A stretch of 64,000 bases of DNA from Dehalococcoidia bacterium (GCA_963555985.3 OY820591.1:1184001-1248000); one strand, 5' to 3'. Numbered from the stretch's first letter, positions 1-64,000 are shown. Notes: generated by a model from the sequence alone, not told the origin. Numbers and translations: made by a program.

Positions 1-1689
1 GCCGGCGCGCTCGCCGACCTCGAATCCGAGCCGGGCACGCGGCGCGGCGGACTGGATGGCTCCAACTGCTGGGTGATCGACGGCGCGCACACCGCCAGCG
101 GCAAGCCGCTGGTCGTCGGCGACCCGCATCTCGCCTTCAGCGTCCCCCCGCAGTGGTACGTCATGCATATGCAGTGCCCCGAGTTCACCGTCGCCGGGCC
201 GTGCAGCCCCGGCTATCCGGGACCGGTCTACTACGGACATAACACGCAGATCGGCTGGACGATGACCCACGCCCAGGGCGACCGCTGGGACGTCTACCGC
301 GAGCGGATCGTGCGCAACGGCTCGGGCCCCGAGGCCAAATGGCTCGACAGCTCAGAACCGCTGCAACGGCGCGACGAAGTGATCGAGATCCGCGATGAGG
401 AGCCGATCACCCAGACCGTCTGGTCAACGCGGCACGGCCCGGTCGTGCACGGCGACCCTGAGTCCGACGACGAAGTCCTTGCCGCCCGATTTGGCCTTGC
501 TGACCCCTGCCACGACTTCGACGGAATGCTGACCATCTTCACCGCCGACAACATCCACGACGCGCGGCAAGGGTTCCGCCGCTACGACTCGATCTCAGGC
601 AACTTCTGCTTCGCCGACCAGCAAGGCGACATCGGCTACCAGTACACCGGTCGCATCCCGATCCGCGCGGCCAAGCTCACGCCGGTCAACGGCTGGGACG
701 GCGAGCACGAATGGAACGGCGATATCCCCGCCGACGAGCTGCCGCAAGACCTGAACCCAGCCGACGGTGTGATTATCACCGCCAACAATCGCACGACGAC
801 CGACGACTACCCCTACTACCTCAGCTTCAGCCAGACGCCCTACCGCGCCGACCGCCTGCGCGAACTGCTGCAAGGCCGCGACGACTGGTCGCCCGAAGAC
901 ATGCCCGAAATCCAGTCCGACCAGACCAGCCTGCACGCCCGCTACATTGCCGCTCGCGTCGGACGGGCCAACATCGGCAACGGAACCGCCGCCCCCTCCC
1001 GTCATTCCCGCGCAGGCGGGAATCTCGCCTCCGAGCTACAGGCGATGCTGGCCAACTGGGACGGCCACATGGCCGTTGATTCCGCCGCCGCGCTGGCCTA
1101 CTACGAGTTCTGCGAGCAACTGATCGCGCTGACCGTCCGTCCCTACTTCAATGCCCCGTCGCGGATTCCTCAGAGCTCGTACGAGGAGATGCGCATCCTC
1201 CACGAGCAATTGAAGGCGGATAGTTCGCTCACCCTGCCCAATGGCAAGTCTTGGAACGACGCGATCGCCGAAGCGCTCACCACCACCGCCGCAGTGCTGA
1301 CCGAGCGCCACGGCCCCGATCGCAGCCAATGGCAGTACGGCGACGCGCATCCCGTCACCTGGCGGCACAACCTCGGCCGCGATCCTGAACGCGCCGCTCG
1401 CTTCAATGTCGGCGATTTTCCCAAGGGCGGAGACGGCAACACGCCCAACAACGCAACCGGCTTGATCAACAAGCCCGCCGACCACGGCGTGAGTTACCGC
1501 CAAATCTTCGACCTGTCCGATCTCAACGGCGCACGGATCGTACTGCCGCCGGGCAACTCCGGCCGGCCCGACAGCCCGCATTACAGCGACCACATCCACA
1601 AGTGGCTGGAGATGGAGTACTTCCCGCTCTACATCGAGTGGGCCGACATCGAAGCCAACGCGGAGGGCGCGCTGACCCTGCGCTCGTAA
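1..1689 (+). CDS. Penicillin acylase family (Ntn-hydrolase) protein, 5' partial
   Basis: Frame open from base 1; GSNCWVIDG autoprocessing motif (nucleophile Ser at 61), GDPHL, GHNxxIGWxMT, TRHGP, ANN, PPGNSG...SPHYSD. Confidence 0.9.
   Translation, partial: AGALADLESEPGTRRGGLDGSNCWVIDGAHTASGKPLVVGDPHLAFSVPPQWYVMHMQCPEFTVAGPCSPGYPGPVYYGHNTQIGWTMTHAQGDRWDVYRERIVRNGSGPEAKWLDSSEPLQRRDEVIEIRDEEPITQTVWSTRHGPVVHGDPESDDEVLAARFGLADPCHDFDGMLTIFTADNIHDARQGFRRYDSISGNFCFADQQGDIGYQYTGRIPIRAAKLTPVNGWDGEHEWNGDIPADELPQDLNPADGVIITANNRTTTDDYPYYLSFSQTPYRADRLRELLQGRDDWSPEDMPEIQSDQTSLHARYIAARVGRANIGNGTAAPSRHSRAGGNLASELQAMLANWDGHMAVDSAAALAYYEFCEQLIALTVRPYFNAPSRIPQSSYEEMRILHEQLKADSSLTLPNGKSWNDAIAEALTTTAAVLTERHGPDRSQWQYGDAHPVTWRHNLGRDPERAARFNVGDFPKGGDGNTPNNATGLINKPADHGVSYRQIFDLSDLNGARIVLPPGNSGRPDSPHYSDHIHKWLEMEYFPLYIEWADIEANAEGALTLRS
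999..1027. repeat. ATTCCC-N8-GGGAAT (dRS3-like) palindrome inside the CDS
   Basis: ccgtcattcccgcgcaggcgggaatctcg is the exact reverse complement of intergenic 40193-40221; encodes RHSRAGGNL. Confidence 0.85.
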
Positions 1690-1734
1690 CACCCGCCCGT
1701 TCAATGCCTGGCGGGGTTGGCGGGGCCGTTGCGT

Positions 1735-2994
1735 TCACTCGCCTGTCGGCGGGGTGAACGGATACAGGTCGCCGACGGGCCGGAAGTAGCGCGCCATGAA
1801 CAACGCCTGTTCGCGCAAGAACACCCTCGGCGTCAGCAGCAGTGGCGCCGATCCGTAAGTGTTCGCGCCCGCGGCGGATGAACCGCCCCATGACGGCAAC
1901 GTTTCCTGCGTCAGTTTCATCATTGCGACCGCGGCGTAGCCCTGCGTCGTCGGCTCGTCCCAGATGAAGAAGAGCATCCGGCCATCGATCACCGCCTCGA
2001 TCGAATGGCGACCCACGCCGAATGTGGCCAGCGGGATTCGCAGATCGAATCTCTCCATGATTTCCAGGACGACATCACCGATCGCCCCGTTGAGCGTGAC
2101 GACGACGCCAACCCTCGGTAGGTCGGGTCGGGCCATTCGCGCTCCGATGGCGCGCGCGATGCCTTCCCAGTCGCCGATCTCCGGTGTGTAGAGGCGCTCA
2201 ACCTCGCCCCCGTATGCGTCGGCGAGTCCGTCGCAGCGGCGCTCGAGGCCCGTGTTCTGCGCCTCGTGGATGACGCAGAGCGCGAGGCCGCTGGTCCCGG
2301 CCGCGGTCAAGTGCTCGCCCGCCAGTTGTCCGCCCGTGACGTTGTCGAGGCCGACATGCATGACCGTGCCGACGGCCGAGGCCGCTTCAACCCCGGAGTT
2401 GAAGCTGACCAGGGCGATGCCCGCCTGGTCCGCGGCGGCCAGCGAATCCTTCAGCGGATCGGGATCCGCCAGCGTTGTCGCGATTCCGACTGCCCCGTCG
2501 GCGACGCACTGGTCGATCAATGCCGCCTGCTGTTCGGCGTCGTCGTGGCCGCCGATGCGAAGGTTCAGGTTCATGTCTCGAGCGGCAACGGCGGCGGCTG
2601 CGCGGGCGAAGCGCCAGAACACATCCTCCGCCGCGCCGTGGTGAATGAAGCAGTACAGGTCGTCGCTGCCCGGCGAATCGACCGCCAGGCCCGCTAACGA
2701 AACGGCGGACGATGATCTCCATTCGCCTACGGTTGCGTCACCGGGCAGGAACCGGGCCGTCGGCAGCAGACGCTCGCTCCAACCATCTACGCCGCCCTGT
2801 TGCAGTCCGACCTCCGTACGTCCGTCTGCAAGTACCCGGGCCTGGACGCGCACCTCATTGTCGTTGGTTCCGCCCTGCTGCGCTTGCGTCTGGCCGAGCA
2901 GATACGCCCCCAGCCCGAGTCCGACGACCACGAACAGGGCGAATACGCCCGCACTGAGCAGCCTTGGCTGTTGAATCAACGAATGCCATCTCAT
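1735..2994 (-). CDS. Sugar-type (RbsB/Peripla_BP_4-like) solute-binding protein with extra N-terminal domain, paralog 1
   Basis: N-terminal hydrophobic helix; HHG..DVFW, SFNSG, VGLDN, RCDG motifs. Confidence 0.8.
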   Translation of the reverse strand: MRWHSLIQQPRLLSAGVFALFVVVGLGLGAYLLGQTQAQQGGTNDNEVRVQARVLADGRTEVGLQQGGVDGWSERLLPTARFLPGDATVGEWRSSSAVSLAGLAVDSPGSDDLYCFIHHGAAEDVFWRFARAAAAVAARDMNLNLRIGGHDDAEQQAALIDQCVADGAVGIATTLADPDPLKDSLAAADQAGIALVSFNSGVEAASAVGTVMHVGLDNVTGGQLAGEHLTAAGTSGLALCVIHEAQNTGLERRCDGLADAYGGEVERLYTPEIGDWEGIARAIGARMARPDLPRVGVVVTLNGAIGDVVLEIMERFDLRIPLATFGVGRHSIEAVIDGRMLFFIWDEPTTQGYAAVAMMKLTQETLPSWGGSSAAGANTYGSAPLLLTPRVFLREQALFMARYFRPVGDLYPFTPPTGE

Positions 2995-3140
2995 GTCTGT
3001 ACTCCTTCTTGAGCGGCATTAACCGTCCAGTGCGGGCTGACGCCGCCAACGCTTTCTCGGTTTCGGCTGCCAGGATCGCGCGGAGGGCGTGATCCGGTCG
3101 TCGCCCGTCTAACAGCCGCGCCGTCACAGCGGTGCGTTCA

Positions 3141-4343
3141 TCAAGGCGCTCCCTCGCCTTCGCCGCCCGATCGCTGCCCGCCCCGGAATCGCTCGACCAT
3201 GCCGGCGAGCGCTTGGGCTGTCGCTTGCGCCCGAGCAAGATCAAACACTACCGGTTCCAGCAGCACCTTCGTGCCGCCGAGCACCAGCGACGCATCCCCG
3301 AAGCGTCCGTGAAATCCTGCCTGAGCCAGTGCACCCGCTGTCGTATACGCCTGCACGTGGGGATGGTCGTAGACCACGAAGAGCAGCTGACGCTCCAGGA
3401 CCTCGAAGATGGCGGCTAAGTCCAATCCGAAGGTGGCAAGGACGATCTGCCGCTCGCCAATCGCGTTTCGGGCGATCCCGCGCAAGCCGCCATTGAGCAG
3501 CAAGATGCCGCTCACGCCCCCAGCCTCAAGTCGTTCCGCGATCTGCGCCTGCGACCCTGCCAGATCGGAGACGCCGGTCGAGTCGATCCGCAGGCGCTCG
3601 ACCGTCCCCTCGAACGTCGCCTCCAGACCGTCGCAACGCTCTTCCAGTCCGACGTTTTCGGCTTCGTGAATGATGCAGAGGATGCGGCCCTCAATCCCGT
3701 TCGCGTTGAACGTTTCGCCGGAGCGCTCGCCGCCCAGGCGATCGTCCAGGCCAATATGCATGGCGCTGCTGCTGGCCGCGGCGTATTCCGCGCCGGAGTT
3801 GAAGGTCACGATTTGCACGCCCGCGGCGCGCGCCTCAGCCAGGGCCGGCGCCAGCGTTTCAGGCGCGGCCAACGTTGAGGCGATCGCAACCGCGCCGTCT
3901 TCGACGCACTCTCGTACCAATCCCGCTTGCTTGTCTGGCGTTGACCCGGTGACGAAGCGGAGGTTCATCTTCATGTCTTCGGCGGCCTGCTCGGAGCCGG
4001 TATCAACCCCGGACCAGAAGATGTCGTCCGCCTGACCGTGACCGACGATGCAGAACAATGCGCCGTCCTGATACCGCCCTGCGCCGACATCGAGCGGGGA
4101 ACTCACCAACCATCTGCCGGCCTCGGCTTCGGCCGATAGGAAGCGCGCGTTGGGCAGTTGCCGCTCGCTCCAGCCGCCGCCCGCTTCGCGTTCCTGCAAG
4201 CCAATTTCGACCCGGCCATCCCCATGCCGCTGCGCGACGAGCCGCACCTCGCCGCCGCCGGTGTGCATCGCCAACGCTGTTCCTGCCGCTCCAATGAGCA
4301 GGCAGACGATGCCGACCAGGACATACTTGTACAGGTCTCTCAT
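3141..4343 (-). CDS. Sugar-type solute-binding protein with extra N-terminal domain, paralog 2
   Basis: Signal peptide (ALA); GHG..DIFW, TFNSG, IGLDD, ERCDG; colinear with paralog 1. Confidence 0.8.
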   Translation of the reverse strand: MRDLYKYVLVGIVCLLIGAAGTALAMHTGGGEVRLVAQRHGDGRVEIGLQEREAGGGWSERQLPNARFLSAEAEAGRWLVSSPLDVGAGRYQDGALFCIVGHGQADDIFWSGVDTGSEQAAEDMKMNLRFVTGSTPDKQAGLVRECVEDGAVAIASTLAAPETLAPALAEARAAGVQIVTFNSGAEYAAASSSAMHIGLDDRLGGERSGETFNANGIEGRILCIIHEAENVGLEERCDGLEATFEGTVERLRIDSTGVSDLAGSQAQIAERLEAGGVSGILLLNGGLRGIARNAIGERQIVLATFGLDLAAIFEVLERQLLFVVYDHPHVQAYTTAGALAQAGFHGRFGDASLVLGGTKVLLEPVVFDLARAQATAQALAGMVERFRGGQRSGGEGEGAP

Positions 4344-4410
4344 GCGACACCACCATTCACTAGGATATCAGTGTGGCGTAATGATAGTGCCGTTAAATCG
4401 TGAAGTTCTG

Positions 4411-5646
4411 CTACGTCGTCGCCTCAACGCTGGCTCGCAGAATCGATAGCCCGCGCTCGAGATCCGCATCCTCAATCGTCAGCGGCGGCATCAGCTTGAC
4501 CACATCCGAGGCCGCGCCGCCCGAAGTCTCCATCAACAGACCGCGCTCAAACGCCGCCTCGGTAATCCGTGACGCCATCCCGTCAACCGGTGTATGTAGA
4601 CCTTGAAGCAACCCACGACCGCGCACCGTCGCGCGCAAACCTTCATGTTCCGACGCGATCGATTCCAGTTCCTCGCGGACGATCATCCCCTTGCGCCGCA
4701 CTTCATTCGAGAGCGAGTCGTCGCCCCACCAGTTCAGCGCCTCGGTCGCGGTCACAAACGCAGCGTTGTTCCCGCGAAACGTCCCGTTGTGCTCGCCCGG
4801 CTCCCAGATATCCAGCTCCGGCCGAATCAGCGTCAGCGCCATCGGCAGCCCCGCGCCTGAGATCGACTTCGAGAGGCAGATCAGGTCGGGCTGAATCTCC
4901 GCCGGCTCGAAGGAGAAGAACGTCCCCGTCCGTCCGCAGCCGGCCTGGATGTCATCCACGATCAGCAGCACGCCGTGGCGCTGGCAGCATTCCGACAATC
5001 CGCTCAGCCAGTCGAAGCTGGCGGTATGGAGGCCGCCCTCACCTTGCACCGTTTCGACAATCACGGCGGCAGGCGGTTCGCTACTGGTCAGGATCGCATC
5101 CAGCATCGAGATTGTATCCACCTCGGGACCGAGCTCACCATCGAATGGCGCTGTGATCTGGTACTCCAGCGGCACGCCCGCCGACTCGCGCTTGACGACA
5201 TTGCCGCTCAGCGCCAATGCGCCGAGCGTCATGCCGTGGAATGCGTTGCTGAACGAGACGATCGTCCGCCGTCCGGTCACCTTCCGCGCTAGCTTGAGCG
5301 CCGCCTCGACTGCGTTGGTGCCGGTCGGACCGGGGAACTGCACCTTGTACGACATCCCCCGCGGCCGCAGGATCACTTCATCAAAGCGCCGCAGGAAATC
5401 GCGCTTCGCGGGCGTCGCCATGTCCAGGCTGTGCAGTACCCCGCCCGATTGCAGATAGCGAATCAGCGCCTCAATCATCTCCGGCGGATTGTGACCGTAG
5501 TTGAGGCCGCCGGCGCCGCTGAAAAAATCCAGATAGGCGCGCCCCTGCTCGTCCCAGAGCGTTGCCCCCTGCGCACGCTCCCAGACGGTCGGCCAGGAGC
5601 GAATGTAAGAGCGTACGCTCGACTCGAGCTCCGAGAACGTGTCCAT
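4411..5646 (-). CDS. ectB: Diaminobutyrate-2-oxoglutarate transaminase (EctB)
   Basis: ESSVRSY, DFFSGAGGLNYGHN, GPTGTNAVEAALKLARK, DDIQAGCGRTG, LSKS, EHNGTFRGNN; start placed at MDTF. Confidence 0.88.
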   Translation of the reverse strand: MDTFSELESSVRSYIRSWPTVWERAQGATLWDEQGRAYLDFFSGAGGLNYGHNPPEMIEALIRYLQSGGVLHSLDMATPAKRDFLRRFDEVILRPRGMSYKVQFPGPTGTNAVEAALKLARKVTGRRTIVSFSNAFHGMTLGALALSGNVVKRESAGVPLEYQITAPFDGELGPEVDTISMLDAILTSSEPPAAVIVETVQGEGGLHTASFDWLSGLSECCQRHGVLLIVDDIQAGCGRTGTFFSFEPAEIQPDLICLSKSISGAGLPMALTLIRPELDIWEPGEHNGTFRGNNAAFVTATEALNWWGDDSLSNEVRRKGMIVREELESIASEHEGLRATVRGRGLLQGLHTPVDGMASRITEAAFERGLLMETSGGAASDVVKLMPPLTIEDADLERGLSILRASVEATT

Positions 5647-5757
5647 CGAATCACAGACCGTCGTTCTCGGCATTGACCGCCCTCACCTTCGCTCCCGACC
5701 GCCTCCTTCCACTATGCACCATCATCAGGTCGCTGTCAGGCTCAGCAAGCCGGTGTG

Positions 5758-7773
5758 TCAGTCGCCGCCCGCGTGATCGCCGTGCTCGTGATGCGCGGCG
5801 TGGTCGTGCTGATCGTGACCCTCGTGCTCGTCGTGAGCGCAGTGATCGGGCATCGGCACGTCCAGGCCCGGATTGCGGTCGAAGAAGCCCCACGGCTTCA
5901 GCTTGAAGCCCGCGCGGTGAACCGGCGCCACCGGCCAATCCTCCGGACAAACGATGTGGTTCATCCCCACCGTGTACCAGACCACGACATCCTCGTCCTG
6001 GAGCGAACGATCAGCCGCCATCCAGGCCGGAATGCCCTGGCCGGGTTCGCTCTGATTCGGATAGTCGCCCGCCGGGTAAAACTCGTCCGGCGAATACGGC
6101 GTCACGTGCAGCTGCTTGCGCGCGAACTTGGCCCGACCGCCGACCGCCGACTGCTCGTCCGCCATCATCCCGACCGTCTCGCCCGGAACCAGCACGTACG
6201 CCGGCGGCTGACCGAGCGGATTCGTCGTCGTGTCGTTGGCGATCCGCCAGTGGCGCGCCGAGGCCGAGTTGACCACGCTCGCCGCCTCCGACTCCCGCGA
6301 CAGCAGCCGCGCCTCCGCCGTGAAACCGTTCAGCAGCGGATTGTCCGGACCCGCCGGCAGCGGCACCGTGTCCACCTCGTAGACGCTGTTCGCGTCGCCG
6401 TCGACTTCCATGTCCAGGCGGAAACAGTAGAAGTGCTGGTGAATCGTGCCCGCCAGCCCGGGCTGAATGATGTGCCGCGTGATCTGCGGGTCATCCTCCG
6501 CAATCGCCGTCGTCTGGATGATCCCGGTCGCCTTGACCTCCTGCTCCCACGACCCGTCCTGGTAGAAGTACCAATAGAAGCCGTAGTCGTAGTTCCCCAC
6601 CGTCGCGATCGCCGACACCACCAGCCGCCGCGATCGCCGCACCCAGGACTCAGGACCGCGCTTCGTATCCGCGTACGTGTGCTTCCAGAGGATGCCAAAG
6701 TCCTCCTCGTGGATGCAGACTGCGTTCTTGATCGTGCGCGCGCCGCCGAATTCGTTCGTCACATGCGCATCCATGTAGACGATCTCGCCCAGACAGTCGC
6801 AGCCAAGTTCGAGCGAGTTCGTCAACCGGCCCAGGCCGCCCACCTCGCCGCTGTCGAAGGCGTTCTTGAAGTTCTGCGTGATCCGCGGGTCGCCGTAGGG
6901 CACGACCATCTCCGCCATCGACGCCCGGTAGCAGATCGGCCGCAGCCGGCCGTCGTCGTCATACGCGATCTGGTGCAACACCAGACCCTCGCGCGGATGC
7001 AGCGAGACCCGCATCTGCCACTTCTGCCACTTCAGCAGCTGACCCTCGAGCGTGAATGACACGCCCTCCGGCTGCACGATCTCCAGCGGCTTCAGGTCCT
7101 CGCGCGGATGCGCCGCCGCGTGTTCCCCGTCAAAGCGCAGCGTGCTCGTGGGAATCGGAACCGCATCTTCCTCGACCACTTCCAGCACTTTGTTGTTGAT
7201 CAGGTCGACTACCGCCATCACGCCCTCAACCGGGCGCCCATAGCCGTTGTCGTCCTCCGAGTCGCGCAGGTAGGCGATCCCCTTGAGGATGCGGTGCTCG
7301 GTCTCCCACTTGTTGCCGAAGTTGCCCGCCGGCCAGGGGTCGATCTGGATGTGCTCGAACTGATCCTCAGTCACGCCCTTGCGCATCATCGCCGCGCGCC
7401 ACTCAGGATCGTTCTTGATCGTCTCCTGCGCCCGTCCAAACTCCTCCCCCAGCGGGAACGGCTGAACGTCATTCCGGGCAACCCAGGACTCAACCGAGTC
7501 GTCGCCAAGATTGACCACCGCCTCATGCGTGTCGCCGTTGGACGTGTCGAAGACAATGACAAACGCCCGCCGCTCAATCGGATCCCCAGCGGAGAACGAC
7601 TTGACGGCCCGCTTGTCCGGCTCATGCAGAGCGACCAGAGGGAAGCGGATGGATTCCTGTCCACCAGCTCTGGCCTTAGCCAGTTCCGAGGCGCGGCTGA
7701 TCTCGTCAGGGGTCAGAGGATCGAGAGGGTGCGCAGTAGTTGCAGGCGCTGCGGGTTTGGTTTCGGTGACCAT
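5758..7773 (-). CDS. Copper-containing (TPQ) primary amine oxidase
   Basis: HPLDPLT N-terminus, NAFD catalytic Asp, TVGNYDY TPQ consensus, HQH Cu ligands, EDWPV, FFDRNP; His-rich tail. Confidence 0.93.
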   Translation of the reverse strand: MVTETKPAAPATTAHPLDPLTPDEISRASELAKARAGGQESIRFPLVALHEPDKRAVKSFSAGDPIERRAFVIVFDTSNGDTHEAVVNLGDDSVESWVARNDVQPFPLGEEFGRAQETIKNDPEWRAAMMRKGVTEDQFEHIQIDPWPAGNFGNKWETEHRILKGIAYLRDSEDDNGYGRPVEGVMAVVDLINNKVLEVVEEDAVPIPTSTLRFDGEHAAAHPREDLKPLEIVQPEGVSFTLEGQLLKWQKWQMRVSLHPREGLVLHQIAYDDDGRLRPICYRASMAEMVVPYGDPRITQNFKNAFDSGEVGGLGRLTNSLELGCDCLGEIVYMDAHVTNEFGGARTIKNAVCIHEEDFGILWKHTYADTKRGPESWVRRSRRLVVSAIATVGNYDYGFYWYFYQDGSWEQEVKATGIIQTTAIAEDDPQITRHIIQPGLAGTIHQHFYCFRLDMEVDGDANSVYEVDTVPLPAGPDNPLLNGFTAEARLLSRESEAASVVNSASARHWRIANDTTTNPLGQPPAYVLVPGETVGMMADEQSAVGGRAKFARKQLHVTPYSPDEFYPAGDYPNQSEPGQGIPAWMAADRSLQDEDVVVWYTVGMNHIVCPEDWPVAPVHRAGFKLKPWGFFDRNPGLDVPMPDHCAHDEHEGHDQHDHAAHHEHGDHAGGD

Positions 7774-7864
7774 GGTGGGTGTCTCCTGTGTTCCGGTCTT
7801 GAGCGGAGAGTAACCGAATTTGAGCAGACGTGAGACATGTCCTGAGACAGACACACTGGAGGTA

Positions 7865-7894
7865 TTGACATCATTGCCAGCATTGAGACACAAT
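7865..7894 (+). promoter_or_regulatory. Sigma70-like promoter for the 7918 operon
   Basis: TTGACA(7865)-N18-CACAAT(7889); AGGAGGA RBS at 7907; TGAGACA repeated at 7831, 7843, 7884. Confidence 0.55.
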
Positions 7895-7917
7895 GCCGAA
7901 CGAGATAGGAGGAACAG

Positions 7918-8469
7918 ATGAACATCGAGGTAGACAGCGAGGTATTCGCAGCCCTCCAGAGGGAGGCGGTGCCGCTAGTGGACAATCCCAATGACGTATT
8001 GCGGCGTCTGTTGGGACTCGATCCGACTGAAGAAAGAGCCTCGGCCGGTGATCAGATTGTCTTTCAGCCGCCTCTCCCACGCAGGCCTGCACAGCGTGCC
8101 GCCTCCTCGAATGGAGCTGCGGGGACTGGGAGTGCCAAGCGCCCTTCAAAGTCCAGACGCGCTGCGGGCGAATTGCTCCCCTTGGAGGCGTACTGCCCAC
8201 ACATCTTGCAAGCGCTGATTGCCAGTGGCGGAGAGCTCCGTAGTCGCGAGGTGCCCGACGCGCTCGCGCCCTTGCTCGAACCTCACCTGTTTGCCGCAGA
8301 TAAAGGACTGGATGCTGATGGTGTTCCTGTCTGGCATGGACGAGTCGGCTGGGCCGGAAGCCTCTGTCGCAAGGCGGGTCACCTGGATCTAGCAGCCCCA
8401 CGAGGCATTTGGCGGATCACCCACGACGGCCGCGAAGCAGCGGCGAATGCGAATGGAGAATCGAGATGA
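7918..8469 (+). CDS. SeqA_N-like (RHH) + Mrr N-terminal winged-helix DNA-binding protein
   Basis: MNIEVDSEVFAALQ..DNPNDVLRRLLGL N-terminus; ILQAL..GG..W..RVGWA..L.K.G..RGIW.IT..G C-terminus; strong RBS. Confidence 0.7.
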   Translation: MNIEVDSEVFAALQREAVPLVDNPNDVLRRLLGLDPTEERASAGDQIVFQPPLPRRPAQRAASSNGAAGTGSAKRPSKSRRAAGELLPLEAYCPHILQALIASGGELRSREVPDALAPLLEPHLFAADKGLDADGVPVWHGRVGWAGSLCRKAGHLDLAAPRGIWRITHDGREAAANANGESR

Positions 8470-10904
8470 CCGATGTCAACAAGCAGCTTTGCCTTGCCTT
8501 GATGGGTGCTGAGTCAGGAAAGGAGATCATCGATCTGCTTACGGACGCTGGCTACTGGGAAGACTCCTCTGCTTGGCGACTGCTGGGCGATGCTGAGAAC
8601 AATTTCTCAGTGGTGGGAAGCCAACAGAGCGAGCCAATACCTGCTCTCGTTGAGAAGATCGTGAACTCCATCGATGCGCTGCTGCTCGGCGAGTGTCGCG
8701 CGCGGGGAATCGATCCAGAGAGCGACTTAGCGCCAAAGTCGCCGCAGCAGGCCGTAGCGGAGTTCTTTGAGAATCGTCTACACGGCGAATTCAACCCCGC
8801 TCAAGACGGCCAGATCGAGTATTGGCATGAAGACCGCGTTAGAGAGGTAGCGAGACATCTCACAGTCACGGCGAGCGGTGCCAAACCCAGAGAGGGAAAT
8901 CCATCGGTCTCTATTGCCGACGGCGGTGAAGGGCAGTCGCCAGACGAATTTCCGAATACGCTCCTTTCGCTTACCAAGTCGAACAAGCTTCGAATTCCAT
9001 TTGTGCAGGGCAAGTTCAACATGGGAGGCACAGGTGCACTGCAGTTCTGTGGGACACCTCAGAATTTCCAACTCATCGTGTCCAAGCGGCGGCAAGACAT
9101 TCCGGCGACCGATACGGATCCGCGGCGTGGCGAGTGGGGCTTCACGATTGTGCGACGCGACGATCCCGCCGGATCTGAACGTAGTTCGGTCTACAGGTAC
9201 CTTGCCCCTGATAGAGCCGTTCTCTCATTCCACGCTCCGGAGCTTGGGATCTTTCCAGACGAGACTACGGGCCAGCCCTATGGACGAAGCAGCTCGCACG
9301 GCACGCTCATCAAGCTCTATGCATATCAGGTTGGATCGAATCGCTCGACCATCACCAGGCGGGGAGGGCTGTTCCGACGAATCGACGCTGCCCTCTCACG
9401 AGCGATTCTCCCCGCACGATACCTAGACACTCGTTATCCAGGAAAGCAGGGTACGCAAGAAAGCAGGGAAAACGGTTTCGGAGTTGAAACGCTTTTGCAT
9501 CGAAGGCGTGCTGAGCTCCTAGAGCCGATGTTTCCACATGTCGGCGAGATTTCGGTTGATGGTGAGCGACTGACAGTGCGAGCTTATGCGTTCCTTCCTC
9601 CGAAGAGCACGAGGAGCACGGGACGCCGTCCCGCTGAGTTGTATCGGTCTCGCAGCAATGCGGTTCTCTTCCTAATCAACGGCCAAATGCACGCAGCACA
9701 AGACACTCGCTTCTTCGCGTCGTCGCGTGTTGGTCTCGATTATCTGCGGCAAGACCTGTTTGTGACAGTCGATTGCACTTCTCTATCCCGTCGATCTAGG
9801 GAAGACCTATTCATGAACAGCCGCGATCGCATGCGCGATGTACCACTGCGCCGTGATCTCGTTACAGCCTTGGAGGAGTTCCTCCGCGATCACCCCGCCT
9901 TGCAGGCACTCAACAGAGCGCGCGGGGATGCGCTTCGTAGCCAAAACGAATCGGAACACGCGGTCAAGAGTTTGGTTGAGCAATTGCTCAAGGATCATCC
10001 CGAGCTACAACGGGTCCTGTTAGGTGGACGCGCGATCCGGCCGATAGTCGATCCGCCACCGCCTCCCCCGTTCAAAGGGAAGGAGTTTCCAACGTTCTTT
10101 TCGCTTGAGTCTCCTAAAGAGAAGGACGGAATCGCTTCCACCGCAACTGCAAGAACTTCGCGGCTGCGCCTTCAGTTTCGTACCAATGCCGAAGATGGGT
10201 ACTTCACTAGGCTCAATGACCCTGGCTCCATGTCCATCTGCGATGCGGAGACAGGGAGAGAGCTTACTCAGCACTTCTCGCGCACGGGTCCGGTGTCTGG
10301 AGTTTGTACGATCGTGGCTCGGCACTTGCTGGCGGAGCGCCAAGTCGGGGATGTGGTTGCGCTCAGGATCATCGTCTCTGACAACAATCCGAAGCTAAGG
10401 CCTTCCTTTGAATCCTGCGTGCGGGTAACGGTCAAGGAAGAGGCGTCCCCGCCGAATCCACCTTCACCACCCGCTCCGAAGCTCGACCTGCCTGTAGTCA
10501 CGGAGGTTTGGAAGACAGGATCGCCGGGTTGGGCTGATCTTCACGACTCCGAAGAGTTCGTCTTCAATCATCAGACCGCTGTGCAGATACGGCGGAACTC
10601 TAGTGGAGCCACAGTTGCGGCGTTTGACATCTTCATCAACATGGATAACGCGAACCTCGATCGGGCAAGACGGCGCGCGCGATCCCCGGACGAAATCGAG
10701 ATGCTCAATACACGCTGGCGCCAGGTCTTTGAGTTCCTCACGCTTGGATTCATCTCGGACCACAGTCGATCACTGGCCGAAGACAACGGGAAGAAGGCCG
10801 AGCAATGGTACGAGGAGTCGCCCGGCTCCTTCGTCTATCATGCGACCCGATCCCTCGCTCCCCTTGTCCCGGTGCTGGGCAGTCTGTTCATTGCGAAGGC
10901 CTGA
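8466..10904 (+). CDS. GHKL-superfamily (MORC/HATPase-like) ATPase
   Basis: EKIVNSIDA, DGGEG, GKFNMGG, HGT Bergerat-fold motifs; ATGA overlap with upstream gene. Confidence 0.8.
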   Translation: MTDVNKQLCLALMGAESGKEIIDLLTDAGYWEDSSAWRLLGDAENNFSVVGSQQSEPIPALVEKIVNSIDALLLGECRARGIDPESDLAPKSPQQAVAEFFENRLHGEFNPAQDGQIEYWHEDRVREVARHLTVTASGAKPREGNPSVSIADGGEGQSPDEFPNTLLSLTKSNKLRIPFVQGKFNMGGTGALQFCGTPQNFQLIVSKRRQDIPATDTDPRRGEWGFTIVRRDDPAGSERSSVYRYLAPDRAVLSFHAPELGIFPDETTGQPYGRSSSHGTLIKLYAYQVGSNRSTITRRGGLFRRIDAALSRAILPARYLDTRYPGKQGTQESRENGFGVETLLHRRRAELLEPMFPHVGEISVDGERLTVRAYAFLPPKSTRSTGRRPAELYRSRSNAVLFLINGQMHAAQDTRFFASSRVGLDYLRQDLFVTVDCTSLSRRSREDLFMNSRDRMRDVPLRRDLVTALEEFLRDHPALQALNRARGDALRSQNESEHAVKSLVEQLLKDHPELQRVLLGGRAIRPIVDPPPPPPFKGKEFPTFFSLESPKEKDGIASTATARTSRLRLQFRTNAEDGYFTRLNDPGSMSICDAETGRELTQHFSRTGPVSGVCTIVARHLLAERQVGDVVALRIIVSDNNPKLRPSFESCVRVTVKEEASPPNPPSPPAPKLDLPVVTEVWKTGSPGWADLHDSEEFVFNHQTAVQIRRNSSGATVAAFDIFINMDNANLDRARRRARSPDEIEMLNTRWRQVFEFLTLGFISDHSRSLAEDNGKKAEQWYEESPGSFVYHATRSLAPLVPVLGSLFIAKA

Positions 10905-10932
10905 ACACGGTTCACTTTGGACGATGAAAGGC

Positions 10933-10961
10933 AGGGGCGCGACCCCATCGGGGCCGCCCCT
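10933..10961. terminator. Hairpin between convergent genes
   Basis: aggggcg...cgcccct outer stem with cccc-atc-gggg inner stem. Confidence 0.5.
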
Positions 10962-10983
10962 TGATTTGGTGCCTGACCACCGC

Positions 10984-12261
10984 CTACTCGTGACAGAAGG
11001 ACGGCGCCTGATCCGGCGCCAACTGCATCGCCAGGGCGCAGACCTGCTGCTGCCAGCCCTCGGGCAGGTGGCTGATGTACTCCTGATTGACCGCCCAGGG
11101 GCGAACCAGCATCGTGGTCGTTTCGGGAGCTTGCTGCGCGGTCAGCGCGAGCATGGCGCGAATACTGGGGCTGGAGTCGACGTTCTTGAGCGAGAGCATC
11201 ACGTGGCTGGCCTGGGCGTTGCCGCCGTCGTCGATGACGAAGAGCAACTGACCCTCGTAGACCTGAACGAGCGCGAACTGAGAGCGTCCGACGACGCCGA
11301 CGAGCGTGTCGCTGCCGAGGAATTGCACGACCCCGATGGCGGTGTTGATCAATGCGCCATTGAGGATCAGCACGCCGGCGGCCTCGTGCGTCGCGATTGC
11401 CTCGCCGATCGCCCGGCCCGACGCCACGGGGTCGGTCAGGCTGCCCGCCGGGAGCATGACCTGCACCACCGAGCCGCCGTACACGCTTTCGAGGCCCTCG
11501 CAGCGCTCCGGCAGCGCGAGGTTCACCTCTTCATGGATGATGCAGAGCACCGCGCCGGTCGCGCCCGCGTCGTTGAACTCGCGGCCCGCAAGTTCGCCTG
11601 CGGCGCGATCGTTCAGTCCGTAGTGGACCGTTGAACCGACCAGCCCGGCGACTTCGTCGCCGGAGTTGAAGGTGACGAGGAACGCGCCGCTGGTTCGGAC
11701 GGCGATCAGCGCCTCTTGCAGCCCCTCCAAGTCGGGAATCGATGAGGCGACGCCCAGCGCGCCGCGATCGATGCAGTCCATGATCATTGCTGCGTGCTCA
11801 GCGATGTCCGTCGTACTCTGAATCTCCACATTACTCAGGCCAAGCTCGTAGGCGTTGGCCTGAGCCACGGTGTCGAAATCGACCCAGAAGGGGTCATCGG
11901 CCCGGCCGTGGTGGATCACGCAGTAAAGGTTGTCCGACCCGGCCGGCGCGTCGGGCATAGCGCTCATCGCGTCCGTCGCTTGGGCGACGGTCAAGCCGAC
12001 CGGCGAAGACATACGCCACTCGCCGCTCACATCGGCCGGCAGGAAGCGAGCCTCAGGTCGTTGCAGTTCGCCCCAGCCGCCCTCGGCGTCGCGCTGCTGG
12101 AGAGCGACCTCGACGCGGCCGTCGTCGAGGCGCTTGGCTCCGATCCGAACTTCGGCGTCGGAACTGTGGCCGGCGGCGTAGATCACCCCGGCGATGATCG
12201 CGACGAGCGCGCTGAGCGCGAGGACTGCGGCGCTGATTCGTCGTTTCGTGTTCAGGAACAT
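10984..12261 (-). CDS. Sugar-type solute-binding protein with extra N-terminal domain, paralog 3
   Basis: Start MFLNTKRR after AAAGGAGG RBS; LYCVIHHG..DPFW, TFNSG, GLND, ERCEG. Confidence 0.8.
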   Translation of the reverse strand: MFLNTKRRISAAVLALSALVAIIAGVIYAAGHSSDAEVRIGAKRLDDGRVEVALQQRDAEGGWGELQRPEARFLPADVSGEWRMSSPVGLTVAQATDAMSAMPDAPAGSDNLYCVIHHGRADDPFWVDFDTVAQANAYELGLSNVEIQSTTDIAEHAAMIMDCIDRGALGVASSIPDLEGLQEALIAVRTSGAFLVTFNSGDEVAGLVGSTVHYGLNDRAAGELAGREFNDAGATGAVLCIIHEEVNLALPERCEGLESVYGGSVVQVMLPAGSLTDPVASGRAIGEAIATHEAAGVLILNGALINTAIGVVQFLGSDTLVGVVGRSQFALVQVYEGQLLFVIDDGGNAQASHVMLSLKNVDSSPSIRAMLALTAQQAPETTTMLVRPWAVNQEYISHLPEGWQQQVCALAMQLAPDQAPSFCHE

Positions 12262-12343
12262 GAAGCGTCCTCCTTTCCGTACGAGGGTTGCATGATAATC
12301 AGAAATCCAACGGCAAAGGCCGGTGTTTCCACCGGATAGCAAA

Positions 12344-12372
12344 CGGGCGCGGGGGACAAACCCCCGCGCCCG
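12344..12372 (-). terminator. Intrinsic terminator after thiolase
   Basis: Perfect 12-bp stem cgggcgcggggg-acaaa-cccccgcgcccg followed by TTT on the minus strand. Confidence 0.7.
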
Positions 12373-12406
12373 CGAATGCGCTCCTGTGACGGAGTGAAGT
12401 CGGCGA

Positions 12407-13711
12407 CTACACCGCCTCAAGAATCGTCGAAATCCCCATCCCGGCGCCGATGCATTGCGTCGCCAGACCGTAGCGTGTCCCCGAACGCTTCAGCTCACGA
12501 CTCACCGTCGTGACCAACCGCGTCCCGGTCGCGCCCAGCGGGTGACCGATGGCCAGCGAGCCGCCGTTGACGTTCACGCGCTCCATCGGGATGCCCAGCT
12601 CTTTGACCGACGGGATCACCTGCGCCGCGAAGGCCTCGTTGAACTCGACCCGGTCGATCTCCGAAGCGTCGATGCCCGCGTGCGCCAGCGCCTTGCGGGT
12701 CGCCGGAATCGGGCCAAGACCCATTACCTGCGGCTTCACGCCGCCGACGCCGAAGCCCGCGATCCGCGCCAGCGGCTCCAGACCCAGCTCTTCCGCCCGC
12801 CGCTCGCTCATCAGCAGCGCTGCGGTGAAGCCGTCGTTGGTCGGGCAGGAGTTGCCCGCCGTGATCCGGATCTCGCTCTGCGTGTGCGAGACCGTCCCGC
12901 GCACCGTGCGCAGACCGGCCAGACCCTCGAAGTTCGTGCCCGGGCGGTAGCCCTCGTCCACGCTCACGACGCGCTTCTCGCCGCGCTCCTCGAGCACCAG
13001 GTTGCGCTCTTCGTCGAAGACCGGCGTCTCCACCTCGATCGGCACGATCTCGCGCTCGTAGAAGCCCGAAGCCAGCGCTTCGCCGTACTTGCGGTGCGAC
13101 TCGACCGCGAACTCGTCCAGCGTCTCGCGCGAGATGTCGTACATCTCGGCCACGTTCTGCGCCGTTTGCAGCATCGAGCAGACCGGCGAACTGTCCAGAA
13201 TCTCGTCCGGAATCGGCACCGAGAAGTCGAGGCCGTGGCTCGGCAGCAAATTGCGCTGGTCCGGCGACTGCTGGTGGCGATCCTGGTTGAACTCGGTGAT
13301 CCGCGTCGGAGCCGCGCCGCCGCCGCCGCCAAGCTGACGGCCCATGCGCTCCACGCCCAGCGCGACCCCAATGTCAATCGCGCCGACCATGATCTCCTGC
13401 GCCACCCGGTGCAGCGTCTCCATCGACGAGCCGCACTGACGGTTCGAGTCGAACGTGCAGACCGACTCCGGCAGCCCGGCCAGGCGCACGATGTGGTTCG
13501 CGCCGATCCCGGCCAGCTCGGTCACGCCCCCGACGCAGCCCATGCCCACGTCTTCGATCTCATGCGGCGACACCTGCGGGTAGCGCGACAGCAACTCCTG
13601 CAAGACCTGCACGCCAATCGTGTCCAGGCGAGTCGCCGTGAACGCCCCGCGTCCGCCCCGAGTAAAGGCGGAACGCACGCCGTCCACAATCACTACGTTC
13701 TGCATCTCCAT
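12407..13711 (-). CDS. Thiolase (acetyl-CoA C-acyltransferase)
   Basis: NRQCGSSM, NEAFAAQ, GHPLGATG, CIGAGMG. Confidence 0.93.
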   Translation of the reverse strand: MEMQNVVIVDGVRSAFTRGGRGAFTATRLDTIGVQVLQELLSRYPQVSPHEIEDVGMGCVGGVTELAGIGANHIVRLAGLPESVCTFDSNRQCGSSMETLHRVAQEIMVGAIDIGVALGVERMGRQLGGGGGAAPTRITEFNQDRHQQSPDQRNLLPSHGLDFSVPIPDEILDSSPVCSMLQTAQNVAEMYDISRETLDEFAVESHRKYGEALASGFYEREIVPIEVETPVFDEERNLVLEERGEKRVVSVDEGYRPGTNFEGLAGLRTVRGTVSHTQSEIRITAGNSCPTNDGFTAALLMSERRAEELGLEPLARIAGFGVGGVKPQVMGLGPIPATRKALAHAGIDASEIDRVEFNEAFAAQVIPSVKELGIPMERVNVNGGSLAIGHPLGATGTRLVTTVSRELKRSGTRYGLATQCIGAGMGISTILEAV

Positions 13712-13784
13712 CGTTCGATTCCTCTCTCTGAGGCGCCCACGCGCCGTCTGTTGCGAGTCAAACGCAGTGTAGCGCCTCAGATCA

Positions 13785-13843
13785 GACCTCCCCCTCCGGG
13801 GGAAGTGCCGCGCAGGGACGGAGGGAGATCCCCAATTCCCGCT
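13785..13843. repeat. Degenerate REP-like palindrome
   Basis: ctcccctccggggggaagtgccgcgcagggacggaggg resembles the family at 27523-27570. Confidence 0.45.
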
Positions 13844-14245
13844 TCATGCGGTCTCGATGCGCAGCCCGTCGATGCGCCGGAAATGCCGGGCGTTGTTGGT
13901 CAACATGGTCAGGTCGTATTGCAGCGCAGTCGCGGCGATCATCGCGTCGAAGTTGCCGATCGGATTGCCTTGCTGCTGTAGCCGCGCTCTGATCCGACCG
14001 AAGACCTCGCAGGTCTCCGGGTCAATGTTGAGCAAGGTGAATTGCGCAACGAAATCAAGCATCTCTGCGCGTTGGCGGAATGCGTCTGCCACCAGATTTG
14101 GCCCGACAGACAGCTCGGCCAGGGAGATCACGCTGATCGCGATGCCCTGTGGGGCGAGCTCATCAATACGGCGGCGAGTCCGACTAGAGGCGCGGCCGCC
14201 TCTGAGCGCATTGATCACCCAGTCGCTGTCCAGCAAGTAGCGCAC
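13844..14245 (-). CDS. vapC: VapC-family PIN-domain toxin
   Basis: YLLDSD, SLAEL, FDAMIAATAL, TNN..HF. Confidence 0.9.
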   Translation of the reverse strand: MRYLLDSDWVINALRGGRASSRTRRRIDELAPQGIAISVISLAELSVGPNLVADAFRQRAEMLDFVAQFTLLNIDPETCEVFGRIRARLQQQGNPIGNFDAMIAATALQYDLTMLTNNARHFRRIDGLRIETA

Positions 14246-14248
14246 TGG

Positions 14249-14446
14249 CTAATCGTCGACGTCGTTCTCAGCGCACAGCGCACACTTGCAGGAGCCGTAG
14301 ATCTCCTCAAAGTGCGGATTGTCCTCGAAGTGTTGCGCCCACGCGCCGGCAGCGCGGTCGCGTCGCTTGCGCGCTTCTTCCGGGTCCAGTGGCGGTCCGC
14401 CGTGAACCGCTTCCCAGACAGTCAGGAACTTGCCCTGTTCCGACAT
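14249..14446 (-). CDS. Putative antitoxin (VapB-like)
   Basis: Small ORF ending 3 nt upstream of vapC; AAGAW..FEEIY motif. Confidence 0.55.
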   Translation of the reverse strand: MSEQGKFLTVWEAVHGGPPLDPEEARKRRDRAAGAWAQHFEDNPHFEEIYGSCKCALCAENDVDD

Positions 14447-14509
14447 CGCGCGACCCTTCTCACTCACCATGCACCCAGCCTACAGCGTCTGACCCGCCCG
14501 ACTCCGCCG

Positions 14510-14650
14510 CCTCAGTTCCCGCTTCACGCGGGAACCCGCCCCCTTCCACTCTCCCCCGCAGGAGGAGACATCGCAAACCCCCTCCCCCCTCTGCGGGGGG
14601 AGAATGTCACGTAGAGCCTGCCCCCGCGAAGGCGGGGGACAGAGGGGGGG
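14510..14650. repeat. Nested palindromic repeat cluster
   Basis: gttcccgc-ttcac-gcgggaac hairpin, GAGACATCGCAAAC end motif, ctcccccc-tctgc-ggggggag and a tgtc..gacagagggg hairpin with 23-nt insert. Confidence 0.75.
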
Positions 14651-15202
14651 CTACGCCCCAAAGACAGCCGCCAAGGGACAGCGAAACCCAGGCAACACAT
14701 CCAACCCGTCCAACTCCCCGTCCCCGCCAATCACCTCAACCGCTTGACCGCCATAGTGCACCTCCACGCTGCGCCGGTCGGGATACACGACCCAGACCAG
14801 CCGCACGCCAAAGCTCAGCCACATCCGCGCCTTGTCATAGACCTCACGCGCGCCTCGGTTGAATCCCTGCACTTCCACCACCAGATCAGGGACAACCTCG
14901 GCATACCCCGTGATCCGCCGATCAAGCGGGAGCTTGTCCAACGACGTGTAGGCGATCGGCGCTTCCCGCACGGTGTCGGGCCCGCGTTCCAACAGATACC
15001 CCGATCCGATCGTCCCGCGCCCCAGCTGATGTTGATGCAAGAAGTTGCTGATCTGAAACCCCAGGCTGGCGATAATCGCCCCGCTCTCGAACCCACCCGG
15101 CTGACGCTCGCACAACACCCCTCGAACCAGTTCGCCGCGAACACCCTCGCTGTGCAAGCGCAACAGATCGTCGGCGGTCAGCAACTGAGGCTGGATCGTC
15201 AT
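14651..15202 (-). CDS. Uma2 (DUF820) family protein, catalytic motif degenerate
   Basis: LLTADDL..GELVRG, VPDLVVEV, YxKARMWL..GVRLVWVV, LDGLDVLPGF; ATGA-coupled to upstream gene. Confidence 0.85.
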   Translation of the reverse strand: MTIQPQLLTADDLLRLHSEGVRGELVRGVLCERQPGGFESGAIIASLGFQISNFLHQHQLGRGTIGSGYLLERGPDTVREAPIAYTSLDKLPLDRRITGYAEVVPDLVVEVQGFNRGAREVYDKARMWLSFGVRLVWVVYPDRRSVEVHYGGQAVEVIGGDGELDGLDVLPGFRCPLAAVFGA

Positions 15203-16284
15203 TGCGCCGCCTTTCTCCGATTGTCTTTCTTGCAGAGCATCTGGCAGTTCTCTTCCACCGTCTTGCCACCTTCCGACCAGGGAGTGATGTGGTCCGCCTC
15301 CATCCCTCGAATGTCGAACGACTCTTTGCAGATCGGGCATATCCCATCTTGCTTCTCATAAACCTTCTGCTTCATCGACGGCGAGAATGCTCGGATGTTC
15401 AGATGCTTCTCGTCACGAGTCAGCACATACGGATAGATGCCGGACTTCCTCTGGACATCATCGTCCGCCACGAGGCGAGCCACTTCGCGCTCAATCGCCT
15501 CTGGATCGTACGGCGCGTTCTTGTATTCGTCGTACAGCTGACCCCACTCGACGCCTTTCGTGAACTTCGGACGCCGCTTGGTAAAACGCGACTCCACCCA
15601 CTCAATCACTGATTGGAAATGATCCCACAGGGGTTCCGCCTTGAGTTCGTGCTGATGCGTCGCCATATAATCGGTGATGTTGCCCCGACTCGCCCAGTGA
15701 ATAGCCGTTTCAAGGTACTCCTGCCGGTTCACAGCGCCTTGGACGTAATGCTGACCAATCTGGTAGGCGGCGCATCCGTTCCGGCTGAAGTACCTCTTGG
15801 CATCGGACAGCCATGAGCCCGCATAGACTGCGTTGCGAAGTTCCTGATTCGTCAGCTTCACTCCGGCGATATTGACGGTCTCGAACCAATCCAGCTTCTC
15901 GCTGTCAGCGCCGCTGCAAACATAAACCATCAGTTCGTAATCGAGGAACTGAGCTTTCCTGTCTGACGGCAGATTGTGGAAGTACAACTCCTGGTGGGAG
16001 AAATCACCAACGACGTACTGAGCGACAGAGATCGTCCGTTGCTGGCCATCGATGATCTCATACGTGTCGTCGTCTCGGGCGGCCCAATACATCACATTGA
16101 GCGGAAATCCCTTGATGACCGTATCGATCACCGCGTCCCGCTGTTTGGCCTTGTAGACGAATTCGCGCTGATATGGAGGGCGGATATCCAACTTGCCCCC
16201 GAACCCTGTGACGCCGCCCTCGCCGTCGTCGGAGTAGCCCTCGACCAGATCACGGATCGTCAACTCCTTCAGCTGGATGTCCAT
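15199..16284 (-). CDS. DUF262 (GmrS-like) + HNH endonuclease
   Basis: YQREFVY, IIDGQQR, FETVN.AG; C-terminal CPIC..EADH.PW..GG..NCQMLC. Confidence 0.9.
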   Translation of the reverse strand: MDIQLKELTIRDLVEGYSDDGEGGVTGFGGKLDIRPPYQREFVYKAKQRDAVIDTVIKGFPLNVMYWAARDDDTYEIIDGQQRTISVAQYVVGDFSHQELYFHNLPSDRKAQFLDYELMVYVCSGADSEKLDWFETVNIAGVKLTNQELRNAVYAGSWLSDAKRYFSRNGCAAYQIGQHYVQGAVNRQEYLETAIHWASRGNITDYMATHQHELKAEPLWDHFQSVIEWVESRFTKRRPKFTKGVEWGQLYDEYKNAPYDPEAIEREVARLVADDDVQRKSGIYPYVLTRDEKHLNIRAFSPSMKQKVYEKQDGICPICKESFDIRGMEADHITPWSEGGKTVEENCQMLCKKDNRRKAAQ

Positions 16285-16286
16285 TG

Positions 16287-17285
16287 CTACGCACCTTGTC
16301 GCTGGATGACGATTCGGAAATACGGCTCTTTTCCATTGACCCGCAAGTCTCTATCATCATCTCCCTTGCGGAACTTGACGATGCGGAACTGCTCTGGATT
16401 GTGTTTATCCAGGAACGTGATCGGCACTCCCATTGCGCCGCCGTAGTCACGCGGGATGTTCGCCACGCGGTTCACGTCGATCGCGTCGTAGTTGTCATAG
16501 GTCGGGTAATCCTCGGGCGCGTACTTCTTCACGAGGATCAGTTCCTCGTGCCGCTTGCGGTGGTCGAGGTTGGTGAACCAGTTGATGCTGCCCATGCTGA
16601 AATACTTGAGGCCGTCGACGATCCTCTTGCGGGATTCCGTCTTGATGTCGTAGTCCATTGGGACGCGAAACCACTTTTCCCCCCCATTGTTGTTACCCAG
16701 CCACATCCGCCCGTCCTTGAGCAGCGGAAAGATCTCCTTGTAGGTGATCGCGTTCTGTTGGCCCAGAATGAGGAACTGCTTGCTGTGTTCCATGAGCTGT
16801 GCCACATACTCGCGGAACAGCGAGAACGGAGGGTTCGTCACCACGACATCCGCCTCCTCAAGCAGAGCGACGCACTCCGCGCTGCGGAAATCACCGTCAC
16901 CCTCGAGCTGCGTCACGGCGCTGGGGTCGCTCTCCAGAAGGCGGCGAACGTCGCTGAGTCCGGTAGCGCCGTCCCCGTCGAGGTCGTCCACACGGGTAAT
17001 CTCAGTCTTGTAGGCGGGTGCCAGGCGCAACGCTAGTTGCTCACCGGCGATAGATGAGCCCGCATAGCTGGTTGCGGCGAGCTTCTTGAGGCCCAAGGCG
17101 TTGAAGTTCGAGGCGAAATACTTGAAGAAGCTGCTCTCGAAGGGATCATCGCAGTTCAGGTACACGACCTTGCCGCGGAAATGCGCTCTGTAATGGCGCA
17201 ATTCGTTCTCGATGTCGGCCAACTGGGTGTAGAACTCATCGTTCTTCTGGCGTTTGGCCTGGTGCAGAAAACGGTTGTTGCTCAC
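16287..17285 (-). CDS. EcoRI-family adenine-specific DNA methyltransferase
   Basis: KNDEFYT, NCDDP, GDGDFRS, NPPFS, YDNYDAI, MGVPITF. Confidence 0.9.
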   Translation of the reverse strand: MSNNRFLHQAKRQKNDEFYTQLADIENELRHYRAHFRGKVVYLNCDDPFESSFFKYFASNFNALGLKKLAATSYAGSSIAGEQLALRLAPAYKTEITRVDDLDGDGATGLSDVRRLLESDPSAVTQLEGDGDFRSAECVALLEEADVVVTNPPFSLFREYVAQLMEHSKQFLILGQQNAITYKEIFPLLKDGRMWLGNNNGGEKWFRVPMDYDIKTESRKRIVDGLKYFSMGSINWFTNLDHRKRHEELILVKKYAPEDYPTYDNYDAIDVNRVANIPRDYGGAMGVPITFLDKHNPEQFRIVKFRKGDDDRDLRVNGKEPYFRIVIQRQGA

Positions 17286-17376
17286 TTACGGCCTCCAGAC
17301 CCTGGCTGTGCAAGCGAGTCCGCGCCGGACCCCCGAAGGAGCCCGGCGCAGCGATTGGTCATCCAACGGCTCAGAC

Positions 17377-18558
17377 CTACACCTCGAAGTTGTAGACCTT
17401 CGCCGCGTTCCGCTGCAACACGTTCAGCAGATCCTCCTCGGGCAGCACGCTCAGCACCTCTTCCACGTGCTGCTTCGGATTCCGCGCCACGCTGTTCGGA
17501 CCCGGCGACATCGAGGTCGGGTGCGGGAAGTCGGTCTCGAACATGAAGTTCTCGGAGCCGAGATTCTCGATCGCCTTCACGACCGAGTCCTCCTCGAACC
17601 AGAAGCAGCCGTAGCACTGGCGCTTGAAGTACTCCGAGGGCAGCAGGTCCATCTCCGGGTGCTCCTCGCGGCAGCCCGAATTCAGCCACTGCCAGTCCAT
17701 CGCCTCCAGCAGGTACGGAATCCAGCCCACGCCCGACTCGACCGAGACGAACTTCAGCTCCGGGAAGCGGTGGCACATCCCCGACAGGATGATGTCGAGA
17801 ATCGCGTTCGAGTTGTCCAGGAACAGCTTCACCGTCGACTTCGCGTAAGCCGCCTGCCGGCCGTTGTCCACCGTCACGTTGCGCAGCTCGGTCAGGTCGC
17901 CGGAGCCGATGTGGAAGTTGATCGACAGGCCCATCTCCTGCGCCTGGTGCCAGATCGGGTCCCAGTGCTGCTCGGTGATCCGAGGCAGCCCAAACGTGTG
18001 CGGCTGATTCGTCATCAGCACGCCCTTGTGCCCGCGGTCATACGCCCGCTGCATCTCGTCCACGCAGGCCTGCACATCCCAGAACGGCATCGCCATGATC
18101 GGAATGAAGCGCTTGGGCTCCACCGACGTCCACTCCACCAGGAAGTCGTTGTACGCCCGCACGCAGTCGAGCCGCAGCTCGTCGTCCGTCAGCTGCAAGA
18201 AGTTGCCCGAACCGAAGCCGCCCACGTTCGGATAGACGACCTGCGCGTACATCCCGTACTCGTCCATCCGCTCCAGGCGCTCGTGGATCTCCCAAGAGCC
18301 GTGATCCGCCTCCTTCAGCGACGGCGGATGATTCGGCGGCGGCGACTTCCAGCCCGCCATCGCCGCCCCCGCCGTGGGCATGAACTTCTTCCCGCCCATC
18401 ACCCAGCGGTCTTCGTTGATCTCCGGGTCGAAGATCACGTGAGGCACCAGATCGCCCCACTTCCTCGTCGAAATCCGGTCGGTCCAAAGCGTCTCCGGCT
18501 CCGACACATGCGTATCGGAATCGATCACCTTGATCCGGTCGCAGATCAGCTCAGCCAT
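17377..18558 (-). CDS. Amidohydrolase family (amidohydro_2) protein
   Basis: DSDTH..EP, AYND, FHIG, VESG.GW, FETDFPHP. Confidence 0.9.
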   Translation of the reverse strand: MAELICDRIKVIDSDTHVSEPETLWTDRISTRKWGDLVPHVIFDPEINEDRWVMGGKKFMPTAGAAMAGWKSPPPNHPPSLKEADHGSWEIHERLERMDEYGMYAQVVYPNVGGFGSGNFLQLTDDELRLDCVRAYNDFLVEWTSVEPKRFIPIMAMPFWDVQACVDEMQRAYDRGHKGVLMTNQPHTFGLPRITEQHWDPIWHQAQEMGLSINFHIGSGDLTELRNVTVDNGRQAAYAKSTVKLFLDNSNAILDIILSGMCHRFPELKFVSVESGVGWIPYLLEAMDWQWLNSGCREEHPEMDLLPSEYFKRQCYGCFWFEEDSVVKAIENLGSENFMFETDFPHPTSMSPGPNSVARNPKQHVEEVLSVLPEEDLLNVLQRNAAKVYNFEV

Positions 18559-18746
18559 GCTCCAGTCCTTTCCGATGAGCGACAGTGATTGGGCACAGGC
18601 TAGCAGGTTCGCTGCGCTGAGACATTTGGCGACGAGGAGCGGCCGGCGTCGCCGGGAGACAGAGAATTCCCTTGCCCAAAGGCCGAGCTGACCCTACATT
18701 GCCGCCTGGCGCAGCAAGCAAGCACCTTCCTGAACGGGTCTAGGCC

Positions 18747-21700
18747 ATGAGACAACGGATCGGACGCAGACAGCACCCCCACCGAGCGAGCGCGTCGGGT
18801 CTCCGCGGCGTCTTGCTGCGGATGCTCGTCGCCCTCGGCCTTGTCGCGGTGGGTGTAGCGGCGGCACTGGCGTTGGGCATGGACTTGACACACGCCGAGC
18901 GCCCTTGTTTCCTTAGCGTGAATGGGGTGACCACGCAGATTACCCAAGATTCGCACGAATATGGCCTGAATGGGGCACCATACTGGCGAATCACGATACC
19001 GGACTCGAGCATACACGCGGCCGCCCAAAATCGCCACTTAAACGTCCAGATAAGCATGAGAGTGGATCTCTCCGCCACTAATTCGTCGCTTCCAAGTGGC
19101 CCGTGTCTATCCGGACAGCAAGAAGCGGACGACTGGAAGGACAATGAAGCCGACTTTCGCGTGCGGGTCAATGTCAACGAATCGAACAACATAAGAGGCA
19201 TTTGGACCCATGATGAGCCCCAAGGACACGATGGAGCGAACGATGCGGAATTGCGACATAACAGTTTAATGCTGGCAAAGTGGGGTCACCGCGGTATTCG
19301 AAGCCGCGGGAACTACGGTTCAAGTGCCGGCCGTCCTGCGGAGCTTAAACAGAGTGCCAAAAGAGGCGAGACTCGAACGACATCCATTCCCTTGATGTTT
19401 CGCTTTCCAGTAACTCCGGACGAAACGAGTGGGAGCCCTTTCGTCGACGACAAAACGCGCCATAAGGACTGGTACGCCTTTGCGTTGGACTTGCAACAAA
19501 AGGATCGTAGATACAGGTTTCGCGGACGGGACGATCTCGCTAGCGATAAGTGGCGCGATTCTACGCACACGTTCGTCGTGATCGTGGTTGAACCCGGAAA
19601 GTACACGACAATTGGCGGAAAACACCGCACACACCTCCATGACATTACTCATGATACGGTTGATCTCGCTCTTGGTACCGCGAAAAATCTTGCGAAGCGC
19701 GAAACGTATCAGCAGACCTTCGAACTCTGGAAGGAGTTGAGTGCTTGGGCGGTAAACAAGTTGAAGGAGGTGGCTGGGAATTGGGTATGGAATAAACTGG
19801 GCCTGCCTGGGCAGTTGGATTTACATTGTGAGCCGAAAGCTAGCTATGATACGAGGGATGAGAATGAGGAGCGAGGGCCTTTGAATTTTAGTGACGATCT
19901 GTGGAGGAACACACTTGATGGGTGCCCGGAACAGGACAATGCTAATGTTATATTTGTGCTTGGCAATCCTAGTCGAATATGGGTTGATGTGTTTCCCTCC
20001 GGTCCCGATGTAGGGAGAGTAGAGCAACCTCACTCTCGTTTGTCGGGGGCGCTCAGCGACTATGAGAAGGGAGCGCTTCTTGGGCCCGGGCAGATAACAC
20101 GATGGTTGGGCAGCGTCGACGACGTCGAGATGGTCAATTTCCGAGCAGATCATTCTACGACTGAAGCTGCCGTGCTTACTTTGCTTTGGGAGCCGCTCAA
20201 AGACATTACGCAAATTGCTGTGGACATGGCCGTGCATGGCAGGCCTGTGACGGATCAGGTCGTGAGTAACATCACCACTCAAGCCTTATTCAGTCTGTTG
20301 GAGGAGGCCGAAGTCCGAGACGCACTTGATAGTTTTCGAGATGGTCAGTTCGATCTTGACCATGTTTGGCGCGTCATTGAGACAATAGTGGCGCCGGGAG
20401 TAATAGGTCCCATTGTAGGTGAGGCGATTGCGGAGTGGTTTGAGCAACCTGACGAAGTCGTGAGGCAAACAGAAAGCTCTGTTAGCGAGGTGCTGGACAA
20501 GGCAGAGATCACCGGTACGACTGGGAAGCTGTTTGTCAAGATCAAAGCGGCGGTAGCTGGATGGCAAGCTGGGGTCCGCACTGTACAGTGGATAGCATTG
20601 CGCCTTGATCGTGATGATGTGATGAAGGAGAATACGGTCAAGTTCACTAGGGAGCGTGAGCAGGTGACACTGACCCTGCACGCCATCGGCGAAGGCACGG
20701 TTACGCTAGATGGCCAAGAGTACGGCGGGCAGCACGTGCTTAAGGTCGACAAAGGCAGCCGGCAACGTCTAATGGCAATTCCTGAAAGTGGCCATCACTT
20801 TTCCGCCTGGATTGCTGGGAATACGGTCGAATTCAATCATGTGATTGATGTGCAGGTCGACACAGATACGACAGTAGTCGCCAACTTTTTTGAAGGCAAT
20901 AAACCGAGCGTGACGCTGAGGATTGAGGCCGGCAGAGGCGGAACAGTTGAACCAACCGCCGGAACCACACTGCGCGTTCCACGGAATAGCAGGCAGCCTG
21001 TCGTGGCCACACCGGAGGAAGGTTACTACTTCACTGGATGGGCCGGTTCACATGGCCTGAGCGATGCAGACAAGGTAGAGCCAGAGATATGGCTAGACAT
21101 GGATCGAGACCGGCGGGTGATCGCGCAATTCAAGCGCGGTAGCGTTCCTGGGTCTGGTGCCAGCAGTGGCGCGAAGCGGACCCTGCACATCGAGAAAACG
21201 CCCGCTGCGGGCGGCCGCGTAACACTGTCGCCGTATGCCGGAACAGGCAATGAGTATGCGCACGGAACAACCGTGACTGTCACCGCCAGACCGAGCACAG
21301 GCTATCGGTTTGTTCGGTGGGAGGGGGACCGCGAACTGACGCGCAGCTCCGTGAGCGTGCGGATGGACGGGGACAAAAGGCTGCGAGCGGTGTTTGAGTC
21401 GCTCCTAACCCAGCCCACTCTGACTGTGAGTGCCCAGCCCGCTGGCGGAGAAGCTGGCTGGATCGAGGTGTTGAACGGAACCGGATCGACGTCGGGCCAA
21501 CGGCTTTTCCAGCGTGGCGAGACGGCGAGAATCCGCGCTCATACCAATGCCGGTTGGCGCTTCACGGGTTGGTCAGGCGATGCCAGCGGGACCAGCGTGC
21601 AAGTGAACGTGACGATGAACGGGGACAAGCGGGTGATGGCGCATTGGCAGCGAGCGCAGGCTCAGCCAGGAACCTACACCCTGACGGTGAGCGCGAATCC

Positions 21701-22955
21701 GAGCGGGGGCGCGGCGGGCTATGTGGAGATTGTCGGCGGGAGCGGGAACACGCCTGGTCAGCGCGATTTCGCCTCTGGTCAATCGGCGCGGATCGTGGCG
21801 CACACCAACGCCGGTTGGCGCTTCACGGGCTGGTCGGGGGACGCGAGCGGAGGCAGTGTGCAGACGAACGTGACGATGAACGGGGACAAGCGGGTGACGG
21901 CGCATTGGGAACGTGTGCAGGCACAGCCCGGGACCTACACATTGACGGTGAGCGCGAATCCGAGCGGGGGCGCGGCGGGCTACGTGGAGATCGTGGGCGG
22001 TAGCGGGAGCATCCCCGGCCAACGTAACTTCAGTGCTGGTCAATCGGCGCGGATCGTGGCGCATACGAACGCGGGCTGGCGCTTCGCGGGCTGGTCGGGG
22101 GACGCGAGCGGAGGCGGCGCGCAGACGAATGTGACGATGAACGGGGACAAGGCGGTGACGGCGCATTGGGAGCGCGTGCAGCCGTCGACCTACACGCTGA
22201 CGGTGAGCGCGAATCCGAGCGGGGGCGCGGCGGGCTACGTGGAGATCGTGGGCGGCAGCGGGAGCATCCCTGGCCAACGTAACTTCAGTGCTGGTCAATC
22301 GGCGCGAATCGTGGCGCATACGAACGCGGGCTGGCGCTTCACGGGCTGGTCGGGGGACGCGAGCGGCGGCGGCGCGCAGACGAACGTGACGATGAATCGG
22401 GACAAGGCGGTGACGGCGCATTGGGAGCGCGTGCAGCCGTCGACCTACACATTGACGGTGAGCGCGAATCCGAACAACGGCAGCGGCGGCTATGTGGAGG
22501 TGCACAACGGGAGCGGCACAACGCCAGGCCAGCGGGTGTTCGACGCTGGCGAGTTTGCGAATCTGGAGGCGCGGCCGAATTCGGGCTGGCGGTTCGTGCG
22601 TTGGGAATTGGACGCAAGCGGGAGCAACACGCGCGCGAGTGTGTTGATGAATCGAGACAAGCGAGTACGCGCGGTGTTCGAGCAAGTGCACGCGTCAACA
22701 TACACACTAATGGTCGCGTCATCCCCCAGCAGCGCAGGGCAAGTGCTGATACACAACGGAAGTGGGAATATCCCTGGCCAACGAACGTTCAACACCGGCG
22801 ATGTTGCCCAGCTGGAAGCAGTGGCCTGGAGCGGATGGTGCTTCTGGCGTTGGACGACCTCTTGGAACTCATGGACTGGAACGCTCCCGAGCGTGAACTT
22901 GAACATAGGAGGTCCGGGCAGCGGTACGATGACAGCTCACTTCTATGGATGTTGA
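18747..22955 (+). CDS. Large secreted/surface protein with C-terminal InlB-B/Flg_new-like repeats
   Basis: Hydrophobic signal ending THA; about 9 beta repeats 'YTLTVSA..GG...A..GWRF.GWSGD...V.M.GDK.VTA.F/W'. Confidence 0.8.
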   Translation: MRQRIGRRQHPHRASASGLRGVLLRMLVALGLVAVGVAAALALGMDLTHAERPCFLSVNGVTTQITQDSHEYGLNGAPYWRITIPDSSIHAAAQNRHLNVQISMRVDLSATNSSLPSGPCLSGQQEADDWKDNEADFRVRVNVNESNNIRGIWTHDEPQGHDGANDAELRHNSLMLAKWGHRGIRSRGNYGSSAGRPAELKQSAKRGETRTTSIPLMFRFPVTPDETSGSPFVDDKTRHKDWYAFALDLQQKDRRYRFRGRDDLASDKWRDSTHTFVVIVVEPGKYTTIGGKHRTHLHDITHDTVDLALGTAKNLAKRETYQQTFELWKELSAWAVNKLKEVAGNWVWNKLGLPGQLDLHCEPKASYDTRDENEERGPLNFSDDLWRNTLDGCPEQDNANVIFVLGNPSRIWVDVFPSGPDVGRVEQPHSRLSGALSDYEKGALLGPGQITRWLGSVDDVEMVNFRADHSTTEAAVLTLLWEPLKDITQIAVDMAVHGRPVTDQVVSNITTQALFSLLEEAEVRDALDSFRDGQFDLDHVWRVIETIVAPGVIGPIVGEAIAEWFEQPDEVVRQTESSVSEVLDKAEITGTTGKLFVKIKAAVAGWQAGVRTVQWIALRLDRDDVMKENTVKFTREREQVTLTLHAIGEGTVTLDGQEYGGQHVLKVDKGSRQRLMAIPESGHHFSAWIAGNTVEFNHVIDVQVDTDTTVVANFFEGNKPSVTLRIEAGRGGTVEPTAGTTLRVPRNSRQPVVATPEEGYYFTGWAGSHGLSDADKVEPEIWLDMDRDRRVIAQFKRGSVPGSGASSGAKRTLHIEKTPAAGGRVTLSPYAGTGNEYAHGTTVTVTARPSTGYRFVRWEGDRELTRSSVSVRMDGDKRLRAVFESLLTQPTLTVSAQPAGGEAGWIEVLNGTGSTSGQRLFQRGETARIRAHTNAGWRFTGWSGDASGTSVQVNVTMNGDKRVMAHWQRAQAQPGTYTLTVSANPSGGAAGYVEIVGGSGNTPGQRDFASGQSARIVAHTNAGWRFTGWSGDASGGSVQTNVTMNGDKRVTAHWERVQAQPGTYTLTVSANPSGGAAGYVEIVGGSGSIPGQRNFSAGQSARIVAHTNAGWRFAGWSGDASGGGAQTNVTMNGDKAVTAHWERVQPSTYTLTVSANPSGGAAGYVEIVGGSGSIPGQRNFSAGQSARIVAHTNAGWRFTGWSGDASGGGAQTNVTMNRDKAVTAHWERVQPSTYTLTVSANPNNGSGGYVEVHNGSGTTPGQRVFDAGEFANLEARPNSGWRFVRWELDASGSNTRASVLMNRDKRVRAVFEQVHASTYTLMVASSPSSAGQVLIHNGSGNIPGQRTFNTGDVAQLEAVAWSGWCFWRWTTSWNSWTGTLPSVNLNIGGPGSGTMTAHFYGC
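21672..22697 (+). repeat. Near-identical 255-261 bp tandem coding repeats
   Basis: acctacac..tgacggtgagcgcgaatccg units start at 21672, 21933, 22188, 22443. Confidence 0.9.
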
Positions 22956-23077
22956 GTTGGCTTCTCTGGTCTGGCTCATCGAAGCGAGGGGCGCAGCGAA
23001 AGCAGGCTGTGTACAGAGCGCGGCATCTGCCGAGACGATAGGCTGAGAATCTGTTCGCCCCCACGAAATAACTGGCC

Positions 23078-24913
23078 TTGACCGTTCTCACATCCGATCC
23101 CGCCGCCGACCGACCGCTCGGCCTCGATCTCCCCCGTCGCACCAAGCGCCTGATCATCATCGGCGCGATGTTGGGCATGTTCATGGCTGCGCTCGAACAG
23201 AGCGTGGTCAGCCCCGCCATGCCCCAGATCGTCTCCGACCTGGGCGGCCTCGAGCTCTACCCCTGGCTCGTCCAGTCCTTCATCATGGCCCAGGTCGTCA
23301 CGATCCCGGTCGCCGGCACGCTCAGCGACATGTTCGGGCGCAAGCCGCTCCTGCTGACCGGGATGACCATCTTCCTCTTGGGTTCAGCCCTCTGCGGCTT
23401 CGCGCCCGGCATCTACGAGTTGATCGCCTTCCGCGCCGTCCAGGGCGTCGGCGCCGCGATCCTGATGACCTCTACCTTCTCCGTTGTCGGCGACCTCTAC
23501 GCCCCCGCCGAGCGCGGACGCTTCATCGGCCTCTTCGGCGGCGTCTTCGCGCTCAGCAGCCTGATCGGCGCGCCGATCGGCGGCGTCCTCACCGAAACCC
23601 TCTCCTGGCGCTGGGTCTTCTGGATCATGTTGATCCTCGGGCCGCTGGTGATCGCCATCGTCGCCATCAAGGTGCCCTGGCTGCGACCGCCCAAGCGCGA
23701 GCTCAAGATCGACGCCGCCGGCGTTCTCACCCTGTCGGTCACGCTGATCCCGGCCCTGATCGCGCTCAGCCTCGCCTCCGAGTGGGGCTGGCTCGCCCCG
23801 CAGACCCTGCTGCTGTTCGTCGTCTCCGCCATCGCGCTCATGCTCTTCATCCGTGTCGAACGCCGCGCCGAGCAGCCCATCGTCCCCCTCCAACTGTTCC
23901 GCATCCACACCATCGCCACCGCCGCAATCGTCAACTTCTTCATCGGCGTCGGCATGATGGGCGTCTTCGTCTACCTCCAGTTCTACCTCCAGGTCGGCAT
24001 CGGCGTCGACGCCGCCACCGCCGGCCTCGTCATGGGGCCGATGATCATCGTCTCCGTCGCCGGCTCGATCGTCTCCGGACAGATCATGTCGCGCACCGGG
24101 CGCTACAAGTATCTGGCCGTCACCGGCTCGCTGATGATGTTCGGTTCGATGCTGCTGCTCTCCACCATGACCCGCGAGACCACGATCCCCGGTGTGCTCG
24201 GGCGGATGTTCCTCTTCGGCATCGGCATGGGCCTGATGATGCCTGTCATGTCCATCGCCTCCCAGAACGCCGCTCCGCAGAAGTTCCTCGGCATCGTCTC
24301 CGCCTTCAACCAGTTCTTCCAGCAGGTCGGAGGCGTGATCGGCATCGGCGTGATCGGAGCGCTCTTCAACGCCCGCCTCGCCAACGGACTGATCGAACGC
24401 CTCACCCCCGACCTGGTCGACAAAATCCAGCCCGAAAAGCTGGTCGATCCCCTCTTCCGCGAAGGCTTGGTCGAAGACCTCGGCGCCGAGGTCTGGGCGG
24501 TAGCCGAGCCTCAAGTGCAGACCGCCGTCGCCAACGCCATCACCGACAACTTCCTCCTCGCCGCCGCCATCGTCCTGATCTCCGTGCTCGCCATCCTCAG
24601 GATGAAAGAAATCAGACTGCGAAGCGCCGAGTTGCCCGCCCCCGCCAGCATCGAATCTCCGGACCTACCGCCTGCACTCGTCGCCGCCCCGGTCCCATCC
24701 TCGCCACCGAGCAGAGCCCAACTCCCGCTCAACGGAGCCGCCGAGATCTTCGCCCTAGAGCTCCGCGACCAATACGAGCCGCCGCCAACCCCGGCAGTCA
24801 ACGGAACCGAACGCGCAACGTCCCTCCGACGCAACGCCATCGCCGCCGCCATGATCGGTGCCGGCCTCGGTTTGGCCCTCTCCCTGGTCTACCCGCGCAA
24901 CCGCTCGCGCTAG
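23078..24913 (+). CDS. MFS transporter, DHA2 (EmrB/QacA) family
   Basis: About 14 TM helices, GTLSDMFGRK motif A, RAVQGVG, SWRWVFWI. Confidence 0.9.
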   Translation: MTVLTSDPAADRPLGLDLPRRTKRLIIIGAMLGMFMAALEQSVVSPAMPQIVSDLGGLELYPWLVQSFIMAQVVTIPVAGTLSDMFGRKPLLLTGMTIFLLGSALCGFAPGIYELIAFRAVQGVGAAILMTSTFSVVGDLYAPAERGRFIGLFGGVFALSSLIGAPIGGVLTETLSWRWVFWIMLILGPLVIAIVAIKVPWLRPPKRELKIDAAGVLTLSVTLIPALIALSLASEWGWLAPQTLLLFVVSAIALMLFIRVERRAEQPIVPLQLFRIHTIATAAIVNFFIGVGMMGVFVYLQFYLQVGIGVDAATAGLVMGPMIIVSVAGSIVSGQIMSRTGRYKYLAVTGSLMMFGSMLLLSTMTRETTIPGVLGRMFLFGIGMGLMMPVMSIASQNAAPQKFLGIVSAFNQFFQQVGGVIGIGVIGALFNARLANGLIERLTPDLVDKIQPEKLVDPLFREGLVEDLGAEVWAVAEPQVQTAVANAITDNFLLAAAIVLISVLAILRMKEIRLRSAELPAPASIESPDLPPALVAAPVPSSPPSRAQLPLNGAAEIFALELRDQYEPPPTPAVNGTERATSLRRNAIAAAMIGAGLGLALSLVYPRNRSR

Positions 24914-26154
24914 TCCCCGAACTCCGACGCCACCACCGCAAACGCCTCCTCCGACGCCTCCAACGTGTGCGCCACATCCTCGTCCGACAGCGCCGTCGAC
25001 AAGAACCCGTTGTGGATCGGATGCAGATACACGCCCCGCTCCGCCAACTCTGCCGAGAACCGATACGCGCGCGGCACATCCCGCGTCGACATATCGTCGC
25101 CGTCGAAGAGCATCAGCGGAATCGACACCGGTCCTGTCTGCCGAATCCCGACCCCGTGAGAATCGGCGGCCTGTTGCCAGCCCTGACGCAGCGCATTCCC
25201 AACCCGCCCCAAATGCGCGATCCCGTCCGTCTCCAGCATCGTCTCGATCGTCGCTTGCGCCGCCGCCATCGGCGCGCCCGTGAACCAGTAGGAACCGGTC
25301 GCCATCGTCTTGGCCACCGCCTCGCTCAGACTCTCCCGACCCATCAGCGCCGAGATCGGATGCCCGTTGCCGATCGCCTTGCAGTACGCGCTCAGGTCCG
25401 GATCAACGCCCAGCGGCGCCCAACTCCCCGCCATGTCGATCCGGAAACCGCCGCGCACGTCGTCGAGGATCAGCACGATCCCGTTCGCGTCGCATAGCTC
25501 CCGCACCCCGCGCGCAAAGTCAACCGTCGGCAGTTCTTGATCGAAGCCCACATCGTGCCGGAACGCCGAAACGATGATCGCCGCTGCGTCGCCCTCAGCC
25601 GCCTCAATCGCCGCCCGCACCGAGCCGAGGTCATTGAACTCGTACTCGATCGTGCCGTCCGCCTGGAGCGTCATGTCGCCGCCGCTGATCCACGTCGGCG
25701 ACGCCCCGTGATACGCCCCGTGCGCGCGCAGAATCGTCCCCCTGCCCGTCGCCGTCCGCGAGACCGAGGCCGCGTACACGGTCGCGTCGGTGCCATTCTT
25801 CGCCATCCAGGCCCAGTCCGCCCAAGGCGTGATCTCGACCAGCAACTCAGCCAACTCGACCATCTTCGCCGAAGGACCGTTGAAGCAATCCCCCGCGCCT
25901 TGCGCTTCCGCAGCCGCCTGATCAACCGCCGGATGCTGGTACCCAAGCAGAATCGGACCGTAGGCGCAGAGATAATCGATGTACTCGTTGCCGTCCACGT
26001 CCCACAGGTGCGAACCTTCCCCCCGCGCGAAGAACTGCGGGAAATTCTCCGGCAGGTACGACGCGTTCTGATGCCCGTACATCCCGTTCGGAATCACCGC
26101 GCGGGCGCGCTCACGCAACCCCGTGTCAATCGACCGATCCCGCCGACTGGTCAT
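24910..26154 (-). CDS. Class III aminotransferase (GSA-aminomutase-like)
   Basis: WDVDGNEYID, KNGTDAT, DDVRGGFR, KAIGNGHP. Confidence 0.85.
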   Translation of the reverse strand: MTSRRDRSIDTGLRERARAVIPNGMYGHQNASYLPENFPQFFARGEGSHLWDVDGNEYIDYLCAYGPILLGYQHPAVDQAAAEAQGAGDCFNGPSAKMVELAELLVEITPWADWAWMAKNGTDATVYAASVSRTATGRGTILRAHGAYHGASPTWISGGDMTLQADGTIEYEFNDLGSVRAAIEAAEGDAAAIIVSAFRHDVGFDQELPTVDFARGVRELCDANGIVLILDDVRGGFRIDMAGSWAPLGVDPDLSAYCKAIGNGHPISALMGRESLSEAVAKTMATGSYWFTGAPMAAAQATIETMLETDGIAHLGRVGNALRQGWQQAADSHGVGIRQTGPVSIPLMLFDGDDMSTRDVPRAYRFSAELAERGVYLHPIHNGFLSTALSDEDVAHTLEASEEAFAVVASEFGD

Positions 26155-26218
26155 CTCATCCCTCAATTCCACGATCCTGACTGCGCCTCAGTCTACGCCC
26201 CGCCGATACCCTGCGCTC

Positions 26219-27406
26219 ATGCCCCGCCGCGAAGAAACAGCCGCCAAGCACGAGTGCCATCCTCTGGTGCTCGCCGCACGCGAACTGCAACCGCAAATCC
26301 GCGCCTGCGCCAACGAGACCGAAGCAAACCGCCGCGTACCAAGCCGACTCATCGACGCCTTCACCGATCGCGGCCTCTACCGCCTCAACATCCCCGCCGC
26401 AGCCTACGGAGAACAAGCCCACCCGCTGGTCGTCTTCCACGTCATCGAAGCCATCTCCCAAGCCGACCCCTCCACCGCCTGGGTCGTGATGATCGCAACC
26501 GAAGTCTCGCTCACCACCGGTTGGCTCCCCAACGCCGTCCTCAGCCAGATGATCGGCGGCGAAGAACCCGGCGGCCCACGCTGCCGAATCGCCGGCTCCT
26601 CCAGAGCCCTCGCAACCGCCGCGACCGACCCGAGCGGCAGCGGATATCGACTCAGCGGACAACTCAACTACCTCAGCGGAATCGAGCACGCCAACTTCGT
26701 CCTGGTCACCTTCCCCGATCCCGAAGACGACAGCGTGCGCATGGCGCTCCTCCCCCAACGCGCCGGCGAAATCGTGCATACCTGGGACACGATGGGCCTG
26801 CGCGGCACCGGCAGCCACGACTGGCGCCTCGAAGACGCATTCGTCCAGACCGCCCACACCTGGCGCCCGACCGATCCACCCTACGCAGACGGCCCCCACT
26901 GGCGCGTGCCCGATCGCTCCTTGGTCGCTTGGATCGCCAATGCCGGCCACGCGCTCGGCGGCGCGCAGGGCGCGATCGACGAGCTGGTCGAACTCGCCAC
27001 CTCAAGCAGCAGCGGCGACGCCACGCCCTTACGCGAGCGCGAACCGTTCCGACTCGCGCTCGCAGACGCCCAGGCGCGGGTAGCCGCCGCCAAGGCCTTC
27101 GTCCGCACAGCCTGGACCGAACTCTGGACGGCAATGGAGAACTCCGCCGCGGAGGTCCCCGAATCGCATTTGCGCCACCTGCTCGGCATGGCCCGGCTCG
27201 CAAACGTCCACGCCGTCCACGCCGGCGCCGACGCAGTCGAAACCCTTTTCCGCGCCGCAGGCGCCAACGCCGCCCACAAACGCTGGCCCCTCGAACGCCG
27301 CTGGCGAGACCTCCAAGTCGCCCGCCAACACGGCGCCGGCCTCAACTGGAACTACGACGCCGCAATCCGCCCCGCACTACACCTAGAACCCCGCCGCGCC
27401 CGCTAA
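26219..27406 (+). CDS. Acyl-CoA dehydrogenase-fold flavin-dependent hydroxylase (HsaA-like)
   Basis: SGIEHA, WDTMGLRGTGSHD, LERRWRD. Confidence 0.8.
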   Translation: MPRREETAAKHECHPLVLAARELQPQIRACANETEANRRVPSRLIDAFTDRGLYRLNIPAAAYGEQAHPLVVFHVIEAISQADPSTAWVVMIATEVSLTTGWLPNAVLSQMIGGEEPGGPRCRIAGSSRALATAATDPSGSGYRLSGQLNYLSGIEHANFVLVTFPDPEDDSVRMALLPQRAGEIVHTWDTMGLRGTGSHDWRLEDAFVQTAHTWRPTDPPYADGPHWRVPDRSLVAWIANAGHALGGAQGAIDELVELATSSSSGDATPLREREPFRLALADAQARVAAAKAFVRTAWTELWTAMENSAAEVPESHLRHLLGMARLANVHAVHAGADAVETLFRAAGANAAHKRWPLERRWRDLQVARQHGAGLNWNYDAAIRPALHLEPRRAR

Positions 27407-27426
27407 TCAAGCCCAAAACGCAACTC

Positions 27427-27570
27427 CTCCCCGACCGCTCTCCCCCTTGAGGGGGAGATGCCCCAACGGGGCAGAGGGGGTGAAAACGCCACACCCAGCA
27501 CAGACGCCCCAACCCAGATCCCCTCTCTCCCCCTTGCGGGGGGAGATGTCACGTAGTGACAGAGGGGGGG
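27427..27570. repeat. Two REP-like double-hairpin elements upstream of HTH paralog 1
   Basis: tctccccc-ttga-gggggaga + tgcccc-aac-ggggca; tctccccc-ttgc-gggggaga + tgtcac-gta-gtgaca. Confidence 0.85.
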
Positions 27571-27614
27571 TCCTCTGCCCCCGGCCTAAGCGAGGAGACA
27601 GAAAGAAACCAAAC

Positions 27615-27626
27615 GAACCCAAGTTC
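27615..27626. promoter_or_regulatory. Candidate LexA (GAAC-N4-GTTC) box
   Basis: GAAC-CCAA-GTTC, perfect core, about 96 bp upstream of the 27722 ATG. Confidence 0.4.
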
Positions 27627-27721
27627 CGCTTCTGTCACCCAGACAACACCCGCGACATAGCCCAACCAGCTATCATCAGAACAAGTAAGCCACACAACCG
27701 TACTCAGAAGGAGCACCGCTC

Positions 27722-28402
27722 ATGAACCTCTCGCCCCAGCGCCGACGACGAGCCCTCGAAGCCCACCATCTCCGCCAGCACGGCCTCCCCCTGCGCGTCA
27801 TCGCCAAGCAACTCGGCGTCTCCCACGCCACCGTGCACAGCGACCTCAAGCTGCTCGAGACCCACTGGAGCGAGATCGCCCAGGCGGTCGCCGACGACCT
27901 CCTGCTCGACCAGCTCAGCCAGCTCCGTCAGCGGCTCGCTCAGCACATGGAGTCCAACCCCTACGAGCTGCTCCAGGGCGAGCAGCTGCGCCCGCCCGAC
28001 CAGATCCGCCTCTTCGCCGTGCAGATGCAGGAGTTCAACACGCTCTGCCGCGAGATTCGGCGCACCGCCGAAGCGGTCCAACGCCGCGCCCGCCAGCGCC
28101 TCAAGGAGCAACCCGCCGAAGCCCCGGACTATCCCGAGGCCGAACTGACGGACGCGCCCCGGACTCGCAAGCGGGCCCGTCCCCAGCCGAGCGAGCGTCC
28201 AACCCCGGCTGAACCGGGCCAACCGGAGCTGACCACGGCTAACCACGTCAACGGGCGTTCGCCCCAGCCGGCAAAGGAAATGCGTCCAATCGCAGCGTCG
28301 CAAGAAAATGCTCCCGCCGACCCCGACTTCGAGCGTCTCCTGAGCGAAGCCCAGACCTTCCTCGCACAGCTCTCCCCCTTCGCCGACGCCGCCGGCGGCT
28401 GA
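27722..28402 (+). CDS. Orphan HTH + coiled-coil protein, paralog 1
   Basis: LRVIAKQLGVSHATVHSDL HTH; AAGGAG RBS; clear similarity to 40396-41202. Confidence 0.75.
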   Translation: MNLSPQRRRRALEAHHLRQHGLPLRVIAKQLGVSHATVHSDLKLLETHWSEIAQAVADDLLLDQLSQLRQRLAQHMESNPYELLQGEQLRPPDQIRLFAVQMQEFNTLCREIRRTAEAVQRRARQRLKEQPAEAPDYPEAELTDAPRTRKRARPQPSERPTPAEPGQPELTTANHVNGRSPQPAKEMRPIAASQENAPADPDFERLLSEAQTFLAQLSPFADAAGG

Positions 28403-28410
28403 CTCCGCCC

Positions 28411-28642
28411 CTCCCTGACCGCTCTCCCCCTTGAGAGCCTGTCCCCGCGCAGGGAGACCGTCGCAACACTCCCATCTCCGTCATTCCCGCGAACGCGGGA
28501 ATCCATACGGCGTCTCGAGTGGGACGTGGATTCCCGCCTGCGGAGAGCGTTGCCAAAGGCGCGATCTCCCCTCTCCCCCTGCATCGCGGGGGGAGATGTC
28601 GCGCAGAGCCTGCCCCCGCGAAGGCGGGGGACAGAGGGGGGT
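28411..28642. repeat. Nested mosaic of palindromic repeats downstream of HTH paralog 1
   Basis: ctccctgaccgctctcccccttgag (24/25 match to 27427), GAGACCGTCGCAACA, dRS3-like 28483-28502, 23-nt insert 28607-28629. Confidence 0.85.
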
Positions 28643-28774
28643 CCCAACCAACCTTCACCGACACCCACACATACCAACCCCCACCCCGCCCTAGCTGGAA
28701 ATCCCCATTTCGCCTTAGCATTGTCCCGATCGTTCGTGCGAGCGCCCCATCCCGCTCGCAGACTGAGGCGGATC

Positions 28775-31354
28775 ATGCCCGGACCGCTTGACGGCATTCG
28801 CGTCCTCGACCTGTCACGCCACGTGGCCGGCCCCTACGCATCCAAGCTGCTGGCCGACTACGGCGCTCGCGTGATCAAAGCCGAGCCGCGCGGCGGCGAC
28901 CCCGCACGCCGTTTCGGACCCTTCCCCAATCGCAAGCCCAACCCCGAAGCCTCCGGACTCTTCCTCTTTCTCAACACCAACAAACAATCGATCGTGGTCG
29001 ATCCGCACACCGACGACGGCGCCGCGACCGTCCGCCGACTCGCCCGCCAGGTCGACGTCGTGATTGAAGACCTGCCGCCGGGTGAGGCAGCCGAGGCGGG
29101 CTGGGGTTGGGAAGTCCTGCACGCGCTCAATCCGAGGCTGGTGCTGTGCTCGATCACGCCGTTCGGCCAGACCGGACCCTATCGCGGCTACCGCGGCTCC
29201 GAACTGACCCTGCAAGCGATCGGCGGCCCGCTCCACGCCACCGGCGCGGCCGACCGCGAACCGCTCAAACTGGCTGGCCACTATGCCCAATACCACGCCG
29301 GCGCGACCGCCGCGCTTGCCATTCTCCTGGCTCTGCGGCGTACCGCTGGGCATCGGCGCGCCGGCGACTGGATCGACCTCTCCATCTACCGCTGTCAGGC
29401 TGGCTGCCGCGATCGGCGCACGATCCATCTCACCGCTGCCGCCTACAGCGGCGTCAGCCCCAAGCGCGCGCAGCCGGGCAGCAGGCCGGTTGGCTTCGGC
29501 ATCTACTCCTGCGCCGACGGCTCCGTCAATCTGATGGGCGCCGGCAATCGTTTGCCCCGCCTGCTCCGCTGGATCGGACGCGAAGACCTGCTTGAAGATC
29601 CCGACTACCTCGCCGGCCCCCGACCGGGCTCCGGCTTCGGCCGGCGCGTCGATCAAGCCGTAGAAGCGTTCCTGGCCGAAATCGGGAAGGTAGAGGCCAC
29701 CGCTCAGGCGCAGGCCGCCGGACTGCTCGCAGGCGCAGTCATGACCGTTGCCGACGTGCTCGACGACCCCCAGCTCGCCGCGCGCGAGTGGTGGCGGCCA
29801 ATCGCCCACTGGCACGGTGACGAACTGCCTTACCCGGGATTGCCCTTCCGCCTCAGCGCCAGCCCGCCCGATCCGCCCAAGCGAGCGCCCCGGTTGGGCG
29901 AACATTCGCGGATCGTGTTCGACTTCGCCCCGCCCGATCCCGCAGAGGCCGCCCCCCCTCCCGTGCGGCCCGACGCCGACGATCCGCTCCCGCTGCCGCT
30001 CGAGGGCATCCGCGTTGCCGCGATCACAGTCGTTTGGGCCGGACCCCACGTCGCCCAGCTGCTCGCGGAGTGGGGCGCGGACGTGATCCAGGTCGAACCC
30101 GTCAACCGCATCCAGCCCTACACCAGAGGAGCCGAAAACGTTCCCACTCGTGACGCGCTGGAGCGCGGCGCCGCGCGCGGTGTCCAACCCCAATACCCGG
30201 ACGCAGACCCCGGTGATGACCCTTGGAACCGCTTCGCCTCCTTCAACTCCCACGCGCGCAACAAACGATCCATGACCTGCGACATCATGTCGCCGGAGGG
30301 ACGCGAAGCGTTTCTGAAGCTGATTCGGCATTGCGACGTACTCGTCGAAAACAACGTCCCCCAGACCATCGCCAAGGCCGGGATCACCTGGGAAGAGCTG
30401 CGCGAGGTCAATCCACGCCTGATCATGCTGCGAATGCCCGCCTTCGGCCTCGAAGGGCCGTACAGCTCCTACCGCGCCTTTGGGCTGCACGTCGAAGCCA
30501 TGGTCGGCCACACCCATCTGCGCGGATATCCCGATCGCGGGCCGGAAGGAATCGGCGAAACGCTCGCCTCCGACGGCATGTCCGGCGTGCAGGGGGCAGT
30601 CGCAGTGCTGATGGCGCTGCGCCAGCGCGACCTCAGCGGCGAGGGCCAGCAGATCGAGATGCCGCTCACCGAAGGATTCATCCCCACCCTGGCCGAATAC
30701 CTCTTCGACTACACCATGAACGGCGAGAATCCGCCTCCGCAGGCGAACTCGCACCGCTGGAGCGCCCCCCACGGCGTCTACCCCTGTGAGGGCGACGATC
30801 AGTGGATCGCGATTGACGTTGGTTCCGATGCGGAGTTCGTAGCGCTCTGCACCGCGCTCGCCGCCGGACCCGGCAAGGCCGCGGTCCAGTCTGAGATCAC
30901 GCACGCCCCGCTCGACACCCGTTTCGCCCACGCCGAAGGGCGGCGCGCCCACCGCATCGAACTCGACCGCCTGATCGCGATCGAGACTCAAGCCTGGAAC
31001 AAACAGGATCTCTTCCACGCCCTCCAACAAGCCGGCGTCTGCGCCGCGCCCCTGAACGATCCCTTGGAAGCGATGGCTGATCCCCACCTGAACGCGGTCG
31101 GCTTTTTCGAGGAACAGACAATCGAGGGCGTGGGTACGCACCGCTATCCCGGCCTCACCATTCAGATGCGGCGCACATCCAATCAGCTGCGCACGCCGCC
31201 CTCCAAACTGGGCGAACATAACCGTGAGCTCTACCTCGACTTGCTCGGATACAGCGAAGCTCAACTCGCTGCGCTGGAAGCGCGCGGGCTGGTGGGCGAC
31301 GCCTATCCGGACGAACTCCTGCCCCGACACATGCGCAGAGATCCCGCCTCCTGA
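28775..31354 (+). CDS. Family III CoA-transferase (CaiB/BaiF), tandem double domain
   Basis: PLDGIRVLDL..AGP..LADYGA and PLEGIRV..WAGP..LAEWGA; N.NK/RNKRS in both halves. Confidence 0.9.
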   Translation: MPGPLDGIRVLDLSRHVAGPYASKLLADYGARVIKAEPRGGDPARRFGPFPNRKPNPEASGLFLFLNTNKQSIVVDPHTDDGAATVRRLARQVDVVIEDLPPGEAAEAGWGWEVLHALNPRLVLCSITPFGQTGPYRGYRGSELTLQAIGGPLHATGAADREPLKLAGHYAQYHAGATAALAILLALRRTAGHRRAGDWIDLSIYRCQAGCRDRRTIHLTAAAYSGVSPKRAQPGSRPVGFGIYSCADGSVNLMGAGNRLPRLLRWIGREDLLEDPDYLAGPRPGSGFGRRVDQAVEAFLAEIGKVEATAQAQAAGLLAGAVMTVADVLDDPQLAAREWWRPIAHWHGDELPYPGLPFRLSASPPDPPKRAPRLGEHSRIVFDFAPPDPAEAAPPPVRPDADDPLPLPLEGIRVAAITVVWAGPHVAQLLAEWGADVIQVEPVNRIQPYTRGAENVPTRDALERGAARGVQPQYPDADPGDDPWNRFASFNSHARNKRSMTCDIMSPEGREAFLKLIRHCDVLVENNVPQTIAKAGITWEELREVNPRLIMLRMPAFGLEGPYSSYRAFGLHVEAMVGHTHLRGYPDRGPEGIGETLASDGMSGVQGAVAVLMALRQRDLSGEGQQIEMPLTEGFIPTLAEYLFDYTMNGENPPPQANSHRWSAPHGVYPCEGDDQWIAIDVGSDAEFVALCTALAAGPGKAAVQSEITHAPLDTRFAHAEGRRAHRIELDRLIAIETQAWNKQDLFHALQQAGVCAAPLNDPLEAMADPHLNAVGFFEEQTIEGVGTHRYPGLTIQMRRTSNQLRTPPSKLGEHNRELYLDLLGYSEAQLAALEARGLVGDAYPDELLPRHMRRDPAS

Positions 31355-31375
31355 CACACTCTCGATCGGAGAACG

Positions 31376-31978
31376 ATGATGCCTGAACCACGCCTCGCCC
31401 CACAGACCTTCGAGACGCTGGACGACGCCCAGCGAACGCTCTGGGACAACATCACAACGGGGCCGCGCGCCAACCCCGATCGCCCTCACGGCGGACTCGC
31501 CGGCTCGGACGGCGCTCTGATTGGTCCCTTCAACGCCCTCTTCCTCTCGCCCGAAATCGGCGACGCCGCCCAGAAGCTGGGCGCGGCCCTGCGCTACAGC
31601 ACGGAGCTCCCCGCCGACCTGCTGGAAACCGCGATCATCACCATCGGCGGTCACTGGCGCGCCAACTTCGAGTTCTGGGCGCACGCCCGCCTCGCCGCCA
31701 ATGCAGGCGTCGACCAAGACGCGATCGAGGCCGTCCACGACGGCAAGTCGGCCAACTTTGGCAACGACGCCCAGCAGACCGTGTACCAGTTCGGTCGGGA
31801 ACTGATCGAGAACCAACGGGTGTCCAACGAGACCTACGAAGCGCTCAAGGCCCTCGTCGGCGAGCGGGGCGTCTTCGAAATCGCAACCGTGATGGGCTAC
31901 TACTCCCTGGTCTCAATCGGCCTCAACGCCTTCAACGTCGCCATGCCCCCAGGCGTCGAAGCCCCCTTCGACGACTAG
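31376..31978 (+). CDS. Carboxymuconolactone decarboxylase/AhpD-like protein
   Basis: GPFNA..SP, ETAII..EFWAH, V.GYY. Confidence 0.75.
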   Translation: MMPEPRLAPQTFETLDDAQRTLWDNITTGPRANPDRPHGGLAGSDGALIGPFNALFLSPEIGDAAQKLGAALRYSTELPADLLETAIITIGGHWRANFEFWAHARLAANAGVDQDAIEAVHDGKSANFGNDAQQTVYQFGRELIENQRVSNETYEALKALVGERGVFEIATVMGYYSLVSIGLNAFNVAMPPGVEAPFDD

Positions 31979-31984
31979 AGGCGC

Positions 31985-34900
31985 CTAGAACTGCAACCAG
32001 CGCGTCGGCCCGACCGCGTCGATCTCGACCCAGAGCGCCTGACCGTACGCCAACGGCTCCGTCGCCGAGCGCGACTCCTCCACGTCGTACGTCCGACCGT
32101 TCAGCTTCACCGACACGAGCGGCTCCGCCTTCATCCCGCGCAGCGGAGCGATGGCGTCCGTCAGCGGTTTGTCCGGCGTGCCCAGCCAGCAGACGAGGTT
32201 GCGGCCGGGTTGCAGGTGGAATCCGACACCGCCGTAGGGCGCATCGGGCCAGTGGAGGGTTTGGCCGTTGCGGACGCGGACGTAGTAGGCGCGGCCCTGT
32301 TCGAGTTGGTCGAGGGTGTTCGCTGAGGCGGAGATATCGGGCGAGTACATTTGCCACGATGCGGCGTCCGCGTCCCAGGCGTAGATGGCCTGGAGGCCGT
32401 CAAGGTTGAGGTCTGCGATCGGTTGGGTGGCGTCGGTCCAACCTCGGAGATGGAGGCCCTGGCTCAGGGTTTCGCCCTGCGCCGGGTCGTGGATCGTGTA
32501 GTAGGCGACAGTGCGGCGCTCAAGTTCGTCGGCGTTGGTGATCCGAACCGATCCGATGTAGAAGCCAGGTGCGAGCCAGAAGCCGAAATCGGCGCGTCCC
32601 CAGAGTCGACCGCTGAACACTGCATCGCTCATCCGAATCGTCAATGTCTTCCATGTCCGATTACCGGTCTCCGCTCCACCCCAATGCCATACCGGCCGTT
32701 CGGGATCATCGATCGTGTCGACCGTCACGTTCAGAGAGTCTCCTACGTCAGCAGCATCAAAGTACTCGATCTTCAACGTGACGTCGCCGCCCCCATCGGG
32801 GACGATGCGACGGTCGACCCCAAAGGCGAACTGCCGCCACTGATCAACAGGCAGCGGGCGTCTTGCGGGTCTACCAAGATGTTCGAATGTCCCGACGGTT
32901 TGATCTGGAATGGCCAGCTCGACGATGCCATCCTCTTCGTTCACCAGACCTAGGCGAATCTCCACAACGAACTCTTGCCGCTCCTTTTCGGTGACGAGCA
33001 CATTTTGGTAACTGAACGTGATACCGCCGGAGCGCACAATGCCTCCGCGGCTCCCGATCGAATCGCCCTTCCGATTAACGCCAGCGACTTGAACACTCGT
33101 GCCTTCCTCCCAGTCCGAAAGGCTCGCTATCACAATCGATGTGTCCGAACCCATCGGCTGGCGCACAACAACTCCGTTCGATTTCCGTTGCTCTATCAGA
33201 TAGTGCTCACCTGAGCTCAACACATGGCTGTTGAATCTCTGGAAGACACCCCCTGTGATCGATCCATCACTTAACATGGAGACGACTCCGCCTGGAACCA
33301 GTGTATGATCTCCTACATCAACTGGCCGCTCAGCCCAGTTCGCGGTGACTGTCGCATTGGCAAAGCGGCTAATCGTCATGCTGTTGAGATCACCTGACCA
33401 TTCGTACATTTGCTCATCAGCGTACGGACCCAGAACGTGGTACGCGAATGCAGTGACCACAGGGAGCCAGGGACTGTGATAAGCTTGCAGATCAAAGTTG
33501 AGTTGGTGTCCATAGGCGAGACTCCAACGCAGCATGTCTAGAGACTCCGTTACTTCTGGTCCACCTGTACCAGCGAGTTGCACTTGGTACAAGAGCACCT
33601 TGTCACGCACCATCATCGAAGAAAGTGGGTAGTACTCCCATACCACTTCACCCCATTGACGCTTCCAGTGCTGGTCCCAAGTCAACATCGTAGACATGAA
33701 GGCGACCACAGTCTCAGCGACGCGGTCGTCACCCGATTCAGTTGTGAGCATTTGCGATCGGTACTCTTTAGTGAAATCGAACCAGAGATCCGAATATGCA
33801 CGCGGCGAGGGTGACGATTCGGCGTAGTCCCAAATCCACGGACGTGCTCCAATCTGATCGAGGTAGATGAGATCAGATCGTTCTTGGTGATGGAGGTTCA
33901 TCAGATAGGCAAGGCGCTCTTGCGCACGCGAATCTGATGGTGAGATCACAACGCCTGGTTTGAAGTCGAAGAAGGTCTCCCGCACCGGATCCCAATAGGC
34001 ATATTCCTCTCGGCGAACTGTGCCATCCGGCTCAATCACGGCGAGATCTTCGAGCGTCGTGCCACGTTCTGATAGCCAAGTTTCTGAGGGAGTGCCCGGA
34101 TTCCACCAGGTCGGATTGATATAGGGCATGACCAAGTAGCCTTGGCGTTGGAGAGCCCCGAAAGTATCTCGGTACCCCTGTACTCCTCCTAGTCGCGGGT
34201 CTGGCGGCCACCAATCGGGGTTCTGGCGGTCGAACTCCAACTCAGTGAAAGCGGGATTTTGCAAGATCCCCGGTGCTGCGAGGTCATTGATTGCGTCTGC
34301 GTATTCCGCAAAAGTCTGAAATCGCGCCCAATCGACGGCATGTAAGCCGTGCATGGCGAACTGCGGTGATCGAAGAAGCACGCCGTGCAAGTCGCCGAGC
34401 TTCTCTTCGAGACTGGGGTATGTGTCGATCAAGTTTACCCTGCGGTAGTCGGCAATCACGGCTGGTAGCAGTTCACCGATACTAATCCGCACGCTAGGTG
34501 TCTGGAACGACCCTGGCGCTTCCGCGCCGACGGAGAAAACGTGCTCGCGGATCGTTGCAGCCGGACGAGATTGCCATAGGGCGCGATACCCAGATTGGAT
34601 TGGAGCACGCGGGCCGGGTGAAATCGCGTAGGTTGCCAAGCTTCCAGCGTCACAATCCACCCATGTGAGGTCGCCGCATTGAGTCCCACCCGGATAGGTG
34701 TCAGTGTAATGGTGGTTGTCAAGCTCGAAGAAGGAGCGTTGCAACAATGTGCCCGGTAATTTCGTGATTAGGGCTTGCTTGATATTGGCCACAGTGAAAC
34801 GGAGGTGGTTCGGAAAGGAGAGCCCGTCCAGACGCGGACCTTGCTCATGCTGTACACGAGCTGTTAGATCAAACCACGGAGAATCGCTGGTTTCGATGTC

Positions 34901-35320
34901 GACCCGCACACTGAGTCGTACTATTTCGCCGTGAAAATCCCAATTCATGCTGAGGTGAGCTTGGCCGTCCCAGTTGGCGCGAAAGTTCGCCTGTTGCACT
35001 CTGCTGCTACCGATCCGCTGTGGCTCGGCGCTAAAATATGCTGCCCACAGCGACCTGTCCGCGTTGCCCTCCGAGACTACGCCGCCGCCGCGTTTGTCGT
35101 AGATTCTGGTGATGGCTCCGTTTCGACGATCGAAGTCCACCTCGTAGTAGCGGTTGCCCAGCGTTAGCTTCGAGGCGGACTCTCTGAAGTAGGGAGCGTC
35201 GTGCGTTTGCTCTTCTTGCGCGCTGCTCCGTTTGCCGCCGAGGCCGAGCGCGGAGAGAGCGGCGCCGACGCCGAGCCGGGCGGCGGTTTGGAGGAGGCGG
35301 CGTCGGCTGAGCTTGGGCAT
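31985..35320 (-). CDS. Tat-exported putative glycoside-hydrolase-like protein with C-terminal duplicated surface domain
   Basis: SRRRLLQ twin-arginine signal; MPYINPTWW, IYLDQIG, TTESG TIM-barrel-like motifs; C-terminal L..G.NL..W repeats. Confidence 0.6.
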   Translation of the reverse strand: MPKLSRRRLLQTAARLGVGAALSALGLGGKRSSAQEEQTHDAPYFRESASKLTLGNRYYEVDFDRRNGAITRIYDKRGGGVVSEGNADRSLWAAYFSAEPQRIGSSRVQQANFRANWDGQAHLSMNWDFHGEIVRLSVRVDIETSDSPWFDLTARVQHEQGPRLDGLSFPNHLRFTVANIKQALITKLPGTLLQRSFFELDNHHYTDTYPGGTQCGDLTWVDCDAGSLATYAISPGPRAPIQSGYRALWQSRPAATIREHVFSVGAEAPGSFQTPSVRISIGELLPAVIADYRRVNLIDTYPSLEEKLGDLHGVLLRSPQFAMHGLHAVDWARFQTFAEYADAINDLAAPGILQNPAFTELEFDRQNPDWWPPDPRLGGVQGYRDTFGALQRQGYLVMPYINPTWWNPGTPSETWLSERGTTLEDLAVIEPDGTVRREEYAYWDPVRETFFDFKPGVVISPSDSRAQERLAYLMNLHHQERSDLIYLDQIGARPWIWDYAESSPSPRAYSDLWFDFTKEYRSQMLTTESGDDRVAETVVAFMSTMLTWDQHWKRQWGEVVWEYYPLSSMMVRDKVLLYQVQLAGTGGPEVTESLDMLRWSLAYGHQLNFDLQAYHSPWLPVVTAFAYHVLGPYADEQMYEWSGDLNSMTISRFANATVTANWAERPVDVGDHTLVPGGVVSMLSDGSITGGVFQRFNSHVLSSGEHYLIEQRKSNGVVVRQPMGSDTSIVIASLSDWEEGTSVQVAGVNRKGDSIGSRGGIVRSGGITFSYQNVLVTEKERQEFVVEIRLGLVNEEDGIVELAIPDQTVGTFEHLGRPARRPLPVDQWRQFAFGVDRRIVPDGGGDVTLKIEYFDAADVGDSLNVTVDTIDDPERPVWHWGGAETGNRTWKTLTIRMSDAVFSGRLWGRADFGFWLAPGFYIGSVRITNADELERRTVAYYTIHDPAQGETLSQGLHLRGWTDATQPIADLNLDGLQAIYAWDADAASWQMYSPDISASANTLDQLEQGRAYYVRVRNGQTLHWPDAPYGGVGFHLQPGRNLVCWLGTPDKPLTDAIAPLRGMKAEPLVSVKLNGRTYDVEESRSATEPLAYGQALWVEIDAVGPTRWLQF

Positions 35321-35415
35321 GGCTGTCCGGTGAAAGAGGCTGTGGAGTTGGGCAAGGGGAGCGGATAGGATAGCCCGCGAGCGGGTGGACGCCGCCCTGC
35401 GATTGGGGGCTACTT

Positions 35416-36264
35416 GTGCTGACCGACGCGGATCGCGCCTTCTTCGATCAGAACGGTTATCTCGTCGTGCGGAACTTGATTCCGCCCGAGCTGGTGGCGC
35501 GCGTAACGGACGCCATCTGGGACTTCCTCGAATTCGACCGCGACGATCCCTCCAACTGGTACCGCGAACCGCACCGCGCCAACGGCATGATCGAGATGTA
35601 CCACCATCAAGCGCTCTGGGACGTGCGTCAGCATCCGCCGGTCTACGAGCTCTTCCGCGATCTGTTCGGGCGCGACGACCTCTGGGTCTTCATCGACCGC
35701 GCCAACCTCAAACCGCCGCCCCATCCCGATCACCCTCAGTACGACCATCGCGGGATGGTGCATTGGGATATCGACGTGCGTCAGCAGCCCCTGCCCTTCC
35801 TTGTCCAGGGCGTGCTCTACCTCGTGGACACCAAAGCGGGCGAAGGCGGCTTTCAGTGCGTGCCGGGCGTCCACCGCTGGGTCTCCGACTGGGCGCAGGG
35901 ACGGCCGGATGACGACATTCGGCACCAGCAGTTGCAAGAGCGCTTTCCCGGTGAGATCGCGCCGGTCGTCGAGGTAGAGGCGAACGCGGGCGACTTCATC
36001 ATCTGGCACTCCGCGCTGCCGCACGGCAACAGCCGCAACAAGTCGGACAAGCCTCGCTTGGCGCAGTACGTGCGCTGCTTCCCGGCCGAACCGGGGAACC
36101 GCGCACTCCGCGAAGCGCGGATTCAGTCTTGGCGCGAACGCACCCACCCGGCCTTTCAAAATCCGCGCGCCTTTCCGGGCGACCCACGCAGCCGCGAAGC
36201 CGAATCCCCGGCGGCGGAACTGTCGCCGCTCGGACGTCGCTTGCTCGGCCTGAAGGACTGGTAG
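35416..36264 (+). CDS. Phytanoyl-CoA dioxygenase (PhyH) family
   Basis: FDQNGYLVV, HWD, GGFQCVPG.H, AGD..IWHS.LPHG..N. Confidence 0.88.
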   Translation: MLTDADRAFFDQNGYLVVRNLIPPELVARVTDAIWDFLEFDRDDPSNWYREPHRANGMIEMYHHQALWDVRQHPPVYELFRDLFGRDDLWVFIDRANLKPPPHPDHPQYDHRGMVHWDIDVRQQPLPFLVQGVLYLVDTKAGEGGFQCVPGVHRWVSDWAQGRPDDDIRHQQLQERFPGEIAPVVEVEANAGDFIIWHSALPHGNSRNKSDKPRLAQYVRCFPAEPGNRALREARIQSWRERTHPAFQNPRAFPGDPRSREAESPAAELSPLGRRLLGLKDW

Positions 36265-36413
36265 GCAAAGCGCTTGATTGCGCTTTCGCAGTTGCCGCTA
36301 CATAATCCAGCGAGCCGAGCTAGTGTCGCCCTCGCGAACACGCGCCCGGAACGGCTCGGCGTCCGCCGCCATGACTGTGGTTGAGGGGCGACGGGCAACA
36401 AGCCAAGCTGCCG

Positions 36414-37340
36414 ATGCTGATCGTTGAGTTCCTGCTGGTTGTCGCGCTGATCGGCGCTGAGGCTGCCGCCGAGCCTCCGCCGGTGGTGCAGGCGCTCTAT
36501 CTGGGGCCGAGAATCCTGGACATGCGCGGGGAAGTGGATGCGGAGGTGCAGGAGCGAGTCTTCCGCTTTGCCGAGCAGGGTCTGATCAACGGAATCGTCC
36601 TGGATATCAAGCACGAGGACGGGCGGGTGTTGAGTCTGGCCGCGACGGAGCGGGCGCGGCGGTATGGGGCGGTCAAAGGCCAGGCGGGAGCAGGCGTGAT
36701 CGAGTTTCTGGAGGAGGCTCGGCGGCGAGGGATTTGGCTGATCGGACGGGTGACGGCGTTCAAAGACATCGTTGCCTATCACCACGTCGAACCTCACCAG
36801 CGTCTGTCTCGGGAGGATTGTGATTGGCGTACCTGCTGGCTGGCGCCGCATTCCCGCTCGGCGCGCGAATACGTGATTGAGATCGCCACCGCGGCAGCGC
36901 CCTACTTTGACGAGATCATGTTCGACTATGTGCGCTACCCGGATGACCACATCTTTGCTTCCGCGAGCCGGCGCGAGGCGGCGGTGACGGCGTTTGCGCG
37001 TGAGGCTTGCGCTGCAATTCGTGAAGTTGGAGCGCAGGTGTCGTTCGCAGTGTTCGCGGGGGTGGCGGTCTGGCGGGGCGAACAGGGAATTGGCCAGACG
37101 GCGACGATGCCGGGCTGCGCGGACACGGTCTCGCCGATGGTCTATCCGTCTCACGAGGGTGTGGAACGGTTGGGAGTGGATCGCTTGGTGGCTGCGGCGG
37201 CGGAACGTTGGGGCGGACACCGGCTGCGGCCCTGGTACGAGTTTCACAACCATGGCCGCCAGATCTCAAGCGGCGAGCCGTATGCGGAGGCAGGCTGGCT
37301 CATCTGGGATCCGAAAGGGTATGCGCTGGAGCAGTGGTGA
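36414..37340 (+). CDS. Putative glycoside hydrolase (DUF4015-like)
   Basis: VLDIK..DG, R...FKD, FDEIMFDYVRYPD, SPMVYPSH, LRPW. Confidence 0.7.
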   Translation: MLIVEFLLVVALIGAEAAAEPPPVVQALYLGPRILDMRGEVDAEVQERVFRFAEQGLINGIVLDIKHEDGRVLSLAATERARRYGAVKGQAGAGVIEFLEEARRRGIWLIGRVTAFKDIVAYHHVEPHQRLSREDCDWRTCWLAPHSRSAREYVIEIATAAAPYFDEIMFDYVRYPDDHIFASASRREAAVTAFAREACAAIREVGAQVSFAVFAGVAVWRGEQGIGQTATMPGCADTVSPMVYPSHEGVERLGVDRLVAAAAERWGGHRLRPWYEFHNHGRQISSGEPYAEAGWLIWDPKGYALEQW

Positions 37341-37352
37341 GCGCGGATCGGC

Positions 37353-38288
37353 TCAGGCTTCGTCGGCGCGGGGCCACTGCACGATGGCGCTGCCCGCCAC
37401 CAGCAAGGCGACGCCCAGGGCCAGTTCGGGACCGACTGATTCGCCCAGGATGAGCCAGCTCCAGATCACGCCGAAGATCGGCGCCATCAGCATGGTCGCC
37501 GCCACGCGCGAGGGCAGGTAGCGCTGGAGCAGCCAGACGTTGCCGATGAAGCCGAACCCCCCGATCACGACGCCTTGATAGAGCAACGCAGCGAGGAACT
37601 CCGGGGACCAGACCGGCCCCGATTCCAGCAACCATCCCGCGAGCCCGAAGACGATCACGCTCCAAACCGACTGAGTCATCAAGAGCCGGGCCGGGTGGAT
37701 GCCCTGCGAGAAGTGCGAGAGGTAGATCTGCCGGGTGCCGAGCAGCATCGCCGAGGTGAGAGTCATCAGGTCTCCGCCCCAGCTTGCGCCCTCATCGGCG
37801 AGGCCGCCGGCGAAGACGACCACGACGCCGGAGTAGGCCAAGAGCAGGCCGCCGGTGCGGCCGCGGCTCATGCGGTCGCCGGGGACGAGGAAGTGTCCGA
37901 GGATCGCAGTCCAGAGTGGGAAGGTGAAGATCAGGACGGAAGCGTGTCCGGCGGTGGTGTGGTCGCCGCCGACGTACATGAGCATGGTCTGAACGACGAA
38001 GAGGACGCCGAGTCCGAACAGCGCGCGCCACTCTCGGCGCGGCGGCATGAGCGAGGTTCGGGTGACGATGGCGTAGAGGATCACGACCAGGCCGCCGAGC
38101 GTCATGCGCAGGGCGGAGAGTCGGAGCGGGCCGGCGTCGGCGAGACCGGCTTTGATGGCGACGGGCTGGCCGCCCCAAAGCATGACCAGCAACAGAGCGA
38201 ACGCGCCGGAGCGGAGCGTCAGCGGACGCCGGGCAGGCGCAGCGGGCGGCAGCAGCGTCGTCTGGGCGGCGCGGGGGCGTTGGGACAT
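37353..38288 (-). CDS. DMT/EamA family transporter
   Basis: 10 TM helices in two EamA repeats. Confidence 0.85.
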   Translation of the reverse strand: MSQRPRAAQTTLLPPAAPARRPLTLRSGAFALLLVMLWGGQPVAIKAGLADAGPLRLSALRMTLGGLVVILYAIVTRTSLMPPRREWRALFGLGVLFVVQTMLMYVGGDHTTAGHASVLIFTFPLWTAILGHFLVPGDRMSRGRTGGLLLAYSGVVVVFAGGLADEGASWGGDLMTLTSAMLLGTRQIYLSHFSQGIHPARLLMTQSVWSVIVFGLAGWLLESGPVWSPEFLAALLYQGVVIGGFGFIGNVWLLQRYLPSRVAATMLMAPIFGVIWSWLILGESVGPELALGVALLVAGSAIVQWPRADEA

Positions 38289-38487
38289 TCCCGCAGGTTA
38301 GGCGGCGGGATCGATGGGCTTTAGGTTGGCGGGAGGCGAGCGCATTCGGGTTGGCGTGTTCGCAGTTCGGCGCTTGTCGGGTCTGCCTTCTCTGTCTCCG
38401 CGTGCGCAGGGGACAGGCCCCACGACAAGCGCGGGTATGACGAGTAACGGCATAGCGGGGGCGAGTGTGGCGGCTACGTATGGGTCT

Positions 38488-39843
38488 CTAGAAAGGGTGG
38501 GCGCGGACGGTGGTGATGGCGGCGAGATGGGTTCGGATTTGACGCCAGCTGTCGCCGGCGTCGGGGCTGGCGTAGAGTTCGCCGCCGCTGGAGCCGAGGT
38601 AGAGGCCGAGGGGATCGAGGCCGTCGGCGCCGAGGGCTTGGCGGTAGATCGTCTGGTGGAAGTCTTGCTGGGGCAGGCCGTCGCGGAGGGCTTGCCAGGA
38701 TTGGCCGGCGTCGCGGGTGCGGTAGACGGCGAGTTGGCCGCCTCGAGGCATTCGGGACTGATCGAAATCGAGCGGAACGAACCAGGCGGCGTCGGGGTCG
38801 TGCGGATCGATGGCGGCAGCGAAACCGAACTCGCCCGGGAGATCTTGTCCGACTTCGACCCAGGTGTGGCCGTCGTCGTCGGAGCGGTAGCGACCGAAGT
38901 GATTTTGTTGCCAGAGGCGTCCGCGCTGCTTGGGGTGGGCGAAGAGCGAGTGGACGCAGGGCGCGAAGTCTTGCAGTTCGGGGGGCATATGGTCGGAGCG
39001 GATGCCGTGGTTGCGCGGCTCCCAACTGCGTCCGGCGTCGTTGGAGGCGAAGACGCCGGTGGCGGAGCCGCCGACGATGATGCGCTCGGGGTCGTGGGGA
39101 TCGGCGGAGATGTGGTGGATCATGAGTCCGGCCGCGCCGGGCATCCAATGCTTGCTGTAGGGATGCTCGGCCAGGGCGGTGAGTTCTTGCCAGCTCGCGC
39201 CATGGTCATCAGAGCGGAACAATGCGGCGGGCATGACGCCGGCGTAGAGCGTGCCGTTCTGCGCGCCCGGCGTGATCGTCCAGACGACCTCCAGCGAGCG
39301 TTCGCCGTCGTCAAAGGCGGGTACCGGCGCTTCGTTCCAGGTTTGGCCGTGATCGTCGGAATAGTGCAGGCGGGGTCCCCACTGCATGTGGCTGACGGCG
39401 GCCCAGAGGCGTCCGCTGCGCTCGTCGCCGACGGCGTAATCGACCTGCCAGCCGGGGAACGCGAGAGGCAGCCACTGCCAGTCCGTTCGGCGCGGATCGC
39501 TACAACCGACGACCAGTCCTTTCTTGGTTCCCACGAGCAAGAGGACAGATCGGTCGGCGTCGGCGCTTGAGCCTCCTGAGACTGCGGGCAAGATATGGAG
39601 CCAATCACCGTCGGCGAGCGGATCGCTGAGACCGGCGCGATCGGCGACCTGTTCGTCGTTGATGAACAGATTGACGTGGGGGCGGAGGCGGTGGGCGTCG
39701 TCGAGGAGATAGGTGGACAGCTGCGGGTGAGCGTCGAGGAGCGCGTCCATCGCCTCGCGCGCGCTCGAACCGTGTACGCGGACCAGCTCAGGAGCTTGCA
39801 CGTGCGCGCGCAGCCCGCGAGCCAAGCGAATATCGATCGTCAT
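38488..39843 (-). CDS. MoaD/ThiS ubiquitin-like domain fused to BNR/Asp-box beta-propeller
   Basis: N-terminal LRPHVNLFIN..DGD..ILPAVSGG, then GTKKGL and repeated SxDxGxTW Asp boxes. Confidence 0.8.
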   Translation of the reverse strand: MTIDIRLARGLRAHVQAPELVRVHGSSAREAMDALLDAHPQLSTYLLDDAHRLRPHVNLFINDEQVADRAGLSDPLADGDWLHILPAVSGGSSADADRSVLLLVGTKKGLVVGCSDPRRTDWQWLPLAFPGWQVDYAVGDERSGRLWAAVSHMQWGPRLHYSDDHGQTWNEAPVPAFDDGERSLEVVWTITPGAQNGTLYAGVMPAALFRSDDHGASWQELTALAEHPYSKHWMPGAAGLMIHHISADPHDPERIIVGGSATGVFASNDAGRSWEPRNHGIRSDHMPPELQDFAPCVHSLFAHPKQRGRLWQQNHFGRYRSDDDGHTWVEVGQDLPGEFGFAAAIDPHDPDAAWFVPLDFDQSRMPRGGQLAVYRTRDAGQSWQALRDGLPQQDFHQTIYRQALGADGLDPLGLYLGSSGGELYASPDAGDSWRQIRTHLAAITTVRAHPF

Positions 39844-40059
39844 CGTTGTTCCCTCCGCAGCGCGGCTACAGGATTGATACAGAACACACGTACGCTCACT
39901 TTACCCGGCTGGATGGGCTTGTGCATGTCGGCACATCAACTCCACGTAACGCCTGGCGTCAGTGGCGCTGGGGATGTGTGGGGTGGATCGTGCGGCTTCC
40001 TCTGTCCCCTAGCGACGCAGGGGCAGGCACTACGTGACCTCTCCCTCCCCGCCTGCGGA

Positions 40060-40368
40060 GGCCCCCTGCCTGCGCAGGCGCAGGCTTTTGCAACAGTCTC
40101 TTGGGGGCGCGTTGGAGCTTGGTGGACCGGATCGCGCGATGTGAGGTCGGTGGTACGACCAGATATGGAAGCTGCTTCAGACTTGAGAGGTTCGAGATTC
40201 CCGCCTGCGCGGGAATGACGGAATTTGGGATTGCGCGCAGGTCTCTTCAAAGGGGGAGATCGATCATGGTTTGACTTAGGAGGTGAGACGTGGCGTAGTT
40301 AGGTAGCACGGCGGCGTTCTCACCCCCTCTGTCACTGTGTGACATCTCCCCCTCAAGGGGGAGAGCGA
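40060..40368. repeat. Repeat mosaic downstream of HTH paralog 2, including left copy of ~120-bp direct repeat
   Basis: ttttgcaacagtctc 40086-40100; direct repeat 40129-40258 with dRS3-like 40197-40216; REP-like double hairpin 40320-40366. Confidence 0.85.
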
Positions 40369-40395
40369 TCATGGGGAGAGGAGAGCGGAGGGTGG

Positions 40396-41202
40396 TTAGC
40401 CGGCGGCTGCGGTCTGGATTTGGATGTGCTCCTCCGACTGGCCCTGGAGCTGGGGGAAGCGGTCGACGACTTCGCTGAGCAGAGCGTCGTGTGCGGGCGG
40501 CTCGGGGAGTTGAACGGGGTTGGAAGGAATTTTTTCCTCGGGGGCCGGAATTTCGACGATCTCCCGCTCTGCGCTGGCGATCGTCGATTCGGGCTGTAAA
40601 GCTGTGGAAGGTTGGGGAGTTTCGGCCGGGGTTGGCGCCTCTTCAGCGTGGAGGTTGGGTTGGGCGGGTTGGGGAGATTCTGGAAGAATTTTTTCCTGCG
40701 GGGCCGGAATTTCGACGATCTCACGCTCTGCACTGGAGATCGTCGATTCGGGCTGTAAGGCTGTGGAAGGTTGGGGGGTATCGGCCGCGGTTTGGGCTTG
40801 CTCGGCTTGGAGGCCGGGTTGGTCGGGGCGCTGCGCGGCGCGGCGGTGGACCGCGCCGACGGTGCGCCGGATCTCGCGGACGAGGGCGGTCAGTTGCGCG
40901 TCCTGAGCGTCGCGGGCGCGGAGGTATTCGACCGGGGTGAGGCGGTCGGCGAGGCGCGCGACTTCGTCGCCGCGCGTGGCGAGGGCGAGCCGGAACTGGA
41001 GCAGTTGCAGGGATTCGAGCAGGAGATCGTCGGCGGCCGGGGCGGCGATGCTGCTCCAGTGGGCTTCGAGCAGGCGGAGGTCGTCGCGGACGGTGGTGTG
41101 GGAGAGGCCGAGTTGTTCGCCGATCTTGCGCAGGGAGTGGCCTTGCTGTTGGAGGTAGTGGACGCGGAGGGCGCGCCGTCGTCGGGCGGGCTGGATCTGC
41201 AT
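40396..41202 (-). CDS. Orphan HTH + coiled-coil protein, paralog 2, with 159-bp internal duplication
   Basis: LRKIGEQLGLSHTTVRDDL HTH; AADDLLL and REIRRT shared with paralog 1; AAAGGA RBS. Confidence 0.75.
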   Translation of the reverse strand: MQIQPARRRRALRVHYLQQQGHSLRKIGEQLGLSHTTVRDDLRLLEAHWSSIAAPAADDLLLESLQLLQFRLALATRGDEVARLADRLTPVEYLRARDAQDAQLTALVREIRRTVGAVHRRAAQRPDQPGLQAEQAQTAADTPQPSTALQPESTISSAEREIVEIPAPQEKILPESPQPAQPNLHAEEAPTPAETPQPSTALQPESTIASAEREIVEIPAPEEKIPSNPVQLPEPPAHDALLSEVVDRFPQLQGQSEEHIQIQTAAAG

Positions 41203-41296
41203 GGGTAGTCCTTTCTGAGTGATACATGGGTTCTGTGGCGACTATACTGAATTGGTGTTCGGGGTTGTGTATCGTGGTTTATGGAGGGGGAGGAGC

Positions 41297-41506
41297 GGAT
41301 CGTGCAATGTGAGGTCGGTGGTACGACCAGATTGGGAGTGACTTCAGACTTGGTTGCTTCGAGATTCCCGCCTGCGCGGGAATGACGGAAATGGGGATTA
41401 GGCGCAGGCCTTCCTCCGCAGGAATGACGGAGATGGGGGTTTTGCAACGGTCTCCCTGCGCGGGAATGACGGAAATGGGGATTATGCGCAGGTCTCCAAG
41501 GGGGAG
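41297..41506. repeat. Right copy of direct repeat with nested partial copies
   Basis: 26-nt identity 41307-41332 vs 40139-40164; dRS3-like 41364-41383; ggaatgacgga.atgggg x3; ttttgcaacggtctc 41440-41454. Confidence 0.85.
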
Positions 41507-41557
41507 TGGAAGGACAGTGTGTGCCGGGGGCGTACCTTAGTGGGTGAGGAGGTGCTT

Positions 41558-41953
41558 GTGTTGCAGGTTCAGGCTCTGGATCACATTGTGTTGGCGGTGG
41601 CGGACGTTTCGCGTTCGCTGGAGTGGTACTGCGAGCGGCTGGGGCTTGCTCCGGTGCGGGTGGAGGCTTGGCGTGCGGGGGAGGTTCCGTTTCCGTCGGT
41701 GCGGATTAGCGCGGACACGATTGTTGATCTGATCGCGCGGGATTCGGATGCGGCTGCGGGCGCTCGCAACCTCGATCACTTTTGTCTAGTGGTCGGCGCT
41801 GAGGACTTGGAGCGTGTGCGCGCCTCGGACGAGTTTGAGATCGTTCGCGATCCCGATTTCGCGCTGTTCGGCGCACGCGGGATGGCTGATGGTCTCTACA
41901 TCCTCGATCCGGACGGGAACGAGATCGAGTTGCGGGCCTATTCGAGCCCGTAG
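41558..41953 (+). CDS. VOC/glyoxalase family protein
   Basis: LDHIVLAV, LDHFCL, DPDGNEIEL; GGAGG RBS. Confidence 0.85.
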   Translation: MLQVQALDHIVLAVADVSRSLEWYCERLGLAPVRVEAWRAGEVPFPSVRISADTIVDLIARDSDAAAGARNLDHFCLVVGAEDLERVRASDEFEIVRDPDFALFGARGMADGLYILDPDGNEIELRAYSSP

Positions 41954-43089
41954 ATTCGCTTGACGTTGCCGCCGAGGACGCGCTCGCGGGCGGTTTCGTC
42001 CAGCGGTTCGACCAGTTCGACGAGGTCGTGAACCCAGGTGCCGGTGTGGTCGGGGTGGGGATAGTCGGAGGCCCACATGAACTTGTCGGAGCCTACGTAG
42101 TCCATGGTGTAGGCGGCGGAATGCTCGTCGGGGTCGCCGGAGACGAAGCACTGACGCTTGAAGTAGAAGCTGGGCTTCTCCTTGAGGGGGAGCGCTCTGC
42201 CGGCGAGGGTGTCGTAGACGGCGTCCATGCGGTCGAGCATGGAGCCGACCCAGCCGGAGCCGACCTCGAGGATGCCGAGCTGGAGGTTGGGGAATTTCTC
42301 TAGTGTGCCGAAGGCGAAGAAGCTAGCCAGGACCTGCTGGAGGCCTTGGCGCACGGTGACGTTGCCGTACCAGCCGGCGGCTGCGCCGAAGGACTGCATA
42401 TCGAAGCGCGGCGAGGTGTTGGAATCGAGGTCGAAGGTGGGGTGGATCGCCATTGGCACGCCCAGTTCTTCGGCCTTCTGCCAGAGTGGGTCGTGATCGG
42501 GATGTCCGTGGGGGATTTTGCTGTAGGTGAAGGGAGCGACGAATGCGCCGCGCGCGCCCGCCTTGACAGCGCGTTCGAGTTCTTCGACGGCGGCGGGGAT
42601 GTCGAGCATGGAGAGGTGCGCGATCGGGACCAGGCGGCCTTCGCTGGGGCGGCAGAAGTCGACGATCCAGCGGTTGTAAGCGCGGGTGTAGGCGTTGGAG
42701 ATCTCGGGGTCGTCGCACTCGCATTCCCAGAGCAGGCCGAGGGTGGGATAGAGCAGGGCCTTTTCCAGGTGCTCCTGGTCGAGCAGATCGACCCGCTGGG
42801 TTGCGTCGCAACCGCCGTAGGGCATGTGATCCATGTAGAGGCGGTCGGCGGAGGGGAGGACCTCCTGGCCCATCGCGCCCATGATGCCGAGCACGCCCTT
42901 GACGGTCTTGGTGGAGGGCCGGCCGTTGATTTCGAGGTATTCGAAGCCGTCCTCGTCGCGCTTGATCTGGAGCGCGCGGTCGCGGTAGCGCTCTTCGAGG
43001 TAGTCCTGCCAGAGGTTGGCGGGTTCGAGGATGTGTCCGTCGGCGTCGACGGCTCCGTCGTAGGGGAAACGGACGATTTCGTAGGCCAT
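41938..43089 (-). CDS. Amidohydrolase family (amidohydro_2) protein
   Basis: DADGH..EP, AYNRW, LEVGSGW, WASDYPHPD. Confidence 0.9.
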   Translation of the reverse strand: MAYEIVRFPYDGAVDADGHILEPANLWQDYLEERYRDRALQIKRDEDGFEYLEINGRPSTKTVKGVLGIMGAMGQEVLPSADRLYMDHMPYGGCDATQRVDLLDQEHLEKALLYPTLGLLWECECDDPEISNAYTRAYNRWIVDFCRPSEGRLVPIAHLSMLDIPAAVEELERAVKAGARGAFVAPFTYSKIPHGHPDHDPLWQKAEELGVPMAIHPTFDLDSNTSPRFDMQSFGAAAGWYGNVTVRQGLQQVLASFFAFGTLEKFPNLQLGILEVGSGWVGSMLDRMDAVYDTLAGRALPLKEKPSFYFKRQCFVSGDPDEHSAAYTMDYVGSDKFMWASDYPHPDHTGTWVHDLVELVEPLDETARERVLGGNVKRIYGLE

Positions 43090-43196
43090 GCTGAACTCCT
43101 GTGGCTTTTCCGAAGCGAGGATAGGGCTCTCAAATCGCTCGGGCGGAGCTCTGCGATAGCCTGAACTGTGACAACCGCCGACCAAAGGAGCGTGCG

Positions 43197-43658
43197 ATGT
43201 CTGCACACAATGCGGATGCCAAGGCCCTGGAGATGGGGCTCGATCTGTCGACCAATCCACCGTTAGCCAACTACGTGCCGGCGGTGCGGACGGGGAACCT
43301 CGTCTACCTGTCGGGTCACGGACCGTTTCAGGACGGTGAGTTGATTCGCGGGAAGCTCGGCGCTGAGCTCGATGTCGACGCCGGCTACCAGGCTGCTCGC
43401 GCGGTCATGGTGCAACTGCTTGGCTCGCTTCGGGCTGAGATCGGCTCGCTGGATCGCGTCTCGCGGATCGTGAAGCTGCTCTGCATGGTCAACTGCACGC
43501 CCGATTTCGGCAATCATCCCGGCGTCGCCAACGGCGCGTCCGACCTACTCGTCGAACTCTTTGGAGAGTCGGGGCGGCACGCGCGCTCGGCGGTGGGGAT
43601 GCAATCCCTGCCGATGGGCATGTCGGTCGAAATCGAGATGATCGTCGAGATTGAGTAG
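43197..43658 (+). CDS. RidA/YjgF family protein
   Basis: ANYVP..GNLVYLSG, NGASDL, HARSAVG, VEIE. Confidence 0.9.
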   Translation: MSAHNADAKALEMGLDLSTNPPLANYVPAVRTGNLVYLSGHGPFQDGELIRGKLGAELDVDAGYQAARAVMVQLLGSLRAEIGSLDRVSRIVKLLCMVNCTPDFGNHPGVANGASDLLVELFGESGRHARSAVGMQSLPMGMSVEIEMIVEIE

Positions 43659-43659
43659 G

Positions 43660-43720
43660 GCCCTCACCCCGGCCCCCGCATCAAGTGCGGGGCAGGCTCT
43701 CTCCCCTCGGGAGAGGGAGC
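43660..43720. repeat. REP-like palindrome carrying an AGCCTG-CCCCGC insert
   Basis: ccctcaccccggcc[cccgcatcaagtgcggggcaggct]ctctcccctcgggagaggg. Confidence 0.7.
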
Positions 43721-43755
43721 AAGAAGGGGGAGAGGGGACCAGAAAGAAGGACACT

Positions 43756-44754
43756 ATGCGACTGGGGATACTGGCCGGGTTTAGCGCTGATTGGCGTGAC
43801 ACGCTGGAGAAGGTCAAGATCGCCGAAGATCTGGGTTACGAGATGGTCGCCACCGGTGAGGCGTGGGGACATTCGGTGCTGCCCTGGTTGACGGTGATCG
43901 CGGCCAACACCGAGAAGATGCAGATCGGGACGGGCATCCTGAATACGTTTTCGCGCTCGCCGGCGGCGATTGCACAGGAGTTTGCGACGCTGGAGGCGAT
44001 CTCGGGCGGGCGGATGGTCTGCGGGCTGGGGTCGTCGGGGAATCTGGTGATCGAGGGATTTCACGGGGTGGAGTTCGATCGGCCGCTGCGCCGGATCCGT
44101 GAGTACACCGAGATCATCAAGATGCTGCTCAGCGGCCAGCGGCTGCAATACGAGGGGGAGATCTACACATTGCAGCGCGGCTTCCGGCTGCTGGGATTTG
44201 AGCCGGTGCGGGAGGATACGCCGGTCTGGATTGCGGCGATCACGCCGCGTTCGATTCAGCAGACGGGGGAGATTGCGGACGGGATCTATCCGATTCACTG
44301 GCCTCGGCGCGCGTTTGAGCCGTTGCAGCGGCAATTGGCGGGCGCATCGCGGGATGCGGGACGGCCTGAGGATTCGGTGACGATTGCTCCGTTCACGAAT
44401 GTCTACGTGACTGGCGACGGCGACGACGAGCAAGTCTGGCGGAATGCTCGGCAGCCGCTGTTTCACTACACGAACCGGATGGGTTCGTTCTACTGGCAGA
44501 TGTTGTCGCGTTCGGGGTTCGAATCGGAGATTCAGGAGTCGCGTGCGGCCTGGGCGGATCGTGACTCCGAGGGGGCGCTGATGGCGTTCTCGGAGAGCAT
44601 GGTGCGGGAGATTCAGGTGATCGGCCCGATTGAGTCGGTGACTGAGCAGTTGCAGGCGCGGTCGGACGCGGGGGCGCAGTTGCAGATGATCCCGCTGCCG
44701 TCGGGTACTCCGAGCGAGGTCGGCCGGCGGCTGGAACAGTATCTGGGCGGGTAG
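43756..44754 (+). CDS. LLM-class (likely F420-dependent) oxidoreductase
   Basis: AEDLGY..GEAWG, GTGI..RSPA, SGGR..GLGSSG, GEIADG. Confidence 0.88.
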   Translation: MRLGILAGFSADWRDTLEKVKIAEDLGYEMVATGEAWGHSVLPWLTVIAANTEKMQIGTGILNTFSRSPAAIAQEFATLEAISGGRMVCGLGSSGNLVIEGFHGVEFDRPLRRIREYTEIIKMLLSGQRLQYEGEIYTLQRGFRLLGFEPVREDTPVWIAAITPRSIQQTGEIADGIYPIHWPRRAFEPLQRQLAGASRDAGRPEDSVTIAPFTNVYVTGDGDDEQVWRNARQPLFHYTNRMGSFYWQMLSRSGFESEIQESRAAWADRDSEGALMAFSESMVREIQVIGPIESVTEQLQARSDAGAQLQMIPLPSGTPSEVGRRLEQYLGG

Positions 44755-44757
44755 CCG

Positions 44758-45009
44758 ATGTCTGACTCACAGATCGCGATTGAGGTCGTCTACTGCGCCG
44801 ACTGCGGCTATTGGCCGCGCACCGCCTGGATGCTGGGCGAGTTGATGACCGACATTCAGCACCTGGTGTCGGATGTTCGGCTAGTACCGGATACGAAAGG
44901 CGTGTTCGAGTGGAGCGTCGACGGCGAACTGATCTTCAGTAAGGCTGCGATGGGGCGGTTTCCCGACATGGACGAGTTGCGCGAGTTAATCTACGCCCGG
45001 ATCGATTGA
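44758..45009 (+). CDS. Rdx (SelT/SelW/SelH) family thioredoxin-like protein, CxxC form
   Basis: YCADCGYWPR, GVFE..VDG..FSK...RFP. Confidence 0.85.
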   Translation: MSDSQIAIEVVYCADCGYWPRTAWMLGELMTDIQHLVSDVRLVPDTKGVFEWSVDGELIFSKAAMGRFPDMDELRELIYARID

Positions 45010-45031
45010 CGCCCTGCGGAGGGAGACTGCC

Positions 45032-45571
45032 ATGCCCGAGACGATCGAAGTGCTGAGCCCGCTGGCTCATGTTGCGGTGCGCGAAGCGACGGCTGCGCCC
45101 CGACCTGTCACGCTTGATGGATTGCGGCCCGGGATTTTGGAGAATCGCAAGGCAAACGCTCGCTTACTGATGCAGACGATGGTGGAGCGTCTGGGCGAGC
45201 GGCATGAGCTCGGAGAGCTCGTGATTGGGAGCAAGCCGGTTGCGGGGCCGCCGTCGGATTCGACGGTGGATGCGCTTCGGAACGGGGCTGATTTCATCCT
45301 GATTGGGTCGTGTGATTGAGGATCGTGCACGACGTGGAGTGTCCACGCCGCGGTTCTGTTTGAGGAGATCGGGATCCCGACGGTGACGGTGGGTACATCG
45401 GCCTTTACCGACCTATTGCAGCTGGAAGCGGAACAGCGAGGATTGCCGGAATTGGATCGGCTGATCGTGCCGCATCCGCTCGGCGGTTTGCGGCCTGAGC
45501 GAGTGCGGGCCCGGATTGACGACGGGGTGGTCGCCCGGCTTGAGGCGGCGCTGATTGGCGGGGCGGGTTGA
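45032..45571 (+). CDS. UGSC-family selenoprotein (Sec at TGA 45317-45319)
   Basis: Reads IGSCD-UGA-GSCTTWS..EEIGIPTV..F..G.P..VPHP in one frame through the two ORFs 45032-45319 and 45383-45571. Confidence 0.85.
45333..45347 (+). promoter_or_regulatory. Candidate bacterial SECIS hairpin
   Basis: cgtgga-gtg-tccacg, G-containing loop about 20 nt after the UGA. Confidence 0.55.
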
Positions 45572-46626
45572 TGGCTGCGAGCGGGCGTCCGGCTGAGTCG
45601 TTTGCGTTGCCGAGCGATCCGTTTGCGTTCTCGCAGGAGTGCATCCGGCGCGGGTGGTCGGACGGGTTGCCGTTGATTCCGCCGACGGCGGAGCGGGTTG
45701 AGGCGATGATTACGCCTTCGGGCCGGGATCCGCTGGAGATGCTCGGTGTGCTGGCACCGCGGCAGGGTGAGGCGACGGTGCAGGCGATCGCGATCAACGC
45801 GGTGATGGCGGGCTGCCGTCCGCAGCAGTTTCCGATCGTCCTCGCCGCCGTCGAAGCCATTGCCCAACCGCCCTTCAACCTGGACGGGATCAATGCGACG
45901 ACGCATCCCTGCGCGGTGTTCGTTCTGGCCTCGGGGCCGGCGGCGCGGGCGGCGGGGATTCACGGCGGTTCGGGCTGTTTCGGGCCGACGTTCCCGGCCA
46001 ACGCGACGATTGGGCGGGCGGTGCGGTTGGTGCAGCTGAATGTGGCCGGGGCGACGCCGGGTCGCGGCGATCGGGCGACGCAGGGGACGCCGGCCAAGTT
46101 CGCGTTCTGCGCGACGGAGCGGGAGGACGCCTCACCCTGGCCGCCGTTCCAGACGACGCGCGAGCTCAATGCGGAAGACAGTTGCGTGACGACTTGGGCC
46201 TGCGAGGGACCGCACAACATCCAAGATCACGGCAGCAATACGGCTCTGGGCATCTTGCAGACTGTCGCCGGGGCGATGGGGCAGGCGGGGAGCAACAACA
46301 TTCTGGGCAAGGGCGAACCGGTGCTGGCGTTTGGACCGGAGCACGCCGAGACGGTGGCGTCGGAGGGCTGGACGCGCGAGTTGGTGCAGGAGTACCTGTG
46401 GGAGCACGCGCGCTATCCGGCGAGCAAGCTGTCGGCGGAGTTCCTGAGCGCGGTCAACGACCGCATGGCGGGCGGCGTTCTGCCCACGCACGGCGACGAC
46501 GAACTGCTGCCGATCACGGACAAGCCGGAAGAGATTCACATCATCGTGGCGGGCGGTCCGGGTAAGCACTCATGCTGGATGCCGACGTTCGGAGGGATGA
46601 CTCGTCCGGTGACGGTGAGGCTCTGA
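45571..46626 (+). CDS. Conserved partner protein of UGSC proteins
   Basis: GWSDGLPLIPPT.ERV, AINAVMAGCRP, NATIGRA.RL, QGTP, VAGGPG; TGATG coupling. Confidence 0.75.
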   Translation: MAASGRPAESFALPSDPFAFSQECIRRGWSDGLPLIPPTAERVEAMITPSGRDPLEMLGVLAPRQGEATVQAIAINAVMAGCRPQQFPIVLAAVEAIAQPPFNLDGINATTHPCAVFVLASGPAARAAGIHGGSGCFGPTFPANATIGRAVRLVQLNVAGATPGRGDRATQGTPAKFAFCATEREDASPWPPFQTTRELNAEDSCVTTWACEGPHNIQDHGSNTALGILQTVAGAMGQAGSNNILGKGEPVLAFGPEHAETVASEGWTRELVQEYLWEHARYPASKLSAEFLSAVNDRMAGGVLPTHGDDELLPITDKPEEIHIIVAGGPGKHSCWMPTFGGMTRPVTVRL

Positions 46627-46647
46627 TCGAGCAGAGGGAGACAGGGA

Positions 46648-48285
46648 CTACGCATTGAGGGTTTGTTGGACGCCTTGTTTGCGTTTGCGGCGGGGAGCTT
46701 TGCGGAACGTCTGCGGGGCAGCAAAGCGCGGATACTCCGGCTGCCCGCCGCTCAGCAGTTCATCGATCGTCAGAATCTGCACCTTCGGATATTGGTTGCC
46801 CGGCAGACCCTCCGGCTCGTAGAAGCCGGCCGTGACAGCCTCTTCGATCATCGGCTGGGTCGGCGCCTCGAGGGTGACGAAGAGGCCGAGCGCGGCCTTC
46901 TCGCGCTCCATGTCGCCCTTGAGCGTGGCGATCTGCCCCCGATTGACCTTGCCGCTCTTAACTTGGACGATGATGCGCTTGGCCTTGCCGGAGTTGTCGT
47001 CGAAGAAGTTGATGTAGCCGTCCACGCCCGAGTCCGCGCCCTTCTTGCCCGTCGCCGGACGCGCGTCGACCAGCCCCAGCGCCCAGTACTCGAACTGGTA
47101 GCGGCCGTCGTGCTCGCTTTCGGTGGCAAGCGCGCGGGCGCTGGCGACGTCCTGGGGGAGGCCTACGACTTTGTACTCGGAGAGTTCCGCACCGAAGGTG
47201 TCCTGGAGGCGGTGCTTCATCAGTGAAACGGCGAGATGCGTAATGTCGATGCCGATCCAGCGCCGCTTGAGCCGCTCGGCGACGGCGACGGCAGTGCCGC
47301 AGCCGCAGAACGGATCGAGCACCAGGTCGCCCTCATTGCTGCTGGCGCTGATGATGCGTTCGAGCAAGGCTTCGGGCTTTTGAGTTGGGTAACCGATTCG
47401 CTCTGCAGCCTGCGAGTTGACTGGTGAAATGTCGGTCCAAATGTCCGCAGCGGGGCGTCCTGGCGTATCGTCCAGATAGCGCTTGTAGCGAGGCGTACCA
47501 GTACGAGTGAAGACGATTCGATCCTCGGCCATCAACTGATCAATCCGTTCTTGGTCCCACGCCCAGTGTCTTCCCTGAGGCGGTTCCAAGATTTGGTCGC
47601 CAAATCGCCGCGCCGAACCCGAGCCAGCGCCGTGCGCGGCGACAAGTTGATAGCGACGGCCGTCGGGATCAGTCAGCTTGTAGTGGCTGTCGATGTATTC
47701 GGCGGTGTGCGGAAGGTACTGCGGGTTCCAGGTTGGCTGCCGCGTCTTTGCGTAGTACAGCAGGGTGTCATGCACGGCGTTGAAATTGGTGGCTCCGCCA
47801 TGCGCTTGCGCCCTCTGCCAAATGATTTCTCGCCGAACGTACTCGGCGCCGAACACCGCGTCCATGAGTAGTTTGAGGTAGTGGCTGGCGGTGGGATCGC
47901 AGTGGAGGTAGATGCTGCCTGTCGGTTTGAGCACCCGATAGAGCTCGAGCAGTCGTTGAGCCATCATCGTGAGATAGGCCATCATGTCGTTCTGACCGAG
48001 GAACTCGCGCATCGCCTGGAGTAGCCTGCCGAGCTTGTCGGGACCGCGCAGGACGACTTCCTGGTAGGCGCGCTCGGAGTCGATGGTCCAGTGCCAGGTG
48101 TCGTCGAAGGCGGTGATCTGTGCGGCGGAGTCCTCGCCGGAGCGCTCTTTGAAGAGCACGTTGTAGGTGGCGTTGGAGTTGAAGGGCGGATCGAGGTAGA
48201 TCAGATCGACGGACTCGTCGGGGATGTGCTCGCGAAGGATGCTGAGGTTGTCGCCGAAGTAGAGCTGGTTGGTCCAGTCGGTCAT
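46648..48285 (-). CDS. N6/N4 DNA methyltransferase with C-terminal Mrr-like (PD-D/ExK) domain
   Basis: YLDPPFN, YPTQKP, LDPFCGCGT; ADSGVDG..IIVQVKSG. Confidence 0.9.
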   Translation of the reverse strand: MTDWTNQLYFGDNLSILREHIPDESVDLIYLDPPFNSNATYNVLFKERSGEDSAAQITAFDDTWHWTIDSERAYQEVVLRGPDKLGRLLQAMREFLGQNDMMAYLTMMAQRLLELYRVLKPTGSIYLHCDPTASHYLKLLMDAVFGAEYVRREIIWQRAQAHGGATNFNAVHDTLLYYAKTRQPTWNPQYLPHTAEYIDSHYKLTDPDGRRYQLVAAHGAGSGSARRFGDQILEPPQGRHWAWDQERIDQLMAEDRIVFTRTGTPRYKRYLDDTPGRPAADIWTDISPVNSQAAERIGYPTQKPEALLERIISASSNEGDLVLDPFCGCGTAVAVAERLKRRWIGIDITHLAVSLMKHRLQDTFGAELSEYKVVGLPQDVASARALATESEHDGRYQFEYWALGLVDARPATGKKGADSGVDGYINFFDDNSGKAKRIIVQVKSGKVNRGQIATLKGDMEREKAALGLFVTLEAPTQPMIEEAVTAGFYEPEGLPGNQYPKVQILTIDELLSGGQPEYPRFAAPQTFRKAPRRKRKQGVQQTLNA

Positions 48286-48330
48286 TGGTGGTCTCCGCTG
48301 GCATGGTAAGCGGCTTGCAGAGCGGTAGGG

Positions 48331-49275
48331 TCACGCTTGATCTTCATATGTGAATCCCGCTGCGCGTTCGCCGGCGTGGAACTGGGCTAGTTTGGTGAAG
48401 AGGTCTTGGAAGATGGGATCGCGGCGGACATAGTGGGCTTCGGCGAATGGGGCAGGTGGAGTGTTGTTGGGTCTCTTGCTCCAGTGCATGTCTGCGCTCA
48501 GCGTCGGGCGTTCGAGGCTGAGCTTGGATACCCATGATTCGTCGATCAGGTAGCCCGTGGCGGCGAGGTCCCAGATCTCCTTCGAGCGTCCGGGATACTG
48601 CTCGTTGTGGTCGCGGAAGATGTCGGCGAGATATTCACCGATTGCACCTTGGGGTCGAACATAGGCGTCCAGCTCGGCGGTGGTGGCGAGCAGGTGGGAG
48701 GCTGCGCCGTAGCAGGGGATGTGGACGAGCGGCGCGCCGCTCTCGAAGACGGCGCGGGCGGCGGCGGGGTCCTGGTAGAGATTGAACTCGCGGGCGTCGT
48801 GGCGGTGTTGGGGTTGTCCGCCGAGCCAGACGATGGCGATGCGGTCGGCGATTTCGGGCGCTTGGTTGAGCGCCGAAGCGATGTTGGTGAGCGCGCCGAT
48901 GGCGGCGACCCAGAGCGGTTCGCCGCGCGGTTCGAGGGCGCGTCGAATCAGATCGTCGGAGGCGGCGTTGCGAACTGTCGCTTGATCGTCGGAGAGGAAG
49001 CGATCTGCGCCCCGCAGCACGTGGTTGCCGGGGTTGACGCCGAGGCGTTCGAGCAAGCGGTGGATTTCGGCCTCGGACTGCTCGACGCCGTCGGCGGGGG
49101 AACTGCCTTCGCGGGAGAAGAGGGTGGCGTAGATCGCTTGGAGTTGGAGTCGATCGCCGGAGAGCAGAGCGTGGACGACGGCGAACTGGTCGTCGATTTC
49201 GTTGGCAGTGTCGGTATCGAGCACGATCGGGACGCGCTTGGGCGGCGAGGGCGGGCTGAGGATGTCGTTTGGCAT
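48331..49275 (-). CDS. Nucleoside hydrolase family
   Basis: DTDTANEIDDQFA, GALTN, WLGG, EFN, WD. Confidence 0.85.
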   Translation of the reverse strand: MPNDILSPPSPPKRVPIVLDTDTANEIDDQFAVVHALLSGDRLQLQAIYATLFSREGSSPADGVEQSEAEIHRLLERLGVNPGNHVLRGADRFLSDDQATVRNAASDDLIRRALEPRGEPLWVAAIGALTNIASALNQAPEIADRIAIVWLGGQPQHRHDAREFNLYQDPAAARAVFESGAPLVHIPCYGAASHLLATTAELDAYVRPQGAIGEYLADIFRDHNEQYPGRSKEIWDLAATGYLIDESWVSKLSLERPTLSADMHWSKRPNNTPPAPFAEAHYVRRDPIFQDLFTKLAQFHAGERAAGFTYEDQA

Positions 49276-49349
49276 GAGCGCAGGGTAGTTGCGGAGTAGA
49301 GGGCGTAGTCTGTTGGTGGCCAGTTGGCCGCAGCTGAGAGGAATTGAGG

Positions 49350-50186
49350 ATGAAGTACGGCGTGTTCATTTTCGCGACGGATCTGGCGATGGATCCGGTC
49401 TCGCTCGCAGTGGCGGCGGAGGAGCGGGGCTTCGAGTCGTTGTTCGTGCCCGAGCACGTTCACATGCCGGTCGATCGGGAAACGCCGTTCCCGCGCAGCG
49501 AGGACGGCTCGCTGCCCGTCGAGTACCGCCGAATCCACGACCCATTCGTCGCGCTCGGAGCGGCGGCCGGCGCCACGTCTGAGATTCGTCTGGGTACGGG
49601 CATCTGTCTCGTCACCGAGCACGAACCGATCGCGCTGGCTAAGCAGATCGCTTCCCTCGACATGATCTCCGGAGGGCGCTTCGACTTTGGCATCGGGGCG
49701 GGCTGGTTGGCCGAGGAGATGGAGCCGCTCGGCGTCCGTTTCCAGGATCGCTGGAAGGTGACACAGCAGCGGATCGAGGCAATGAAGGAGATGTGGACGC
49801 AGGACGAGTCGGAGTACCACTCGGAGTTCGTCGACATTCCCAAGACCGAAGTGATTCCCAAGCCGGTGCAGAATCCCCATCCGCCGATCCTGATCGGAGC
49901 CGGCAGCAAGTGGGCGCGCCAGCGGGTGGTCGATTGGGCCGACGGCTGGCTGCCGAACATCACGGCGCCGGGATTTGTCGAGCGCGGCATCCAGGACATC
50001 CAGTCACGTGCGCACGAGGCCGGTCGGGACTTCGACGAAATCTCGATCCATGTCTTCGGCGGGGACGACGAGGCGATTGCCGAGTACGAGCGGATGGGCG
50101 TCGACCGGCTCATCTTCCGCTTGCCGCACGCGGGAGCGGATGAAGTCGTGCCTGAACTGGATCGGTTGGCGAGCCTGATCGCGTAG
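49350..50186 (+). CDS. LLM-class F420-dependent oxidoreductase
   Basis: AEERGFESL.V.EH, DPFV.L, LAKQIASLD.ISGGR, PKPVQ.PHPP. Confidence 0.9.
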   Translation: MKYGVFIFATDLAMDPVSLAVAAEERGFESLFVPEHVHMPVDRETPFPRSEDGSLPVEYRRIHDPFVALGAAAGATSEIRLGTGICLVTEHEPIALAKQIASLDMISGGRFDFGIGAGWLAEEMEPLGVRFQDRWKVTQQRIEAMKEMWTQDESEYHSEFVDIPKTEVIPKPVQNPHPPILIGAGSKWARQRVVDWADGWLPNITAPGFVERGIQDIQSRAHEAGRDFDEISIHVFGGDDEAIAEYERMGVDRLIFRLPHAGADEVVPELDRLASLIA

Positions 50187-50198
50187 GCCGGCGGGCGG

Positions 50199-50693
50199 CT
50201 ACTTGTAGCGGCGGCCGCGCTGGTCGCGGCTGCGCTGGCTTTGGTACTCGTAGATCGGCACGCCGTAGCCGCATGAGGTCTGGGTGGCTTCGACCGTGAT
50301 CTCGATCACCTGACGTTCAGGTGTGGGCATTTCGATGCTTCGCAAGTCTTCGGCGAGATGGGCGAGCAGCGATTCCTCCAGCGGCTTGGCGCAGGCGCTG
50401 CCGTAGAGCCGGACGATCGCAGCGTCCTCGTCGAAGGACGTGACCATCACCGTGATTGGGCCGCCGCCTGCGGTGTGGCGCGCGGTTTCGTTGCCGCTGC
50501 CGCGATAGTCGAAGTAGGCGAGGGTGTGCTGGTCGATCACGTGGAGGTCGGCTGCGCCTTTCGGGGAGAGGTTGACCGCTCCCTCGCCATTCGGCCCGGG
50601 TCCAAGCTCCGGGTCGGCGGAGGCGACGAAGAAGACCTTTGAGGCTCGGATCAGGTCGGCTTGTTCGTCGGTGATGTGGTCAATCATCGGCAT
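50199..50693 (-). CDS. Pyridoxamine 5'-phosphate oxidase-like (split barrel) protein
   Basis: FFVASA, NLSPKG, GSGNET..H, QTSCGYGVP. Confidence 0.85.
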   Translation of the reverse strand: MPMIDHITDEQADLIRASKVFFVASADPELGPGPNGEGAVNLSPKGAADLHVIDQHTLAYFDYRGSGNETARHTAGGGPITVMVTSFDEDAAIVRLYGSACAKPLEESLLAHLAEDLRSIEMPTPERQVIEITVEATQTSCGYGVPIYEYQSQRSRDQRGRRYK

Positions 50694-50697
50694 GGAG

Positions 50698-51159
50698 TTA
50701 GCGCTTTCGTTTGCGGGCGTCGCGGTAGGTGCGGCCGAGTAGTCGGGCTGCGCCGCGGAAAGTGGTTTCTGCTTCCCGTTGGGCTTGCTTCATCAGCTGT
50801 TGAGTATCCGGGCGCTTGGGCTGCATGGCCTCGATCAGCTCGTCGAAGTGCTGTTGGTCGGACTCGGCGAGCTGGGCGAACCAGTTGGTCGCCGCTGTCG
50901 GCCCGGCGCTCTGGAATTCGAGGAACACGTTGGTGAGCGCGTTGATCGCGGGGTCGTTCCCGCGCAGCCGCGCCCAGAGCTGTTGATAGGCGTCCGGGCG
51001 CGCTTGCTGAAATGGTCCGGCGAGCCAGATCAGGAAGCGGCGGCGGTCTTCGTCGCGGGTGGCGGGGGTAGTCAGCCGCTGCGCGATCTGGGAGGCGACT
51101 TGCGGGGCGGCTGTGCCGGCGATCACACGAGCTGCTTGGCGGACGAGGAAGTGGGACAT
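50698..51159 (-). CDS. Hypothetical protein
   Basis: 153-aa helical ORF between same-strand genes. Confidence 0.55.
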   Translation of the reverse strand: MSHFLVRQAARVIAGTAAPQVASQIAQRLTTPATRDEDRRRFLIWLAGPFQQARPDAYQQLWARLRGNDPAINALTNVFLEFQSAGPTAATNWFAQLAESDQQHFDELIEAMQPKRPDTQQLMKQAQREAETTFRGAARLLGRTYRDARKRKR

Positions 51160-51182
51160 GCAGTCAAGATACTAAGCGCTGC

Positions 51183-51935
51183 TCAGAGGCGCGCGTTCCA
51201 GGATGTCCAGGTTGCACGAGTGAGGCGTTCGAGGTTGCCGCGTTCGAGCGAGGCGACGGCGATGTCCCAGTTGCCGCCGTCGTGGAGATGGAAGGCGATA
51301 CAGTCGAGATTTGTAGGGTGGGGCGCAGGAGCACCGGCGGGGGTTGGGAGGTGACGGAGTTCGGAGATGGCGTCGTCAGGATGGATGATGGTGAGTGCGA
51401 TGTTGCGGACGAAGATGATGTCGCCGTCGGCGGCGATGGCAGGGGATTTGTCTGCGGGGTTGTGCGTGCGTTGGGTGACGACTCCCGATTGCAGGTCGAG
51501 TGCGCAGATGCCGCGCCGGCTGAAGGCGATGGTCGTTCCGTCGGGCGACCAATGGGGCTGTTCGGCATCGCGGAGGATGAGAGATTCGGAGCCGTCGAGT
51601 TCGCGGATGTAGAGGTCGCGGTCGCGGATGAAGGCGAGCCGCAGATCGGGCGACCATGCGGCGTGACTCGCGTTGGCGGCGACGATAGTTCGCTCGTCTC
51701 CGTTGAGGCTGACGACTTCAATGCGGTGATTGCGCTCGATTGCGATGCGGCGGCCATCGGGCGACCAGGCCGGATCGTCTGCGGTTGCGCCTGAAGTGAG
51801 GCGCTCGATGTCGCCGCCGGCGGCGTCCATCACATAGAGGTCCCAACCCTCGGCGCGGTTGCTGAGGAAGGCGATGCGGTTGCCGTCGGGCGACCAGCTC
51901 GGCGACATGCCGTTGGCGGCGGAGATCAGTTCCAT
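51183..51935 (-). CDS. TolB-like PD40-repeat beta-propeller protein
   Basis: Repeated P.WSPDG..IAF motifs; no signal peptide. Confidence 0.8.
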   Translation of the reverse strand: MELISAANGMSPSWSPDGNRIAFLSNRAEGWDLYVMDAAGGDIERLTSGATADDPAWSPDGRRIAIERNHRIEVVSLNGDERTIVAANASHAAWSPDLRLAFIRDRDLYIRELDGSESLILRDAEQPHWSPDGTTIAFSRRGICALDLQSGVVTQRTHNPADKSPAIAADGDIIFVRNIALTIIHPDDAISELRHLPTPAGAPAPHPTNLDCIAFHLHDGGNWDIAVASLERGNLERLTRATWTSWNARL

Positions 51936-52464
51936 GTGCGGTACGGTAGAGGTGGTGGGTAATTTCCGACACTTCACGGTCACCGCGTTCGTCTCGATGG
52001 CGGGCTGCACGCTCCTACACTGGCATCGCAAGGTGGGTTTGTGGCTGCCGCCCGGCGGTCACATTGAGCCGAACGAAACCCCTGTGGAGGCGGTCGTGCG
52101 GGAGGCGTTGGAGGAGACCGGGATGCGGGTTGAGATCGTGCCCACGGTACCGGCGTTCCCGTATGCCGATCCGCCGCAGTTGCCGCCTCCGGCGACGATC
52201 ATGGTTGAGCCGATCCGGGCCTATGGCGGTGATCCCGCGCACCATCACATGGACCTGATCTATTTCACTCGTCCCCGCGACCAAGCCGATGGGGAGCTGC
52301 CGGACGCGCCGGACGGCTCGTGGAGATGGATCATGCGGGCCGAGCTGAAGGATGACGCGCCGCAGACGTTTGCAGACGTCTCGGCGCGCGTCTCGGAGGA
52401 TGTGCGACTGCTGGGGATGGCGGCGATTGACCATGTGACGCGATTTGAGGAGACGCGAGCGTGA
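51934..52464 (+). CDS. NUDIX hydrolase (start uncertain, 51934-51955)
   Basis: PGGHIEPNETPVEAVVREALEETG Nudix box. Confidence 0.85.
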   Translation: MCGTVEVVGNFRHFTVTAFVSMAGCTLLHWHRKVGLWLPPGGHIEPNETPVEAVVREALEETGMRVEIVPTVPAFPYADPPQLPPPATIMVEPIRAYGGDPAHHHMDLIYFTRPRDQADGELPDAPDGSWRWIMRAELKDDAPQTFADVSARVSEDVRLLGMAAIDHVTRFEETRA

Positions 52465-53723
52465 TTTCTGCGCAGATGATTCGGGAGCATTCGGAGGTCA
52501 TTCGGCGTTCGCTGGAGCGGCGTCGGGCCGAGGCTCCGCTGGACAAGGCGATTCAGGTAGACCGGCAACGGCGCGCAGTACTGGTCGAGCTAGAGGAGTT
52601 GCGGGCCGCGCGGAACAGCGCGGGCCGCGCGATCGGCAAGGCGAAAGACAACGAAGAGCGTCAGCGGCTGATCGCGGCACAGCGTGAGTCGGCAACGCGG
52701 ATTGACGAGCTTGAGGAGCAGCTGCGAGTGAGCGAGGCGTCGCTTCATTCGCTCCTGAGCGAGATTCCCAACGTCGTCGGCGACGACACACCGGACGGTG
52801 AGGACGAAGACTCGAATGTCGTCGTGCGCGAGTGGGGGAAGCGGCGTGTCTTCGATTTCGAGCCGAAGCCGCACTGGGAGATTGGGGAGCAGTTGGGGAT
52901 CATTGACATTGAGCGCGCGGCGGCGATGTCGGGGTCTCGGATGTATGCGTTGCGCGGGGCCGGGGCGCGGTTGCAGCGGGCGCTGATCGGGTGGTTTCTG
53001 GATACGCACGGCGCTTCGGGATATGAGGAGTGCTACGTGCCGGCGATGGTGCGCGAGGACGCGATGCGGGCCTCGGGACAGTTGCCGAAGTTCCGCGACA
53101 ATCTCTACCGCGACGAGGAGGAGGACTACTACTTTGTTCCGACCGCCGAGGTGCCGCTGACCAATATGCACGCGGACGAGATTCTGAGCGAAGCTGATCT
53201 ACCGATTCGCTATGCAGCGCACACGCCCTGTTTTCGGCGAGAGAAGGCGAGCGCGGGTCGGGATGTGCGCGGGATCAAGCGGGTGCATCAATTCGAGAAG
53301 GTGGAGATGTATCAGTTCACTGCGCCGGAAGCGTCGGCGGGCGCGCTGGACAAGATGCTGGCACAAGCGGAGTCGTTGCTGCAAGGGCTTGAATTGGATT
53401 ACCGCGTGCTGCAGATCTGCAGCGGCGACATTGGCTTCAGCGCGTCGGTCTCCTATGACCTTGAGATTTGGGCGCCGGGGGCGCAGGAGTGGCTTGAAGT
53501 CTCGAGTGTGTCGAACTGCACCGATTTTCAGGCTCGGCGGGCGAACATTCGCTATCGGCCGGCGGAGGGCAAAGGCACGAAGTTCGTTCACACCTTGAAT
53601 GGCTCAGGCCTGGCCCTGCCCCGGACGATCGCGGCGTTGTTGGAGAACGGCCAACAGTCGGACGGGTCGGTGATCCTGCCTGAGGTGTTGGCAACGCGGA
53701 TGGGTTCGCGTGTCATCGCTTGA
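52461..53723 (+). CDS. serS: Serine-tRNA ligase
   Basis: PTAEVP, FRREK..GRD.RG..R.HQFEKVE, EVSSVSNC, HTLNGSGLA. Confidence 0.97.
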   Translation: MISAQMIREHSEVIRRSLERRRAEAPLDKAIQVDRQRRAVLVELEELRAARNSAGRAIGKAKDNEERQRLIAAQRESATRIDELEEQLRVSEASLHSLLSEIPNVVGDDTPDGEDEDSNVVVREWGKRRVFDFEPKPHWEIGEQLGIIDIERAAAMSGSRMYALRGAGARLQRALIGWFLDTHGASGYEECYVPAMVREDAMRASGQLPKFRDNLYRDEEEDYYFVPTAEVPLTNMHADEILSEADLPIRYAAHTPCFRREKASAGRDVRGIKRVHQFEKVEMYQFTAPEASAGALDKMLAQAESLLQGLELDYRVLQICSGDIGFSASVSYDLEIWAPGAQEWLEVSSVSNCTDFQARRANIRYRPAEGKGTKFVHTLNGSGLALPRTIAALLENGQQSDGSVILPEVLATRMGSRVIA

Positions 53724-54582
53724 CCGCTACCGAGAGGCGAATCGCGCTCGCTGGGACGAGTCGGTCGCGGTTCATGCCGCGTCGGAGTTCTACGGAGTGG
53801 AGCGCTTCCTGGCGGGCGAATCGACGCTGCTGCCGCTTGATTTGGAGGAAGTGGGGGACGTATCAGGGAAATCGCTGCTGCATTTGCAGTGCCACTTTGG
53901 GCTTGACACGTTGTCGTGGTCGCGGTTGGGGGCGTCGGTGGTCGGCGTCGATTTCGCGCCTTCGGCAGTCGCAACCGCGCGCGAACTGGCTGGACGGGCG
54001 GGATTGTCGGCCGAGTTCGTGGAGTCGGAACTGTACGCCTCGCCCGCTGTTTTGGCAGATCGAGTTGGGACGTTCGACATCGTATACGTGAATCTTGGCG
54101 CGCTGTGCTGGCTACCCGATGTGGCTGGTTGGGCGCAGGTCTGCGCGGGATTCCTGAAGGACGGCGGAACGCTATACCTGCGAGACGTGCATCCGACGAC
54201 GTTCTCCCTGGACGACGAAGCGCCCACTGGCGAGTTGCGCCTGCGCTATCCCTACTTCGGGACTGACGAGCCGCTGACCTGGAGCGGCGACGGCGATTAC
54301 GCGGACTCAACAGCGACGTTTGAGCACCAAACTACGTATGAATGGAATCACAGTCTGGGCGAGATCGTCACGGCCATCATCGATGCGGGCTGCGGCATCG
54401 ACTTCTTGCACGAGCAGGATTGGACGGTCTATCCGGCCTTGCCCTGGATGGTGGAGACCGAGCCCGGCGTATGGCGCTTGCCGGACGGAGATCAGCGCTT
54501 GCCGCTGATGTTCTCAGTGCGGGCGCGCAACCTGGCTAGTCGTCGAGCCGGCTCGGATTCACCTGCTACCGTCACTCCGTGA
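53710..54582 (+). CDS. Class I SAM-dependent methyltransferase
   Basis: LHLQCHFGLDT, GVDF, GALCWLPD, W.HS.GEI. Confidence 0.85.
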   Translation: MSSLDRYREANRARWDESVAVHAASEFYGVERFLAGESTLLPLDLEEVGDVSGKSLLHLQCHFGLDTLSWSRLGASVVGVDFAPSAVATARELAGRAGLSAEFVESELYASPAVLADRVGTFDIVYVNLGALCWLPDVAGWAQVCAGFLKDGGTLYLRDVHPTTFSLDDEAPTGELRLRYPYFGTDEPLTWSGDGDYADSTATFEHQTTYEWNHSLGEIVTAIIDAGCGIDFLHEQDWTVYPALPWMVETEPGVWRLPDGDQRLPLMFSVRARNLASRRAGSDSPATVTP

Positions 54583-55190
54583 TCTTGCGACGACTCTTCC
54601 GACGTGGACCTGACCGCCAGCAGAGCGAGGCGATGATCGAAATCCTCGCACAGCGCAGCGTGGAAGCTCGGATGGCGATCGGGCATGAGGCGATCGTTCG
54701 AGCCGCTCAGTTGCCGGCAGGTTCACGCGCGCATGTGGTACTCGAACTGCGCGCCGCTCCGCTCACACACATGCTGGTGACGCGGATTGCGGGCGACGCG
54801 GCCGGGCACAGCGGCCGAATGGTGATAATTGGCGCACATCTGCTCCTCGACCGAGTCGCCCTGCCCGAGCGCTGGCCGCGCAGTTGGTCTGTGCCCGTTC
54901 GCGCGCACCCGGTTGAGCCTCCAGGCGGACTTGGCGCGCCGCGCGAGTTTGAATGGGAGGCGGCGGACGCGACAGATCATGCCGCCCGGACGATCGTGGA
55001 GCTCCTAAATGCCAATGAGCGAGTCCAGCGCCGGGTGATCGGTGTGCTGCGAGAACAGTCGACGATGCAGTTTGAGTTGGTTCCCAGCGGCCACTACCTG
55101 CGCATCGCCGTCCACCAATTTGGCCGCGAACTGCCCGATCCAACCGCAGTCGAAGCGTTAATCACGGTGGGGCGCGCTATCGCCGAGTGA
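54579..55190 (+). CDS. Hypothetical protein
   Basis: GTGA-coupled to the upstream gene; no motif recognised. Confidence 0.5.
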   Translation: MILRRLFRRGPDRQQSEAMIEILAQRSVEARMAIGHEAIVRAAQLPAGSRAHVVLELRAAPLTHMLVTRIAGDAAGHSGRMVIIGAHLLLDRVALPERWPRSWSVPVRAHPVEPPGGLGAPREFEWEAADATDHAARTIVELLNANERVQRRVIGVLREQSTMQFELVPSGHYLRIAVHQFGRELPDPTAVEALITVGRAIAE

Positions 55191-55222
55191 GACGGACGGA
55201 CGTTCAGAAGCCGGTATCCAGT

Positions 55223-55312
55223 TGGCGGAGGGGGAGGGATTCGAACCCCCGAGACGCTTGCGCGCCTAACGGTTTTCAAGACCGCCGCCTTCGTCCGCTC
55301 GGCCACCCCTCC
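55223..55312 (-). tRNA. tRNA-Ser(UGA)
   Basis: GGAGGGGTGGCCGAGCGG..CTTGAAA..long variable arm..GGTTCGAATCC..CCA. Confidence 0.95.
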
Positions 55313-55400
55313 GTGCGATTCAGCGTACCAACTCACACGAACGCGGAACTGCCCCGGTCAGTGCGACCGGGGCGGTGTTGTGGCCTGGTTGCCACGGGAT

Positions 55401-55430
55401 CGAGATTCCCGCGTTCGCGGGAATGACGGA
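55401..55430. repeat. dRS3-like palindrome
   Basis: gagATTCCCgcgttcgcGGGAATgacgg. Confidence 0.85.
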
Positions 55431-55445
55431 ACCCTGGGCGAGACC

Positions 55446-56531
55446 CTAGAAGCTGGTGAGGACGGTTCGGGCGACCTCGCCGGCTTTCATGGCGCGGAAG
55501 GCTTCGTTGATGTCCTCGAGCGGCGCGGTGACGCTGACCATCTCGTCGAGCATGAGGCGGCCCTGGCGGTAGTACTCGACGAGGTTGGGCATGTCGGTAC
55601 GGAAGCGGTTGCTGCCCATGCTCGAGCCCTGGAGCACCTTCTCGGAGAGCAATTCGTGCGCGGGGATCTCCAGTGTTTGGCCGAGCGGGACCATGCCGAT
55701 GATCGTGGCCACGCCGCCGCGCTTGATCGCGGCGAAGCACTGCTCGGCGACGGTCTTGAGACCGATCGCCTCGAACGAGAAGTCTACGCCCTCGCCGTCG
55801 GTCATGTCCTGGATCTGGGCGACCGGGTCGCCGCTGGAGGCGTCGACTGAGTGTGTTGCGCCAAGTTCCCGAGCCAGCGCGAGCTTGTGCTCGTGCAAGT
55901 CGACGGCGATGATCTGCTTCGCCCCGGCGATCCGCGCGCCCTGGATGGCGGAAAGGCCGACGCCGCCGGCGCCGAATACGGCGACCGTGCTGCCGTGGTG
56001 CACTTTGGCGGTATTCATGGCCGCGCCGGCGCCGGTCATTACGCCGCAGCCGATCAGCGCAGCCTTGTCGAGCGGCATCTCGTCATCGACATAGACGAGC
56101 GCGTTCTCGTGGACGAGGGTGTACTCGGCGTAGGTGGAGAGGTTGGCGAACTGGGCGACCGGGTTGCCATTCCACGACAGGCGCGGGTCCTCGTCGGGTC
56201 GGCGCTGGGTTTCAGGGCTGCGGCAAAGGTTGGGTCGGCCGCTGAGGCAGTAGGAGCAGTTGCCGCAGAAGACGGAGAGGCACATGATGACGTGGTCGCC
56301 GGCCTTGAACTGCTGCACGAGTTCGCCGACTTCCTCAACGATGCCTGCCGCCTCATGTCCGAGGATGCCGGGCGCCTGGAAGGGGTAGAGGCCTTCGACG
56401 AAGTGGAGGTCGGAGTGGCAGACGCCCGAGGCGGCGGTCTTGACCAGCACTTCGCGCGGGCCGGGCTTGGAGACGTCAACGTCTTCGATGGTGAGATCCT
56501 GGTGGGGTCCGTGGAAGACCGCTGCTTTCAT
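55446..56531 (-). CDS. Zn-dependent alcohol dehydrogenase (class III-like)
   Basis: GVCHSD, GHE, CxxCxxC, GCGVMTG, GAGGVG. Confidence 0.92.
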   Translation of the reverse strand: MKAAVFHGPHQDLTIEDVDVSKPGPREVLVKTAASGVCHSDLHFVEGLYPFQAPGILGHEAAGIVEEVGELVQQFKAGDHVIMCLSVFCGNCSYCLSGRPNLCRSPETQRRPDEDPRLSWNGNPVAQFANLSTYAEYTLVHENALVYVDDEMPLDKAALIGCGVMTGAGAAMNTAKVHHGSTVAVFGAGGVGLSAIQGARIAGAKQIIAVDLHEHKLALARELGATHSVDASSGDPVAQIQDMTDGEGVDFSFEAIGLKTVAEQCFAAIKRGGVATIIGMVPLGQTLEIPAHELLSEKVLQGSSMGSNRFRTDMPNLVEYYRQGRLMLDEMVSVTAPLEDINEAFRAMKAGEVARTVLTSF

Positions 56532-56632
56532 GGTGAGTCCCTTCTAGTCGGCAACTTCTGCATGTCTCGTGCGCACGGAGCGACTGCGCACCGTCGGCGC
56601 GGAGGCAGTCTAGCGGAGGCATTGCAGGAATG

Positions 56633-56719
56633 TGGTACCGGGAGCGGGGATCGAACCCACACGGCCCGCAGGCCAACGGATTTTAAGTCCGCCGCGTCTA
56701 CCAATTTCGCCATCCCGGC
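56633..56719 (-). tRNA. tRNA-Leu(UAA)
   Basis: GCCGGGATGGCGAAATTGGTAGACGC..CTTAAAA..GGTTCGATCC..ACCA. Confidence 0.95.
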
Positions 56720-56777
56720 CTGCTTGCGACGATACTGGTCGGCACGTTCGCCGACCATACGACTGACGGATCGCGGG

Positions 56778-59240
56778 TCAACGCTCGGTCGTCCAGGTGA
56801 TCATTGCTCCGTCGGAACGCAGGCTGACGGTTCCGCGCTCTGCGGTCGTCAGGACGGCGACGCCAGACTGATTCAGGGTTTCGATCGTTTCGGGATGCGG
56901 ATGACCGTGCGGGTTGTCCGCTCCGGCGCTGATCACGGCGAGAGTCGGTCTGACGCGATCCAGCAATACCCGCGTAGTGGAGTAGCGACTGCCGTGATGC
57001 GCAACCTTGAGCACGTCGGACCGCAGCAGGCAGGGTTCGGGGCTGGGGGAGCAGGGCTGCTGCACGAGCGTGATTTCCTGCTCTGCGCCAATATCCGCCG
57101 CGAAGAGGAAAGCAGCATCGCCGTAGCGCAGTCTGAGGACGAGACCGAGCGTGTTCGGATCGCTTACGGCATCGACAGCGGCGTCAGCAGCGCTCGGCGG
57201 CCAGAGGACATCGAGCATCAAAGGGTGCGGATCGCCAGCGAACGCGATCTGCATTCCGGCTTCGATCGGGTTCAGGGGAATTGATCGGTCTCGCGCAGTA
57301 CGGGTGAGGCTGCGACCCAGTGCGGTCTGTTCCAGGTGGGGCGATGCGGCAAGTCTTCCGATGTCGTAACGCTCCAGCAACGCCCAAGTCGCTTCGGCGT
57401 GATCGGATTGGGGATGTGTGACGACGACGAGATCGATCCGCTTCGATCCGGGAGGCAGATGAGTTCGCAAAGCTGCGAGCAGCGCGTCGGCCTGCCGGCC
57501 GGTGTCGATCAGGATGGTCTGTCGATCGGGTGTGACGATCAGCGCGGCGTCGCCTTGACCTACATCGATGAAGTGAATCGCGAGTTCTTCGTCGCGATCC
57601 AGCGCAGTGAGCCAGAGGGTGATTGCGACTGCGATCAAGGCTGCGGTTGCCGCGAGCGGGGCGAGCAGGCGGCGGATGGGCGACGTTGCGGCGCGATCGG
57701 TCGCGTCCCGCCGAGTGCGATGCCAGCGGGCGACGACTTCTCGACGCGGACGCACAGCCGCCGCGAGCATGGCGATGTAGATCACCACAGCGTGGATTGC
57801 GCCGAAGTCTTTGACTGATTGGGCGGCGCCGGGAATCTGCGCGCCTTGCTCAGCTACCAAGCGGAGCCACGAGAGCGGCAGCCAGGCCGCGGGCCAGCTG
57901 ACGATTCCTGCGATGGCGCCGGAGAGAAGGCCAATGATTCCTACGGCGAACGCGCCGAGGAACATCCAGGCAAAGAGCGGCGCGACGATGATGTTGGCCG
58001 CCAGTCCGATCAGCGACACGCGCTGAAAGTGGAGCGCGATCAGCGGCATCGTCGCCAGCATCGCGATCAGGCTGACGAGTGCAACTGCGCGAATTGCGCC
58101 TCCGAAGCCCTCAATGCCGGCAAGCTGCCGCTGCATGAGCGAAGGCATGAGCAAGACCAGACCGAGTGTGCCCGCCAGGGTCAACTGGAACGAGACGTCG
58201 CGCAGGATCTGGGGCTCCAGGGCGATCATTACGCCCGCTGCGACGGCAATTGCGTCGAGTGCCGCTGAGCCTCGACCGAGCATGTGCGCCGAGGTAAAGA
58301 CGAGCGCCATTCCCAAGGCGCGGATGACCGGCGGGTCACCGCCGGCGAAGCCCGCATATGCAAGCGCCGCGACGATAGCGAGCGCCGCCGAAGGGTGACG
58401 GCCGAGCAGCCAACTAGTCGCAGTCATGACGATTGCGGTCAGGAGGGTGAGGTTGGCACCGGAGACCACGATTAGGTGCGAGAGGGAGGTTGTGTTCAGG
58501 TCGTCACGGAGAGGTCGGTCGATTGCGCCTCGGTCGCCCGTGACCATGCCTTGCGCCAGGCCGGCGAGCGGGGGCGACAGTGCGTCTTGCAGGGAGCGAT
58601 TGACGGCTGTGCGTGATTCGTGGAAGGCGGTTCGCCACCAGCTTGGCTGCTTGCGCCCGACGACTGCCACGTCACCCGGCTCGACGACGCCAACTGCGGC
58701 TACGCCTTGCGCTGCGAGCCAGTTGTGGTAGCCGTCATCATTTCTGTTGATCGCCGTTGAGGTCAGTCTCGCTGTGACTCGGAGACGATCTCCAGGCTCA
58801 ATCGGAAGGTCGCCGGGTAGTGAGAGCTGTATCTGCTCAGCGATTTGTCTGCGTTCGCCTGCGAGGGTGATTGATTCCGTGCGCAGACGCGCATCGATCC
58901 GCGTGCCGCGAAACACCGGGTCTCCGGCGACGGCGCCGTGCACCGTGACCGGCTGTGCGCCGAAATCGGCGCGGGCGAGGCTGAGCTCGTTCCATTCGGT
59001 CGATTGGGCGCGCCAGACGCCGATCCCGAACAGCGCCGGCGCGAGCAGCAGTAGGACTATGTTGATTCGCCTCAAGCTCGATCCGGGCTCGAGCCGGGAT
59101 GCGCAGACTGCGCCAAACACAGCCGCGGCAAACGCGATAGACGCGATTACCCATTCAGGTGCGCTGCTGAGACCAACTGCGACGCCCAATCCGAAGGCAA
59201 CGGCCCAGATCAGAAGCGGCGGCTGATAGAGGCGATTCAC
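56778..59240 (-). CDS. comEC: DNA uptake channel ComEC/Rec2
   Basis: SHLIVVSGAN competence domain, DVSFQL, DVGQGDA, THPQSDH, KVAHHGS, GHP. Confidence 0.92.
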   Translation of the reverse strand: MNRLYQPPLLIWAVAFGLGVAVGLSSAPEWVIASIAFAAAVFGAVCASRLEPGSSLRRINIVLLLLAPALFGIGVWRAQSTEWNELSLARADFGAQPVTVHGAVAGDPVFRGTRIDARLRTESITLAGERRQIAEQIQLSLPGDLPIEPGDRLRVTARLTSTAINRNDDGYHNWLAAQGVAAVGVVEPGDVAVVGRKQPSWWRTAFHESRTAVNRSLQDALSPPLAGLAQGMVTGDRGAIDRPLRDDLNTTSLSHLIVVSGANLTLLTAIVMTATSWLLGRHPSAALAIVAALAYAGFAGGDPPVIRALGMALVFTSAHMLGRGSAALDAIAVAAGVMIALEPQILRDVSFQLTLAGTLGLVLLMPSLMQRQLAGIEGFGGAIRAVALVSLIAMLATMPLIALHFQRVSLIGLAANIIVAPLFAWMFLGAFAVGIIGLLSGAIAGIVSWPAAWLPLSWLRLVAEQGAQIPGAAQSVKDFGAIHAVVIYIAMLAAAVRPRREVVARWHRTRRDATDRAATSPIRRLLAPLAATAALIAVAITLWLTALDRDEELAIHFIDVGQGDAALIVTPDRQTILIDTGRQADALLAALRTHLPPGSKRIDLVVVTHPQSDHAEATWALLERYDIGRLAASPHLEQTALGRSLTRTARDRSIPLNPIEAGMQIAFAGDPHPLMLDVLWPPSAADAAVDAVSDPNTLGLVLRLRYGDAAFLFAADIGAEQEITLVQQPCSPSPEPCLLRSDVLKVAHHGSRYSTTRVLLDRVRPTLAVISAGADNPHGHPHPETIETLNQSGVAVLTTAERGTVSLRSDGAMITWTTER

Positions 59241-59662
59241 TCCGCTGTGCGGTCTTGGTAGATCGCGGCGACTCTACGCAGCTCGATTGCGTCGTCTGCA
59301 CGCAGCAGGCCGTGGTCAATCAGTTCAGCGAACGATCGCAGAGGGCGATCCTGTCTGGCGGCGACGATCTTTCTTGCGATTGCGGGGCCGATCCGGGGCA
59401 GCGCTTCGAGTTCGGGAAGGGTGGCGCGATTGAGGTCGACCAGCGTTGCAGCGCCCGGCTCGGTTGGGAGCGCAGCTACTCGGATCGTTGGGCTACTGGG
59501 CGAAACCGTTTGATTGATTGCCACCGCGGCGAGGCCGCTCGCAGCCGCGATGAAGGCGAGGGTGACACAGGCCAACGTCAATGCACTGCGGTGCGAGGAT
59601 CGTTCCTCACTTCCGGATCGATCCGGTCGAGGTCGGCGCGTCTTGCCAAATGGGAACTGCAT
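59237..59662 (-). CDS. comEA: ComEA-like helix-hairpin-helix DNA-binding protein
   Basis: TM helix + VDLNRAT..ELEALPRIGP..A.KIV; coupled to comEC. Confidence 0.8.
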   Translation of the reverse strand: MQFPFGKTRRPRPDRSGSEERSSHRSALTLACVTLAFIAAASGLAAVAINQTVSPSSPTIRVAALPTEPGAATLVDLNRATLPELEALPRIGPAIARKIVAARQDRPLRSFAELIDHGLLRADDAIELRRVAAIYQDRTAE

Positions 59663-59876
59663 GATCGGGATGGCGGTGGTTTACGGCTGCCGCGAAGGAG
59701 CGCCTCGCGGCGGTTGACAGAATGACTTCGGCCATAACATAACTACTCTCAGCACATGGCTGCGCGAATGGGTGGGTGGACGGCGATCCGGTTCCTGTTC
59801 GTTCTGCGGCGACGCTGAGATCGCGGGGTACAGTGCGAATGTCGGAAAGGCATTGCCTGGAGGAGATGGGGCTGAG

Positions 59877-60791
59877 ATGTCGCGTTCCGTGCTGACGGTG
59901 GCCGACTTGAGCGTCTCCGAGATCGCCGCGGTGCTGGATGCGGCCTCGGCGCAGAAATCGGGAGAGCAGGACGATCACGAAGAGGCTCTGGCGGGCAAGA
60001 CGGCGCTGCTGCTCTTTCAGAAGCCGTCGCTGCGTACGCGGGTGTCGTTTGAGCTTGCGGTGCGTCGTCTCGGCGGCGACTCGATCTATCTCTCTCCGCC
60101 CGAAGTTGGCCTCGGCGAACGTGAGGCTGTTCGCGATGTCGCCGCGGTCGCCGGCCGCTACGGCGAGCTGATCATTTGCCGCACGTTTTCGCAGTCCGTC
60201 CTCGAGCAACTGGCGCAGTACTCGGGCGTTCCCGTGGTCAACGCGCTGAGCGACTGGGAGCATCCCTGCCAAGCGCTGGCCGATTTGCTCACGATCCGCG
60301 AGCACGGCGGCACGGGCGGGCGCATCCTCAGTTACGTGGGCGACGGCAATAATGTCGCCCGATCGCTTCTGATCGCGGCGGCGGGGGAAGGGATGCACGT
60401 GCGGATCGCTTGTCCAGACGGTTACGAGCTCGACGAGGAGACGATTGATCTTGCGGTTGAGCGAGCGGAGTTGTCGGGCGGCTCGGTAACCACGATGCGC
60501 GATCCGCGAGCGGCGGTCGAAGGCGCGCACGTGATCTACACCGACACCTGGACCAGCATGGGTCAGGAAGCGGAGGCGGCGGCGCGGCGAGAGGTGTTCA
60601 CTCGATACCAGGTGTCGTTGGATCTGATTGCAGGCGCAGCTTCGGATGCGGTGGTGATGCACTGCCTGCCTGCTCACCGGGGAGAAGAGATCACGGACGC
60701 GGCGCTAGACGGTGAGCAGTCGGTCGTGTTGGACCAGGCCGAGAACAGGCTGCATGCTCAGCAGGCGCTGCTCTGGTGGCTCTTCCGCTGA
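59877..60791 (+). CDS. argF: Ornithine carbamoyltransferase
   Basis: KPSLRTR, HPCQALAD, GDGNNV, SMGQE, HCLPAHRGEE, QAENR. Confidence 0.95.
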   Translation: MSRSVLTVADLSVSEIAAVLDAASAQKSGEQDDHEEALAGKTALLLFQKPSLRTRVSFELAVRRLGGDSIYLSPPEVGLGEREAVRDVAAVAGRYGELIICRTFSQSVLEQLAQYSGVPVVNALSDWEHPCQALADLLTIREHGGTGGRILSYVGDGNNVARSLLIAAAGEGMHVRIACPDGYELDEETIDLAVERAELSGGSVTTMRDPRAAVEGAHVIYTDTWTSMGQEAEAAARREVFTRYQVSLDLIAGAASDAVVMHCLPAHRGEEITDAALDGEQSVVLDQAENRLHAQQALLWWLFR

Positions 60792-60898
60792 GCGGACGCG
60801 ATTTCGCATAGCATGAGTCGCCAGCCCTGCATTTGCGGCGGGGCAGAGGTCTTCGCCGGTATCGACCGGCGGATTGACGCCATTCAGGGACGCAGGTC

Positions 60899-61774
60899 AT
60901 GGATGGTCTGATCGGCGATATCGAGGCGGCCTTCAGCGACTTTTCGTGGACGAATCTGCTCGAGGTCGCGGTGATTGCGCTCGTGCTCTACGCGGTCTTG
61001 CGGCTGCTGCGCGGGACGACGGCGATGAGCATCGTCCGCGGGGTTGTGCTTGTGGTGGTTCTGATGACGGTCGTTGGCCGCTCGGTGAACTCGGTCGTCC
61101 TGAACTGGATCGTCGACAACGCACTGGCCGTGCTCTTGATTGTGGTCTTGCTCGTTTTTCAGCCGGAGTTTCGCCGCGCCTTCGAGCATGTTGGCCGGGC
61201 GGGCGGCGTGCGCAACTGGCTCGGTCGGCGTGATCCGTATCACGATCTGATTCCCACGATTGGTTCGGTCGCGCGCGAACTCTCCCAGTCACGAACAGGC
61301 GCGTTGATCCTGATCGAGCGTCAGACCGGACTGGAAGAGCTCGCCCGCCAGGCGGTTCGGGTTGGCGCAATTCCGACGAACGATCTTCTCAAGACGATCT
61401 TTTGGCCGGGATCACCATTGCACGATGGGGCGGTGCTATTGCGTCCGGGTGAGGTGGTTGCGGCGGGCGTGATCGTGCCCACTCCACCTCCGGATCTGTC
61501 CGAGCGGCATGGGCCAGAGTTGGGCGGCGCGCAACATCTCGGCACACGGCATCGCGCTGCGATCTCGATCTCGGCGGAGACCGACGCGCTGGCGGTCGTG
61601 GTCTCCGAGGAGACGGGTCGGATTTCGCTGGCTGAAGGCGGCGTGCTGACGGCGGGGTTGCTTTCCGGGGAACTCGAGCAGACGCTCGCGCGGCTACTCC
61701 ACACTGCGCCGGATCGGGCGGCGTTGCCGGCCAGTGCGAGACGAGCGGACAACCCGACGGCGGGTTCCGAGTGA
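60899..61774 (+). CDS. cdaA: Diadenylate cyclase CdaA
   Basis: 3 TM helices, FQPE.RR, PLHDGA, GTRHRAA, SEETG. Confidence 0.93.
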   Translation: MDGLIGDIEAAFSDFSWTNLLEVAVIALVLYAVLRLLRGTTAMSIVRGVVLVVVLMTVVGRSVNSVVLNWIVDNALAVLLIVVLLVFQPEFRRAFEHVGRAGGVRNWLGRRDPYHDLIPTIGSVARELSQSRTGALILIERQTGLEELARQAVRVGAIPTNDLLKTIFWPGSPLHDGAVLLRPGEVVAAGVIVPTPPPDLSERHGPELGGAQHLGTRHRAAISISAETDALAVVVSEETGRISLAEGGVLTAGLLSGELEQTLARLLHTAPDRAALPASARRADNPTAGSE

Positions 61775-63045
61775 GGCGCGTTATCCAGGAGGCGACGCTG
61801 CTCGTCACCGTCGTTGTGCTTGCGCTGGCGGTCTGGTTCGTGATCGCGGACACCGAAAACCGCGAGATTGAAGAGCGGCTCGGATTCAGCATCGGAGTCG
61901 AAGTGCGTAATCTTGCCAGCGATCTCGCGGTCGCTTCGGAGCCGCTTCCGGTGACGCTCACGGTGATTGGACGCCGAGCAGATTTGGACGCCGCCCGCCC
62001 GGACGATTTCGAGGCAACGGTAGATCTCAGCGGGCGTCCCGCCGGGCGTCACAACTTGCCGGTGCGGGTCGAGTCGCTCAATGAAGATGTTCGAGTCCGC
62101 GCGGTGCAGCCGGAGACGGCGGTGGTATTTCTACAAGAGGTGGTTGAGCGGGAAGTAGCGATTGTTGTGGAGACTTCCAATCCACCGCCCTTGGGTTTCC
62201 GAGTGGGCGCGGCGAAGGTGACTCCGAGTACCGCCACGGTGTCGGGGATCGCGGAAGAGGTCGATGCGGTCGAAGTCGTCGTCGCGCGGCTCGATCTTGG
62301 GGGTGCGGAGGCACTGATCGAGCGAGATGTGGCGCTCGAAGCCCGAACCGGCAGCGGGATCGCCGTCAGCCGCGTGACGGTCAGCCCTCGTTTCGCTGTC
62401 GTTGAGGTGCCGATTGAGCAAGAGCTGTTCCGCCGAACGGTGTCGGTTCGTCCGCGCGTTGTCGGAACGCCCCAGGATGGATATCGAGTGCGGGTGGTGA
62501 GAGTCGCCCCGGCGACGATCGAGGTGTTGGTCGGCGTCGATCAGTTCGAAGATGAAGCCGTGGTCGAGGCTACTGCCGTTGATGTGACCGGCCGCAATGC
62601 CGACCTGATTGCGCGGGCGGAGCTGATCTTCTCCGATGGGATCACGCCGGCGATTGACGCTGAGACTGCGGTGCAAGTGATCGTGGTGATCGAGCCGGTG
62701 CTCACGACCGTCCAGCTCTCGACATCGGTGGAGGTTGTCGGCGTGCCGGAGGGACTTGAGCTGGTGGAACTCTCGGTGACTGAGGTGGAGTTGGTACTGC
62801 ACGGCCCGGTTGCGCTGATTGGCGAGATTGAGGGACCACTTCCGCCGCTGACGATCGATGTCTCGCAGCTGGGCGGCGGGCGGCATAACGTTGTACTGAG
62901 TTGGACGCCGCCTGAAGGCGTCGAGCTGATGGAGCTCTCGCCCACCCGTGCGGTGGTTGCAATCGTTCCGACCCCGCCGCCGGAACCCGCGCCGGCCGAG
63001 GGCGAAGGATCGGACTCGCAGCCGGGAGACGATGCTGATGAGTGA
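61771..63045 (+). CDS. cdaR: CdaR (YbbR-repeat) regulator
   Basis: N-terminal TM + Val-rich YbbR-like repeats; coupled to cdaA. Confidence 0.85.
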   Translation: MRRVIQEATLLVTVVVLALAVWFVIADTENREIEERLGFSIGVEVRNLASDLAVASEPLPVTLTVIGRRADLDAARPDDFEATVDLSGRPAGRHNLPVRVESLNEDVRVRAVQPETAVVFLQEVVEREVAIVVETSNPPPLGFRVGAAKVTPSTATVSGIAEEVDAVEVVVARLDLGGAEALIERDVALEARTGSGIAVSRVTVSPRFAVVEVPIEQELFRRTVSVRPRVVGTPQDGYRVRVVRVAPATIEVLVGVDQFEDEAVVEATAVDVTGRNADLIARAELIFSDGITPAIDAETAVQVIVVIEPVLTTVQLSTSVEVVGVPEGLELVELSVTEVELVLHGPVALIGEIEGPLPPLTIDVSQLGGGRHNVVLSWTPPEGVELMELSPTRAVVAIVPTPPPEPAPAEGEGSDSQPGDDADE

Positions 63046-64000
63046 GGCAAGCGAGGCGACGCCGACTGCTGAGGTGCGAGCGGTACCGGGCAATGTGCTT
63101 CCGACCGTCGCGATCGTGGGGCGTCCGAACGTGGGTAAGTCGACGCTCTTCAATCGTCTCGTCCGCCGCCGCCAGGCGATTGTGCGGGGCGAACCGGGAA
63201 CGACCCGCGACCGCAACTACGGTTCGACGGAATGGCGTGGACGCCATTTCACTGTGATTGATACCGGCGGGTTGTTGGGGGAGCAGCTGAGCGGTCCGTA
63301 CGCCGACTCCGTGGCTGAGCAAGTGCAGCAGGCGGTCTCGGAGGCCGACGCGATCGTGCTCGTGGTTGATGTTCAAGCGGGTGCGTTGCCCGCAGACGAA
63401 GACGTTGCGGCATTGCTGCGCGAAGTTGAGCAGCCGGTGACTGTCTGCGCGAACAAGGCGGACAACCCGCAGTTGGCCGCTGCCGCGGGTGAGTTCTTCA
63501 GCCTCGGCTTGGGCGAGCCGATTGCGATCAGCGCCCACCACGGACGGCATATTGACGATCTGCTTGATCGCGTTGTTGACGAGCTTGCTGTTGCAGAGCC
63601 GCGAGCGGCGGAAGCGGCGGCTTGCCGTTTGGCGATCATCGGCCGTCCCAACGTGGGTAAGTCGTCGCTGGTGAACGCTTTGCTTCGGGACGAGCGCATG
63701 ATTGTGAGCGACGTGCCCGGGACTACCCGAGATGCGGTCGACACCGTACTCAGCTTCGACGGGCAAGAGGTGTCGCTGGTGGATACGGCCGGTATCCGGC
63801 GGCGCGGGCGGATTGCGCCGGGGATTGAGCGTGCGTCGGTGCGGCGAGCGGGGGCGGCGGTGCGCCGCGCTGATGTCGCGGCGGTGGTGATTGATGCGCA
63901 TGAGGGAGTGACATCACAGGATCAGCACGTGCTGGGGATGGCGCTTGACGAGGGCGCGGGGATCGTGGTTGTGATGAACAAGGCCGATCTCGTGGATGCC
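63038..64000 (+). CDS. der: Ribosome biogenesis GTPase Der (EngA), 3' partial; absent from the ORF track
   Basis: GRPNVGKST..GTTRD..DTGG..NKAD, then a second GRPNVGKSS..GTTRD..DTAG..NKAD. Confidence 0.95.
   Translation, partial: MSEASEATPTAEVRAVPGNVLPTVAIVGRPNVGKSTLFNRLVRRRQAIVRGEPGTTRDRNYGSTEWRGRHFTVIDTGGLLGEQLSGPYADSVAEQVQQAVSEADAIVLVVDVQAGALPADEDVAALLREVEQPVTVCANKADNPQLAAAAGEFFSLGLGEPIAISAHHGRHIDDLLDRVVDELAVAEPRAAEAAACRLAIIGRPNVGKSSLVNALLRDERMIVSDVPGTTRDAVDTVLSFDGQEVSLVDTAGIRRRGRIAPGIERASVRRAGAAVRRADVAAVVIDAHEGVTSQDQHVLGMALDEGAGIVVVMNKADLVDA

Follow-up and report, generated by a model that had tools for sequence, protein, structure and literature searches.

A repeat-flanked HTH gene cassette present in many copies in a Dehalococcoidia genome, and its possible movement in trans

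Introduction

Mobile insertion cassettes (of the Bacillus cereus MIC231 kind) and MITE-bounded composites are small non-autonomous units that carry a non-transposase gene. The HTH cassettes described here resemble them in occupying many sites and in having presumably been moved in trans. However, the HTH cassettes have no terminal inverted repeats, no matching autonomous IS was identified for them, and their passenger gene together with its leader forms the conserved core.

A second comparison is offered by the REP/RAYT systems (REPIN), in which, as here, a gene is bracketed by GC-rich palindromes that are dispersed genome-wide in hundreds of copies, and one of the repeat families around the HTH cassettes (R1) is likewise confined to gene-carrying genomes. 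On the other hand, the HTH cassettes show no HUH/Y1 domain, exist as ~20 diverged copies and not as one, and have mostly direct flanking repeats, and two of their three repeat families are also present without the gene. RAYT genes typically occur as one copy per genome, according to PMC5581495. REP-type repeats are known to sit 3' of genes and CGTC REPs have been reported without a dedicated transposase, as described by Di Nocera et al. 2013 (PMC3733652), where the CGTC-1 type (Neisseria dRS3) is characterized by the CGTC tag together with a stem of 8 bp that begins with AT, a loop of 4 nt and a CCA tail. One repeat near the first HTH gene (R2, 28478-28505) has every one of these features; this likeness belongs to the neighboring repeat and not to the HTH gene, and relatives without the gene commonly have REPs of this kind.

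Two of the HTH cassettes lie in the window, i.e., the whole 64-kb stretch of the genome (G000, 3.3 Mb, 96% complete) that was analyzed. No description of this family, of terminase-driven cassettes, or of these repeats in Chloroflexi was found in the literature.

Results

The two genes and their products

The first-pass annotation had taken the two window genes (Table 1) for paralogs, and BLASTP aligned their products at 38% identity over 232 columns (E 9e-30), with ~50% identity over the first 130 residues. The motifs quoted at that time, i.e., RRRRAL, HWS..IA, ADDLLL and REIRRT, as well as the AAGG/AAAG ends, were all found in both proteins. The tail of the second gene contains an internal tandem duplication of 142 nt (40527-40668 and 40686-40827, 87%). 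The predicted structure comprises an HTH (residues 5-19, 24-31 and from 35 onward) and helices at 35-77 and 91-129 with pLDDT values of 85-96, followed by a tail below 50.

The word "orphan" holds insofar as no curated family of Pfam, NCBIfam or PHROG was matched at cut-off by the window proteins, but homologues do exist (58 proteins in one search and 62 loci in another). The best Pfam scores were 20.8-22.9 bits against cut-offs of 24.6-27, and the best sub-threshold matches were HTH_23, HTH_38, Sigma70_r4 and the N-terminus of IS21 (E 0.003, residues 16-143); a paralogue at G000:C1:581132 reached 27.2 bits for HTH_23 (cut-off 24.6). The reported lack of HUH, DDE or recombinase motifs was borne out, as the three collections yielded sub-threshold HTH matches only. 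Neither protein matched Y1_Tnp (PF01797), the HUH/Y1 domain that defines a RAYT, at E<=1, and none of the domains that define an insertion sequence (DDE, DEDD, HUH, Ser or Tyr recombinase) was found in the HTH protein. The nearest sequence matches, all sub-threshold, are to the N-terminal HTH of IS30/IS21/IS630-type transposases and to sigma-70 region 4; however, in the cassette protein the HTH is followed by neither a DDE nor any other catalytic domain.

Rows of a 1.84-billion-protein library that were matched over most of the N-terminal domain were ~113-330 aa long, with no long fused form among them. Foldseek returned no row at E<=1e-3 against PDB and BFVD, a wide structure search (VIA) found, apart from a DeoR HTH domain at Z 8.4, nothing but helical hairpins of a generic kind (Z 8-9), and the sole match in a profile search of PDB sequences was a designed HTH repeat protein. 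No Rfam family was present in the cassette region, the two tRNAs found being elsewhere in the window.

Table 1. Positions of the features discussed, counted from the first nucleotide of the window
Feature	Position	Strand	Remarks
Site 1 insert, ~1.3 kb	27407..28700		acyl-CoA dehydrogenase gene (stop 27406) / CoA-transferase gene (ATG 28775)
R1a double-hairpin repeat 5' of copy 1	27433..27490	+	
DNA common to copy 1 and the paralogous copy at G000:C1:1586354	27519..28542	+	1027 nt, 94%
R1b double-hairpin repeat 5' of copy 1	27520-27570		
Leader-box variant (tgtcacccagacaacac)	27633..27649	+	~75-90 nt before ATG of copy 1
HTH cassette gene copy 1	27722..28402	+	226 aa; HTH at the N-terminus, then a long helical hairpin and a Pro/Glu-rich tail ending in AAGG
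Post-stop "head" of hairpin repeat (gaccgctctcccccttgag), copy 1	28417..28435	+	
Downstream repeat island of copy 1	28422..28645		
CGTC-tagged REP, repeat type R2	28478..28505	+	ccgtc-attcccgc-gaac-gcgggaat-cca
Site 2 insert, ~1.7 kb	39844..41518		between divergent genes 38488-39843 (-) and 41519-41953 (+)
Direct-repeat pair	40121..40244 and 41289..41411		84-88% identity
R1a double-hairpin repeat	40313..40370	-	directly 3' of second-gene stop
HTH cassette gene, group C copy (second window gene)	40396..41202	-	268 aa
Leader box AAACCACGATACAC	41267..41280	-	78 nt before second-gene ATG
Repeat islands >100 nt	27438-27569, 28422-28645, 40040-40365, 41311-41483		14-mer map

Copy number, cassette unit and distribution

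The family search in the genome itself gave 18 tblastn matches and 25 profile matches, and at least 20 cassette copies are present, although copies 3 and 4 may represent a single locus that entered the assembly twice, since contigs C5 and C1 share 97% identity over 5.9 kb. The stretch common to copies 1 and 2 runs from a double-hairpin repeat through the leader and gene into downstream repeats, with unrelated DNA outside, and group C copies are 85-93% identical across 0.8-1 kb. The 3' boundary varies from copy to copy, and the search for a transposase, a recombinase or a defined terminal sequence belonging to the cassette found none. Across 15 group-C pairs dN/dS was 0.11-0.33, and copies 1 and 2 gave 0.22; the cassette copies are under purifying selection.

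Records of the family came from Dehalococcoidia/Chloroflexota MAGs only (62 loci). A profile search of 41 genomes showed that the family is either multi-copy or missing among relatives: 33 genomes had no strong match, while the matches per genome were 5, 18, 10, 0 and 0 in genus g7 and 6, 7, 9 and 7 in genus g8. The homologues are neither single-copy nor syntenic. Several deep subfamilies in the family tree are common to different genomes, and there are also genome-specific clades (5 rows of G000, 4 of OZ241962, 5 of JAJDYG and 3 of OZ219765). Genome labels changed 25 times on the tree against a mean of 38.2 for shuffled labels, with none of the 200 shuffles as low. Given the deep subfamilies and the purifying selection, a host-beneficial regulator family fits equally well as a selfish cassette.

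Empty sites in relatives

Gene order around the window sites is kept in four genomes (G013, G018, G006 and G024), in which there is no HTH gene at these places. The gap corresponding to site 1 is ~115 nt in G013, G018 and G006, and that corresponding to site 2 is ~70-130 nt in all four; the insert at site 1 ends at the conserved 5' region of the CoA-transferase gene. Because these genomes belong to other genera, with 60-77% protein identity, we infer insertion by parsimony and did not see it as a recent event. The dispersed mini-element proposed earlier is supported by the multi-copy, ~1-kb unit with unrelated flanks and by both window sites being empty in syntenic relatives. A local-regulator reading of the HTH gene was rejected, because the neighbors differ at every copy and relatives have no such gene at the corresponding sites.

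Contigs of four sequencing runs end at the repeats. One contig joint, 27569 to 28571, skips the cassette but was rejected as an empty-site allele, because it has just 23 nt on one side and joins two repeat copies.

Flanking repeats

When 14-mers occurring at least 15 times in the genome were mapped, the repeat islands longer than 100 nt in the 64-kb window proved to be the four flanks of the two genes only, in agreement with the earlier view that these are its densest clusters. Repeat flanks on both sides, defined as a minimum of 60 repeat-masked nt in the nearest 400 nt of each flank, were found at 8 of the 16 family genes on contig C1 vs 31 of 2680 other genes (Fisher p 1e-11), and two of these 31 proved to be distant family members. 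Matches between the upstream and downstream flanks of 18 copies were direct in 28 of 30 HSPs, which are not independent of one another; the direct majority was also seen at 83 control genes that have repeats in both flanks, where 37 of 54 HSPs were direct and 17 were inverted. Copy 1 is bracketed by a 26-nt direct repeat (96%) made up of the post-stop head and 27426-27451, and the second gene by the direct-repeat pair in Table 1, with a spacing of 1167-1168 nt. The post-stop motif ga(c/t)cgctctcccccttgag noted previously was located at both genes, 14 nt past the stop of copy 1 (28417-28435) and ~27 nt past that of the second gene.

The distribution of the repeats differs by type. R1 is a double hairpin, GGGGAGATG-N5-16-CAGAGGGGG, with at least five matches in seven of the eight genomes that have multi-copy HTH genes and one match in the remaining 33 together, counts that overstate independence because the genomes are kin. 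R2 (CGTC-type) is abundant in G024 and G029, and R5 (GGGAGAGGG..GGTGAGGG) in g9, G021, G024 and G031, all without an HTH gene. At external loci, a hairpin head of R1 or R5 type was found within 150 nt past the stop in 31 of 43 cases and upstream in 19 of 43, the background being 25 matches in 191,124 bp.

No RAYT (PF01797) or IS110 (PF01548) was found in the window genome; control genomes gave matches in the PF01797 search. An IS30 family is the only multi-copy IS of the genome, and nine of its 10 copies there are inserted at the same position within the CGTC REP hairpin. Its ends do not bracket the HTH cassettes.

The leader box and the TerL cassettes

The leader word quoted in the first-pass annotation is common to both genes but is merely the ribosome-binding region, and a longer upstream box is the more significant element common to the leaders. 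The leader, of ~90-110 nt, is conserved across genomes, with a box of 14-16 nt lying ~78-90 nt before the ATG. The box reads GTCAACCAC[GA]ACACAC or, as a variant, TGTCA(A/C)CCAGACAACAC, and is followed in order by CGAACA, a TATAGT-like element, AGAAC and a Shine-Dalgarno sequence. Allowing one mismatch, 29 matches were found on contig C1 vs ~1 expected by simple arithmetic, and the box stands at -78 to -99 of HTH genes and of genes encoding 118 aa. Under a strict rule it was present at 11 of 20 family genes, with a variant read by eye in six more leaders, and at 36 of 2678 other genes, 17 of which are from the 118-aa family; of the 55 loci examined in other MAG records, 33 have it between -74 and -81. 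The leader is conserved more tightly than the HTH protein itself. Box and recognition helix do not co-vary, copies 16 and 17 having the same helix and different box variants.

No consensus sigma-70 promoter or terminator was detected on the gene strand, and no public sequencing run was listed as holding RNA of the organism. AGAAC-N4-GT is present in many leaders, and in copies 1 and 2 there is a perfect GAAC-N4-GTTC. SOS-type control of the leaders remains only a lead, because the regions upstream of lexA and recA in the window genome have no clear GAAC-N4-GTTC box.

The same leader also heads amplified cassettes of a small gene and a terminase large subunit (TerL; Terminase_6N, 37.8 bits vs a cut-off of 22) in the window genome, where TerL has five copies. 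All eight genomes in which the HTH genes are multi-copy contain TerL, as do 4 of the other 33.

Discussion

The HTH cassettes are multi-copy, have been inserted at sites that are empty in relatives, and have multiplied in genome-specific bursts. Their flanks are rich in repeats of mostly direct orientation, and they have a conserved leader in common with the small-gene/TerL cassettes. The explanation that we tentatively prefer, without regarding it as probable, is a self-contained, non-autonomous mobile cassette of ~0.9-1.2 kb that carries a DNA-binding regulator and is inserted and duplicated in trans at REP-like repeats. Such a cassette would consist of a conserved leader, one ORF, and a GC-rich hairpin repeat just past the stop. 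The protein is probably a sequence-specific DNA binder with a predicted three-helix HTH of the type found in sigma-70 region 4 and the IS30 N-terminus. In the structural model the recognition helix runs into a long antiparallel helical hairpin, which would be a likely dimerisation or oligomerisation module, and the remainder appears to be a disordered Pro/Glu-rich tail in which short motifs and the ...AAG(G) C-terminus are conserved, with no catalytic domain. The protein may regulate its own leader and other cassettes with the same box. The functions for movement and duplication would be supplied in trans, the simplest mechanism being recombination at the REP-like repeats on either side, and excision as a circle followed by re-entry at another repeat copy could give the direct-repeat brackets that are observed. 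In that case the repeat clusters would be landing pads for the cassettes, a role that they demonstrably have for the IS30-family element in the same genome.

An ordinary lineage-specific expansion of a transcription-factor family, with REP-like repeats accumulating in dispensable hairpin-bearing flanks and no dedicated mobility, is unlikely in our judgment. All compared copies are under purifying selection, deep subfamilies are retained in several genomes, and no transposase is associated with the cassettes; the position of REP-type repeats 3' of genes, as known from PMC3733652, and the persistence of R2 and R5 without the gene also speak for it. However, four genomes with the same gene order have no insert at either window site, the neighbors of the copies are unrelated, and the copy number jumps from 0 to 18 within genus g7. 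Moreover, the leader is more tightly conserved than the protein and is common to unrelated amplified cassettes, and a duplicate that brings its own leader along to a different intergenic place is, for practical purposes, mobile.

The first-pass annotation had suggested that the protein binds the palindromes or helps them to spread. In its developed form this would make the HTH protein a trans-acting repeat partner, i.e., a non-HUH analogue of RAYT that would recognize the double hairpin R1 and help it to spread, either unaided or through a nuclease or recombinase recruited from the host. The way in which R1 tracks the gene is consistent with this, including in genus g7, where three genomes have both R1 and the gene and two have essentially neither, as are the hairpins past the stop at most external loci, the lack of RAYT and IS110 matches in the genome, and the CGTC REPs without a dedicated transposase. 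However, G019 has nine HTH matches and no R1, and G007 has six matches and just five R1. The spreading of palindromes is further weakened because two of the three repeat types, R2 and R5, do well in genomes that lack the gene; a catalytic domain is missing from the protein, and ~20 diverged copies per genome are unlike the single-copy pattern described for RAYT (PMC5581495). We hold this reading to be quite improbable.

The leader common to the HTH, 118-aa small-gene and small-gene/TerL cassettes could also mean that all three form one undescribed mobile system, in which a terminase-type ATPase-nuclease, in place of a transposase or recombinase, would cut and move the short cassettes, the HTH and small proteins are site-recognition subunits, and the repeat clusters are docking sites. 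This is, on present evidence, very improbable.

Even less credence is given to the HTH protein as a small-terminase-like DNA-recognition subunit working with the amplified TerL. The monomer model does have the layout of a small terminase, with an N-terminal HTH, long antiparallel helices and a predicted flexible C-terminal part, and the phage proteins of G20c and P74-26 were among the weak Foldseek rows (E 0.4-0.7); the occurrence of TerL in every multi-copy genome and the common leader box, a regulatory link to TerL cassettes, point the same way. However, the fold match is weak (E 0.4, TM 0.26-0.34), no HTH copy adjoins TerL in G000, G007, G014, G018 or G022, and the place just upstream of TerL, where a small-terminase gene would stand, is always taken by a different, overlapping small gene of 89-118 aa. 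No TerS model of Pfam was matched at cut-off, and none at E<=1 by the window proteins; the nearest approaches were Terminase_5 in a distant paralogue (16.8 bits vs a cut-off of 20.3) and a PHROG TerS at E 0.32. No relative was found in viral contigs, where all 82 pattern matches were rejected by tblastn, no portal was found, and the only capsid-like match was sub-threshold. A predicted complex of the HTH protein with TerL scored 0.01, which carries no weight either way. The domesticated terminase-like factor proposed at first is thus unsupported as far as family membership is concerned, although one unexpected link exists in the common leader. An integron gene cassette, by definition a promoterless ORF with attC in an array beside or derived from an integron integrase, was rejected, because the cassettes have their own conserved leader and are single and dispersed, and because only two tyrosine recombinase genes were found in the genome.

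Should the cassettes prove to be mobile although they encode no enzyme for it, they would represent a gene-moving route outside the current transposon catalogues, the candidates being a terminase-type nuclease supplied in trans and recombination that uses REP-like repeats. The CGTC REPs are precise targets of the IS30-family element, and repeat clusters are the preferred insertion sites of the cassettes here; this bears on the question, raised in the REP literature (PMC3733652), of how REPs without a transposase of their own are moved, or by what they are exploited. The cassettes also encode an uncharacterized family of putative DNA-binding proteins with a very strongly conserved, putatively regulatory leader, and box, protein and hairpins together provide a concrete experimental handle in an uncultivated clade of Dehalococcoidia.

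The HTH genes and their paralogues

Both ORFs that the first-pass annotation had called as paralogous HTH genes were present (see table), and their relationship was clear (BLASTP identity 38%, E 9e-30), with the similarity mostly in the first 130 residues and fainter along the Pro/Glu-rich tail. The shared word that it had placed after the stop codons, ga(c/t)cgctctcccccttgag, was found 3' of both genes. It had also described the densest repeats of the window as flanking them. When all 14-mers with at least 15 occurrences in the genome were marked (813 words, 1.66% of bases), the 64 kb contained four islands longer than 100 nt, which were exactly the four flanks of these genes. The tail of the second protein carries a 142-nt tandem duplication (87% identity) with the peptide ..STALQPESTI.SAEREIVEIPAP.EK.. 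The same tail motif, S.PEQEIV, is kept in homologues from other genomes, and the 'disordered' tail therefore bears a selected short motif.

The assembly of the genome, G000, comprises 3.33 Mb in 11 contigs (estimated 96% complete, 7.5% contamination). A genome-wide search gave 18 matches with tblastn and 25 with a profile, so the gene is multi-copy and not single; 20 distinct HTH genes were followed. Subfamily I (signature RRRR..HWS..AADDLLL..REIRRT) is made up of groups A to D plus a short, divergent copy, and subfamily II (ARRAKLL..LAADQL..RELRLLL) is more distant. Copy 1 of the window shares 1027 nt at 94% with its closest paralogue, copy 2, and the copies of group C, to which the second window gene belongs, are 85-93% identical to each other over 0.8-1 kb. 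The DNA common to paralogues is the cassette alone, i.e., leader, HTH gene and hairpin repeat; beyond it, the loci share just short repeats. Over the N-terminal 132 codons, dN/dS was 0.11-0.33 in all 15 group C pairs and 0.22 between copies 1 and 2; judged by these ratios, the cassette genes are functional. Contig C5 is 97% identical over 5.9 kb to part of the main contig, C1, so a single locus, assembled twice, may account for copies 3 and 4; given also the contamination, some 'copies' may be strain variants assembled separately.

Empty sites in related genomes

The gene order around both window copies (acyl-CoA dehydrogenase, double CoA-transferase, 200-aa protein, PhyH dioxygenase, EamA transporter, ThiS/BNR protein, glyoxalase-fold protein and onward) is kept in four genomes of a neighbouring genus, G013, G018, G006 and G024. 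Empty sites, proposed as a check on mobility, were found there. At the insertion site of copy 1, the dehydrogenase and CoA-transferase genes are ~115 nt apart in G013, G018 and G006, with an unrelated 1.6-kb insert in G024; at that of the second gene, the gap of the divergent pair is ~70-130 nt in all four. The window gaps are ~1.3 and ~1.7 kb, respectively, and contain the HTH gene and repeats. Both window cassettes are thus probably insertions, the direction of change being a parsimony argument since the comparison genomes all lie outside the genus. Two further window genes, for a 1111-aa DUF6259 protein (in a lower-G+C stretch, 58-61%) and a DUF4015 putative glycosyl hydrolase, are also absent from the syntenic blocks of these four genomes; no repeat islands flank either gene in the window.

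Repeat enrichment was assessed on C1, where rough calls by a purpose-made codon-usage caller gave 2696 genes. At least 60 repeat-masked bases were present within 400 nt on both sides in 8 of 16 family genes versus 31 of 2680 others (Fisher p 1e-11), and two of those 31 are distant members of the HTH family. Of the 245 larger islands, 26 are no more than 400 nt from a family gene; the share of the contig so covered predicts ~2. At loci of other genomes, 31 of 43 HTH genes are followed within 150 nt of the stop by a hairpin head of R1 or R5 type, and 19 of 43 have one 5' of the leader, against a background of 25 matches in 191 kb away from the HTH gene. Comparison of the 450 nt before with the 450 nt after each of 18 copies gave 30 matches, 28 of them direct, with at least one in 11 copies, e.g., a 26-nt repeat (96%) around copy 1 and one of ~125 nt (84-88%, spacing 1167 nt) around the second window gene. 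In 83 control genes flanked by repeats at both ends, 37 were direct and 17 inverted; the direct bias is thus shared with other genes, though it is stronger in the family. A circle integrating at a repeat would leave direct brackets of this sort, which speak against a composite element whose ends are inverted.

We tentatively favour a non-autonomous mobile cassette that encodes a DNA-binding regulator, probably acting on the leader common to the cassettes, and whose insertion or duplication at REP-like repeats would depend on trans-acting functions.

Distribution and protein

Among 40 relatives, strong HTH matches were confined to two genera, always in several copies (per genome 5, 18, 10, 0 and 0 in g7; 6, 7, 9 and 7 in g8). 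Four other genomes had one weak HTH-only match each, and the other families of the class, represented by 16 genomes, had none. A one-genome-per-species scan gave 62 loci, again many per genome, all in Dehalococcoidia, Chloroflexota or Chloroflexi MAG records. The tree of nine G000 copies and 43 of these loci (19 short, contig-end-cut or partial ones were dropped) contained several deep subfamilies common to different genomes and well-supported genome-specific clades of 3-5 copies each. On this phylogenetic pattern, the family is patchy and bursty.

No Pfam, NCBIfam or PHROG model matched the HTH proteins at cut-off; the best matches below it were generic HTH models, sigma-70 region 4 and the N-terminal part of IS21/IS30-type transposases. 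The AlphaFold2 model (20-row alignment, mean pLDDT 71) predicts a three-helix HTH whose third helix is much extended (35-77) and pairs with a second long helix (91-129), with pLDDT 85-96 throughout, followed by disorder (135-200) and a short helix (201-216); structure searches with it gave no informative match. When 1.84 billion representative proteins were searched with a profile, 31 matches fell below 1e-30. Rows matched over most of the N-terminal domain were ~113-330 aa long and no long fused form was seen among them; many other high-scoring rows were multi-HTH repeat proteins matched in several stretches of HTH alone and were taken as noise. An ordinary expanded regulator family, for which the purifying selection on the copies and the deep subfamilies would speak, is a less probable alternative, and the cassette-limited homology and the empty sites would speak for the mobile cassette.

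Repeat types

Repeat modules of at least four types recur. R1 (CTCTCCCCC..GGGGGAGATG-hairpin-CAGAGGGGG) folds into two adjacent stems, a double hairpin; R2 has the features given for CGTC-1 tagged REPs, to which Neisseria dRS3 belongs, in section 6 of PMC3733652; R5 is GGGAGAGGG-YTR-GGGTGAGGG. R4, a 24-nt hairpin (AGCCTGYCCCCGCG.AGGCGGGG), is nested in the loops of other palindromic repeats, directly after ..TTGAG, ..GTAG or ..TTAG, and looks like a loop-targeting miniature element. The one classical multi-copy IS of G000, an IS30-family element (10 copies, ~99%, 1.07-1.1 kb), lies at one fixed position inside the R2 hairpin (..GCGGGAA-IS-GAATC..) in 9 of 10 copies. It thus targets a CGTC-type REP palindrome, and the repeat clusters are demonstrable landing pads.

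R1 is nearly confined to HTH-family genomes (at least five matches in 7 of 8, none in G019, and one in the 33 others together), as a repeat-specific partner protein working in a RAYT-like manner would suggest; several genomes without the family are rich in R2 and R5, and we regard such a partner as improbable. No RAYT or IS110-type gene was found in G000; its recombinase genes are two of the tyrosine type and one of the serine type. Two small GIY-YIG-like genes of G000, 64% identical to each other, each have repeat islands on both sides. An eight-member family of proteins of ~250 aa is likewise scattered, with some of its genes in tandem pairs.

Leader box and terminase

The word AAACCACGACACAC lies 5' of group C genes, 78-82 nt ahead of the ATG. 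Its 13-mer box (at most one mismatch) occurs 29 times on C1 versus ~1 expected, nearly always 78-99 nt ahead of the start of an HTH gene or of a gene of a 118-aa family. By a strict 16-mer rule it precedes 11 of 20 HTH genes, and a one-base-longer variant, read by eye in printed leaders, six more, including copy 1; it precedes 36 of 2678 other genes, 17 of which belong to the 118-aa family. In other MAG records it is present at -74 to -81 in 33 of 55 loci, and CGAACA, a TATAGT-like word, AGAAC and a Shine-Dalgarno sequence 3' of it are also conserved, with proteins just 35-47% identical to the query.

A perfect GAAC-N4-GTTC stands 107 nt ahead of the ATG of copies 1 and 2; C1 has 21 such words, only 12 of them assigned to positions outside gene bodies, and AGAAC-N4-GT is nearer the start codon in many leaders of other genomes. 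It might be an SOS-type operator; the box was not confirmed in the lexA and recA upstream regions.

The 118-aa family (28 matches, all in G000 at the search sensitivity used) overlaps the start of a 473-aa terminase large subunit (TerL) gene in five places (Terminase_6N, 37.8 bits versus a cut-off of 22), the 2.1-kb unit being 87-96% identical among copies. In ~20 more places the gene is alone in a ~0.5-kb cassette retaining ~100 nt that align to the TerL 5' end, with one common end point. TerL of relatives is mostly single-copy, with an 89-118-aa gene just before it, and the pair in G018 also has an R1-like repeat and the box. TerL occurs in 8 of 8 genomes with multi-copy HTH genes versus 4 of 33 others. 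The boldest reading, with TerL as the enzyme moving all box-headed cassettes, is improbable. Least probable is a small-terminase-like subunit serving the amplified TerL. The box shared by the two kinds of cassette would speak for it; against it, no HTH gene is adjacent to TerL, and in G000 no portal gene and one sub-threshold capsid-like match were found.

Locations of the features
Feature	Location	Strand	Length
HTH gene copy 1	window 27722-28402	+	226 aa
Second HTH gene	window 40396-41202	-	268 aa
Tail duplication, second gene	window 40527-40827	-	142 nt
DUF6259 gene	window 31985-35320	-	1111 aa
DUF4015 gene	window 36381-37340	+	
GAAC-N4-GTTC	window 27615-27626; G000:C1:1586246		
Copy 2	G000:C1:1586354		
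C1 region matching C5	G000:C1:1360823-1366725		5.9 kb
R4	window 28436-28453; many G000 places; loci L063, L073, L085, L098, L099		24 nt
118-aa/TerL unit	G000:C1:1952776-1954540 (locus L019); C1:107040, 664751, 1688611, 2029177		2.1 kb
IS30-family IS, examples of ten C1 places	2797620-2798636 (next to HTH copy 9); 259961-260977 (next to HTH copy 7)		1.07-1.1 kb
GIY-YIG-like genes	G000:C1:84724-85014; 2090337-2090681		
~250-aa family, tandem pairs	C1:216213; 1968241		~250 aa

Relation to known elements

Mobile insertion cassettes already have a literature. REP/RAYT systems and tagged REPs (PMC3733652) are likewise known. No description of this protein family, its leader or terminase-linked cassettes in Chloroflexi was found in the literature searched, supplementary files excluded. 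As a non-autonomous gene cassette linked to REP-like repeats, the mobile cassette favoured here would not be new in kind; its new part would be the uncharacterised protein family round which it is built.
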